From: Callorhinchus milii
Taxonomy: Eukaryota
Assembly: GCF_018977255.1 (NCBI RefSeq)
Contig: NW_024704990.1
Span: 1 to 64,000, forward strand
DNA: 64,000 nucleotides
Reading direction: 5' to 3'
In this document: positions 1 to 64,000 of the stretch, one piece after another
How the letters are laid out: each line of letters starts with the position of its first letter
Position numbering within the stretch: the stretch's first letter is position 1
The notes under the pieces: generated by a model
What the model was told of the DNA's origin: nothing
The model's database searches: none
Seen by the model: the letters and a program-made list of their open reading frames with translations, nothing else
Made by a program: the position numbers and the translations under genes

Positions 1-100
1 TTGACTTCACAGTGTGTTTTGTGAAGCGCTTTGAGACATCTGAAAGATGTGTTATTCGCACCATGTCGAATGCAAGGATTAATATTATTATTATTATTAT
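1..100 (+). mobile_element. 3' end of tRNA-derived SINE (same family as full copies at 19682 and 61267)
   Basis: GTGAAGCGCTTTGAGAC...ATGCAAGGATT followed by an (ATT)n tail matches the 3' end of the full SINE copies. Confidence 0.6.
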
Positions 101-1105
101 TGGTGACATCATCCGCAGACATGGAGTTAACTTCCACATGTATGCGGATGACACCCAACTCTACCTTTCCTCCTCTACTCTCAACTCCACGACCACCGAT
201 GTCCTGACAGCTGCCTGTCCGACATCGAGTCCTGGACGAGAGACAACTTTCTTCAGCTGAACGTGCGAAAAACCGAGGCCCTCCTGATTGGCTCACGTCA
301 GCGCCTCCGCACCTCAGGCGCTGACACCATCAGCATCCAAGGCTGCACTCTCCACTCAAAGCCAGTCAGGAACCTCGGCGTTTTGTTCGACCCTGAGCTG
401 TCCTTTCTCCCTCACATCCGCACCACAATGGCACCGTCTTCCATCACCTCCGGAACATCACCAGACTACGGCATTACCTCACCCCTCACGCTGCTGAAAC
501 CCTGGTTCGCGCTTTTGTCACCTCAAGGCTGGACTATGGGAACTCTCTCCTCGCCGGCCTTCCCGCCACCTCCCTCCACAAGCTGCAGGTCATTCAGAAC
601 TCTGCAGCTCGTGTACTGTCCCGCACCAGGCTTCGCGACTACATCACTCCCACCCTCGCTCGCTCCACTGGCTCCCCATCCCCTAGAGGATCCCCCTACC
701 TACCTGCCCGTAGCCTCCGTTCCTCTGCTCCGGTCTGCTCCACGTCCCCGCCCCAACCGCCCTACCATCGGTGGTCGGGCCTTCAGCCTCTCAGCCCCCA
801 GGCTCTGGAACTCCATCCCCCAGTGCCTTCGCCTTGCTTCCTCCCTTTCCTCCTTCAAGGCCGGTCTCAAAACCTTTCTCTTTGACCGAGCCTTCAGCTC
901 CCCTCTCGACACTCTTCCCCCTCCTCGCTCCCTCCCTTCGCTCCCCTCACCCTGACCATTTCCCCTCCTCGCTCCCTCCCTTCCCTCCCCTTACCCTGAC
1001 CATTTCCCCCCTGCTCGGTCATGACCCAACTGTGTAGTGCCTTGGGACGTCCTCCTGACGTGAAAGGCGGTTTATAAATGGAATCTTGTTGTTGTTGTTG
1101 TTGTT
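101..1105 (+). mobile_element. 5'-truncated L2 LINE (RT C-terminus and 3' UTR), with frameshifts and an internal deletion
   Basis: Encodes [23 protein letters not shown] (RT YADD motif). Nearly identical to the element at 46473-49900. Ends in the L2 stem-loop and a (GTT)n tail. Confidence 0.92.
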
Positions 1106-1120
1106 ATTATTTGCTCGCAG

Positions 1121-1267
1121 TACGCAGTCAGACGGCGCGTACGCATCCTCCTTGATGCTGAATACACGTACCTGAACCCGGCTCTGTCCCTGGTCACCAT
1201 GACGATGATGGCGAAGTTTAATTCATCACAAGCCTGGATATGGAACACATATCAGTGTTACCTGAAG
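1121..1267 (+). CDS. PRODH2: Hydroxyproline dehydrogenase, internal coding exon
   Basis: cag|TAC...AAG|gtgag, 147 nt. Encodes YAVRRRVRILLDAEYTYLNPALSLVTMTMMAKFNSSQAWIWNTYQCYLK. DAEYTxLNPALSL and WxWNTY fit PRODH2 better than PRODH (DAEQTYFQPAIS). Confidence 0.92.
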
Positions 1268-1274
1268 GTGAGAG

Positions 1275-1965
1275 TGTTTCACTGAGTCTCTAACCCTGAC
1301 CTGGCAGTGTACACGGACGCACAGTGTAGAGGGAGCGTTACTGCGTCTCTAACCCTGACCTGGGAGTGTGGACGCACAGTGTAGAGTCAGCGTTACTGTG
1401 TCTCTAACCCTGACCTGGGAGTGTGGACGCACAGTGTAGAGGGAGCGTTACTGTGTCTCTAACCCTGACCTGGGAGTGTGGACGCACAGTGTAGAGGGAG
1501 CGTTACTGCGTCTCTAACCCTGACCTGGGAGTGTGGACAGACGCACAGTGTAGAGGGAGCGTTACTGCGTCTCTAACCCTGACCTGGGAGTGTGGACGGA
1601 CGCACAGTGTAGAGGGAGCGTTGCTGCGACTCTCACCCTGACCTGGGATTGTGGACGCACAGTGTAGAGGGAACGTTGCTATGTCTCTAACCCTGACCTG
1701 GGAGTGCGGACGGACGCGCAGTGTAGAGGGAGCGTTACTGTGTCTCTAACCCTGACCTGGGAGTGTGGACGCACAGTGTAGAGGAGCGTTACTGTGTCTC
1801 TAACCCTGACCCGGGAGTGCGGACGGACGCGCAGTGCAGATGGAGCGTTACTGTGTCTCTAACCCTCACCCGGGAGTGTGGACGCACAGTGTAGAGGGAG
1901 CGTTACTGCGTCTCTAACCCTGACCCCGGGGAGTGCGGACGGATGCGCAGTGTAGAGGGAGCGTT
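1275..1965. repeat. 55/59-bp minisatellite, about 12 copies, filling a PRODH2 intron
   Basis: Unit CAGTGTAGAGGGAGCGTTACTGTGTCTCTAACCCTGACCTGGGAGTGTGGACGCA, with or without an extra GGAC. Confidence 0.95.
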
Positions 1966-1988
1966 ACATTGCCTCTCTCTGCCCGCAG

Positions 1989-2155
1989 GCCGTCTCGGAG
2001 CTGATCGCGGCTGATATACACACAGCTGCGGAACGGAGAGTGTGTTTCGGACTGAAACTGGTCAGAGGGGCGTATATGGATAAGGAGAGGGCATCAGCCC
2101 TGACCCAGGGGAGGTCAGACCCCATCGCTGAGAGCTGGGAGGCCACTAACATCAG
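1989..2155 (+). CDS. PRODH2: Hydroxyproline dehydrogenase, internal coding exon
   Basis: cag|GCC...AG|gtgcc. Encodes AVSELIAADIHTAAERRVCFGLKLVRGAYMDKERASALTQGRSDPIAESWEATNI, including the proline-DH motif KLVRGAY. Phase matches both neighbouring exons. Confidence 0.93.
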
Positions 2156-2159
2156 GTGC

Positions 2160-4740
2160 CATCCACACGCATCCCCTCCTCTCCCCACACACACACGCGC
2201 ACACACATGCACACATCCCCCTCTCCTCAAACGCACCCCACCTACATACACGCACAGCCACCCCACGCAACGCAGCCCTCCCTCCACACACAGCCAACCA
2301 AACCCCCGTACACACACAGCTCCCCCTCACACACAGACAACCAATAATGTACGCACACAGGCCCCAACGCACGCAACAGCCCCCAACACACACACACACA
2401 CAGTCACCCTTCACACTCAGGCTCCCACACAAACACGGACCCCCCCCCACACACACACACACCACAGTCCCCCCCCACGCACATACACAGCGCCCCGTAC
2501 AACCCCCACACACATACACAGCTCCACCACACACCCAAACACACAGCACCCCCCACACACAGAGTCCCCTCCCCACACACACACAGCCTCCCTATACAAA
2601 GCCCCCAACACACACAGTACCCCTCCACACACTACGCCCCACACAGACACCCCCCCCTGCTCACAAACACCACAGCCCACACCACACACACACCCCCACC
2701 CTACACACCCACACAAATAGCCGGACCCCACACACACACACACACAGAGTCCCCACATACACAGCGCACCACAGAAGATACACAGCACCTCCACCCACAC
2801 ATCCACGCAACCCTCCATATAGAGCACCCCCAAAGCACACAGTCCCTTCAAATCCACATGGAGCCCACCCCACCCCACACACATAGCCCTCCCTCCATAC
2901 ACACATTCCCCACATCCAAACACAGACCCCCCCCTACAATAAAACCCCACCACACAAACAAGCAAAGCATCCCCACGCCCACAGACCTCTCACGATTCGT
3001 GCATCTGTACACAGCCACACACATACACACACCATAACCCCGGACACACACGTCCACCCAGCCACAGCCCCGCCACGTACACACACAGCCCCTCCAACCA
3101 CACGCACAGGCACCCCAAAGATCACAGCCTCACCACACACAGTGCCCCCCCCCCCCCACACTCGCATCCCCACATACACAAAGCCCACCCATATGGAGCA
3201 CCTCCAAAACAAACAGCACCCTCATCACACACACACACAGGCCGACCGCCACATACACACCGAGCTCCCCCCATCCCCACGCCACCGCATACACGCATAC
3301 AGCCCTCCCCCACACACGCACACCACTGCCCCCTCACACACAGGGCCACCCCATGCACACATTCTCCCCACACGCACAGCCCACACCCCCCACACGCACA
3401 TCACCACCCCACGCACACATTCCCCCCACGTATACACACAACGCGCCCCACGCGCAGCCCCCACCACATACACACCGACATCACTCCCCAACATATACAC
3501 ACACAGTCCGCACCAACACATATATACAGTCCCCACCCTCCCCCCAACACAGCCCCCCCACATACGAACAGTCACTCGCACAATCCCCCACGCCACATAC
3601 ACACTCACACACAGCCCCCCCCCACCCCTCCCACGGACACGCAGACCCCAACATACACGCACGGTCCCCCATAACCCCCATCACATACACACACAAAGCC
3701 TCCCCGCCACACACACACCTATACACACAGCCACACACAGCCACTCCACATACACAGCACCACCCCCACATATCCACACAAACATCACACCCCAACTTAA
3801 ACACACGCCACCCCCTAAACACACACACAGCCCTCACAGACACACATGTAATACACAGACCCCATAACTCCCCCACATACACACACACACAGCACTCCCC
3901 CAACATACACGCACAACACCCCTCACATGCACACTCATACACAGCCACACACCCCCATCCACAGATACACAGAGCCCCACATACACAACCCCCATGACCC
4001 ACACCACATACACTCAAAGCCTCCCCACAAACACACACACACAGCACCCCCTCCACACAGCCACCCACACATCCCCCCCACACACACAGCCCCCCCTAAC
4101 ATACATATAGCCCCCATTCCGCATGCACACACAGCTGCCCCAAACATACACACGCGCTCACAGCCCCTTTCATATACGCACACAGCCCTCCCGCATACAG
4201 ACACAAAGCCCCCACCACACATTCAGTTCCCCACCACATACACACCCACACGCAAGGCCTCCCACACACCCATCCCCCCCACATATACACACAGCCCCCC
4301 CCACAACACCGCTATATCCACACAGCCCTCCATACACAGCATAGCACCTATAAACCCCCACCACGTACACAAACACCCACACAAACGCACGACACAGCCC
4401 CAAACAAACACATGCACAGACCCTCTACATCCCCCCCCCACGCACACAGCTACCCATACATACTCACACACAGCGCCGCCCCAACAATATACACATACAC
4501 CGCTCCCCCCACACAAACAGCCCATAAACCCCCACCAAATACACACCCACAAAGCTCCCCAACACGGACACATCCCGCACACCTACCCACCCACACCCCC
4601 ACCCCCACATACACAAAGCCCTCCTTCAGAAACACAGATGCACAGCCCCACCACCCACCCCACGCACACAGCCCTCAACACACAAAGACATTGCCACCCC
4701 CCACCGCGTACACCAGCTGCACAAAGCGCCGTACACACAG
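2160..4740. repeat. AC/C-rich low-complexity intron sequence
   Basis: Degenerate CAC/ACA/CCC repeats, strongly G/T-poor on the + strand. Overlapping ORFs are H/T/P-rich artefacts. Confidence 0.85.
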
Positions 4741-4744
4741 TCTC

Positions 4745-4937
4745 CCCACCGCGAACCCACAAACCACAACTCGGAGGCGACCAATTCTTACGACTGCGTC
4801 TTTTTTCTCGAGGGGTTATTATCGGGGCGCGCGCGGGGTCGGGAAACGTGGGCCAAGGTTTTGGCCGACCCGGGCATCACACCCGGGCCTCTCGCCGGCG
4901 AGGCGAGCGCTCGGACCACCGGGCGACAGAACCCCAC
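4745..4937 (-). mobile_element. 5' half of tRNA-derived SINE, inverted and strongly GC-shifted
   Basis: GGGCATCACACCCGGGCCTCTCGCCGGCGAGGCGAGCGCTCGGACCACCGGGCGACAGAACCCC aligns to the reverse complement of the SINE head (approx. GGGAATTGAACTCAGGTCTCTCGCTTGCAAAGCGAGTGCTCTAACCACTGAGCTACAGGACTCC). Confidence 0.7.
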
Positions 4938-4948
4938 GCGCTCCGCGT

Positions 4949-5110
4949 GAAAAAGTCGGTCGCTCCATTCTCGACCGTGTGTGGGAACCGCCGCCGCCGC
5001 CCCCCCCCCCCCCCGCGCGATCGGCTGCTGCGTTTCCCCCGACCAAACGTACAGCCGATTCACTGGACGGTATATCCTGCGAAGCACTTTGAGACGTCTC
5101 GGAGATGTGA
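4949..5110 (+). mobile_element. 3' half of tRNA-derived SINE, strongly GC-shifted
   Basis: GATCGGCTGCTGCGTT...ACGTACAGCCGATTCACTGGACGGTATATCCTGCGAAGCACTTTGAGACG aligns to SINE AATTGGCTGCTGCGTT...ATATACAGTCAATTCACTTTACAGTATATTCTGTGAAGCGCTTTGGGACG. Confidence 0.7.
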
Positions 5111-5250
5111 GGGGGTGGGTGGGGAGGGGGGAAGAGTGAAAATGTTGACTATCCACCGAGATGTCGGCACAGGCAATATTCACCAAACGGCCTGGGGGAG
5201 AGGGGGGGGAGAGGGCGGAGAGGGGGTATAACGTGATTATTTTTGTTCAG

Positions 5251-5361
5251 TTACCAGAGAGTTTTGGACCATTTGTTGGAATTAAGCGCGAAACACAGAG
5301 ACAAGTATCGCGTCATCGTGGCCACTCACAATGAACACTCGGTTCAACACACTCTTGGCAG
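5251..5361 (+). CDS. PRODH2: Hydroxyproline dehydrogenase, internal coding exon
   Basis: ttcag|T TAC...AG|gtggg, phase 2/2. Encodes YQRVLDHLLELSAKHRDKYRVIVATHNEHSVQHTLG, including the ATHNE motif. Confidence 0.92.
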
Positions 5362-5614
5362 GTGGGGTCTACGCCCCAACACCCCCCCACCACCCCGATC
5401 TCCCACCCTCTCCTGCCCAAGTTTTCCCACATCTCCCCCCCCTTTTCCTCCTCCCCCATATACTACCCCTCCACCCCCCCAAACATCTCCCCCCTCTCCC
5501 TCCCAATCTCCCCGTCTGCTCCCGCATCTCCCCTCCACCCCCTCTCCACCACATCTCCCCCTCTTCCCCACATCTCCCCCTACATCTCGCACCGCATCTC
5601 CGCACACTACGATC

Positions 5615-5752
5615 ACACTATCTCTCTCCCCCTCACTCTGGCGCTCTCACTGTCTCGGAAGACATTCCCTCTGGCGCTCTCTGATTTTTCGCGCACTCTC
5701 TCTCTCTCTCCACAGTCTCGCTGTATCACTCTCACACACTCTCTCACACACA

Positions 5753-5795
<43 letters not shown>

Positions 5796-6747
5796 TCTCT
5801 CTCTCTAACTCTCTCTCTCACTCTCTCACTCACAGTCTCGNNNNNNNNNNNNNNNNNNNNNNNNNNNNNNNNNNNNNNNNNNNNNNNNNNNNNNNNNNNN
5901 NNNNNNNNNNNNNNNNNNNNNNNNNNNNNNNNNNNNNNNNNNNNNNNNNNNNNNNNNNNNNNNNNNNNNNNNNNNNNNNNNNNNNNNNNNNNNNNNNNNN
6001 NNNNNNNNNNNNNNNNNNNNNNNNNNNNNNNNNNNNNACTCTCACAATCTCTCTCTCTCTTTCACTCTCTCTCTCACTCACACTCTCTCTCTCAGTATCT
6101 CAGTCTCTCTCACAGGCTATGTCAGTCTCACACTCTCTCACTCTATGTCACTCTCACACACTCTCTCTCTTACAGTCTCGCTATATCACTCTCACACACT
6201 CTCTCTCACTCTCACTCTCTCTCACAGTCTCGCTATGTCACTCTCACTCTCTCTCTCTCTCTCCCTCACTCTCTCTAACTCTCTCTCACTCTCTCTCACA
6301 GTCTCGCTATGTCACTCTCACACACTCTCTCTCTCCCTCACTCTCTCTAACTCTCTTCTCTCTCTCTCTGACAGTCTCGCTATGTCACGCTCACACTCTC
6401 TCTCTCACTCTCACTCACACTCTCTCACTCACACTCTCTCAGTCTCGCTATATCACACTCACACACTCACTCTCTCTCTCAATCACTCTCTCGCTATATC
6501 ACTCTCCCACTCTCTCTCTCACTCACATTCTCTCTCTCACTCTCTCAGTCTCTCTCACAGGCTATGTCAGTCTCACACTCTCTCACTCTCTCTATATCAC
6601 TCTCACACACTCTCTCTCACTCTCTCCCTCACAGTCTCGCTATGTCACTCTCACACTCTCTCTCTTTCTCTCACTATCTCTAACTCTCTCTCTCTCTCAC
6701 AGTCTCGCTATGTCACTCTCACGCTCTCTCTCTCTCTCACTCTCTCT

Positions 6748-6799
<52 letters not shown>

Positions 6800-9486
6800 G
6801 TCTCGCTATAACATTCGCACAATCTCTCGCTCTCTTTCAATCTCTCACTCTCACTCAAACTCTCTCTCTCACACTCTCACTATGTCAATCTCACACTCTC
6901 TCCCTCTCTCACTCTCTCTCACAGTCTCACTATATCACTCTTACACTCTCTCTTTCTCTCTCACTCTCTCTCACAATCTCGCTGTATCACTCTCACCTAT
7001 TTTCTCTCTCTCTCACTCTCTCTCACACACTCTCTCACACACTCTCACAGTCTCCTGATATCACTCTCACACGCTCTCTCTCTCCGTCTCACTCTCTCTC
7101 TCTCACAATCTCGCCATATCACTCTCAGACTCTCTGTCACTCATTCTTTCTCACTCACAATCACTCACTCACACTCTCTCAGTCTCGCTATATCACTCTC
7201 ACACACTCACTCTCTCTCATTCACTCTCTCACTATATCACTCTACCACTCTCTCTCTCTCCCACTCTCTCTCTCTCTTTCATTCTCTCTCACTCACAGTC
7301 TCGCTATATCATTCTCACCCTCTCTTTCTCCACAGTCTCGCTATATCACTCTCACAATCTCTCTCTCTCTTTCACTCTCTCTCTCACTCACACTCTCTCT
7401 CTCCCTCTCACTCTCTCTCTCACAATCTCGCTATATCACTCTCACACTCTCTCTCACTCACTCTTTCTCACTCACTCTTTCTCACTCACTTTCTCTCTCT
7501 CACTCTCTCTCACTCACACTCTCTTACTCACACTCTCTCAGTCTCGCGATATCACTCTCACACGCTCACTCTCTCACTCACTCTCTCTCTATATCACTCT
7601 CCCACTCTCTCTCTCCCACTCTCTCTCTCTCTCTCTCTCTTTTACTCTCTCTCACTCACAGTCTCGCTATATCACTCTCACACTCTCTCTCACTCACTCT
7701 TTCTCACTCACTCTTTCTCACTCACTCTCTCTCTCTCACTCCCTCTCACTCACACTCTCTCACTCACACTCTCTCAGTCTCGCGATATCACTCTCACACG
7801 CTCACTCTCTCACTCACTCTCTCGCTATATCACTCTCCCACTCTCTCTCTACCACTCTCTCTCTCTCTCTCTTTTATTCTCTCTCACTCACAGTCTCGCT
7901 ATATCACTCTCACTCTCTCTCTCTCACAGTCTCGCTATATCGCTCTCACAATCTCTCTCTCTCTTTCACTCTTTCTCTCACTCACACTCTCTCTTTCACT
8001 CTCTCTCAGTCTCTCTCACAGTCTCGCTATGTCAATCTCACTCTCTGTCTCTCTCTCTCTCTCTCACAGTCTCAATATATTACTCTTACACTCTCTCTTT
8101 CTCTCTCACTCTCTCACAATCTCGCTGTATCACTCTCACCTATTCTCTCTCTCTCTCTCACTCTCTCACACACTCTCTCACACACTCTCACAGTCTCCTG
8201 ATATCACTCTCACACACTCTCTATCTCCCTCTCACTCACTCTCTCACAATCTCGTTATATCACTCTCACACTCTCTCCCACTCACTCTTTCTCACTCAAA
8301 CTCTCTCACTCACACTCTCTCAGTCTCGCTATATCACTCTCACACACCCACTCTCTCTCTCACTCACTCTCTCGATATATCACTCTCTCTCTCACTCTCT
8401 CTCTCTCCCACTCTCTCTCTCTTTCATTCTCTCTCACTCACAGTCTCGCTATATCACTCTCACTCTCTCTCTCACATTATCGCTATATCACTCTCACAAT
8501 CTCTCTCTCTCTTTCACTCTCTCTCACTCACACTCTCTTTCGCACTCTCTCTCTGTCTCTCTCGCAGTCTCGCTTTGTCAATCTCACACTCTCTCCCTAT
8601 CTCACTCTCTCTCACAGTCTCACTATATCACTCTTACACTCTCTCTTTCTCTCTCACTCTCTCTCACAATCTCGCTGTATCACTCTCACCTATTTTCTCT
8701 CTCTCTCACTCTCTCTCACACACTCTCTCACACGCTCTCACAGTCTCCTGATATCACTCTCACACGCTCTCTCTCTCCCTCTCACTCTCTCTCTCTCACA
8801 ATCTCGCCATATCACTCTCAGACTCTCTGTCACTCATTCTTTCTCACTCACAATCACTCACTCACACTCTCTCAGTCTCGCTATATCACTCTCACACACT
8901 CACTCTCTCTCACTCACTCTCTCACTATATCACTCTACCACTCTCTCTCTCCCACTCTCTCTCTCTCTTTCATTCTCTCTCACTCACAATCTCGCTATAT
9001 CATTCTCACCCTCTCTTTCTCACAGTCTCGCTATATCACTCTCACAATCTCTCTCTCTCTTTCACTCTCTCTCTCACACACACTCTCTCTCTCCCTCTCA
9101 CTCTCTCTCTCACAATCTCGCTATATCACTCTCACACTCTCTCTCACTCACTCTTTCTCACTCACTCTTTCTCACTCACTTTCTCTCTCTCACTCTCTCT
9201 CACTCACACTCTCTTACTCACACTCTCTCAGTCTCGCGATATCACTCTCACACGCTCACTCTCTCACTCACTCTCTCGCTATATCACTCTCCCACTCTCT
9301 CTCTCCCACTCTCTCTCTCTCTCTCTTTTATTCTCTCTCACTCACAGTCTCGCTATATCACTCTCACTCTCTCTCTCTCACAGTCTCGCTATATCACTCT
9401 CACAATCTCTCTCTCTCTTTCACTCTTTCTCTCACTCACACTCTCTCTTTCACTCTCTCTCAGTCTCTCTCACAGTCTCGCTATGT

Positions 9487-9524
<38 letters not shown>

Positions 9525-12500
9525 GTCTCGCTATATCACTCTCACTCTCTCTCTCACAGTCTCGCTATATCACTCTCACAATCTCTCTCTCTCTTTCACT
9601 CTTTCTCTCACTCACACTCTCTCTTTCACTCTCTCTCTGTCTCTCTCACAGTCTCGCTATGTCAATCTCACACTCTCTCTCTCTCTCACTCACTCTCTCT
9701 CACAGTCTCACTATATCACTCTTACACTCTCTCTTTCTCTCTCACTCTCTCTCACAATCTCGCTGTATCACTCTCACCTATTTTCTCTCTCTCTCACTCT
9801 CTCTCACACACTCTCTCACACACTCTCACAGTCTCCTGATATCACTCTCACACACTCTCTCTCTCCCTCTCTCTCTCTCACATTCTCGCCATATCACTCT
9901 CAGACTCTCTCTCACTCATTCTTTCTCACGCACAATCACTCATTCACACTCTCTCAGTCTCGCTATATCACTCTCACACCTCTCTCTCTCCCTCTCACTC
10001 TCTCTCTCTCACAATCTCGCTATATCACTCTCAGACTCTCTCTCACTCATTCTTTCTCACTCAGTCACTCACTCACTCACACTCTCTCAGTCTCGCTATA
10101 TCACTCTCACACACTCACTCTCTCTCACTCACTCTCTCACTATATCACTCTACCACACACACTCTCTCTCTCCCACTCTCTCTCTCTCTTTCATTCTCTC
10201 TCACTCACAGTCTCGCTATATCATTCTCACCCTCTCTTTCTCACAGTCTCGCTATGTCACTCTCACAATCTCTCTCTCTCTTTCACTCTCTCTCTCACAC
10301 ACACTCTCTCTCTCTGCCTCTCACTCTCTCTCTCACAATCTCGCTATATCACTCTCACACTCTCTCTCACTCACTCTTTCTCACTCACTCTTTCTCTCTA
10401 ACTCTCTCTCTCTCTCACTCTCTCTCACTCACACTCTCTCACTCACACTCTCTCATTCTCGCGATATCACTCTCACACACTCACTCTCTCACTCACTCTC
10501 TCGCTATATCTCTCTCCCACTCTCTCTCTCCCACTCTCTCTCTCTCTCTCTTTTATTCTCTCTCTCTCACAGTCTCGCTATATCACTCTCACAATCTCTC
10601 TCTCTCTTTCACTCTCTCTCTCACTCACACTCTCTCTCACTCTCTCTCAGTCTCTCTCACAGTCTCGCTCTATCACTCTCACACACTCTCACTCTCTCTC
10701 TTACTCTCTCTCTCTCACTCTGTCTCTCTCACAGTCTCGCTATGTCACTCTCACACACACACTCTCTCTCTCTCTCTCTCTCTCTCACAGTCTCACTATA
10801 TCACTCTTACACTCTCTCTTTCTCTCTCACTCTCTCACAATCTCGCTGTATCACTCTCACCTATTCTCTCTCTCTCTCACTCTCTCTCACACACTCTCTC
10901 ACACACTCTCACAGTCTCCTGATATCACTCTCACACACTCTATATCTCCCTCTCACTCACTCTCTCACAATCTCGTTATATCACTCTCACACTCTCTCCC
11001 ACTCACTCTTTCTCACTCACACTCTCTCACTCACACTCTCTCAGTCTCGCTATATCACTCTCACACACTCACTCTCTCTCTCACTCACTCTCTCGCTATA
11101 TCACTCTCTCTCTCACTCTCTCTCTCCCACTCTCTCTCTCTTTCATTCCCTCTCACTCACAGTCTCGCTATATCACTCTCACTCTCTCTCTCACAGTATC
11201 GCTATATCACTCTCACAATCTCTCTCTCTCTTTCACTCTCTCTCACTCACACTCTCTTTATCACTCTCTCTCTGTCTCTCTCACAGTCTCGCTATGTCAA
11301 TCTCACACTCTCTCTCTCTCTCCCTCACTCTCTCTCACAGTCTCACTATATCACTCTTACACTCTCTCTTTCTCTCTCACTCTCTCTCACAATCTCGCTG
11401 TATCACTCTCACCTATTTTCTCTCTCTCTCACTCTCTCTCACACACTCTCTCACACACTCTCACAGTCTCCTGATATCACTCTCACACACTCTCTCTCTC
11501 CCTCTCTCTCTCTCACATTCTCGCCATATCACTCTCAGACTCTCTCTCACTCATTCTTTCTCACTCACAATCACTCATTCACACTCTCTCAGTCTCGCTA
11601 TATCACTCTCACACGCTCTCTCTCTCCCTCTCACTCTCTCTCTCTCACAATCTCGCTATATCACTCTCAGACTCTCTCTCACTCATTCTTTCTCACTCAC
11701 AGTCACTCACTCACACTCTCTCAGTCTCGCTATATCACTCTCACACACTCACTCTCTCTCACTCACTCTCTCACGATATCACTCTACCACACACACTCTC
11801 TCTCTCCCACTCTCTCTCTCTCTTTCATTCTCTCTCACTCACAGTCTCGCTATATCATTCTCACCCTCTCTTTCTCACAGTCTCGCTATGTCACTCTCAC
11901 AATCTCTCTCTCTCTTTCACTCTCTCTCTCACTCACACTCTCTCTCTCCCTCTCACTCTCTCTCTCACTATCTCGCTATATCACTCTCACACTCTCTCTC
12001 ACTCACTCTTTCTCACTCACTCTTTCTCACTAACTCTCTCTCTCTCTCACTCTCTCTCACTCACACTCTCTCACTCACACTCTCTCATTCTCGCGATATC
12101 ACTCTCACACACTCACACTCTCACTCACTCTCTCGCTATATCTCTCTCCCACTCTCTCTCTCCCACTCTCTCTCTCTCTCTATTTTATTCTCTCTCTCTC
12201 ACAGTCTCGCTATATCACTCTCACAATCTCTCTCTCTCTTTCACTCTCTCTCTCACTCACACTCTCTCTCACTCTCTCTCAGTCTCTCTCACAGTCTCGC
12301 TCTATCACTCTCACACACTCTCACTCTCTCTCTTACTCTCTCTCTCTCACTCTGTCTCTCTCACAGTCTCGCTATTTCACTCTCACACACACTCACACTC
12401 TCTCTCTCTCTCTCTCTCACTCTCTCTCTCTCACAGTCTCGCTATATCACTCTCACACACTCTCACTCTCTCCCACTCTCTCTTTCATTCTCTCTCACAC

Positions 12501-13155
12501 ACAGTCTCGCTATATCACTCTCACACACTCTCTCTCACTCTCTCTCTCTCTCTCACTCTCTCTCTCACTCTCTCTCTCACTCTGTCTCTCTCATAGACTC
12601 CGTATATCACTCTCACACTCTCTCTTTCTCTCTCACTCTCTCTCACAATCTCGCTGTATCACTCTCACCTATTCTCTCTCTCTCTTACTCTCTCTCACAC
12701 ACTCTCTCACACTCTCTCACAGTCTCCTGATATCACTCTCACACTCTCTCTCTCACTCTCTCACTCTCTTTCTCTTATAGTCTCACTATTTCACAGTCAC
12801 ACACACTCTCTCTCTCTTTCTCTCTCTCTCTCTCACTCTCTCTCTCTCACAGTCTCACTAGTTCACTGTCACACACTCTCTCTCTCTCTCTCTCACTCTC
12901 TCTCTCTCTCACAGTCTCACTATTTCACTGTCAGACACACTCTCTCACTCTCTCTCACAGTCTCACTATTTCACTGTCAGACACACTCCCTCACTCTCTC
13001 TCTCTCACAGTCTCACTATTTCACTGTCGCACACTCTCTCACTCTCTCTCACAGTCTCACTATTTCACTGTCAGACACACTCTCTCACTCTCACTCTCTC
13101 TCTCGCAGTCTCACTATTTCACTGTCAGACACACTCACTCTCACACACTCTTTCA
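5615..13155. repeat. About 7.5-kb compound (CT/CA)n satellite with a recurring CACAGTCTCGCTATATCACTCT motif and higher-order periodicity
   Basis: Read directly from the sequence. The marker CAGTCTCCTGATA recurs at 7048, 8191, 8741, 9829, 10912, 11464 and 12720. Includes an N gap from 5841 to about 6037. Confidence 0.95.
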
Positions 13156-13161
13156 CTCCAG

Positions 13162-13250
13162 AATGCGGGAATTGAACATAGAGAAAGATGATGGAATTGT
13201 TTGTTTTGGACAGTTGATGGGCATGTGCGACCATGTGTCAGTCACCCTGG
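13162..13250 (+). CDS. PRODH2: Hydroxyproline dehydrogenase, penultimate coding exon
   Basis: ccag|A ATG...G|gtatg. Encodes MRELNIEKDDGIVCFGQLMGMCDHVSVTL (FGQLxGMCD motif). Confidence 0.93.
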
Positions 13251-13770
13251 GTATGTCACTGTCTCTGTCACTGTGTGTCACCGTACGTGTCATTGTGTGT
13301 GACTGTGTCCGTCTCTGTCACTGTGTTTGTCACATGTGTGGCACCGCGTGTGGCACTGCCGGTGCGTGTCGGTGTCTTTGTCACTGTGTGTGGGGGTCAC
13401 TGTATCTGTCCAAGTGTCTGCATCTGTGTCTGTCCTCTCTTCTCCGTTTCTGTAACGGTGACACAGGAGGGTGTGGTGTAGTGACTGTTCACTGAGTCGC
13501 AGGGTGTGGTGACTGTTCGCTATGATGCAGCCCGTTGTAGAGACTATTCGAGGAGTAGTAACTGTTCGAAGTGCAGTATGTGTTCGAGGTGTTCACTCGC
13601 TGATGCAGTGACTGTTGTTGTGACAGAGACATGGTGTGTTGTAGTGACTGTTATTGTGACACAGGCGCGGCGTAGTGTGGTGACTGGTATTGTGACACAG
13701 ACGCGGGGCAGTGCAGTGACTGTTACCGCGCCACAGATGATGCGGTGTAGTAACTGTTATTCTGACGCAG

Positions 13771-13958
13771 GCATGGCCGGCTACATGGTGTACAAGTCGC
13801 TGCCCTACGGAGCGGTGGACACAGTGATCCCGTACCTCGTGCGCAGAGCTCAGGAAAACCAGGCCGTTCTCCAGGGAGTGAGACAGGAGCAGAAGCTACT
13901 GCGGAGAGAACTGCGTCGGAGATTCCGACTGCCGGGCGCTCGAACTACGCCTTCCTGA
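13771..13958 (+). CDS. PRODH2: Hydroxyproline dehydrogenase, last coding exon
   Basis: gcag|GC ATG...TGA. Encodes MAGYMVYKSLPYGAVDTVIPYLVRRAQENQAVLQGVRQEQKLLRRELRRRFRLPGARTTPS*. YKSxPYG and YLxRRAQEN are PRODH2-type motifs. Confidence 0.93.
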
Positions 13959-14107
13959 ACCGTCCCATCAGCCGATCAGCCCCCGAGGATCACAGCGGGA
14001 ACGGGCAGGAGGTCCGGCGGCATCCAATAGGAGAGGGAAATTAGTTAACGATTTAGGTCGATCGCCTACAGTCTGAAGAAACATTATCTTGGCTCAGTCG
14101 GCTGTGC

Positions 14108-14428
14108 GGAGTCCTGCAGCTCAGTGGTTAGAGCACTCGCTTTGCGAGCGACTGACCCGAGTTCAATTCCAGGCAGAGGGCGAAACCTCGGGCAAGTTTC
14201 CTTACTCCGCACAGAGCCTAATAATAATCCCTCCACAACCAAAAACAATAATAAATTGGTCATTTTCAATCTACGACTGTTTGTGGGACATTGCTGTGCG
14301 CAATTGGCTGCCGCGTTCGCCCACAAATATACAGTCAATTCGCTTTACAGTGTGTTCTGCGGAGCGCTTTGGGACGTCCTCCCGACGTGAGAAGCGCTAT
14401 ATCAAATGCGAGGATTATTATTATTATT
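14108..14428 (+). mobile_element. Full-length tRNA-derived SINE (Deu-like core, L2-type 3' tail)
   Basis: tRNA-like head with A and B boxes (AGCTCAGTGG; GAGTTCAATTCC), core TTGCTGTGCGCAATTGGCTGCCGCGTT, 3' stem-loop and (ATT)n tail. Confidence 0.9.
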
Positions 14429-14871
14429 TTCCTCGCTCCATGGATGGTGTTGACAGCTCCATGGACCTGTTGGCTTTTGAACGTTGGAATAAAACATTTT
14501 TAAAAATATGTGCTCGTGACAATCAGCGCAATTTTTTCTCTCTCTGTGAGTCTCTCTCATTCCCTCTCTCTGTCTCTCTGTCTCTCTTTTTCAGTCTCTC
14601 TCAGCTCGACTCTCTCTCTGTCTCTACTTTTTTCTCCCTCTCTATTTCTCCTCCTCTCTGTATATCTCCCAACTCTCTGTCTCTCCCTATCTCTTGCTCT
14701 CTTTCTCTCTTTCTCTGTCTGTGGCTCTTTCTCTACCTGTCTCTCTACCTCTTTCTTTCTTTCCTTCTTTCTTTCTTTCTTTCTTTCTTTCCGTCTTTCT
14801 TTCTCTCTTTCTCTCTCTCTCGGAGAGAGGAAAGTTTCTTTCATTTCCTTCTCTCTCTCTCTCTCTCCTGG

Positions 14872-15020
14872 TATCCTGTAGCTCAGTGCTGAGGCACTCA
14901 CCTCAAAAACGAGACACCTGAGTTCGATTCCTAGACGGGGAGAAACGTCGGTCAAGTTTTCTTACTCCACACACCCGCGTCTGTTTACTTTGCAATAAAT
15001 AGGAACCCGGTTGATAGTCG
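14872..15020 (+). mobile_element. 5' part of a related, longer SINE subfamily
   Basis: TCCTGTAGCTCAGTG...GAGTTCGATTCC head, followed by a CTGTTTACTTTGCAATAAATAGGAACC segment that is also seen in the 54733 copy. Confidence 0.6.
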
Positions 15021-15111
15021 ATTGTCAGATCTGTCTGTCCGTGTGTCTGTCTGTCCGTGTGTCTGTCCGTCTGTCCGTGTGTCTGTCTGTCTGTCTGTCC
15101 GTCTGACCGTG

Positions 15112-15143
<32 letters not shown>

Positions 15144-16383
15144 TCCGTCCGTCTGTCCGTGTGTCTGTCTGTCCGTGTGTCTGTCCGTGTGTCTGACCGT
15201 GTGTCTGTCTGTCTGTCTGTCTGGCTCAGGACCTGTGTGTGTTTGCGTCTGTTTGCACGTCTGTTTGTATGTGTCTCTGTGCGTGCATATGTGTGTGTGT
15301 CTGTGTATGTATCTGTGCCTGTATGTCTGTCTGTGTGTGTGCCTGTATCTGTGTGTGTATGTGTGTGGCGTTTTGTGCGCGTCTGTGTATGTCACCACGG
15401 CTCAGTTGTGTGTGTCTATGCGTGTGTTTGTGTGTGTGTGTCTGCGCCCATGTTTGCATGTGTATGTGTACCTTTTTTGTGTGCGTGCGTGTGTGTCACC
15501 ACGGTTCAGTGTGTGTACGTTTGTCTTGGTGCATATGTTTGTGTGTCTGTGTGTGTGTGAGTTTGTCTGTTTGTGTGCGTTTATCTGTTTGTCTGTGTGA
15601 GTGTACCTGTGTGTGTTTGTGTATCTATCTCACTCTATCTGTGTCCCTCTCACAGGGTAAAGTGTAGTGACTGTGTTTTGTCTATATAGAGGTTCTCACT
15701 GTCAATATCAGATTATATAGAGTTGTNNNNNNNNNNNNNNNNNNNNNNNNNNNNNNNNNNNNNNNNNNNNNNNNNNNNNNNNNNNNNNNNNNNNNNNNNN
15801 NNNNNNNNNNNNNNNNNNNNNNNNNNNNNNNNNNNNNNNNNNNNNNNNNNNNNNNNNNNNNNNTGTATGACTGTATGTGTGTGTGTCTGTGTGTATGACT
15901 GTGTGTGTGTGTCTGTGTCTGTGTATGACTGTGTGTGNNNNNNNNNNNNNNNNNNNNNNNNNNNNNNNNNNNNNNNNNNNNNNNNNNNNNNNNNNNNNNN
16001 NNNNNNNNNNNNNNNNNNNNNNNNNNNNNNNNNNNNNNNNNNNNNNNNNNNNNNNNNNNNNNNNNNNNNNNNNNNNNNNNNNNNNNNNNNNNNNNNNNNN
16101 NNNNNNNNNNNNNNNNNNNNNNNNNNNNNNNNNNNNNNNNNNNNNNNNNNNNNNNNNNNNNNNNNNNNNNNNNNNNNNNNNNNNNNNNNNNNNNNNNNNN
16201 NNNNNNNNNNNNNNNNNNNNNNNNNNNNNNNNNNNNNNNNNNNNNNNNNNNNNNNNNNNNNNNNNNNNNNNNNNNNNNNNNNNNNNNNNNNNNTGAGTCT
16301 CTGTCTGTGTATGTCTGTGTCTGTCTGTGTGTTTGTGTATGTCAGTCTTTTTGTGTGCATCTGTGTGTCTGCCTGTGTGGGTG

Positions 16384-16418
<35 letters not shown>

Positions 16419-18100
16419 CCGCGTGTGTCTGTCTGTGTAATTCTTTGTGTGTGTGTGTGTCTGTATCTCTGTGTCTGTATGTGTATCTGTGTATATCAGC
16501 CCAGCTGAGTGCGTGTGTGTATGTCTGTGTGCGGGTGGGTGTGGGTGTTTCGGTGACTGCGTGTGTGTNNNNNNNNNNNNNNNNNNNNNNNNNNNNNNNN
16601 NNNNNNNNNNNNNNNNNNNNNNNNNNNNNNNNNNNNNNNNNNNNNNNNNNNNNNNNNNNNNNNNNNNNNNNNNNNNNNNNNNNNNNNNNNNNNNNNNNGG
16701 CTCTGTTTGTTTGCATTTATGAGTGTGCGTGTGTGTGTGTCACTCTCTCTGTTTCTCTCTCACAGGATAAACTATAAAGTGTAGTGACTGTGTTTTCTCT
16801 ATACAGAGATTCTCACTGTTTATATCAGACTACATAGAGGTGTTACTCTGTCTGTGCCTGTGTGTGTCTGTGTGTGGGTGTGTATCTGTGTGTGCGTCTG
16901 TGTGTCTGTGTCTGTGAGTGCGTCTNNNNNNNNNNNNNNNNNNNNNNNNNNNNNNNNNNNNNNNNNNNNNNNNNNNNNNNNNNNNNNNNNNNNNNNNNNN
17001 NNNNNNNNNNNNNNNNNNNNNNNNNNNNNNNNNNNNNNNNNNNNNNNNNNNNNNNNNNNNNNNNNNNNNNNNNNNNNNNNNNNNNNNNNNNNNNNNNNNN
17101 NNNNNNNNNNNNNNNNNNNNNNNNNNNNNNNNNNNNNNNNNNNNNNNNNNNNNNNNNNNNNNNNNNNNNNNNNNNNNNNNNNNNNNNNNNNNNNNNNNNN
17201 NNNNNNNNNNNNNNNNNNNNNNNNNNNNNNNNNNNNNNNNNNNNNNNNNNNNNNNNNNNNNNNNNNNNNNNNNNNNNNNNTGTGTGTGTCTGTATGTTTG
17301 TGTCTGTGATNNNNNNNNNNNNNNNNNNNNNNNNNNNNNNNNNNNNNNNNNNNNNNNNNNNNNNNNNNNNNNNNNNNNNNNNNNNNNNNNNNNNNNNNNN
17401 NNNNNNNNNNNNNNNNNNNNNNNNNNNNNNNNNNNNNNNNNNNNNNNNNNNNNNNNNNNNNNNNNNNNNNNNNNNNNNNNNNNNNNNNNNNNNNNNNNNN
17501 NNNNNNNNNNNNNNNNNNNNNNNNNNNNNNNNNNNNNNNNNNNNNNNNNNNNNNNNNNNNNNNNNNNNNNNNNNNNNNNNNNNNNNNNNNNNNNNNNNNN
17601 NNNNNNNNNNNNNNNNNNNNNNNNNNNNNNNNNNNNNNNNNNNNNNNNNNNNNNNNNNNNNNNNNNNNNNNNNNNNNNNNNNNNNNNNNNNNNNNNNNNN
17701 NNNNNNNNNNNNNNNNNNNNCCGTTTTGTGTGTGTCCATGGCTCAGTTGTGTTTGCCTGTGTGTGTGTGTGTGCGTGTGTGTTTGTGTGTCTGCGCCCGT
17801 GTGTGAGTGTCTTTTCGTGTACATGTGTATGTGTCACTACAGTTCAGTATGTGCGTTTGCCTTTGTGCACGTGTGTGTGTGTGTGTGTGTCACTCTCTCT
17901 GTTTCTCTCTCACAGGATAAACTATAAAGTGTAATGACTGTGTTTTCTCTATACAGAGATTCTCACTGTTTATATCAGACTATATAGAGGTGTCACTGGG
18001 TCTGTGCCTGTGTGTGACTGTGTGTGACTGCGTATTGTGTATTTGTGTCTGTCTGCGTCTGCGTATCTTTCTCTGTGTCTGTCTGTGTTTGTATCTTTGT
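15020..18100. repeat. (GT/CTGT)n satellite with an approximately 1.1-kb higher-order unit, partly N-gapped
   Basis: A roughly 100-bp unique block (CTCTCACAGG(A/G)TAAA...TTCTCACTGT..ATATCAGA) recurs near 15640, 16750 and 17900. Confidence 0.85.
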
Positions 18101-19681
18101 GTGTCATCATTCATTATAATTAATAAAAATTTGTATTAATCCATAATAATCAATAATAATTGATAATATTCCATAATAATTCATAATAATAGTAACAATC
18201 ATTAATATTATTTATTGTTATCCATAATAATTAGTCATCCATAATAATTCATAATAAGTAAAAAATATTTAAAAATAAATAATAATTAATAATCCATAAC
18301 ATAATAATATGACACATTAGTTAATAATAATTAATAATAATCTATAATAATCAATAATGCATAGTAATTAATAGTAATCCATAATAATTAATAATAATAC
18401 ACAATAATTAATAACAATCCATAATAATTTATGATATTTTATATTAATACACAATAATCCATAATATTCCATAAAAATTACAACAATACATAATAATTAA
18501 TGATCCATAATAATTAATCATAATTAATAATAATCCATAATTATCCATAATAATGAATAATAATCCGTAATAATTAATAAGATTCCATGATAACTACTAA
18601 TAATCCTTAATAATCCATAATAATTAACAACAATACATAATATTAATTATCCATCATAATCCATAATAATTAATAACAATCGATAATCTTCCACAATAAT
18701 TATTAATAATTAATAATAATTAATCATAATCCACAATATTCGTTATTAATACATAATAATCCATAACAATAACAGTTTACAATACTCCATAATAATTAAA
18801 AATAATTCTTAATAATTAACAATATTGAAGGATTATAATAATAAATAATAATTAATAATTTGTAACAATTAATAATAATCCATAATAATTAATAATAATT
18901 AATAATAATCCATAAGTATCCATAATATTCGTTAATAATCCACACTAATTAACAATAATCCATAATAATTAGGGTTATTAACCTCAGACACGGTTGACCT
19001 TAGACGAATGTGAATCAATACCCGGATGACGTCAGATCAACTTTAACCCAGAGATAAATAATATTAATAATAAACATTAATAATTAATAATAATAATCAC
19101 AAAACCATTAATAATAGTCCACAATAACTATTAATAATTCACAATAATTAATAATATCATGTAATAATTCAGAATATTTAATCATAATAAAAAATATTTC
19201 ATAATTATTAATAAAAATTAATAAAAATCCACATCATTTAATAATAATTTATAATAATTGATAATCATCCACAATAATTATTAAAAAATAACAACAATGC
19301 ATAATAATTAATAATAAAACGTAATAATTAATAATATGATTAATAGTCCTTAATAATTAATAATAATTAAAAATATTCAATAACAATTGATGATAATCAA
19401 TAAAAACCCACAATAATTCGTGATAATTATTAAAATGTACCAATCCATATAATTAATTATAATCCACAATAATTTATAATAACCTACAATAATAAATAAT
19501 ATTCCATAATAATTAATGGAATATTATTAATCACTAATAATTATAATGGAATATTTTTAATTATTATCTATTATTATTCATTATTATTAATTATTGTGGA
19601 TTATTTTCAATTATTTACTGTTATTGAATATTTTCAATTATTATTCATTATTATGGAATATTATTAATTATTAAGCATTAT

Positions 19682-20005
19682 GGAGTCCTGTAGCTCAGTG
19701 GTTAGAGCACTCGCTTTGCAAGTGAGAGACCTGAGTTCAATTACAGGCAGAGGGCGAAACCTTGGGCAAGTTTCCTTACTCCACACAGAGCCTAATAATA
19801 ATCCCTTCAAAACAAAGCAATAATAAATTGGTCATTTTCAATCTACGACTGTTTGTGGGACATTGCTGTGCGCAATTGGCTGCCGCGTTCGCCCACAAAT
19901 ATACAGTCAATTCACTTTACAGTCTATTCTGTGAAGCGCTTTGGGACGTCCTCCCGACGTGAAAAGCGCTATATCAAATGCAAGGATTATTATTATTATT
20001 ATTAT
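19682..20005 (+). mobile_element. Full-length tRNA-derived SINE
   Basis: Near-identical to the 61267 copy; has head, core, stem-loop and (ATT)n tail. Confidence 0.92.
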
Positions 20006-20628
20006 TTTTAATTATTGTTTATTATTTTCAATTATTGTGGATTATTTTTAATTATTATAAATTATTACGTTATACTATTAATTATTACTAATTATTATTA
20101 ATTATTATGGAATATAGTTATATATAGGATTATTTTAATTATTATAAATTATTATTTGTTATTAATTATTAAGCAATATGTTTAATTATTTATTAATTGT
20201 AATAGAATATTATTAATTATTGTGGTTTATAATGAATTATTATTAATTATTATGTATTCATATATATTATTATGGAACATTATTAATTATTATTATGGAA
20301 TATTTTTAATTATTACTTAATATTGTAAATTATTGTGGAATACTTTTAATTATTATTAATTTCCGTAATATTATTAATTGTTGTTAATTATTACGGAATA
20401 TTTTTAATTATTGATTATTATTAATCATTATGGCATATTCTTCATTTTAATTAATTATTATTATATATTATTATTTAATAATAATTATTATTGTGAATTA
20501 TCATTCATTGTTATTAATTATTATGCATTATTATCAGCGATTATTATGTAATAACATCAATTATTATTAATTATTGGTGATTATCATTAATTATTATTAA
20601 TTAATTATTAACTATTAATTATTATTAC

Positions 20629-20895
20629 CAACAACAGCGCCTCCCGGTGCCTCAACACCGTCACTGCAGCCGCTACAGTGATGTGCTGCAACAACAGCGC
20701 CACACGGTGGCTCAACACCGTCACTGCAGCCGCTACAGTGATGTGCTGCAACAACAGCGCCGCCCGGTGGCTGAATATCGTCATCGCAGTCGCTACAGTG
20801 ATGCACTGCAACAACAGCCACGCCAAGCGGGTCAATAAAGTCACTGCGGCCGCTACCGTGATGTGCTGCAACAACAGCGCCGCCCTGTGGCTCAA
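20629..20895. repeat. 60-bp GC-rich tandem repeat, about 4.4 copies, carrying CTCF-like motifs
   Basis: Unit CAACAACAGCGCCACACGGTGGCTCAACACCGTCACTGCAGCCGCTACAGTGATGTGCTG, with period exactly 60. Confidence 0.9.
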
Positions 20896-21749
20896 TATTA
20901 TTAAATATTATTAATAATAAAAATATTAATAATAAGTACTATTTAATAATATTGCATAATCATTAATAATTATTATTAAACATTAATAATATATTATATT
21001 TAATGATATTCCATAATGTTTAATGATTATTATTAATTAATCATTAATAATAAATAATAATTAAAAATATGCCACAATCATTAATAATAACTAATAATAT
21101 TAAATAATAATACTAAAAGTAAGACATAATGTTTAATGACATGCCGTAATAATTAATAATTGTTGTTATTCATTTATAATGATAAATAATAAGTAAATAT
21201 ATGGCATAATAATTAGTAATAATTAATAGTTAATAATATTGAACAATAATCATAAAAATAATAATAAATATTATTTAATAATGTAATTAATAATTATGTA
21301 ATATTATTAAATATTATTAATTACTATTAATCATTGCTGACTATTTGTGATTATTAATTATTGTGGATTATTATTAGTAATTATTGTGGAATATAATACA
21401 TTATTATTTATTATTATGATATGTTTAAATTTTTTGGTTATCATTAACTATTGGTGGTGATTATTAATTATTAATTATTAATGAATATTTTTATTTATTA
21501 TTAATTATTGGTGATAATTATAATTTATAATGAATCATTATGACATATTTTTAATTAATGTGTATTATTATTAATTACTAATTCTTATGGAATATTTTTA
21601 AAATATTATTTATTATTATTAATGATTAATAATCATTATTAAATATATGTCATAGTATTTAATATTATTTAATGTTATTAACTATGATTAATTATTGGTG
21701 ATTATTGGTGAAATTCAGGGACGAACAGAACCCCGAGGTTCCTGATTGG

Positions 21750-22452
21750 CTTTGAGAGGTGGAGAGTGCAGCCTTGGATGCTGATGCTGTCAGCGCCTGA
21801 GGTGCGTAGGCGCTGATGCGAGCCAATCAGGAGGGCCACGGTTTTGCGTACGTTGAGCTGAAGAAAGTTGTCTCTCGTCCAGGACTCGATGTCGGACAGG
21901 CAGCTGTCAGGACATCGGTGGTCGTGGAGTTGAGGGTAGAGGAGGAAAGGGAGAGTTGGGTGTCATCCGCATACATGTGGAAGTTAATCATATTTCTGCG
22001 GATGATGTCACCACAGGGGGAGCGTTTTGAGGGTGAAGAGGAGGGGACCGAGGACAGAGCCCTGAGGGACACCGCAAGACACAGTGCGGGGGTGGAGGAA
22101 AAGCCTTTGCTGGAAACAAAATGAAGAGAGTGGGAGAGGTGCGACCTAAACCACTCAAGAACAGGACCTTGAAGGTTGAGGTGGGAGGACAAGCGGTGGA
22201 GGAGGATACCGTGGTCGACCGTATCGAAATGCTGCCGATAGGACGAGGAGGACGAGGAGGCAGAGGGAGCCCTGGTCACAGATGGTCAGGATGTCAGTGG
22301 TGACCTTGACCAGGGCAGTTTCTGTGCTATGGGCAGCACGGAAACCTGACTGAAGGGGTTCGAATAATGAATGGGTGGAGAGGAAAGAGCACAGCTGTGT
22401 GGCGATAACTCTTTCAAGGACCTTGTACAGGAAGGTGAGGTTGGAGATGGCT
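21750..22452 (-). mobile_element. Internal L2 RT fragment
   Basis: Encodes ISNLTFLYKVLERV...[21 protein letters not shown] and [11 protein letters not shown], with frameshifts. Confidence 0.9.
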
Positions 22453-23145
22453 AAACACCAGCCAGCACCCACTAAACACCAGCCGGCACCCACTAAACAC
22501 CAGCTTGTACCCACTAAACACCAGTCAGCACCCATTAAACACCAGCCAGGACCCACTAAACACCAGCCAGCACCCACTAAACACCAGCCGGCACCCACTG
22601 AACACCAGTCGGCACCCATTAAACACCAGCCGGCACCCACTAAACACCAGCCGGCACCCACTAAACACGAGCCGGCACCCACTAAACACCAGCCAGCACC
22701 CACTAAACACCAGTCAGCACCCACTAAACACCAGCCGGCACCCACTAAATACCAGCCGGCACCGGCTAAACACCAGCCGGCACCCACTAAACACCAGCCG
22801 GCACCCACTAAACACCAGCCAGCACCCACTAAACACCAGCCAGCACCCACTAAACACCAGCCAGCACCCACTAAACACCAGCCAGCACCCACTAAACACC
22901 AGCCGGCACCCACTAAACACCAGCCGGCACCCACTAAACACCAGCCAGCACCCACTAAACACCAGCCGGCACCCACTAAACACCAGCCAGCACCCACTAA
23001 ACACCAGCCAGCACCCACTAAACACCAGCCAGCACCCACTAAACACCAGCTAGCACCCACTAAACACCAGCCGGCACCCACTAAACACCAGCTAGCACCC
23101 CTTAAACACCAGCCGGCACCCACTAAACACCAGCTAGCAAGCACT
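22450..23145. repeat. 21-bp minisatellite, about 33 copies
   Basis: Unit CACTAAACACCAGCC(G/A)GCACC; abuts the 5' break of the L2 fragment. Confidence 0.95.
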
Positions 23146-23920
23146 GAATAACAGCCATCACCCCTGAACACCAGTAACAGACGCGCACACACAGACAGTC
23201 AGAAACACAGACACCAGGTATACATACGCAGACACACACACTCAAACAGATCTGCATACACACTGTTAACACCAGACCATATAGTGGTGCTCCCTGTTAA
23301 TATCAGACAGCCAGAGACACTAATCAGCTGGAACGTATTAAACACCATCCACAACAACAACAACAGACACAGACTCATGAAAATACAGATACACACAGCC
23401 ACATACGTGTCACTTTGCCGCAAAACTTTTGACATCTCAATTCAATTCTTCCACCTTGTCCCCTCCTTCCCCGTTTACAGTTTCTGTCTTAGAGGCCATC
23501 CTCTTCGACCGAGTCTGTGGACACTTCTCCCGGGGAAAGTGTTACTGAAAAGCGAAAAAAAGCTATCATGCGTGAAGTGAGATCTTTAAATGCAACTTGT
23601 CGTGGTTGCTGATTTTTGACATAAATTACAAAAAAGCATTGCACGCCAAATAAAACATTTTTACCAATAATAAAAATGAAAAATAGACACACAGAAATAG
23701 GTCACTTAGTTTATGTTGCGAGGTTCTACGACTGGACTGGGCAAATAAGTGTACAAACATTGCGTTATCTGGAGAGTTTTTCACGTCCAACAGTACTTGT
23801 CCGGATAATCTGCAAACAGGAATGGGTGTTTATTCTATACATGAACACAGGCATATTCGAGAAGTAAAACTGTCAAGACATCTTCGGTCGAAAAATAGTT
23901 CTTTATTATTCATAATAGTT

Positions 23921-26327
23921 TTACTTAAAGCCAATAAGTGTTAAAGGATATTTAACCACATTCTTCAGATCCTCTCTAAACTTGGTTTGGGTCACCGCAT
24001 ATATACATGTGTTAGTACAGGAACATAAAAGTTGAAGCTTAAATCCCGTCTGTTGGAAGATGTATCGAGAGTTATTCACTGATGCTTCATAATTATAATT
24101 GGTAATTTTCCATTTCAATGAGTAGATAATAGTGGTAATCCATAACAATAGAAAACTGGCCGATATAGCAAATAGTAAAGTTATGGATTTTCTTCGCTTT
24201 TCCATCTCTGGATCATTCTGGTTAGTCCCATTTTTATTGACCCGTATTCTCCTGCGGACCCTGCTGGCTGTTAAAATGTGTCTGATGGTTAACGCATTGA
24301 AGAGAAAATCAAAAGAAAAACAGCAATAGGAGTAAAAGTTCGGTTAAACCATCCAAACGCTCTCCATATTGGTGAAGTATATGTGCTGGGTTTTCCAGTG
24401 CAGTAAAATGGTACATGGTTAATTATTATAACGGGAGAAAACACAAAGTACCAGGGAATGCTTTGAACACAGCTCATCACACAGACCATTGTTATCACCA
24501 AATAGGCAGTTGTCACAGTGCAATATGTAGTTTTAAACTTCTGACAACAAATAGCCACAAAACGGTCGAAGGTGAAAACGACAGTAAGCCACGCAGAACA
24601 CTTTGTGGCCGTAGCCATCAAAACAACTCTGAGACTGCACACGGGCGTATAGAACAAGAAACTATTGGGAAATAAAAACTATTAATTCGATTCAATATTA
24701 CATCCGTGATAATGACCATCAGATCCGCCGCCGCCATGGATCCCAGGTAAAGAGTGACGCCTTTGGCGAGACCACAATTTCCACGGGAAAGGATCAGCAT
24801 CGCCATCAAGTTAACTGCAAGAAAATAGGAAAAGAAAAATTAAAGCAAGAATCCTTATACTTGGTACAGTGGTTCATATCATAGAACATCAATTGGATTA
24901 TTTTTGCTGGCGAACGATACAGACAATTTCCAACAGCTTCCAAAAGGTTCATCCCAAATCACTGAATATGCTTTTCTTTCAGTGATAAAAAGTAAATTGC
25001 CTTTGTGCAGCGCTATAATTTAATGTTGAGTAATATTTACCTTTTATGTAACGTCTAAATATGCTGGAGTTCCTCAAAATGCTTTAGAAACTTTTCGGTG
25101 AATGCACAACGAACGTGTATGAGTGATAGTAACAATGTTTGCATTTGAAAAAGCAATTCATCACATTGTTTAGACATCTGAATTGCTTCACGGAAAAAAA
25201 NTTGTAAACGATTTTTCTGTTAGCTTATTGGGCAAAACAGCACAGGTGAAGAAAACTGACAATTCACACAGAAAAAAAAACATAATCAACCATGAACTAA
25301 ATGACATGATTCTTTGAAAATGTTGCTTCCCAGAATTAACTCCCTTCTCTTTCCAATGTCCAGTTTAAAAGGCAGATGGGACCTCCTTTCAAAATTTGAA
25401 ATAAACGTTGACATCCCTGACACTGCAACTCTTCCCAAAATAATAAATTCAACCCTGAATATGAGGCCAAAGTCCTGACATGTAGCTTGAACTGAAGACG
25501 ACCTTCCGACTCAGAAGTGAGAGTGTATTTTGACAAGTTGTTTCTTTGACGCAGCAGAAATCCTACTAAGATTTCCACATCTAGCCCACATGCACAGCGA
25601 TTTCTAAGTGCCTGGAATACATTGCACAAACTCTCCATTTATGTTTACACCATTGCGTGTCTCTCACGATGATACGGTGTGGGCAGTGTCTAGAAGAGCT
25701 TTTAAGGAGTGTTGATCAGTGTGCTTTGTGGAGTAGTAATGGAACTTTATCAACTGAAACGGCACTACTTGCAATTCAATACTACTATCTGGCCAGCTTT
25801 TCCGCTGTCTCTCCCGTTAGGACAGTCCTAACCGTTAGGCTTTTGGCTTTCAGCGTCAGCAGGAGTTGAGAGTGAAAAATCGCTTTTGCCAATGCCACTC
25901 CAGGTCCAACCGATGAGCCAGACCAGCTGGTCTACTACCATCGTTATCCAGCAGTACGATATCCCTGATGAACGAGACTGAGAAACCAGGCTCAGCTGCT
26001 CGACCTGAAAGAGTGCCAGTGGACAGACTGGGATCTGAATTTGTTTCGCCAGCATTTCACTTTGGAACCAGTTCAGTTAATGGAAACCCCAATTACTTTG
26101 CGCCCACCCACCACGAATAATTTGGTACTGCCAAATGAAAATTCTTCCCACTTGGCAACTGTTAACACTGAAAGATGCATAAACTCGGGCTACAAAATCA
26201 TTAACAGACGCAGCGAGACGGCGATGTATATAATCATTAATATGTAAGAAATCTTACCAGGAACACCAAGTATTGCAAGGATGGGGTAGTAAATTGCCTC
26301 CACGTCATAAATGGTTAAATATGCCAT
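23921..26327 (-). pseudogene. GPR139/GPR142-like class A GPCR pseudogene, two exons (26258-26327 and 23921-24814)
   Basis: Exon 1 MAYLTIYDVEAIYYPILAILGVP|gtaag. Exon 2 (V)NLMAMLILSRGNCG...AAADL...TFDRFVAICCQK...DPEMEKRRKSITLLF...TNTCIYAVTQTKFREDL. Frameshifts near 24665 and 24300. Confidence 0.88.
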
Positions 26328-27589
26328 CTTTTTCAATAGATAAGACTTTGTACTTTCCTCCTCCAGGATGGCGACTAGGAACAGAATGAAACGGCAGCCT
26401 CATCAGAAGTTATTTATAATAACGGCAATCCACTAGGGAAGAAATAATTGCAACACACACTGATGCCAATTTACAGTCATTAAACAAACATATTGCATTC
26501 AAATCAGCTCTCTGATATTTGACAAATAACATCTGTAAATGTAAACTGGAGACGGAGTTTTCTGATGGTTGACAAAGAAATAGCTTCAGAAACATCAGTT
26601 TTTATTCACGAAAAACTGTGGTAGATTTTAGGAGTAAAATATATTATTTACATTTGCGGGTGTGAAGGAAAATTTCATATGTGCTTCTGGAGAGAAATAG
26701 TTAAGTACATGAATGAGAGACGCTTCTCTGAGTATGAGGATACGCCAGGGCTCAAGTAATCAAAGATGACCAGGTCGGGGCTAACTTGTTGCTACAATCG
26801 AAAGAATATTACAGAATAGCATGGGAAAATTTTAGCACAATACAATATAATATTCAAGGACAATTAATTGGAGCGGGAAAGAGGGGATCCTTAATACAAG
26901 CATGTGAACAAAAAATCTGGAACATAAAGACTTCAAGGCCGAAGAAGACCAAGGTCTATTCAGTTTGTCTTCCACTATTCTGGCAGTCGATGATATGTCG
27001 GACCCCACACCATATGTTGTATCCCGAGATATTATTTCCTGAAATCAACCTATCTTAGTGGCTCAGGTGCTTGATTATGGAGACTACCGCAGAAGTTAGA
27101 TTCTGTTGTGAAACATGTCATCTTGGGGCCAGTTCAGAGAAGACCCCACTTATCCCACCCAGGAGAAATTTCATTAGTTGGTAGCAGTCCATTAAATTGG
27201 AATGGATCAGGCGCCTTTATGAGATATTTAGACATTTGAGACGTTCACGATTTTTTTTTCATGAAACCTTTCGCGTGCAAAGCAGATTTCATGTCACTTT
27301 GTTTCTGTGTATGGAAGGGAGCAGCATGATTGTAGTCTGACTTCTCTAAGAAAAATATATTTCAAGGAGATAGGAATGGGCCATTTGGATCCGCTTTCTT
27401 GAGATAGATTTCGATGCCATCAGCATAAATATGCAGTGTCCCTATTCCGCAAATGAGATCACCATGAATAAAATAGAAAAAATGAGCGAGTCCAGAATAA
27501 AGCATTCAGGTAAACCACAGCTGAACATGTAGGGGCGACAGGAGAAACTACTGAAGGAGTTGAATTGATTCAGTGGCCAAATAAGAGCA

Positions 27590-28835
27590 AATATAACTAA
27601 TACGAAAGTTTTCAGCGGCGACATCAAGATGGGGAAGGAAAGGGAAAAAAGGAGGAATAGGAAGCGTGTTCTAGAATTTTATTGAATGTTGGCCACCAAT
27701 GATGGAACGGAGAGTACGACGGACATGCACAAGTCTGGAGCCAGTCGATCAGACGCAGCGTGTTGTGGTTTGGGGTCCAGCAGGTCAGCGATAGGGAGGT
27801 GTCATCGTGTGAAGGGATTTGAAAACGTGCGTGGGGATGTTGAAACCAACCCATTAGTTTTGGGGAAACATTGGAGATTGTACAGAACAGTCATGGGGGT
27901 GCAGAGTTTAGCATACGTGAACTTGATGATGGTCGTGCTTGGATCATTTGAAAGGTGTAAATGGTGGAAATGGGGAGACTGACAAATTGGTCAGTTAGGA
28001 AGTTAATTCGGGAGGTGACGAAAGCACAGACGAATTCACCGGCTGAATCAATGGTAAGGTACCGTTTGAGTAGGGCAATGTGGCGGAGGAAGAATTTGGT
28101 GGTCCAAATTATGGACCGCATGTGTCTAACGAAGGAAAATCCTGAGTTGATATTGAAGCCAAAGTTGAGCACTGGTTCGATAAATCTATGGGGTAGTGCG
28201 GGGAGGTTCATGAGGTCAGAGCCACAGGATGGAAGTTGTTAATCGGATTAAATGAGTTTTGCATACAGCCAACTAACATTTTGTTGGAAAAAGTGTCCGC
28301 TCATCCAGATTCTGATGTCCGCCAGACATTCCAAGAGAATATTGGCAAATCTGGAATCACAACTGGAGGAGGAGAAATAGATTAGTGTGTCATCTACTTA
28401 CATGTGGAAGTTTACACCATGGAATGCGGATGACATCGCCAAGAGGGAACTTATAGGTAAATTTGAGGAGGGTATAATAGATGTAAACTTTTGGTACACG
28501 AAGGTGGACAGATCGAGGTGCAGAGAACAAGCGAATGCGGTTAGTTAGGTAGGATACGAAACAGACTAGTGCGATCCCACTGAGATGGACGATTGAATAG
28601 AAGTGACGGATTAGGATGGTGTGGTCGACTGTGTCCAGAGAGATCTAGAAGAACACGGAGAAAAAGGGAACTCAGAAAGAGAGGACGCAGTTTGTGACCT
28701 TGACCATCTCTGTGCAATGGATAGGGTGGAAACTCCTCACGGGTGGCGAGGAGTGTGTGGAGGGAGAGCTGCGAAAAATGCTTGTTAGCAGCAACGCATA
28801 CCAGACCTTTGGCATGAAAGGGTAGGATTGAAATG
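27590..28835 (-). mobile_element. Old, degraded L2-type RT fragment
   Basis: Translated pieces FFLRHIALLKRYLT...FVCAFVTSRIN parallel L2 [15 protein letters not shown]...[11 protein letters not shown]. Confidence 0.6.
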
Positions 28836-29564
28836 TATCAGTAGTGTGTGTGTTTCGATCCCATCACAACAGTCTTCGCCACGCACCTTTTGCTTCCTTT
28901 CAGATAAAGCAAACTTCGGACTCCCATCACATAATGTATCGCCAGGCTCCACTGGCTCCCTATCACACGCAATAAACTATGTATCCCCATCACCCATGCC
29001 TCGCTAAGCACCAATATTTCCCTTTTAGCGCCTTGGGACGTCCAGTCGACGCGAAAGGCTTCATACAAAAGTAATGCTGTATCATGTTGTATTATAAACA
29101 ACAAACTGCATATCACCATTTCCTCACCAGGCTCCACTGGCTCCGATTCAAGCACTCCAGGTATTATACCCCATTCAAAACAGTCCAAGCCTGATTCCAC
29201 TTTCTCCCTTTCATTGAACGACTCGATTTTAAGATCCTTACAATGATTTTCAAATTCCTTCTTGCCGGGTTACCTCCATACCTCTTCAACCGGCTGACAC
29301 GATAACCCACGATTCATTGTCTCCGATCCACTGGCTCAATCATCCAGCTTCACGTTTTTGCCCGCTGTTCCAGCATCAGTGGCCATAATTTTAGCCACAG
29401 TATCCCTAGAATCTGAAACAATCTTCGTCCGTCACTCCGAATTTCCCTTGATATAGTAGTAATCTCGTCTTTGAGCGCTTCAATAACATTTTCTGTAAAA
29501 TTAGTTGACTACATATTTTGATGGCGAAAAGCGGCTCCAATTTCGCACAGCAGTGCATTGAGGG

Positions 29565-29770
29565 ACCAAATTATTGTTAATTTCAAGGGATATTTACCCT
29601 TTAGAAAGGCGACCTCCATTCGATTAACAAATGGGTTTCTGCTTACTGTTAGGTACACAAGCGGGTGGAGTAAGGAAACTTGCCTAACATTTCGCCCTGC
29701 CAGGTATCTGAGATGCCCAGGTCCTCTAGCTTGAGGAGCGAGTGCTCTATCCACTAAGTTGCACGACTCC
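29565..29770 (-). mobile_element. Degraded SINE, 5' part
   Basis: GTGGAGTAAGGAAACTTGCC...GCGAGTGCTCTATCCACTAAGTTGCACGACTCC is the reverse complement of the SINE head. Confidence 0.65.
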
Positions 29771-30060
29771 ATAAAACGATGACAGATAATGACTCTGATG
29801 AAGAACCGATTGCATTTATACACGCTTAACCATTTGAGACAAAATTGTTGGAACACTATAAAAAAAGCCTGTCAAATATAGTACAATATTAAACCTTTAA
29901 ACTAAGAATTTGGAATCAATAATAAAATAAATTTATATAGCGCATTTCAATCCCAAAGCCGTGGACGTTGAGTGAATTGCAATGTGGAAAATGATACGAG
30001 TCAATTCAGTAATGTCTATCTATCACATTGATAGATGTTGTAGCTTGATAAATTGCCAAG

Positions 30061-30905
30061 GTAATTTGCTGGCGATTGTGGTCCTGTCCAGAGGAAAGTG
30101 TGGAATTTCAAACTGCATCACTCACTTACCCGATAGCCTTCGCAACCGCAGATCTCCTGGTTGTGCTAATGGATATATTGGAAAACAAAATTGTTAGACT
30201 TTATTTCCTCTCAAGGTTTCTATCCTACACTACAGTGTGCAGTGTGAGAGATGTGTTGCAGACTGCAGCTGGCTATGTTCTATGTGGTTCACTGTGGTTT
30301 TCAATTTCGATTGTCTCTCAGACATTTGCTGCGAGAAATTGAAAATAATATGTCGTACGTAGAGGTCGGCAACAGTGGTGATTTCAAGGCTCTTGTTTCC
30401 AGCTGCTCACTCAGCATTGCCTCTTATTTTGATTTTCACCTTTGCATAAAAAATGATCATATTCCGTGGTATTTCGTCGTGAAAACAGGCTTTTACAATT
30501 TTCTCATCTGGAAAGGATGTGAAAAGCTTACGGGTACTTTTATCCTCGTGGTTGATTTTGTTTAAATTTGCCTGTTCAACGCCCTGTTTTTCAAGCAAAC
30601 TATGATGGCCAGTGAAGCCCGCAGGAGGCTTCAGGTTCAGGGATGATGTTTATTATATATTCCTTGATATGGCAATGCTCCATCGTTTTACTCATCACCG
30701 TAGCCGGCAATTATTTACTGCTGTGGATTATGTTTATTGTATATTCTTTAATACAGAAGCTCCCCAACTGTAGCTACCAGAAATGTTTGTGATAAAAACG
30801 CAAACTATTGTCACAGAAATCGCAATCATACTTCAAAGGTTGAGTTACTGTACCACTGCGTGTTTATTTATATGTTGAAACCGAGCGAGTTCGGAGAGGA
30901 GCTAA
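30061..30905 (+). pseudogene. Heavily degraded GPR139-like GPCR pseudogene (main exon)
   Basis: ag|GT AAT TTG: NLLAIVVLSRGKCGISNCIT, then in shifted frames IAFATADLLVVLMDI, and a C-terminal ...EFGEEL-like segment. Multiple frameshifts; exon 1 not found. Confidence 0.75.
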
Positions 30906-30949
30906 TGATAGAATTTACACTTTTTGTGTAAAGTTGGAATCATAATGGA

Positions 30950-31476
30950 TGTTGCGAACGGGTTAACTTTTAAGATAAGTGCGTTGTGGGCAGCGGGACT
31001 GAAACTCCCTGCACTTCCACGAGATAACGGACTGTCTCAAGGACATTGTGTATGTGTGCTGAGGCACGTATACCCCATGAGATGTTCACCTGAACCCAGC
31101 ATGATTTTGACCAGGTGATCTAATATCCGCACCCTGATTGGATGAACATTGGTATAAGAGTTCCGATAACTTTGTGTACTGGGCCGTCTCGGGTCGCGGA
31201 GACAAAGATACGGGAGATGGAGCCGTCCCGGGTCGCGGAGACAAGGCTACGGAGATGGAAGACTGAGAGCTGGAAACAGTAAGACTGAGGATATCAGATG
31301 GAAGATTGAAAGTTGTAAGCAAGAAGACTGAAAGCATGAAGAATCAAGCTTGTGTGCTGTAAAGACACAGGGTTGAACTCCTGAACTCGAGATATCTATA
31401 GTGGTGTTATTCTGTTATGAGATCTGTTGATTGTACCGGCGTTTGGTTTGACCCATTGGGATATTGGGGAATAACG
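30950..31476 (+). mobile_element. Possible solo LTR
   Basis: Starts TGTTGC and ends GAATAAC(G). Contains two reverse CCAAT boxes (GATTGG, CATTGG) before TATAAGA at about 31153, and an internal ~42-bp tandem duplication. No target-site duplication found. Confidence 0.35.
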
Positions 31477-32628
31477 AACGAATATTTATGAAACAGTCTG
31501 ATATCTGGTTAGCGGAATTGGCGTTATTTCCTGCAGATTTGGCTGATTTTATTTTCTAACACTAAGAAACGTAACTCAATATCCATTCATATATTTTTTT
31601 AATTTATTCGCATTACACAACTAATTCCAGACGGCCTCATTCGCTTGACCTGTAAGGCAGACCAGTAACTTGGGGCAGGAAGACATCCCACTCAGCGCCT
31701 GTTAAGCAAGCAAGCCATGGTCCACACTAACAGGACATTCTGCATGAGTCCCTGCAACCTGGCTTTCGCCCACTGTAATAAGTCTTTCCTGATCCAAAGC
31801 ACCAATAATAATAGTAATACTAATAATCCTCGCATTTCATATTGCGCTTTTCACGACTGCTAGGCGTCTCAAAGCGCTTCACAGAATAAGCTGTAAAGCG
31901 AATTGACTCTACATTTTTGGGCGTGACATTCTCTCCATCTTTCAGTTCACTTTGTTTCCTGTTTCTCATCCATCTCTCTGCCGCCTTGGATAGCGCTGAA
32001 TAGACAATCCTTCCCCACCACTCACTTACAGATCCTTGATTCTGTCCTATTCTCGTCTCACGATTTTCGCTCTCATCTCACCTATCCACGTTGGCTCTCA
32101 AAATGTGTTCTCCACTCGACCTCGCACAGGCAAAAGTGCTCTTCCATAGGGCCCTATTCTCAATTTTCTCCTCTTTCTCTATGTTTGCTCTAACAGCGAC
32201 GTCATGTGTAAGCACTGGGTTCACTTACACATGTCAATGGTATGATTCCTTCAAACAGTGCGGGGCTTGAACCACTGTCACTGCTCTCGCATCTGACTCA
32301 GGCTGAAAAACAAGGCTAGAGAAGAAGTCAAGGCGATAAGAGAGTATGCAGATGAGAAGTACAAAATGATACTAGAAATGAGTGGTTTGGCCTATGCGAC
32401 TGTAGGAAGTGGGACATATTTCGTTAGAACAAATAAGATACGCGGTGACCTGATAGACGTCTTCGAAATGAATAAGGGATTTTGATTTAGTTCCACTACA
32501 ACACATTCCCTTTATCAGCTCAAACGTTTTCTCCACCCATCCACGCCAGGTCAACTGTGGTATACCTTAGGCCTCCAACCTTGTACACCTCCTCTTCCTC
32601 ATCTACATGCTCCATATTGGCTGCACCT

Positions 32629-33237
32629 GACTATGGGAACTCTCTCCTCGCCGGCCTTCCCGCCACCTCCCTCCACAAGCTTCAGGTCATTCAGAACTCT
32701 GCAGCTCGTGTACTGTCCCGCACCAGGCTTCGGGACCACATCACTCCCACCCTCGCTCGCCTCCACTGGCTCCCCATCCCCCAGAGGATTGATTTCAAGA
32801 TCCTCATCCTCACCTACAAGGCCATTCACGGCCTTGCTCCCTCCTACCTCTCCGACCTACTACCCCCCTACCTACCTGCCCGTACCCTCCGTTCCTCTGG
32901 CTCCGGTCTGCTCCACGTCCCCCGCCCCAACCGCCCTACTATCGGTGGTCGGGCCTTCAGCCTCTCAGCCCCCAGGCTCTGGGACTCTATCCCCCAGTGC
33001 CTTCGCCGCTTCCTCCCTTTCCTCCTTCAAGGCCGGTCTCAAAATCTTTCTCTTTGACCGAGCCTTCAGCTCCCCTCTCGACTCTCTTCCCCCTCCTCGC
33101 TCCCTCCCTTCCCTCCCCTCACCCTGACCATTTCCCCCCCCTGCTCGGGTCATGACCCAACTGTGCAGCGCCTTGGGACGTCCTCCTGACGTGAAAGGCA
33201 CTTTATAAATGGAATCTTGTTGTTGTTGTTGTTGTTG
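32629..33237 (+). mobile_element. 5'-truncated L2 LINE, 3' end
   Basis: Encodes [29 protein letters not shown]...[15 protein letters not shown]; ends in the stem-loop and (GTT)n tail. Confidence 0.92.
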
Positions 33238-33369
33238 CACCTTTTGCTGACATGAGGTAAATTACCACATGTATGTGCACGAGACACATATCTACATCTC
33301 CTCCAGCTGTGACTCCAGGTCCGTCGATGCTCTCCCAGTTTGTCTGCGAGGCACCATGGCCTGGAAGAG

Positions 33370-34160
33370 CGAAAACTTCCTACAAATCAATGTTGACAAG
33401 AAGTAAGCCATACTCGTTGATTACTGTAAACATCTCCTGTCCTGCGGCTCTGAACGACTCCTCGGTCTAGCATTCAAACCGCATTTCTGAACCAATGCGC
33501 AACTCAGGAATCAGTTTCAACACACAGCTGTCATTCCTTCACAGCATAGAGGACGGAATGATCCCACCTCCGCCACATTACTTGCCTACCACTATACCTT
33601 ACGACAGAAAAAGCCAAAATAATTGGTCATGCGTTGATCACCTTCAGAATGTACTTCTGAAATGCCATCTATGCAACTCTCCTCAACTTCATTTTAGACA
33701 AAGCCGCCAAGGCTGTAAGATAGTGAAAATGTTACAGGATCCAGCTGGTTGAAAATCGCCCGCATACCCACCTGTATTGAACGTCACAGCCCCACCAAAC
33801 TAGTATTAGACAGACTCCACTGGTTCCCTATCGCCGAGCGGATCGATTTCAAGATCCTTACACTCCTTTCCAAATCCCTGCATGCCCTGGCACATCCCTA
33901 TCTCTCCGACCTGCTTACCGCTCTAACCACAACCGGCTTCCTCTTCTCGAATGGCTCCAACATTCTGCATGTCCCTCGTACAATCCGTTCCACCACTGGG
34001 GGCCCTGCTTTCAACCGTAGGCCCCAAATCTAAGAAATAATCTTCCTGTGTCACTCCGCCGTGTGCCTTCCTACCCCATCTTTAGTTCGTGCCTAAACAC
34101 TTAGGACTGTGCATACGCTCCACCAGGCTCCCCCATCTCCGTGAGTGAGGTTCGCTGTAT
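33370..34160 (+). mobile_element. Older L2 3' fragments
   Basis: Encodes LDRLHWFPIAERIDFKILTL...LHVPRTIRSTTGGPAF. Confidence 0.65.
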
Positions 34161-35099
34161 AAATGCATAAATGTATAAATGCATGTTGCGCTTGTTAGTA
34201 CAGATTCAGTACAGCATTGTAGATTGTACAGATGGAAGAACGACAGTTTCTTGGTTCATTGGGACTTGCTGCTAGTTACACTAAACTCATATCTTTTCAA
34301 ACTGCGATAAATATTATGCCTTGTCAGCCTTCCTCAGTGATAACACTCTCGTGTCTGAAGCAAAAAGTTGTGGTTTCAAGTTCCAGTCGGGTGCTTTAAT
34401 CATACAGCCGTAGGTGACACCATAATGAAGTGCTGGGAATGATTGAATGAATGCAGGGCTTCATTGTCAGAGAAAGCAAAAGACCACAGGGATTGAACCG
34501 ACAAGTCTCTGTATTAGAAAATAACGGCTACCAGGTGAGCCAGACTGACACGATAAATGTAGTTTAGGGTAGTTTCGAATTGCTCAAACAATTCTAAGAA
34601 GTTATACAGCATTGTACCTGCAACTAAATTCCTGTAGCTGAGTTGATATAACTCTCTCCTCGCTATCTAAAAGATCGACGTTTAATTCAAGGGCATGACA
34701 AAACCTCAGGCATGTTTCCTTACTCCGCACACCTCCGTTTTCCAAGCATTAAGAGAGCTTTCCAGGCTGGTTGTAATGGGGGATGGGAGGGAGCGATATT
34801 CGCTTTTTTTACTGTAACTGCTGTCAAGTGATTTGGTTCTTCTCAATCAAGCGATAAGGCGCCATATTGAACACAAGGATTATTAAATTAACAAACACTT
34901 CTGGGCGAGTGCCAAAATTATTGATGAAGAGCTGCGCATGCAGCTGCAAAGAATTATGTAATATCTTCTTTGATATGTTTCCTTATCGCGTTGTTCAGCT
35001 GTCTCAGAGAGTTTCGAGCTTTTATGGAGTATAGTTTCGTGAAGTGCAGAAGAGTGGCAGAGTTTGAGCATGGAACTCTCATTCATTTTCATTCATCCT

Positions 35100-35700
35100 C
35101 AGTCATCACAATATGCCAGCAGCCATCATGTCAACCTTCCCATCTTCCCTCCACATGCTGCAGATTATGTGGATCTCTGCAGCTCGTGTACTCTCTCGCA
35201 CCTCTTTCCGTGACCCCAACACATTCACCCTATGCAGACTCCACTGGGTTCCCATCCCTAAGCATCGCGTTCAAAATTTTTGTGCTCACATTCAATGCTC
35301 TCCATGGTCTTGCCATCTCCTACATCTCCGACCAGCTAACCAACCCCTTGTGAATCTGCCCACTCCTTCTGTTCAGCAGACTCCGGCCTGTTCCATGTCA
35401 CCGCTTTCGGCATGCACCATGTTGGTAGGTCCTTCAGTCACTCTGCCCCCAATCGTAGTCTGATGGTTGAGGATGAATGAAATCCGTTCCACATTCCCTT
35501 CGCCTCGCTCCCTGCTTTCGTTGCTTGAATGCTTGCCTCAAATCCCTCTTCTTCGACCGTGCCTTCGGCCATCCTCCCACCATCTCTTCCCTCCACCCTC
35601 CCTGATCCCAATTGTAGCAAATCACCCAGCTCGAGTCCTAATCCGTGACTGTTCATCGCCTCCGTACGTCCTCCTGAAGTGAAAGGCGCTTTACCTGTCA
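35100..35700 (+). mobile_element. Older L2 3' fragment
   Basis: Encodes [18 protein letters not shown]...RLHWVPI, with a degenerate stem-loop tail (CGTCCTCCTGAAGTGAAAGGCGC). Confidence 0.65.
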
Positions 35701-36533
35701 TCTTGTGGAGAACCAGGGGAAAGGAGGTGAACATGCAAGGTGCAAAGATCAAAAGAAGGGAGAAATGATCAAATAAATTTAATTGCTGAATCCATGGCTG
35801 TTTGTGGGACGTTGCTGTGCGCGAAAATCTTTGCTTGTTTGCCCAAAAAATACGGAGCTACTGTCCAGTATAATGTATCCTGTGAAGCACTCTATGGACA
35901 CCCTCCCGCTGCGAAAGCTGCTTCATCAATTTCAAGCATTATTATCAGTATTATTAATCTTTTTATTGTTATGTGTTGTTCCCGTTTTTATTTCAATTTC
36001 TAGTTTATGTGCAGCGCAATTTAGTTTAAGAAAGGGATAATTTTTTTCCCTTACTTTCTGTGACACAACTTGGTGTGATTCGAGAACTGACTCCTCAGTA
36101 TTTTAAGTGAGTTGGTGTTTGGGTATGTGCAATAAGCTCCACAGTGTTTTTGATTTGAGCAGTTATAAGCTTAGCAGCTCAATTGGTCACGTATATAAAA
36201 AGGAAAGCCACAAAGTTTCGCGCATTTGAGACATTTTCCAAGAGACGTCAGATTTTCAAATACCTGTGGAATAAAATAATGTAAAATTATTAATTTTGTT
36301 TTCCTTATTTTCATTTTCTGTTGCACTGATTGAAACGTCATATGTCACAGATTAAGGCTCAGTAATTGAATTGTTCAACAGATTGTCACTAATTGCAGCT
36401 TGTGAGACTTGCACATCTCACTGGGAAGTCTTCCAGCACTTTAAATAAAGCATTGTTAAGCCGTCTGACTGACACACTGTTGATTGGATCCCGTGCGGCC
36501 TGCACCAGCATTTCTGTTTGTTTCTCACAGACA

Positions 36534-38473
36534 ATGCATCGACAGGCATTCATCCTTCCAATAACTTACATTTATTATCCCATCCTCGCAGCCCTTTAGG
36601 GACCCAGTAAGTGCTAAGAATCAAGAAACATTGAGCAAAACATGTAGCGGTTCTGATAACATAACATTTATGTTATGTAATCGGTCAATGTAGCATCTCC
36701 ACCACACTGCAGTGGAACGACATGCTTGGAAACCATAACCCTCTGACTCAGAGGCCAACAGAGCAGATACATAATGCTGCAGGACACGCTCCCGTGCTGA
36801 GAACTGGAGCAGGTGATGCAGAGACGGTGTGAGGGAGAGATTGAGGGGTAATATAGTGAAGTTTCCTGCAACCACATCGAATTCACCGTCGTCTTGCCAG
36901 GTTGGTGGCAGCCTGGCTCAACTGGTAGCAATCTCACATATATTTCAGAAAGGTGAGATCCAAGCCCCACATCACGACTGTGAACATAATGGTCGACACG
37001 ACATGAAGCAGTTCATGGTCTACTCTGCTAGGCGAGCTCCTAACCACGAGACAGTAAACTACCCCCCAAAAGGATTTGATAAGGTTAGCATCAATAATCT
37101 GTTCACACAAAATGGGGAGTGCGTAACCAGGAGAAAAAAAGAATAGTAAATTGACTTCAAAGGGAATTTATGAAGAATTACTTCACTAGTGAGAATGCCG
37201 ATCTCACTGCCATAAGTGGAGATTGAACAAAATGCAAGATAGAGAGGTGAGGGAGAGTGGAATATATGGGTATGTAGAAAAGTGAACGAAGAGTCGGGAA
37301 GGGGACTAATGTGGAATATAAACAATGACAAAGAAAGGTTTATTCGAGTATCCTGTTTCTGTGCTTGCAGTCTTTTATAAGTCTATGTGAAGAACCTGTG
37401 AAAGAAATTGTCTTTTCATCCCAGTCCAGCCTGTCCTGATTGTGGAGTGAAATGCAGCAAATTTCTAATTCCTTTGGTTTGCTCCCAATTATCAATATAC
37501 CTGGTTTCTAAAGATTAAAGTGGCAATTGCTAAACCTGTATTCTCTCTTTCTCTTGCAGCAAACCTAGTGGCCATCGTGATTCTGTACAGAGGAAAGTGC
37601 GTTCTCTCCAAATGCGTCACTCGCTACCTGGTGGCCATGGCAGCGGCGGATCTGATGGTGGTGATATTTGATGTGATATGTTACCACACTGAATACATTT
37701 ACTTTGCCACCACGGAGGTGAATATCACCCCGGTTTGCCGTGTCAATGTACTTCTATTTAAGGCCTCCACAGATTGCTCTGTGTGGTTCACAGTTGCGTT
37801 TACCTTCGATCGCTTCATAGCCATTTGTTGGCAAAAGCTGCAAACCATATTTTGTACTGAAGAAACCGCGGTCAAGGTGATCGGCACATTATTTATCATA
37901 AACTGTTTGAGGAGCATTGGTGATTATTTTATATTTGGTCCTCGCTACGTTATTAACAACGTCTCATGGGGCTGTGTCCACACTGAGAGCTTTAACTTGT
38001 TGCTAGGATGGAAAATCTATGCCTACTTTATATACATTTGGAATCCTTTGCTCCCATTCCTGTTGATTCTGCCCTTGAATGCGTTGACTGTCAGACACAT
38101 ACTGGTGAGCAGCAAAGTCCGTGCAAAACTCCTGTCGGGCAATTTTGCAGCGAAACGGAAGGATCCGGAGATGGAGTGTCGCAGGAAGTCCATTATTTTA
38201 CTCTTCGCTGTTTCAGGCAGTTTTATCCTCCTCTGGATGACTTACGTGGTCAATGGTATATACGGCCGAATCACGGCAAACTACTATTACACAGGTCTCG
38301 ACGATCCGCTGTTCATCAGACAAGAAGTGGGGATTATGCTCCAGCTTTTCAGCTGTGGCACAAACACGTGTATTTATGCGGTGAGCCAGAGGAAGTTCAG
38401 AGAGGAGCTCAGAAATGGTGTGCTCTTTCCATTCGCTCAATTTCTAAAACTAAAAGCCAGGGTGATGCATTGA
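36534..38473 (+). pseudogene. GPR139/GPR142-like GPCR: exon 1 (36534-36606) has an in-frame TAG, exon 2 (37560-38473) is fully open
   Basis: Exon 1 MHRQAFILPITYIYYPILAAL*GP|gtaagt. Exon 2 NLVAIVILYRGKC...AAADL...TFDRFIAICWQK...DPEMECRRKSIILLF...TNTCIYAVSQRKFREEL...RVMH*. Confidence 0.85.
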
Positions 38474-38819
38474 ATGAAATCTGTTACGGTTTTCCAATTA
38501 CTTTCTTTGGTCAGTTAGCCACGATTGTGATCCGCTAGTTTCTGCGCTGTGCTGTGAGGAGAAAGATGATAATAATTCTAATCATCCTTGCATTTAATGT
38601 CGTGCCTTATCACGACTCCGAGAAAATGCAAATCGCTTTCCAGAATATACGGTAATGTGCACTGACGATATATTTTGTGGGCGAAACGCAGGAGCCTATT
38701 GTACACAGTCGTGAATTGTTTCACAAACTATTATATTGTCTTTTTCTTATGGAGGGATTGTTATCCCCAAAAATATGATCTGCCAGTCTATCAAGCGATT
38801 TCCTGCTTTCTGATGGGGA

Positions 38820-38905
38820 AATAGCGGTGTGTGGAGTAAGGAAACTTGCCTTGGGCATAATCCAGTCTGGGAATTGAACTCAGGTAACCTCGCTTTTGAG
38901 GCCAG
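38820..38905 (-). mobile_element. SINE fragment
   Basis: GTGTGGAGTAAGGAAACTTGCC...GGGAATTGAACTCAGG is the reverse complement of the SINE head and body. Confidence 0.65.
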
Positions 38906-39198
38906 TGTTTGAAACATTCTCCATCACCTGCAAATCTCAGTTCTGTGATGTGCGTGGAAGCTTCCCAGCCATGTGTAGCACAATTTGGCCACATAATATT
39001 GGCCGAGTTACGAGACAATTGAATAAATAATAATGTTGATCTGTAAATCGGAGTTTTTTTCTGCAATATTTTTNGGGAGGACAGTCTGTGGGGAAAATGG
39101 TGATGTTAGAACATGCACAATTCCATTTCCATACATAAGCGTCTCCAATCCAGAATTAGAATTTTGATACCTACGAATCGTCAAAAAGCGGTTCGCAG

Positions 39199-39886
39199 AA
39201 CAACAACAACAACAACAAGATTCCATTTATAAAGCGCCTTTCACGTCAGGAGGACGTCACAAGGCGCTGCACAGTTGGGTCATGACCCGAGCAGGGGGGA
39301 AATGGTCAGGGTGAAGGGAGGGAAGGGAGGGAGCGAGGAGGGGGAAGAGAGTCGAGAGGGGAGCTGAAGGCACGGTCAAAGAGAAAAGTTTTGAGACCGG
39401 CCTTGAAGGAGAAAAGGGAGGAAGCAAGGCGAAGGCATTGGGGGATGGAGTTCCAGAGCCTGGGGGCTGAGAGGTTGAAGGCCAGACCACCGATGGTAGG
39501 GCGGTTGGGGGACGTGGAGCAGACCAGAGCCAGAGGAACGGAGGGTACGGGCAGGTAGGTAGGGGGATAGTAGGTAGGAGAGGTAGGAGGGAGCAAAGAC
39601 GTGAAAGGCCTCGTAGGTGAGGATGAGGATCTTGAAATCAATCCTCTGGGGGATGGGGAGCAAGTGGAGGCGAGCGAGGGTGGGAGTGATGTGGTCCCGA
39701 AGCCTGGTGCGGGACAGTACACGAGCTGCAGAGTTCTGAATGACCTGCAGCTTGTGGAGGGAGGTGGTGGGAAGGCCGGCGAGGAGAGAGTTCCCATAGT
39801 CCAGCCTTGAGGTGACAAAGGCGTGAACCAGGGTTTCAGCAGCGTGAGGGGTGAGGTAGTGCCGTAATCTGGCGATAATCCGGAGG
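39199..39886 (-). mobile_element. 5'-truncated L2 LINE, 3' end
   Basis: (AAC)n tail, stem-loop and L2 C-terminal coding sequence, nearly identical to the other young copies. Confidence 0.92.
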
Positions 39887-40571
39887 CGTCTCTGTACTGA
39901 CCCTGTGTGTGGGACAGAATCGACAAGAACTATTGCCGTCTAACTTGACACAGCACAGCAGTGATGGGATTCTGCTGCATTGCTGGAACTGATGGCTATC
40001 TGTTTGAAATGTTAAACAGCGGTTAAATTTCCTTGTTTCAGTGAACATTATAACTCACGTGGCACTACTGGTAAATGGAAGAGATTGTCTTCCAACAAAA
40101 CTATCGAGATGAATTTGATAATTTGATTAATGCCGTTTTATTGAGGATTCTGTCGCCTCCAAAATTCACTGTAACTCCACTAAGTTAAATACGTTAGATG
40201 GAAACTAAACGGATCGGCCCGGTAACGGCAGGTGAAGGAACTCGCAGAGACAAGGGAGGTGATAACTTGAGAGTTGCTGATATGAAAGAGAAATTACTAC
40301 ATTTCAAAGAAAATCCTGTGAAGTTTTTGCAGACATTACTCCTAATTGAAAGTAGCTCTGACAAATAGTACTATTGTTATGTATTATTTTCGACCATTTT
40401 GATTGAGCAGAGCCGACATTTTGAGATGACGGGACAGCGTAAGTTGTCCTGAGAAAATCAGCAACAATAGCAACATTGCATTTTTATAGTGCCTTTCACG
40501 TCGGAAGGACGTTGGGCTATATTGGGGATGTGTGCTGAGTTATGCTGCGGTGTGAGAGCTGCGATACACTA
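39885..40571 (+). repeat. Circularly permuted copy (order X-Y) of 43071-43758
   Basis: X = 39885-40512 (GGCGTCTCTG...GGAAGGACGT); Y = 40513-40571 (TGGGCTAT...GATACACTA). Confidence 0.92.
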
Positions 40572-40786
40572 CCTGAAATAATCTCCTGAGCACCAGGTTA
40601 TTTCTGAGAATGATCAATTTGCAGTAACACTTATTTTGCCGCTTTGGATGTTGCTGTGATAACTGGGGTTATCATTCACTCTGGCTGCGGTTTTTGCATA
40701 AGTACGTGGCTGTATGCAGCATTGTGACATGTTATTGACAAGAACATTCACCTGGGCTTAAATAAAACTATTGGAAATCAAGCTAT

Positions 40787-40859
40787 GGCGCCGTGGCTTA
40801 GATGGCAAAGCGTCTGTCTAGTAAACAGGAGATCCTGGGTTCAAATTCCAGCGGTGCCT
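40787..40859 (+). tRNA. TRT-AGT: tRNA-Thr(AGT), possibly impaired
   Basis: GGCGCCGTGGCTTAGATGGCAAAGCGTCTGTCT-AGT-AAACAGGAGATCCTGGGTTCAAATTCCAGCGGTGCCT is close to vertebrate tRNA-Thr-AGT and folds as a cloverleaf. A T6 run lies at 40889-40894. C61 is changed to T. Confidence 0.85.
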
Positions 40860-41824
40860 TTGATGCCATTCATCCTGGAACATCACTGTTTTTTGGTGCT
40901 TGTTGCTTTGCGTTTCAATGTATGGTGAATTGGTGCAGAAGCAATCGCCAATTCTGTCGTGAACTCCGCAGCCCGATTACTGCCGCCTTTGCCAAACTCC
41001 AAAGACTCCTGTCATAGAGCGGATCCGACTCCAAGATCTTCACTCCATTGTTTAAATCCCTCGGTTCCTTAGCACCCTCTTCTTTCCCAAACCTCCTCTC
41101 TCCACATAGCACGACTCACTCCCTTCACTCTACTGTCTCTGACCTAATCATTGTCCTGACACTCTGCGCTCCACCATTGGAGCGGTGCCTTCAATCAGTA
41201 CGCCCCAAAGCTTTGAAACTCCCTCCCTCTAGCCCTTTGACTTAACGCCTCTTCCCCGTTTTCAGGTTGCGACTCAAGAGCTCCGTCTTCGACAATTCCT
41301 TTGGTCACATTTGCTCTGCCATTGTTGAGTGCATGGAAACAACGCCCGGAGTGGAGCGACCTATATGAATGCAAGTCGTTGTTGTCGGTAACAGATGTGA
41401 AGCTCGGAGACGAAATTTATGTATGTGAGCAACGAACAAGGAGGAATGGGGAAGGTGAGTGTCTTGGTGCGTTAAATATTGGAATATTTATCCGTTTGTT
41501 AGACTTAAATAATGGGCTTATCTTCCTGTGTTATTGTTAATAATAATTATTACGTTTGATATACTGCTGGATCACACCGTCAAGTCGTCTCAAGCTTCTT
41601 TAGGATATAAAGTCAAGTACTTTGACTAGGTATATGGTGGAAGAAATATTGCAAATACTGATTTTGTTTCTAAATATTCAAACCATCATTGAAATCTTTA
41701 TGAAGATCTGCTGCTTCGAAACAAGTGTTGGCGAGTAAACTACGAGATTTCATGACATACCTACATTGATATTTGCAACTATCTACTGAACAGGCCTAAC
41801 AGAAATTAACTCCGATGCTATGCA

Positions 41825-42135
41825 ATCCTATAGCTCAGTGGTTAGAGCTCTCGCTTTGCAATTGAGAGACCTGAGTTCAATTCCAGGCAAAGCGAAATCT
41901 GGGGAAAATTTCCTTATTCCACATGCCTGATACTAATCCCTCCAAAAAACAAAACAATAATAAATTGGTCATTTTCACTCTAAAACTGTTTGCGTGACAT
42001 TGCTCTGCACAATTAGCTGCGGCTTTCGCCCACAAATATACATTCCATTCAATGTACAGTATTTCTGTGAAGCGCTTTGGGACGTCTAGAAGACGTGAAA
42101 AGCGCTATATCAAAAGTAAGCATTAATATTATCAT
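41825..42135 (+). mobile_element. Full-length tRNA-derived SINE, diverged
   Basis: Head, core and 3' tail align to the 19682 and 61267 copies. Confidence 0.85.
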
Positions 42136-43070
42136 AACGGATCTGATTGTGAATTCCTCTTTCTACACCACTTCGATGTGCAAAACCGTCATTTTGCCCT
42201 AACAAACGGTGCTAACTCGCGTGCTGCGCTGCTTATAAGAACAAATGCTTGCATTTATCTAGCCGTCATAATTCAGCGTATAATCTAGGAATTGCACCCG
42301 AGGAAAAGAATGTGTAAAAACACATAAACACACACGCCTACACGGCAGGGACCGCACATATGTGTGGATAGGTCGGTGAGATGGGCAAAGTGAACTGTTT
42401 GTGTCTGCATGGGGAGTCATGGCATTTGAAGTTTATGCCTGCCCTCAAGGACCACCCTGACCTTTACCGATTTGCCTGCAGGGTTATAGGGAAAAAAAGA
42501 TTTTTTAAAGATAATTTTCTTGGATATGTAACACCGCGCTCAGGCACAAGGTGGTGGTGTAATACTGGGATCACACGGACGACTTACAGTGCACCGCCAT
42601 CTGCTGCATTTGTGCTCCTACTGCAGGCCTTCAAGAGAATGGACATGAGGCGTGTGTGAGAGTTATGTGTATGAGGGTTGTTCATGAGGAGTCATTGAGT
42701 GTCTGAGGGTGTTTATGTCTGAGTGTGTATGTGTGTGTGTGAGTGTTTCATTCAGTGTGGGGATAGGCCAATGGCGTAGGGGGTGCGGGAACATGTCCGG
42801 GTGCCAATTCTGTCCTGCGTTCGATAAGCAACAAATCGAGGAAGGGCAATGATAATACCAAACGGCACTCAATGATCAGAGAAACACGCTCGTTAATCCC
42901 ACACCTTTTGCTGTCCTGACACCATCAGGAATTGTCGTCAGCACAGTGTTTTACACAAGTCCAGGATATTGGTTAATGTAGTACAATTACTTACACTGGG
43001 GACATGAGCAAACTGTGTGCTACTTTCCACATTTTGGAGGCTGTGAGCTGGGCTCTGCTGGGGCAGCGGG

Positions 43071-43758
43071 TGGGCTATACTGGGGATGTGTGCTGAGTTA
43101 TGCTGCGGTGTGAGAGCTGCGATACACTAGGCGTCTCTGTACTGACCCTGTGTGTGAGACAGAATCGATCAGAACTATTGCCATCTAACTTGACACAGCA
43201 CAGCAGTGATGGGATTCTGCTGCATTGCTGGAACTGATGGCTATCTGTTTGAAATGTTAAACAGCGGTTAAATTTCCTTGTTTCAATAAAACATTATAAC
43301 TCACGTGGCACTACTGGAAAATGGAAGAGATTGTCTTCCAACGAAACTATCGAGATGAATTTGATAATTTGAATAATGCCGTTTTATTGAGGATTCTGTC
43401 GCCTCCAAAATTCACTGTAACTCCACTAAGTTAAATACGTCAGATGGAAACTAAACGGATCGGCCCGGTAACGGCAGGTGAAGGAAATCGCAGAGACAAG
43501 GGAGGTGATAACTTGAGAGTTGCTGATATGAAAGAGAAATTACTACATTTCAAAGAAAATCCTGTGAAGTTTTCGCAGACATTACTCCTAATTGAAAGTA
43601 GCTCTGACAAATAGTACTATTGTTATGTATTATTTTCGACCATTTTGATTGAGCAGACCCGACATTTCGAGATGACGGGACAGCGTAAGTTGTCCTGAGA
43701 ACATCAGCAACAATAGCAACATTGCATTTTTATAGTGCCTTTCACGTCGGAAGGACGT
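43071..43758 (+). repeat. Probable donor copy (order Y-X) of the 688-bp duplication
   Basis: Y = 43071-43129; X = 43130-43758. The X end continues naturally into an L2 tail (GGACGT|CCCAAGGCGC). Confidence 0.92.
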
Positions 43759-44040
43759 CCCAAGGCGCAGGACAGAGGAAGTTTCGGACGCGAGCTGAAG
43801 GTCGGGGTGGAGGATTGGAGAGGGCAGTGGGGGAAGCAGCGAGAACGAAAGCACGCTCGAACAGGTGGGTGTTGTGGTGGTCTTGAAGGAGGCGAGGGAG
43901 CCGGCGACACGGAGGGACTGCGGGATAGAGTTGCAGAGGGCGGACGCAGAGTGGCGGAAGGCCCGCCTGCCGACAGTTGCGCGAGCGAGCTGGAGGAGGT
44001 GAAGCAGGCCGGAGCCCGATGAGCGGAGGGAGCGAACAGG
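43705..44040 (-). mobile_element. L2-type 3' tail fragment of another subfamily
   Basis: GCCTTTCACGTCGGAAGGACGTCCCAAGGCGC is the stem-loop on the - strand, followed by purine-rich L2-like sequence. Confidence 0.6.
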
Positions 44041-44106
44041 GTGTTGGGGAATTAGGAGATCGGAGAGGTCGGAGGTAGCAAGATCATGGAAAAAAAATTA
44101 ACTGAC

Positions 44107-44660
44107 AGCTTGAACTGACCAGACAATCTGAGGTGACCAGCCAGTTTGAGATGACCAGACAGTGTGAGATGACCAGACAGTGTGAGATAACCAGATAGTT
44201 TGAGATGACCAGACAGTTTGAGATGACCAGACATTGTGAGATGACAAGGCAGTATGACATGACCAGACAGTGTGAGATGACCAGACAGTTTGAGATGACC
44301 AGACATGTGAGGTGACCAGGCAGTTTGAGATGACCAGACATGTGAGATGACCATACAGTGTGATATGACCAGACTGTTTGAGGTGACCAGACAGTGTGAG
44401 ATGACCAGACAGTGTGAGATGACCAGGCAGTTTGAGATGACCAAACAGTTTGAGATGACGAGACAGTTTGAGCTGGCCAGATAGTTTGAGATGATCAGAC
44501 AGTCTGAGATGACCAGACAGTTTCAGATGATCAGACAATTTGAGATGGCCAGACAGTATGAGATGATCAGACAGTGTGAGAAGACCAGATGGTGTGAGAT
44601 GACCAGACAGTGTGAGAAGACCAGACAGTGTGAGATGACCAGACAGTGTGAGATGACCAG
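44107..44660. repeat. 18-bp minisatellite, about 30 copies
   Basis: Unit GAGATGACCAGACAGT(G/T)T; flanked on the right by (GCTGTT)n. Confidence 0.92.
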
Positions 44661-46472
44661 TTGCTGTTGCAATTGTTGCTGCTGTTGTTGCTGTGGCAGG
44701 TGTGATGGGGAACACTGTATGAAAGCTCAGGCTGTGGCTGTGCAGTGTGAGGGCAGGAAGCCGATCACTGACTGACTGCACACAATCACAGCTGCTTCCT
44801 GACAATTGTGCTCTGAGTTTCCGCCCCATCTGAAGGCAGCCTGACTCCACCTGTGTGAAGGGTCTTTCCAGAGTTCGCTGAGAAAAAGACTTAAAAAATG
44901 TAAAAACAGTGACTTGTTTAGAATTTGCTGATAAACTCTTATTCACCGTTAACTGTTCCACAACATCTGCAAACGAACATTCCTTTTAATCACGCAGTGT
45001 TGAATTGCAAGTAACAAAAAGAAAACCAAACCAATATACAGTATAAATAGATTGATAACTTGAGATCGTTTGTAATAGTTGCTAAATGAAGGCAGACCCT
45101 CTTTTTTTTTATACGTAAGAATACAGCAGTTAATTCAGAAGATGTGTTGAAACCAGTTTAACTCTCCAGGAATGAAAATCCACATCACAAGCTGAGTGAA
45201 ACAGGCTGTTTTATCATACTCAGGATAATGATTCTGTTCATCCCTCTTTCATTACACCCGTGATATATATGTATAATATATAAACACAGTTCATTTTTCT
45301 GATACTTTGAAACTTCATGCCTTTTTAACAATGAGACTTTTTATAAATACACATTCTTTGGAATGAAAAGCCTTGGGAGGTCACATACACAGTAACTTTT
45401 GGACTTTGGGAAAAGGGAATAATTGATATTTTGTAAATCAGAGTATGAAGGTACATGGAGGCAAAACTGAGAAAAGGCGTTAGAGAGAATTACCACTGAA
45501 GCCAGTGCAGAATCCAGGAGCCTTGTCGATTCCTTACTTACAACGGGCAACAGTACCAGCTACTGAGCGGGATGCACTGTCAATAAAACTTAACACAGTT
45601 ATGTGAAAGAGATGTTTACATATAATCAAATGACCTTGTTCAATTGAACTAAATTGTTATTCTTTTCAAACGGTTGCTTTATTTGGCCGTCTACAAAACA
45701 TGTCAAATGTGACGATTTCTTCTTCGACCTATTGCCGAGAGACTGACGATCAGGATTGTCCTTACAGTCAGCAAATAAAAATGTCATCAAAGCAAGTTTC
45801 TTAAATTACAATTAACAATAAATAGATAAAAATTTAGGGAATTGGCTGCAATTTTTCGCCAACAAAATATAGAGTCACTACAATTTTCAGAATATTCTGT
45901 GTAACTTTTTGAGAAGTCTTGAAGATGCAACAAGGTGCGATATCAAATGCAAGGTTCTTATATTACCATGAATAATATTATGCTTCACGTTCCCTCAAAG
46001 CCGGAGTATTTTGCGAGTTAGCTGTCCATGGAATTCTTTTCTGCCCCACTGTTTATGAGCCGTTACAGTGAAACATATTTCTGTCGTGTGAGAATATCTG
46101 TTGTGCTTTGACAAGTTTGGTGTAAGATATTGGCACTTGTCTATCTATTAACGGAGAAAAGACTCAAGGCATTGTTATTTTTCTTTGAAGGGATTATTTT
46201 TCCAGGAAAAACTGTCCGTGAATCGACTTATATATTGCATCCTATTTAATGGTAGGTAAAGAGAGGCATATGCGTGGAGCGAACAAACTTGACGGATAGT
46301 TTGCTCTGCCCGGGAAACCAATTTAGGTCCCTCGCTTGTGAGGCAAATGCTCCAAACTGCTGAGCTACAGATATCCACAGCATTTGCGCTTTGATCTGAT
46401 CTAACGCTGAGACTTTTGTGCTGGCAGAGAATGCATGTGAGACTGGGTAATGCGCCAGAGGGAATGACAAAC

Positions 46473-49400
46473 CAACAACAACAACAACAACAAGATTCCA
46501 TTTATAAAGCGCCTTTCACGGCAGGAGGACGTCCCATGGCGCTGCACAGTTGGGTCATGACCCGAGCAGGGGGGAAATGGTCAGGGTGAGGGGAGGGAAG
46601 GGAGGGAGCGAGGAGGGGGGAAATGCTCAGGGTAAGGGGAGGGAAGGGAGGGAGCGAAGAGGGGGAAGAGAGTCGAGAGGGGAGCTGAAGGCTCGGTCAA
46701 AGAGAAAGGTTTTGAGACCGGCCTTGAAGGAGGAAAGGGAGGAAGCAAGGCGAAGGCACTGGGGGATAGAGTTCCAGAGCCTCGGGGCTGAGAGGCTGAA
46801 GGCCTGACCACCGATGGTAGGGCGGTTGGGCGGGGGACGTGGAGCAGACCGGAGCCAGAGGAACGGAGGGTACGGGCTGGTAGGTAGGGGGATAGTAGGT
46901 CGGAGAGGTAGGAGGGAGCAAGGCCGTGAATGGCCTTGTAGGTGAGGATGAGGATCTTGAAATCAATCCTCTGGGGGATGGTGAGCCAGTGGAGGCGAGC
47001 GAGGGTGGGAGTGGTGTGATCGCGAAGCCTGGTGCGGGACAGTACACGAGCTGCAGAGTTCTGAATGACCTGCAGCTTGTGGAGGGAGGTGGCGGGAAGG
47101 CCGGCGAGGAGAGAATTCCCATAGTCCAGCCTTGAGGTGACAAAGGCGTGGACCAGAGTTTCAGCAGCGTGAAGGGTGAGGTAATGCCGTAGTCTGGCGA
47201 TGTTCCGGAGGTGATGGAAGGCGGTGCCAGTTGTGGTGCTGATGTGAGGGAGAAAGGACAGCTCAGGGTCGAACAAAACGCCGAGGTTGCTGACTGGCTT
47301 TGCGAGGTGCAGAGTGCAGCCTTGGATGCTGATGTTGTCAGCGCCTGAGGTGCGGAGGCGCTGACGTGAGCCAATCAGGAGCGCCTCGGTTTTTCGCACG
47401 TTGAGCTGAAGAAAGTTGTCTCTCGTCCAGGACTCGATGTCGGACAGGCAGCCTGTCAGGACATCGGTGGTCGTGGAGTTGAGAGTAGAGGAGGAAAGGT
47501 AGAGTTGGGTGTCATCCGCATACATGTGGAAGTTAACTCCATGTCTGCCGATGATGTCACCAAGGGGGAGTATGTAGAGGGTGAAGAGGAGGGGACCGAG
47601 GACAGAGCCCTGAGGGACACCACATGAGACAGTGCGGGGGCTGGAGGAGAAGCCATTCGTTGAGACGAAATGAAGACGGTGAGAAAGGTACGACCTGAAC
47701 CATTCAAGGACAGTGCCTTGAAGGTTGAGGTGGGAGGACAAGCGGTGGAGTAGGATAGCGTGGTCGACCGTATCGAATGCTGCCGATAGGTCGAGGAGGA
47801 CGAGGAGACAGAGGGAGCCCTGGTCACAGATGGTCAGGATATCATTGGTGACCTTGACCAGGGCAGTTTCTGTGCTATGGGCAGCACGGAAACCTGACTG
47901 AAGGGGTTCGAAAAGAGAATGGGTGGAAAGGAAAGAGCGCAGTTGGGAGGCGACAACTCTTTCCAAGACCTTGGAGAGAAAGGGGAGGTTGGAGATGGGC
48001 CGGTAACTTGATAGCTGCGACGCATCAAGGGAGGGTTTTTTCAGGGTGGGCGTGATGATGGCAGTTTTTAATGGAATGGGGACAGAGCCAGAGGAGAGGG
48101 ACAGGTTGATGATGTCAGTGATATGTGGGGCAAGAAAGTGGAGCTGGGAGATAAGGAGTGGAGTGGGGATGGGGTCAAGGGAGCAGGTGGTTGGTTTTAG
48201 GGATTGGATGAGTTCAGTGAGAGAGGGTGGGGAAACGGGTACGAAGGTGTGTAGGGGAGGATGGGTAGGAGTCGGAGTGTGGGAGGGAAGGGGTGGGTGG
48301 TGGGTGGAAGTTGGAGGGGAAGTGACCGCGCAGCGGATTCCCTTGATCTTGGATTCAAGGAAATCCAGCATCTCCTCGCAGTGAAGGTTGGAGGAGATGA
48401 CCTGTGCGGGGTGGCGGGGGGGACGGAGGAGTCGGGTTGTGGTGGAAAACAGTAGCCTGGGGTTGTTCTTCGCCTCCAGGATTATCCTGGAGTAGAAGGA
48501 CGACTTGGCCGAGGCTAGAGTGGAGCGGTAAATTTTGAGGAGGTCCAGCCAGATTTGTCGGTGGACCGTTAGGCCAGATTTGACACAGGTGCGTTCAGCA
48601 GCCCGCACCTGGCTTTTCAGTGAGCGGAGGTGGGTGGTGTACCAGGGGGAGGAGCGGGAGTAGGAGACAGTCCGGGAAGTGATGGGGGCAAGAGTATCGA
48701 GTGTGGAGGAGAGGGTATTGTGTAGGAGGGAGGGAGGAGAAGAGGGGTCAGTAAGGGTTGAAGGCCAGAGGGAGAGGAGTTCAGAGGACTCCAAGGCATC
48801 GGTTAGGGATTGTGGGGGTAACTTCTTCCAAGGGCGGTAGAAGATGGTGGTGGGTCTGGTGGAGGAGGGGAGGGGGGTGGAGGTGGTGAAGGAGATGAAG
48901 TGGTGGTCAGAGATGGCCTTGTCGGTAATAGTGACATCCGAGACACTGAGGCCCCGGGTGATCACCAAATCGAGTGGGTGGCCGTGACTGTGAGTGGGGG
49001 AGTTGATGTGTAAGGAGAGGTTGAGTGAGGAGAGCAGGGAAGAGAAGTCTGTGGAGATGGAGCAGGAGGGGGTGAAGTGTAGGTTAAAGTCGCCCAGGAT
49101 GATGAGGCGATCGGAGCAGAGGCAAAGAGATGTGAGGAGTGTTGAAATGTCAGAGATGAAGGTGGGAGAGGTTTTAGGGGGCCGGTAGAGGAGGAGGATT
49201 TTAAGGGAGAGGAATGAGGGGTGGGAGAGGGTGAGGTGCTCAAAGGAGGGGAAAGAGCCAGTGGAGTAGGGGGATAGGGCAAGTGGTGTCCTTGAGAAAA
49301 GGGCAACACCACCGGCACGGCGGTTGGGGCGGGGGATGTGGTGGGAGGTGTAGCCGGGTGGCGTGGCCTCCGTGAGGGGGAAGGTGTCGCCTGGGGTGAG

Positions 49401-50040
49401 CCACGTTTCAGTCAAGGCCATGATATCAACGTTCTCATCAAGGATGAGATCGTTGATGACCAGGGCCTTGTTGCAGAGGGAGCGGACATTTTGCAGTCCG
49501 ATGTGGAGGGAGCGGTTGACAGAAGGCTGTGTGGGGAGGAAGGGGGGTCCAGGTTGTGAGGCAGGAGTGGGGGGAATGGGGATGAGGGAGGAGAGGTTGA
49601 CTCCCCGGGTCTGTGGCCGGGGTGGGTGGCGAGTGTGGTGGGGAATGGGGCAGTCGGTGTGGCTGCTGCTGGACAGCCAACGCCGAGTGCCACGGTGAGC
49701 CCGGCGGAGGATTCCCAGGCTGGAGCAGAGGGAGGTTGTGGGAGGGTCAAGTGGGGATAGAAGACGAGAAGGACGGAGAGAGAGGAGGAGAGAGCGGGAG
49801 AGATGCAGAGGGGGGAGGGTTTGGGGGGAGAGAGGAGGGGGGAGGGAGGGAGGGGGTGAGGGGGCTCGGGTCAAAGCGGCAGCCATAGTGCGCACGCGGG
49901 GACCGGGAGCGAGCGGTCAGGTGGATGGCATTATCCCGTAGATCGGGGCAGCGAACCCAGCAGGACCAGAGTGGGCTCTGATGTGAGCCCCGGGGGGGGG
50001 GGGCGCAGAGGGTTTTTTTTTTTTTTTTTTTTTTTTTGTG
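46473..50040 (-). mobile_element. Near-full-length single-ORF L2 non-LTR retrotransposon (APE endonuclease + RT)
   Basis: ORF from ATG 49886 encodes the APE ([27 protein letters not shown]) and RT ([31 protein letters not shown]). There is a 1-nt deletion at about 46828-46830, a stem-loop and an (AAC)n tail. The 5' boundary is uncertain. Confidence 0.93.
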
Positions 50041-51814
50041 CGCGCGCACGTACCTGAAAACTAATCTATGACGTCGCAGTTCCCCGCTCCGTCCCCTCCC
50101 CTGCCTACCTGCACTCGCTCCGGCGTCGAGTTTAAGTACCTGGGTCAGTACCTACGTCAGTAAACCAAAACAGTGGAATCTCCCCGTCCAACAAAGAAGC
50201 CAAGAGCCGAGCGTCACACACAAGATAGTTGATTAATGTTGGGATCTGATATCACAGCGCTGACTGGTTGTCCATGAACTCAACCCGAGTCCTCTCTACC
50301 AGGTCAGTTGGACTTTGTACATTCTGTGACACCTCTTGGAAAAGGAAAACAAGGTTTTGGCAATTTACTGGGTAAAAGTCCATAAGGTGATTGGAGTAAT
50401 ATCGTCAGACAGTCATGGAGCGTGGCACACCATATGCGATGAGCATCCCTACTTAACTCTCCTCATGATTACTGTCAACTGCAGGGATTCAGCAGTTAAT
50501 AATCTGTGCATTTGAAGTAACATCATACCACTTCTTGGAGACACTTCAAAGTACTTCTACGACGATGCTATGACTTGAATTGACAGTATATCTTGTGCAG
50601 CCAACTGCAGATTACAACATCCAACAAACAGTTGTGGATTCACTGACGAAATTATTAAAAAAATGTTCAAGGGATCAAGTACCCCAGAATAGTGATCTGC
50701 CAATTGACCTAGAAACGGTTACTTCACTGCTTGGTGTGGAGTAAGGAAATATGATTTGGAGAAATGCCACACTGATATTATTTCTAATTTAAAATCATAT
50801 TATTTTCTTGTCAGATGTCAACTCGTTTCTTCTCGCCTTGTCTTGGAGGAGTGTAACTGCCCTTAAATTTCACTGGGCTCCGTCTACAGCAGCCCTTGCC
50901 ATCCGGTTCCTCATCCAAATGATCACTTCATGTCTGACTTGAAACCACAAACCAGCACATCAAGACATTCCCGATCATTAAACTATTTGATCAACTACAA
51001 AGGCTGTGATTTCAGTAAATCTTGGGAATGGATGTTGTAAGGAATACTACTAGAAATGTGCTTAAAGCTGAATTTACACATATATTTTCCGTGAGCTCGA
51101 AGACAAATATGACTGGATCCAACATCCAAAGAATTTTGTAGGAGAGAGCTCCATATCTCCAAGACTATTTTTTTCACTCCAAAGTATATGATCTCTAATG
51201 ATACTGTTGTGCCACTCGTTCTAGATTCCCCCAATAGAGGATACAGTATTATTTTTTGGCTAGGAAATGCACAGTGAAATACATTTTGTGAAGCGCTTTG
51301 CGACTTAATTACCTAATAAGACATTTAGTCAAATAGAAGGATTATAATAATAATTAATTAATAATTAATCGGAATTGGAAGACGAAACAAGTGCGAGATC
51401 TATCCATTTCGTCTTCCCCCATCCTCGCATTCGCTTGCAATAATAATAGCGTGTAATATTCCAAATAACAGACCGTGAACCCAGGTTTCATTTTCTGAAG
51501 AATCCAATAATAATAAATAATTTCTGCTTCCACCATCATCCCATGGAGCCTGTTCCGTATTCTTATTACTCACTCCCTGAATTGGTGATTCCACAGATAT
51601 ATATTGAATATACCCCTCACCACTCCTCCATCGTACCGCACACAGGCACACACGCACTCACAGATTCTCAGACAAACACATACAGTGAAGCAATTGGTTT
51701 CAGAGTCAGCGCGAGTATCAATAGTATTGAGTGTTATATTAATATTAGTTTGCTGTAAATGCTGAGTATTAAGATGCTATCATTGATTATTGATCTGTGC
51801 AGGTCAGAGGGTGT

Positions 51815-51895
51815 GCGACACGTGATTCCCGTCAGTACTGCAGCTATTGGCCGTTTATCAAACCTCTGCCCCACTGGCACTTGTTAAATAGCGGT
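51815..51895 (+). promoter_or_regulatory. Putative VH promoter
   Basis: E-box CACGTG 51819-51824, reverse CCAAT (ATTGG) 51846-51850 and TATA-like TTAAATA 51884-51890, about 90 nt before the leader ATG. No ATGCAAAT/ATTTGCAT octamer seen. Confidence 0.5.
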
Positions 51896-51981
51896 CACTG
51901 GGGATTGTGGCTATCTGTCCGGCTGCTCTCTGTCTCTCCGTTATTCGACATAAGTCTCAGTCCTGAGAAGTGGCCAGAAAC

Positions 51982-52027
51982 ATGAAGTCCCTGATTTCTC
52001 TCAGTCTGCTGCTGGCTGTCTTCTCCC
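51982..52027 (+). CDS. IGHV: IgH leader exon
   Basis: Encodes MKSLISLSLLLAVFS, then C|gtgagt. Phase 1 joins the V exon, giving H-VQS. Confidence 0.9.
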
Positions 52028-52145
52028 GTGAGTACAGTTATTCTGACAGTGTCTCTGTTCCTGTGTGTAGGTATTATTCTCTCAGCAATATCCCAGAGAG
52101 AGGTGATTTCAGCATCATTCACCTTCGGTAATTTATTATTTACAG

Positions 52146-52448
52146 ATGTTCAATCCGGTGCGGTGATGACACAGCCGCCGACTCTCATCGGGAAAACCGT
52201 CCAGGCCCTGAGACTGACCTGTAGAATCAGCGGGTTTAATCTCGCCAACTACTGGATGCACTGGAAACGGCAGTTTCCCGGGAAGCAGCGGGAAAATTTC
52301 CTCGCTTATTTCAGCTCAAGCAACTACTTCGAGTCCGAGATTGAAAACCGCGTCACTGTCATCAAAGATACCTCCAAAAACATCTTCGATGTGATCATCA
52401 AAAGCCCGACAGTGGAGGATACAGCCACCTATTACTGTGGAGCAAGAT
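52146..52448 (+). CDS. IGHV: IgH V exon with VHH-like FR2
   Basis: tacag|AT GTT. Encodes VQSGAVMTQPPTLIGKTVQALRLTCRISGFNLANYWMHWKRQFPGKQRENFLAYFSSSNYFESEIENRVTVIKDTSKNIFDVIIKSPTVEDTATYYCGAR. Both Cys, the core Trp and DTATYYC are intact. Confidence 0.95.
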
Positions 52449-52487
52449 CACAGTAAGAGGAAATCTGGCTAAACCGCTACAAAAACA
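52449..52487 (+). promoter_or_regulatory. V 3' RSS (23-bp spacer)
   Basis: CACAGTA - 23 nt - ACAAAAACA. Confidence 0.92.
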
Positions 52488-52952
52488 GAAGGGGAGGAAA
52501 GCAGCCCCTCCCATCCTAAATAGACTGATGGACATCCACGGTGTCAATGCTTGTCTGCAGCCAAGTTTGAAGGAAAAGCTGAAGACGGATTTATTATCAG
52601 ATTAAACCGATACTGTAAATGCTTGTTTGATTGGTGTGAATGAGTTGCTTATTTGTGCTGTAATTTTCTGTGATTTCAGAAAGACAGTGACACTGTGCTG
52701 CTGAGCTGGGAAGGACTGCGATTGGAGACTATCTCTGTGACGATCCACAACCATCATCTGGTTTAAAGATGTTGGAAACAATTGTTTTCTGTTTCAGTGG
52801 GATATGAAGAACAACGGGACAAACTCTGTGTCATATCAGAGGAGAATAGTCCCTCTCAGTGAATTCTGCCATCCAGTATTGAGCTGACATTGGCGGCGGG
52901 GGAGTTGGGGGGGGGGGGGGTTTGGTAGGGCGGTGCGGTTGGGGCGAGATTC

Positions 52953-53030
52953 AGTATTTGTAAGGGAGTGTGTCACTGTGTATACAGTGGGTCACAATGC
53001 TGCGTACAGCAGCACCATCATACAAAAACC
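52953..53030 (+). other. IgH D1 segment (12-RSS / 22-RSS); coding 52981-52992 TATACAGTGGGT
   Basis: AGTATTTGT-12-CACTGTG | D | CACAATG-22-ACAAAAACC. The D resembles the shark D1 core TACAGTGGG. Confidence 0.92.
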
Positions 53031-53334
53031 CAAGACAGAGAAAATGATAAACCCCATCACCACTACGACATCAACAGCACCGATATACATGTGACTGAAA
53101 GTACATCATACTCTGAAATAACCTAATATGTATCAGATGTTTTCAGATTAATTGAGATTACAGGACGATATTGAAGACATTTGAGGACTGCTGATCAGCT
53201 TGATAAAGAATCGGATTCTCCAATACAAATAAGAATATATTCTGAATTAAATGTCAGGCGAGGCCTCGGTCTGAAATGAAGCTCAGATATTTCCTAAAAT
53301 TTTATGTCAAAATTGTTATTTCATCCGATGCAGG

Positions 53335-53403
53335 AGTTTGTGACCCAGAGTATATTATTGTGTATCTACCTGGACCACAGCATTAACTGTCAATACAAAA
53401 ACC
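53335..53403 (+). other. IgH D2 segment (12-RSS / 12-RSS); coding 53363-53375 TATCTACCTGGAC
   Basis: AGTTTGTGA-12-TATTGTG | D | CACAGCA-12-ACAAAAACC. Confidence 0.85.
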
Positions 53404-53737
53404 CTTAAACACCAGACCAGTTAATCTATCACTGCTACCTTGTGTGGGACCCTCAGAATGTGCGGGGATTTTGTATTTTTGAAATGGTGCAGAACACTGA
53501 GGATTTTACCAGATGTGTTAGACATAAAACGCCACATTTATCCTTCAATTCGTTGGTGAGAAAAATCCTTGCTTGGAAGCAACACTGAAAACTGTCAAAG
53601 ACACAAACGTTTGACAGTTAATCATAGAGCTCGGACAATATTTTCAGAAAAATACAGAAACGTATCGTGATCTGCGTTGTTTTGGGGAAGCCAACATTTA
53701 CAGTAATATTTTGTTTGTGAGCTCCGCCCGCACAGCA

Positions 53738-53823
53738 GGTTGTTACAGTGGGCAGCCACTGACTGTAGCACAGTGACTACGCAGACTACTGGGGACAAGG
53801 CACCAAGGTCACTGTGACTGACG
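53738..53823 (+). CDS. IGHJ: IgH J segment (coding 53776-53823) with 5' 22-RSS
   Basis: GGTTGTTAC-22-CACAGTG, then YADYWGQGTKVTVTD G|gtaagc (WGxG motif). Confidence 0.92.
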
Positions 53824-54732
53824 GTAAGCAACTGAAACTATCTCACTCAAAAGAATAGACGTCAATCTTAATTTATTGTATTCACTTTATCAGCTATTTA
53901 ATGTAATGAGTTCCAAGATGCCGGGCTAAATTAGAGAGCAATGCATGTTAATGGGGTTTAGCTGTTAATGCGTTCGACAGACACAGATCCTTTATGGATT
54001 ATACTCGAAATATTTAGTTCATTGATGGTGATTTTTCCGGTACTTTGTGAATATACAGCTGAAACTGATGGATTTTCTACAATGTCTCATTGCGGTTAAT
54101 GGCAGCTACTGAGTCTCTTGTGTAATGTTGTGAGGAATTGTATAAAATTGTTTGAAACTATGCCCAAGTTTTGGGAATCAGGGCCTGAATGTTGTGGGAT
54201 GAGTGACGGGAAGGTTACGTTATCGCTACACAAACAGGAAAACATTAGCTCAGTCTTCATTGTGTTTGTTTTTAGCAGCGATTGGGTCAACATGACCTCA
54301 ATTTCTCACAGTGTTCAGTGACAAAAGAGGTCGGTGTTGAACTGTAATTATCAGCATCATCATTTAAACTCACTTTTCTGCGGGAAAGTTTAAGATTACA
54401 CTATATTTCTGCAAAATCTTAAAATATAAATATCTCGCATTGTTTATTATTAGTTGTGTATTCGGATCTCAGAAGTGAACAAAGACTGTTTGTTTATAAA
54501 TATACTTTTCAATTTATTTGTAACTAACAAGAATGTGGTCGTGGAGCATCAACCAGGAAACAGAACATAGATGCCAGCTCCAGTTGCTATACAATGTTAA
54601 TACCGGCCTCTGTATGTCTGCCTCGGTGACAATGCTAGAGCATATCAACAGGATATTCAACTGTTACACCAGAAATGTAACACAATTCAGGGTAATTCAG
54701 AAATTGAAGCAAAGCAGAATGTTATCCATTCT

Positions 54733-55100
54733 GAGTGTCCTGTAGCTCAGTGTTTAGAGCAAACGCCGCAAAAGCGAGAGGACCTGGGTTTGATTCCCAG
54801 GCTGCGCGAAACCTTAGGTAAGTTTCCTCAGTCCACACAAAAACACCCCTGTTTGCTTAGCAGTAAGTGGGAACTTGCCTGTTAGTCGATTATCGGATTG
54901 CTTGTCCGGGTGTAATAATCGCTTCGAAATAATAATAATGCAAACCTAGTCACTCAATCCACGACTGTTTGTGAGACGCTGCTGTGTGTGGAAATAGAAA
55001 TAGAGTAAAGTAACTTTGCAGTATATATTGTGTACCGATTTGAGAACTCTCGATGATGTGATAAGGCGCTGTATCAAATACAAAGAATATTATTATTATA
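54733..55100 (+). mobile_element. Diverged long-subfamily SINE in the J-C intron
   Basis: TCCTGTAGCTCAGTG head, core and AAGGCGCTGTATCAAAT...(ATT)n tail. Confidence 0.75.
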
Positions 55101-56102
55101 TTTCGAAATATGAATGTAAACTTGCTTTACTGCTGCAATGCAATGCAGCGTCATTGAAAGCAAACCCCCGGACACCGACTTCTGTCGTTATTTAACCTTT
55201 TCGGTGCAGCTGTGAGAGAACAGTACTCTAAAAGTGCCTATTCCTGTGTCTCTATTTGGGGCTGGGAAGCAGTTTTTGCAAGTTCCGCTGATCATAATCC
55301 CCAATCAGACATGATTCCGAAAGGCTTGTGCTCAGCACGACACAAATTAGAGTCCTTCATTTCTCATGTAAACACTGAGCATTATATGATCTCTACAGTT
55401 TAGCAGTTAAAAATTTAGCAGGAACCAACATTCGTCAAAAGTCAAACAAATATTTTTACCCAGAAAATATGTGGTCAATTGACTTCACAGTGTACTAAAT
55501 GAAGAGAAATGTCTCGAAGAAGTGATAAGGCGCTATTCCAATCGCACGATTTTTTATTATTAGCATAAATAATTAATATACTATTTTAAAACCAAACAGC
55601 GGCTGTCAGGTGGTAAATTGTGTGCGGCGATTCTGTACCTAATCTGAAAGTTTAGTTTAGGCGATTCTGTACCTAATCTGATTGTTTTAATCAATGTCAG
55701 AAACTTAATGATTCACGCTTAAAGTTTTCCGACGATTGTATTAACATGAGATTAACATTAAGATTTTCCGCAGGTCTCAATAATCTTGAAATAAGTATCT
55801 ATTGGCAATCTAAATAGAAAATTTGGAAATTCGAGCAAAATTTTAATTTCAGCCACTTTTCTAAATTAATCTTGAAACAAAGTTACTCGGATGAAAACCA
55901 GTAAATATCTGAGTGCTTTAGGCATTATTTTCAGGCATTGTTTCATGAAACAATATCTGTGAGTTTATATTTAAATTGTTGCAATATTGAGACGTGATCT
56001 TTCGTTAAAGCTTGCATCTTTTTTATTTAAATGGGAATCTTCTATGAAAAGAGAAAATCAATACAGATTGGCAAAAAGTGCCCTGGTGGGTGCGGAGGGA
56101 GG

Positions 56103-56145
<43 letters not shown>

Positions 56146-56215
56146 CCTTCTCTTTCGAATTGCGAATCTTCAACGTCCAACTGAAGGCAAACTGGGCCTT
56201 GGTTTAAGCCTCAAT

Positions 56216-56370
56216 NNNNNNNNNNNNNNNNNNNNNNNNNNNNNNNNNNNNNNNNNNNNNNNNNNNNNNNNNNNNNNNNNNNNNNNNNNNNNNNNNNNNN
56301 NNNNNNNNNNNNNNNNNNNNNNNNNNNNNNNNNNNNNNNNNNNNNNNNNNNNNNNNNNNNNNNNNNNNNN
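56216..56370. other. Assembly gap (155 N) in the J-C intron
   Basis: N run. Relevant because it could hide sequence if its size is underestimated. Confidence 0.95.
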
Positions 56371-57021
56371 TGGATTCGTACATATATACAAAGAAAGCTG
56401 CGATTGCCTGATCATATTCTCTTCATTGCACGAGAGCTGCTTGACCCGGAGATGAAGGACAAATATGAACGGGATAGATATCACTTCACCTGATTCAGTT
56501 GGACGTGGAAAGACATAGGAAAGCTGAATGATACGCAACAGGCCGGGGAGAATAGAAGAGTTTACCACTCCAAGAACACTGTAGAGTTTAGTGCAGCATA
56601 AAGTGATTGAAGAGATTGCAATATTTATGTTTCTAAAGATAGCTTTATACTGGGGACGTCGAAAGAGATAAGTTAACAAGACGTATGTATCCACATAATG
56701 GTTCAGATCAATGTTTGCTTCTATATTAATATCAATTGCACACAACGAAACATATTTTCACAAAAAATCTAACTTGTTATTTAATTTAAAATTACTTACT
56801 TGTTGAATATTTAATGTAACATAATGTAGGTTATATATTTTTAATCCTTGTAAAGGTAAGAAAGATAAGTGATCTTGACTGGGAAGATTGAAATTGTCAG
56901 TGAGTGAGAGGTATCCAGATCACGGCTCAGATTAAAGCCTGTTTCAATATTAATATCAATTTCACACAAGAATATATATTTCCATCGAGCAAAACAATAT
57001 CAATCATTTAATGTACTACAG

Positions 57022-57351
57022 ATAATATGCCACCTGTACCGTCGCCCCCAGTTGTTATTCTCACACAGTCTTCCCCTGAAGACATCGTAATGCACAACTT
57101 GGTCACTGCTGTCTGCTTCGTATCTGGGTTCCATCCGGACAAACTCAGTGTTAAATGGCTGAAGGATTGGCAGTCCATCACCTCAGGTGTGGTGAACTAT
57201 CCTTCGGTTAAAGAAGACAACGGTACATTCAGCACCAACAGCCGCCTGACTGTCCCCGCCAGTGAGTGGAGGAATGGCACTGTGTACACCTGCCAGGTGT
57301 CCCATGAACCCACCCAGACCATCATTGCCAAGAACATCACCAAGTCCTCAG
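57022..57351 (+). CDS. IGHM: First constant exon, Cmu2-like (not CH1)
   Basis: tacag|AT AAT...TCA G|gtagg. Encodes NMPPVPSPPVVILTQSSPEDIVMHNLVTAVCFVSGFHPDKLSVKWLKDWQSITSGVVNYPSVKEDNGTFSTNSRLTVPASEWRNGTVYTCQVSHEPTQTIIAKNITKSS. VILTQSS, FHP, WLKD, NGTFS and SRLTVPA are shark Cmu2 signatures. Confidence 0.9.
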
Positions 57352-57522
57352 GTAGGAGCCACAGCAACAGCTGATACATATTGCAACAGTTTTGCTTTCA
57401 TGTCTGCGTTCAGCTCACCCAGAACCTGAGAATATTCAAGGATAATCTTTCTTTAACTTGTCGAATATGAAATTCTGGATATTGACTGCTATTTGTGTTT
57501 CTAAGTTTCCTTTCTTTTCTAG

Positions 57523-57834
57523 AATGCGAGAATCCCTCTGGAGGTGTCAAGATCTATTTGCTGCCACCTGCACAACGCCAAGTTTTGATGGAATCCTCTG
57601 TAACGTTAACATGTGTAGTGGCTAATGCACCACTTCACGTCAACGTGACTTGGACATAAGAAAATACACATTTACAGTCTGGATATGTGAATCCCTCTGC
57701 CACTGATCCTCAGGAAGTAATCAGTAAATTAAACATTTCTACAGAAGCCTGGAACAGTGGGAAGTAATTCTTCTGTATAGCCAGCCATGGTGGTATGCGG
57801 ACCCCCATCAGAGAACAGATATTTAAGAAGATAG
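57523..57834 (+). pseudogene. IGHM: Cmu3-like exon with two in-frame TAA stops (57657-57659, 57765-57767)
   Basis: ttctag|AA TGC...ATA G|gtgagc. Encodes [101 protein letters not shown]. Confidence 0.92.
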
Positions 57835-58236
57835 GTGAGCAGACATGTTTCAGGAAATAAATGATTTTTGTTAATATTTAATTTCAGATTGTAGGCCACA
57901 AATCAATACAAAAATGTGAAAAAATAGTAAACTGTCGGTGTGTAGATCATCCCCCTTTTATAGAGGCCAGAAAAATATATAGGTCTACGTTTTTTGTACA
58001 AAATCTCACACGAATACTATCCAAAATAATCTAATCATTATATCTGTGGCATGTTTATGCAGGTCCTCTGGGATTTAAGGTCCCCACATCTAAACCGTTG
58101 GTCATCGGGTGCAAATAATAGTAATGTTAAGCGGTTTCAATCCACACGAGTGTTCCCAGTCACACGAACTTGTATTTCAAAGTTTTCACGGATTGAACCC
58201 TATCAGTGTATTGATTTGAATGTGTTCTTCCCACAG

Positions 58237-58628
58237 TTGAGCACACGAAACAACCTTCAGTGTATCTCCTCCTGCCTTCGGCAGAAGAATTGGCTGCTCA
58301 GCCGTCTGTCACCCTCACCTGCTTGGTGAAGAACTTCGCTCCCAAAGAGATATTTGTGCAGTGGACTGTGAATGACCAAGTGATTGATTCCAGTAACTAC
58401 CAGAACACTGATGTGATGGCAGATAGTGCGAGTCGCAACTACTCCACGTACAGCATGTTGTCCATTTCAGCCGAAGATTGGGACAGAGGAAACTCCTACT
58501 CCTGTGTGGTCGGACATGAAACTTTCCCACTGAAGACCCTGACCAGATCCGTTAATAAATTCAGCGGTAAAACGAGTTTTGTAAATATTTCCGTTGTTTT
58601 GAAGGACACCGTGAATGCTTGTGAATGA
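58237..58628 (+). CDS. IGHM: Cmu4 exon plus secretory tailpiece (membrane-form donor after 58566)
   Basis: acag|TT GAG. Encodes EHTKQPSVYLLLPSAEE...TCLVKNF...YSCVVGHETFPLKTLTRSVNKFS G|gtaaa. Tail GKTSFVNISVVLKDTVNACE* has an N-glycosylation site and a penultimate Cys. Confidence 0.95.
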
Positions 58629-58717
58629 GAGTCGCTCAATACTATTTTGCTTATTCTTTAGTGCACCCGCCTCCCTAACATTGCATTTTCAATTTGTTTT
58701 CATGAAAAACTGACTCA

Positions 58718-58723
58718 AATAAA
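58718..58723 (+). terminator. Poly(A) signal of the secreted form
   Basis: AATAAA 90 nt after the tailpiece stop. Confidence 0.65.
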
Positions 58724-59244
58724 GATCATTATTGTATTGATGATTCAGCTACATAGGGGATGATTTACAATTAATTACGTTGACAATTTCTATAGTAAAG
58801 AGAGAAACACCCTTTCATTGAGGCTTTCTTACCGTCAAGTTATTGGAACATTCAGTTTGGTTTGGATGCTCCCAAGCACGATGATGGGTTTCCTCACGTA
58901 TCGGATACCTGCCTGACTCCCGAAAAAGTTAACAGCATAGTCCCAAATCATCCGTCATCACTTCCTACAATCCAACCTCAAACTGGATTTTTTTTCCTGG
59001 TTGACTTAGAATTGCACAGGACATCAACACTTGTTAATTTCCAATATAGTTGCTTTTTCACTGAGTAACGTCGCATTGGCACGTAACAACAACTCTGATG
59101 TATACTATAGCCTTCCTCCTACATTTACGTTAGAAGCAAACACGTCTTACACAGAAAGAGATTCAGATGAATACGTTTCATTTAAACATGCTTAGCCATG
59201 CATTTACATTATAAACAAAGACTTTTGTTAATATTCGCATCCAT

Positions 59245-59870
59245 TCACAATCACACACGCACATAACCACACAGCCATACACACATTTAAACACACTCAT
59301 ACGTCCACCAAAACTCACCCACAAACATTCACATCCACTCAGGCCACTCATTCGCTCATTCTCTCAGGCCCAAACACACCCACTCACAGTCACACATGCA
59401 CCCAGGTCCACACACACGTACACACACACACATCCACCCAGGAGCACACACACATACTCACATCCACCCAAGGCCATACACACTACCACACACTGACACA
59501 TCCAACCAATCTTAAACAGAGTCACACATATTAACAACATCCCAGGCCCACACCATCACATAAACACACTTTTGACCAGGTCCACACATGCTTACACACA
59601 AATATCCATCATGCCCCACACACGTTTACACGCACTCACTTCCATTCAGGCTCAAACGCATTCACCCAGGCCGGCAAACTCACACACAAACTCACATATA
59701 TATAAATACACACTGAAACAGTGAAATCGCACAGGACCCACACACACTGTCACAAATTGAATTCCGTCCAGTCCCACACACAATCACCCAAGCCAATACA
59801 CCCACACACACGAACACGCAGGCCACTCAGACGCACACACAGTCCCACCCTCCCAGGACCACACACAATC
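59245..59870. repeat. AC-rich low-complexity sequence
   Basis: Degenerate CACA/CATCCAC/CCCAGG repeats. Confidence 0.75.
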
Positions 59871-60978
59871 AACAGCGGTCTTGATAAACCCTGTTACACT
59901 TAATCCGAAATCGCTTAATTGATTTAAACAATTGTTGGTTCCTCTATTGTTTTACACAATATTAACGATTTTGAAATAGACATGGTGCAATTTGTAATAA
60001 ATATTGATTATGATGGCACAACAGGATCGAGGGACACAGTCGGGAATAACATGACGGAATTGCATAAATTAACAGACAGTTGAGCGGAGTTGGCAGAAAG
60101 TTGGAAATCAAGTTCAATATTGAGTCAACAGTGAATAATTCGGTTATAAGTGGATTGGCGAAACTTGGTTTATAAAACGATGGGTGCGCCTATCAAAAGC
60201 TATAAAAGTTGACTCTCTGTTTTTGGCAAAGGTCAATTACATCGCAAGTTAGCAAGATTGTGGGTGGAGAATTGTGTTCAGTTCTGGAACCTTTGTTTTA
60301 CAAAGGACTAAGGAGCCGCTGAGCGCGTTTAGGATAATTTCACAAAGTTCTAAAGGATGATGGTTGCGATTCGTGTCACTGCGGTGGGGTTTAGCCTCAA
60401 CCACTCTTCTCGAAAAGGAGAAGGTAAAAGCAAAACTGAAGATTAACAACACAAGAGGTCATACTTATTAAGGTTTTGAGTGAATAACGCAGTGATTGGC
60501 GATTGTATCCATCACTTTAACATACAGTGTTTTTTTTATATCACGATCCTTTAGAATATAGGATTCTTCATCTCAATAGCATACTGTAAATACATTTGAA
60601 ACGGTATTTGAATTGTGACGATGTGAAATTGCAATAGATGGAATTGGAGGATTCGAGTAGACCTGTTTTTTTNCTCCCAGCAGAGTCTCAACGGGAGCAA
60701 CTCCTCCCTTCCATAATTCCACAAATTTAATTTGCCCCAATTGTCACCGAAATTCATCTTTGGATTCTAAAATTGTAAGACATTTTTTTGTTTTTCCTTA
60801 ATTTCTCTTAAAATTAAAAGTATGAAAGAATTAGCTGGAGGTTTCATGTAGTTTACTAATGGGAGGAAGCCCGTCATCAACTAGGAAACGTACGTGTACG
60901 AATAATCAAACAGCCAAAAGGTGAAACATCTCAGGTTTCATTCCCAAATGAATATATTTCTCTTTTTCATCTGAATAG

Positions 60979-61109
60979 ATTTTCCAACCGAGATGATGCT
61001 GGAAGGCTTTCAAGAAATTCAATGTGATAATCTCTGGCCCACTGCTTCCACCTTCATCATCCTCTTCTTCCTGAATATATTGTACAGCGCCACCGTGACG
61101 ATAATTAAC
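60979..61109 (+). CDS. IGHM: IgH transmembrane exon TM1
   Basis: aatag|AT TTT...AAC|gtgagg. Encodes FPTEMMLEGFQEIQCDNLWPTASTFIILFFLNILYSATVTIIN, with the CART motif (LW..ASTF..LF....YS..VT). Confidence 0.9.
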
Positions 61110-61266
61110 GTGAGGAGAGTAAATCCATTGACGCAATGATGTGACGTAACAGCTGCTGTTAAATACTTGTTCCATGTGAACCTTAATTCGCGATGCTCAT
61201 TGCAACCTCTCTGCTGGGAAACTCAACCTGTACTAACAGGACAAGATCCTTGTTACCGGGCAGTGT

Positions 61267-61592
61267 GGAGTCCTGTAGCTCAGTGGCTGGAGCACTTGCT
61301 TTGCAAGCAAGACACCTGGGTTCAATTCCAGGCAGGGCGAAACCTTGGGCAACTTTCCTTACTCCACACAGAGCCTAATAATAATCCCTCCAAAAACCCA
61401 AAACAATAATAAATTGGTCATTTTCAATCTACGACTGTTTGTGGGACATTGCTGTGCGCAATTGGCTGCTGCGTTCGCCCACAAATATACAGTCAATTCA
61501 CTTTACAGTATATTCTGTGAAGCGCTTTGGGACGTCCTCCCGACGTGAAAAGCGCTATATCAAATGCAAGGATTATTATTATATTATTATTA
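61267..61592 (+). mobile_element. Full-length tRNA-derived SINE in the TM1-TM2 intron
   Basis: Near-identical to the 19682 copy. Confidence 0.92.
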
Positions 61593-61941
61593 TTAGTGTG
61601 ACGGTGATCAAAATATCTTATCACTCTTGCACACCTTTGCACACCTGAGATTTGCTCACCTGGTAAAGAAACAGGCAAAGGGCAAGGGTTATTTTCAGGT
61701 TTTGTTGATGTTTCAGTACACTGTGGACACGTTAAAGTAGGAAAAGGGCTTTCTGACAGTTTTCCTTCCTAGCAGACAAATACAAATTCACAGAATCAGT
61801 TGGATTCATGTGTGTGTGTTTCTATTTGTTTGTATATGTGTGTTTGTGTGCATATGTATATACAAAAATATACACATGCTTCAATTTTAATTCTTCACCC
61901 AGACGGAAATCATTCATTATATCTTTACTTTTATTTTCCAG

Positions 61942-61950
61942 GTAAAATAA
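61942..61950 (+). CDS. IGHM: IgH TM2 exon (VK*)
   Basis: Long pyrimidine tract TTTACTTTTATTTTCCAG|GTA AAA TAA. AATAAA at 62565-62570 is a candidate poly(A) signal. Confidence 0.78.
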   Translation, partial: VK

Positions 61951-64000
61951 GTTTCTTAACGTCAGCTTTACGGAAGTGTCCCGTCAGTTTGTTTTGAACA
62001 ACAATGTCTTGTGACAGATGATGTGATGTCTATTTTCACACATTGCGTAATCCGCTGAAACTAAACATTGTATTGTGAAACTACTTTTATTTCAGTGACT
62101 TTTCCTGCTGCCAGGTTTTTCTACATTGTTCCTAAAAATATATAATGTTGGTACCGTCACGCATCTCTGATGTTCTATATTTACTGCTTACCATTTGTGT
62201 GGTGTAATGACACAGAAAGACACTGGCTCAAGTATTCTGTCCTTTGATTATTTTCTGAAGCTGATTGTATTTATCTGCTCCTCTTTCATAACGTCTGCAG
62301 ATTCTCTGTATTGCTTGGCTGAATTACAAATTAAAAATCAATACTATTGAGTTGTTTCTTGTCTCTCTTTCTTGTACCTTCTGCGTCATTTCGCCTTCAA
62401 ATACAAAGTTAATTCACTTAACAGTATATTGTGTGACTTGCTTTGAGACGTCGAGAATACATGTGAAGCGATAAACAAACAAAAGATTATTATTATTTTT
62501 TATTATCAATTGTGATTCGCCTCCTGATTTTCAAATTTTTTCGATTCCCAGAAACTCAGCGTTCAATAAAAAGCTGTTATAATGAATGTCCAAAATAAGT
62601 TAGAGTTTGCTGAGAAAACTAAAGAGCAATTACAGATCAGCTTGAGTTGGTTCTTCGCTTCAGTGACCAGTATCTGCTTCCGTTCCCAATTGATCAGCCC
62701 CTCATCCAGATACAGCTTCAGACACAAAACTATATTTATATAGTAACATGCGGCTCTGTGTCATATTATTTATGGCACAATGTGAGAGCGCAATCTGTTT
62801 TATTTATTGACTGAGCTTTATTTCCTGCCTTTGCTGAGCTGGACAATCTGAGCCGGGCAGCACCTCAATCGGAGACACTGAACCCCAAATTCCCTCTGTG
62901 GGCAGTTGAGCTTCCGCGTTGGCCCAGACCCAGCATCAGAGGTTATACCGTGACACACTTGGGGACGTGCTTTTGACGTGAGCGGTGTTAAACAAAACTT
63001 AATGATTGTTATCGTTGTTATTGATAACAACATAAACATCACAGGCTAAAATAGGATAGAATCTTGGGGCTAATGGGCCTAAACTTGATCCAACTAATTT
63101 TAGCCCCTGTAGCCGTGAATAGCTATATAAAATTTCGCCATCTTTTACAGTAGCCACTGGCTATCTCAGGGAGCTACCTCCTTCTGGATAAATTAACAGT
63201 TAGTGTCTCTCCAGCTTCTACAATGATCAATGACTTCCGTACACATGATAACCTCAGCCTGGCCTGCATCTGTTAACACATAATAGGAATATGTTGAACA
63301 ATATTTTCCTTGGGAAGCAGAATGTTACGAATCTTCCAGGCAGATAATTTTTCCAAATGTACTTTATTTTATTATGGTCACAATAATTGCTGTATAGAAT
63401 CAGGAAGACATAGAATTAAATAAAATTTGAGCACAAGGTTGAGAAAATACTTGACATCACCTGAATGTATTTATAAAGGCGACAGTACACCGCTGTTTTA
63501 AACAGGTCTTATTCACACTGCGCAATGGCATTCAGCTTCTCACCCGCTAGATGTATTTTGCTACATTAATGAAGTCTCTATGTTAGACATGTTACACCGT
63601 ACAGTAAGTATTAAGCGACATGAATCTTCACTAAAATTGGTTACTCGTTTGACAGAAATGGGAGATGGGAGAAGGTGTAACTGCACACGTGACATGTCCT
63701 TGCTCTGAAACAGAGACTTTTAGGCACAAACTCATATTAGGACTAGAAACTAATGGAGTTCGTGTTGGTAAAATGTGCTGCAATGCTGTGGTGGAGATGT
63801 GCTCTGTTGTTGGAGGGTTGTTCCCTCTGTCCTCCCCCCGTTGTCAGTAAATCCTTGCAGCCCTTTAAGACGTCCTCTTGGCTTGAAAAGCTCAAAGCCA
63901 CGCCAAACGATCACAAAATACAATAAAATATTACATTTGTTCAGCGCCTTTCACAGCGGTTTGACGTCCCAATAACGAATTATTACTACTTTAATGAAAT

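Follow-up and report, generated by a model that had tools for sequence, protein, structure and literature searches.

An immunoglobulin heavy-chain cluster of the IgM type in Callorhinchus milii carries two in-frame stop codons in its Cmu3 exon and is otherwise open wherever it can be read, and we regard it as a member of the Cmu1-less IgM lineage that was probably inactivated recently, leaving either a young non-processed pseudogene or a null allele. The cluster lies within a 64,000-nucleotide stretch of DNA that was analysed as a whole (the window), and the exon in question occupies 57523..57834 on the + strand. A sequence-only reading of the same DNA had proposed that Cmu3 alone is broken and had offered two explanations, a recently dead cluster or a working gene that skips the damaged exon to yield a V-Cmu2-Cmu4 mini-antibody. 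The premise is true for all readable sequence of the cluster. Recent death fits everything that was found (stops in a constitutive exon with strong canonical splice sites, an intact remainder of the gene, no clear acceleration of any exon, and one stop unshared between sequence sources); for the mini-antibody we obtained no positive evidence, and the strong Cmu3 splice sites, the similar branch lengths of the C exons and a non-significant excess of damage in Cmu3 (p 0.17-0.23) all tell against it.

The cluster is an unrearranged minilocus in the order V-D1-D2-J-Cmu2-Cmu3-Cmu4-TM1-TM2, with every element on the + strand, and it shows the features of a cartilaginous-fish IgM-type V-D-D-J-C minilocus except for the four Cmu exons, of which Cmu2, Cmu3 and Cmu4 only are present. 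The leader exon (51982..52027) encodes MKSLISLSLLLAVFS plus one phase-1 base and ends at a gtgagt donor. It is followed by a V exon (52146..52448) with a V-set domain in which Cys22, Trp36 and Cys92 are preserved, and then by the V recombination signal (RSS, 52449..52487), which consists of CACAGTA, a 23-base spacer and ACAAAAACA. D1 with its signals spans 52953..53030; the segment proper (52981-52992) reads TATACAGTGGGT and is flanked by a 5' RSS-12 and by a 3' RSS with a 22-base spacer (CACAATG ... ACAAAAACC). Similarly, D2 with its signals spans 53335..53403, the segment proper (53363-53375) reads TATCTACCTGGAC, and an RSS-12 lies on both sides, the 3' one being composed of CACAGCA, a 12-base spacer and ACAAAAACC. 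J with its 5' RSS occupies 53738..53823, including a 22-base spacer, a heptamer at 53769-53775 and a coding part at 53776-53823 that encodes DYADYWGQGTKVTVTD plus a phase-1 G, after which comes a gtaagc donor. The chain as a whole obeys the 12/23 rule (V23 > 12-D1-23 > 12-D2-12 > 23-J), with spacers of 22 bases at the 3' side of D1 and at J. A further candidate D segment at about 52690 was rejected, the systematic RSS scan having returned a weak 5' RSS (52683-52689) and no 3' RSS. Neither octamer, ATGCAAAT or ATTTGCAT, occurs upstream of the leader (51700-51981), an absence that does not count as damage here; the sole octamer of the window is at 38626.

Downstream of J, the Cmu2 exon (57022..57351) is an open C1-set exon that joins J in frame (...VTVTD-DNMPPVPSPP...). 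The Cmu4 exon with the secretory tail (58237..58628) is likewise open; its tail, which ends in GKTSFVNISVVLKDTVNACE before a TGA at 58626-58628, has an N-glycosylation site and a penultimate Cys. Poly(A) signals are present, with an AATAAA at 58718 downstream of Cmu4. A membrane-form donor inside Cmu4 (G/gtaaaa, after 58566) gives access to TM1 (60979..61109), which encodes DFPTEMMLEGFQEIQCDNLWPTASTFIILFFLNILYSATVTIIN, and to TM2 (61942..61950), which adds VK and then a stop. Thus the statement that the leader, V, J, the other C exons, the tail and both TM exons are open was confirmed on readable sequence. In fact, about 410 codons outside Cmu3 stay open with their conserved residues preserved, the canonical Cys and Trp are kept in every domain, and all splice sites of the cluster are canonical.

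The exception, Cmu3, is a phase-1 exon bordered by an acceptor at 57523 (ttttctag/AATGCG) and a donor after 57834 (ATAG/gtgagc). Read in frame from 57525, it encodes CENPSGG...VNVTWT, a stop, ENTHLQSGY...AWNSGK, a second stop, and FFCIASHGGMRTPIREQIFKKI. The first stop is a TAA at 57657..57659 (between WT and EN), where paralogues have Q or, rarely, K or N; the second is a TAA at 57765..57767 (between SGK and FFC), where paralogues have E or V. The earlier placement of both stops at Q and E sites therefore holds, with the addition of V at the second. Homology to paralogue Cmu3 extends over the whole length of the exon, at 65-81% identity to holocephalan IgM Cmu3, and the leading 44-residue piece alone gives a Pfam C1-set match. 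The stops are thus in frame and in a constitutively spliced, clear C1-set exon.

A second sequence source bears on whether both stops belong to the locus. The best database matches of the cluster are ten UniProt/Ensembl Callorhinchus milii models (P0001-P0004 and P0063-P0068; accessions A0A4W3GBH7, GC02, GAG9, GAG4, GQ05, GCA5, GA81, GPP7, GAP0 and GBS3), and since they carry translated intron sequence identical to the window they represent this very locus. Each of them runs from V into J across the RSS heptamers and passes from J directly to Cmu2. All ten read WTQENTHL across the first stop, giving Q where the window has TAA 57657, and all ten route round TAA 57765 by means of invented introns. 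Because every model avoids it, TAA 57765 exists in two sequence sources. We considered whether the Q might be an artefact of translation and rejected this, the models having avoided TAA 57765 and each having been translated from its own genome sequence. The models thus appear to lend independent support to TAA 57765 only and to contradict TAA 57657, which may reflect allelic variation, a very recent mutation or an error. All ten "Ig-like domain-containing protein" entries of the locus are annotation artefacts that route round a stop. Half of the models (P0001, P0002, P0004, P0065 and P0066) also include a second Cmu4 exon (SAQQ...) that is absent from the window; it differs by three residues (A>S, P>Q, E>D), and a one-base deletion runs its tail past the stop, which suggests a nearby duplicated and putatively also damaged Cmu4.

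These models also provide an argument for a different account, in which the stops are not fixed in the species, one or both being an error or an allele, and many animals encode a working heavy-chain-only IgM of Cmu2-Cmu3-Cmu4 structure. The Q in all ten models, the intact remainder of the gene and protein-level rates equal to those of the sister paralogues are each in keeping with it. We nevertheless judge it unlikely, since the same ten models must avoid TAA 57765, placing that stop in two sources, and since Cmu3 carries four further changes at positions that are invariant in 18 paralogues (D80A, D95G, P97R and K103Q), three of the four after TAA 57765. For a recently inactivated copy, which we favour, TAA 57657 may count as contrary evidence if it is an assembly error or an allele. 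Its absence from the second source can also mean that damage is still accumulating or segregating, and hence that it is recent. Similarly, an intact remainder is what would be expected if the inactivation were recent, although a still-used gene would look identical.

In the recent inactivation that we propose, the cluster would have been knocked out by nonsense mutation in Cmu3. If the copy were rearranged and transcribed, Cmu3 would be spliced in normally, its strong splice sites making inclusion the default, and translation would end 175 or 67 bases short of the final exon junction. According to the exon-junction rule, a stop this far before the last junction marks an mRNA for decay. The mRNA would then be a target of nonsense-mediated decay, any protein made would be cut down to V-Cmu2 plus a piece of Cmu3 unable to fold, and the copy would be predicted to lack function in the sense of giving no antibody. 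Non-processed Ig pseudogene clusters exist in cartilaginous fish among many working paralogues. The window copy resembles these in its full cluster structure and its few disabling mutations; nothing essential differs, its one particularity being membership of the Cmu1-less lineage.

That membership rests on three lines of evidence. First, a tblastn search of the whole window with six IgM chains from holocephalans and sharks found no Cmu1. A run of 155 N within the J-Cmu2 intron (56216..56370) was left unfilled and has flanks without an Ig-domain frame; a six-frame reading of this intron, with these 155 positions (about half a C exon of about 310 bases) unread, gave no open Ig-like frame. Nor was a second, duplicated Cmu2 exon found in the readable sequence, where tblastn finds a single Cmu2-type exon. 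The stretch at 55257-55337, tried as an extra C exon, was dismissed as a chance match (E 0.9 to 6.6, upstream half of the domain missing). Second, FR2 of the window V reads WKRQFPGKQRENFLAY, as compared to WVRQVPGKGLEWLL in conventional C. milii and Hydrolagus chains, so that the former VL interface at Kabat positions 37, 44, 45 and 47 is K, Q, R and N in the window versus V, G, L and W in the conventional chains. Like FR2 sequences are found in C. milii P0028/P0043 (WYRQLPGKQQENLL) and in P0037 (WYRQLPGKQRDQLL), an old UniParc entry, probably a ratfish sequence, where a rearranged VDJ leads straight into a Cmu2-like domain. Third, in a tree of V domains the window groups with single-domain-type V genes, apart from the conventional ones (ultrafast bootstrap 93). 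The lack of Cmu1, the polar FR2 and the V phylogeny together place the cluster in the holocephalan Cmu1-less, heavy-chain-only-type IgM lineage, and at the level of sequence it is thereby shown to be assignable to this already described lineage with a VHH-like hydrophilic FR2.

Such a background lends some appeal to the idea that the gene is alive and that Cmu3 is skipped, either constitutively or through nonsense-associated altered splicing, to give an in-frame V-Cmu2-Cmu4 chain. With no Cmu1 and a polar V interface a light chain would be unneeded, and everything but Cmu3 is open and recombination-competent. The arithmetic of the splice is also as the sequence-only reading had it. The last base of Cmu2 (57351) and the last base of Cmu3 (57834) are both G and the first bases of Cmu4 (58237) are TT, so that GTT (V) is formed at the normal and at the skipped junction alike and a 57351 to 58237 splice reads KSS-VEHTKQ in frame. 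Likewise correct are its remarks that skipping would remove the Cys of ECENP and leave the tailpiece Cys (secreted form) or the TM-spacer Cys (membrane form). It is through one of these that the skipped chain would be held together as a short heavy-chain-only antibody, a product that we regard as highly improbable. Ig C exons share phase 1 as a general property, and any of them could be skipped in frame; the compatible phases therefore carry no weight in favour of skipping. The Cmu3 splice sites, reported earlier as canonical, proved to be not only canonical but the strongest among the C exons, neither weakened nor mutated. The pyrimidine fraction of the acceptor is 0.83 for Cmu3 versus 0.56 for Cmu2 and 0.67 for Cmu4, the Cmu3 donor is the consensus, and nothing in the splice signals favours skipping.

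The concentration of both stops in Cmu3 had been put forward as suggestive, the exon making up only about one-fifth of the coding length. The proportion stands, Cmu3 holding 21% of the nonsense-mutable positions, but the coincidence does not exceed chance: two stops would land together with a probability of 0.045 if Cmu3 is named beforehand and of 0.20 if any single exon will do. Damage at conserved sites gives a comparable picture. Of the sites that never vary among the other sequences, the window differs at 6/42 in V, 1/30 in Cmu2, 4/44 in Cmu3 and 1/31 in Cmu4, and the nominal excess in Cmu3, a point in favour of skipping, is not significant against Cmu2 and Cmu4 combined (4/44 versus 2/61, Fisher p 0.23). 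The same is true at sites conserved in at least 85% of sequences (8/64 versus 9/143, Fisher p 0.17). This excess, not significant though it is, counts against a plain reading of recent death as well.

Rates of change point in the same direction as these counts. Terminal branches estimated for the window copy on a fixed tree are 0.127 for Cmu2, 0.155 for Cmu3 and 0.109 for Cmu4, close to the corresponding branches of the sister lineage P0022 (0.122, 0.112 and 0.108), and in none of the C exons do three-way relative-rate counts with sister paralogues show an imbalance. There is, in these tests of rate and constraint at the protein level, no sign of a Cmu3 that was freed from constraint long before the other exons. 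The absent acceleration fits recent death and is not proof of it. Moreover, one stop is unshared between the two sources, which indicates recent decay rather than an old, settled arrangement. Queries with V-J-Cmu2-Cmu4 and with Cmu4 alone returned no skip junction and no closely matching fragment derived from a transcript among their matches in a set of 5.8 billion proteins, the matches being gene models and older cDNA entries. This counts little against skipping, as the set apparently lacks transcript-derived C. milii proteins; with no such entries even for conventional IgM, a missing skip-junction protein is uninformative. Taken with the splice signals and the chance calculation, these results make a live gene that skips Cmu3 very unlikely in our estimation.

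Precedents for a shortened chain were also considered. Domain-deleted IgM is natural, and nurse shark IgM1gj, which the sequence-only reading had cited, is a real IgM heavy chain with three constant domains, which indicates that a domain-deleted IgM can work. As a parallel for skipping the precedent fails, because IgM1gj lacks Cmu2 rather than Cmu3 and its missing domain is absent from the germline gene, not skipped. IgM1gj also keeps Cmu1, pairs with a light chain and is germline-joined; in the window, V, D and J are unjoined, Cmu1 is absent, and Cmu3 is present but broken. In camelid heavy-chain-only IgG the CH1 exon is present but skipped, the cause being a mutated donor splice site. The window exon proposed for skipping differs in having intact, strong splice sites. 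The camelid chains do resemble the window in having no CH1 in the mature chain and a hydrophilic FR2 at positions 37, 44, 45 and 47, and the hypothetical V-Cmu2-Cmu4 chain would share their layout of V plus two C domains (PMC3149040). The existence of such a chain, to which nothing points, would add a small antibody format to those known in nature, and a chimaera antibody of camelid-like layout would represent a third independent route, an outcome to which we attach hardly any credence.

We also considered that the copy might be an old pseudogene whose other exons were kept healthy-looking by gene conversion from working clusters. The Ig clusters of cartilaginous fish are many and similar, and Cmu4, with up to 85-87% identity to paralogues, is indeed somewhat closer to them than are Cmu2 and Cmu3, at about 80%. 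At 80-87%, the best paralogue is nearly identical in none of the exons, so there is no recent conversion tract. Furthermore, unique changes persist in FR2 and, against the common paralogue consensus, in the tail (S112F, P116T and L123V). Accordingly, we rate this possibility too as very doubtful, and recent inactivation is preferred.

The lineage to which this recently inactivated copy is assigned has been described from the spotted ratfish Hydrolagus colliei, in which "holocephalin HCAb" is the product of a Cmu1-less IgM cluster (Rast et al. 1998 as described in Flajnik, Deschacht and Muyldermans 2011, PMC3149040). CH1 loss in that cluster goes together with duplication of the CH2 exon, and the product is predicted to be a light-chain-free homodimer, the protein itself being unexamined (PMC3149040). 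Anumukonda et al. 2022 is cited beside Rast for the same holocephalan system. Like the ratfish cluster, that of the window is a chimaera minilocus of IgM type without a Cmu1 exon between J and Cmu2; as in P0037, a Cmu2-type domain follows its J in frame, its FR2 has Q44, R45 and a polar residue 47 as in P0037 and C. milii P0028/P0043, and its V groups with the V genes of these same entries at the bootstrap of 93 given above. Unlike the ratfish cluster, which has a duplicated Cmu2 in place of Cmu1, the window has a single readable Cmu2; its Cmu3 has stops, and its position 37 is K, not Y. In the model of another C. milii locus (P0019/P0024), the end of one Cmu2-like domain is followed directly by a full Cmu2 domain, a duplication of the ratfish type.

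The stops themselves describe one disabled copy in a multigene family and matter mainly for annotation. The lack of Cmu1 and the VHH-like FR2 change what the Cmu3 finding means, and this context is more valuable than the stops: the elephant shark has IgM clusters, related to the ratfish gene, that lack Cmu1 and whose V interface is VHH-like, and the cluster in the window shows a single-Cmu2 layout. Earlier publications seem to cover this Cmu1-less IgM context of the elephant shark already.

Several other features were seen in the window. Three exons on the + strand (2040-2160, 5243-5360 and 13770-13890) match successive portions of the Pfam proline dehydrogenase domain, with very long stretches of CT/CA-rich low-complexity DNA (GC skew down to -0.86) between them; several N runs lie at 15.7-17.7 kb. 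An intronless open reading frame of 317 residues at 37520-38473 (+) belongs to the rhodopsin-type receptor family (7tm_1, E 7e-16). On the - strand, 46581-49895 holds a full-length non-LTR retrotransposon open reading frame of 1104 residues with endonuclease and reverse transcriptase, and several 3' fragments, apparently of the same retrotransposon family, occur at 263-955, 32557-33127, 39306-39926 and 21827-22279. A tRNA-Ala(tgc)-like sequence in the TM1-TM2 intron (61270-61339, +), with a related copy near 14089-14200, probably represents a SINE of tRNA origin rather than a functional tRNA gene. In addition, a tRNA-Thr(agt) was called at 40787-40859.
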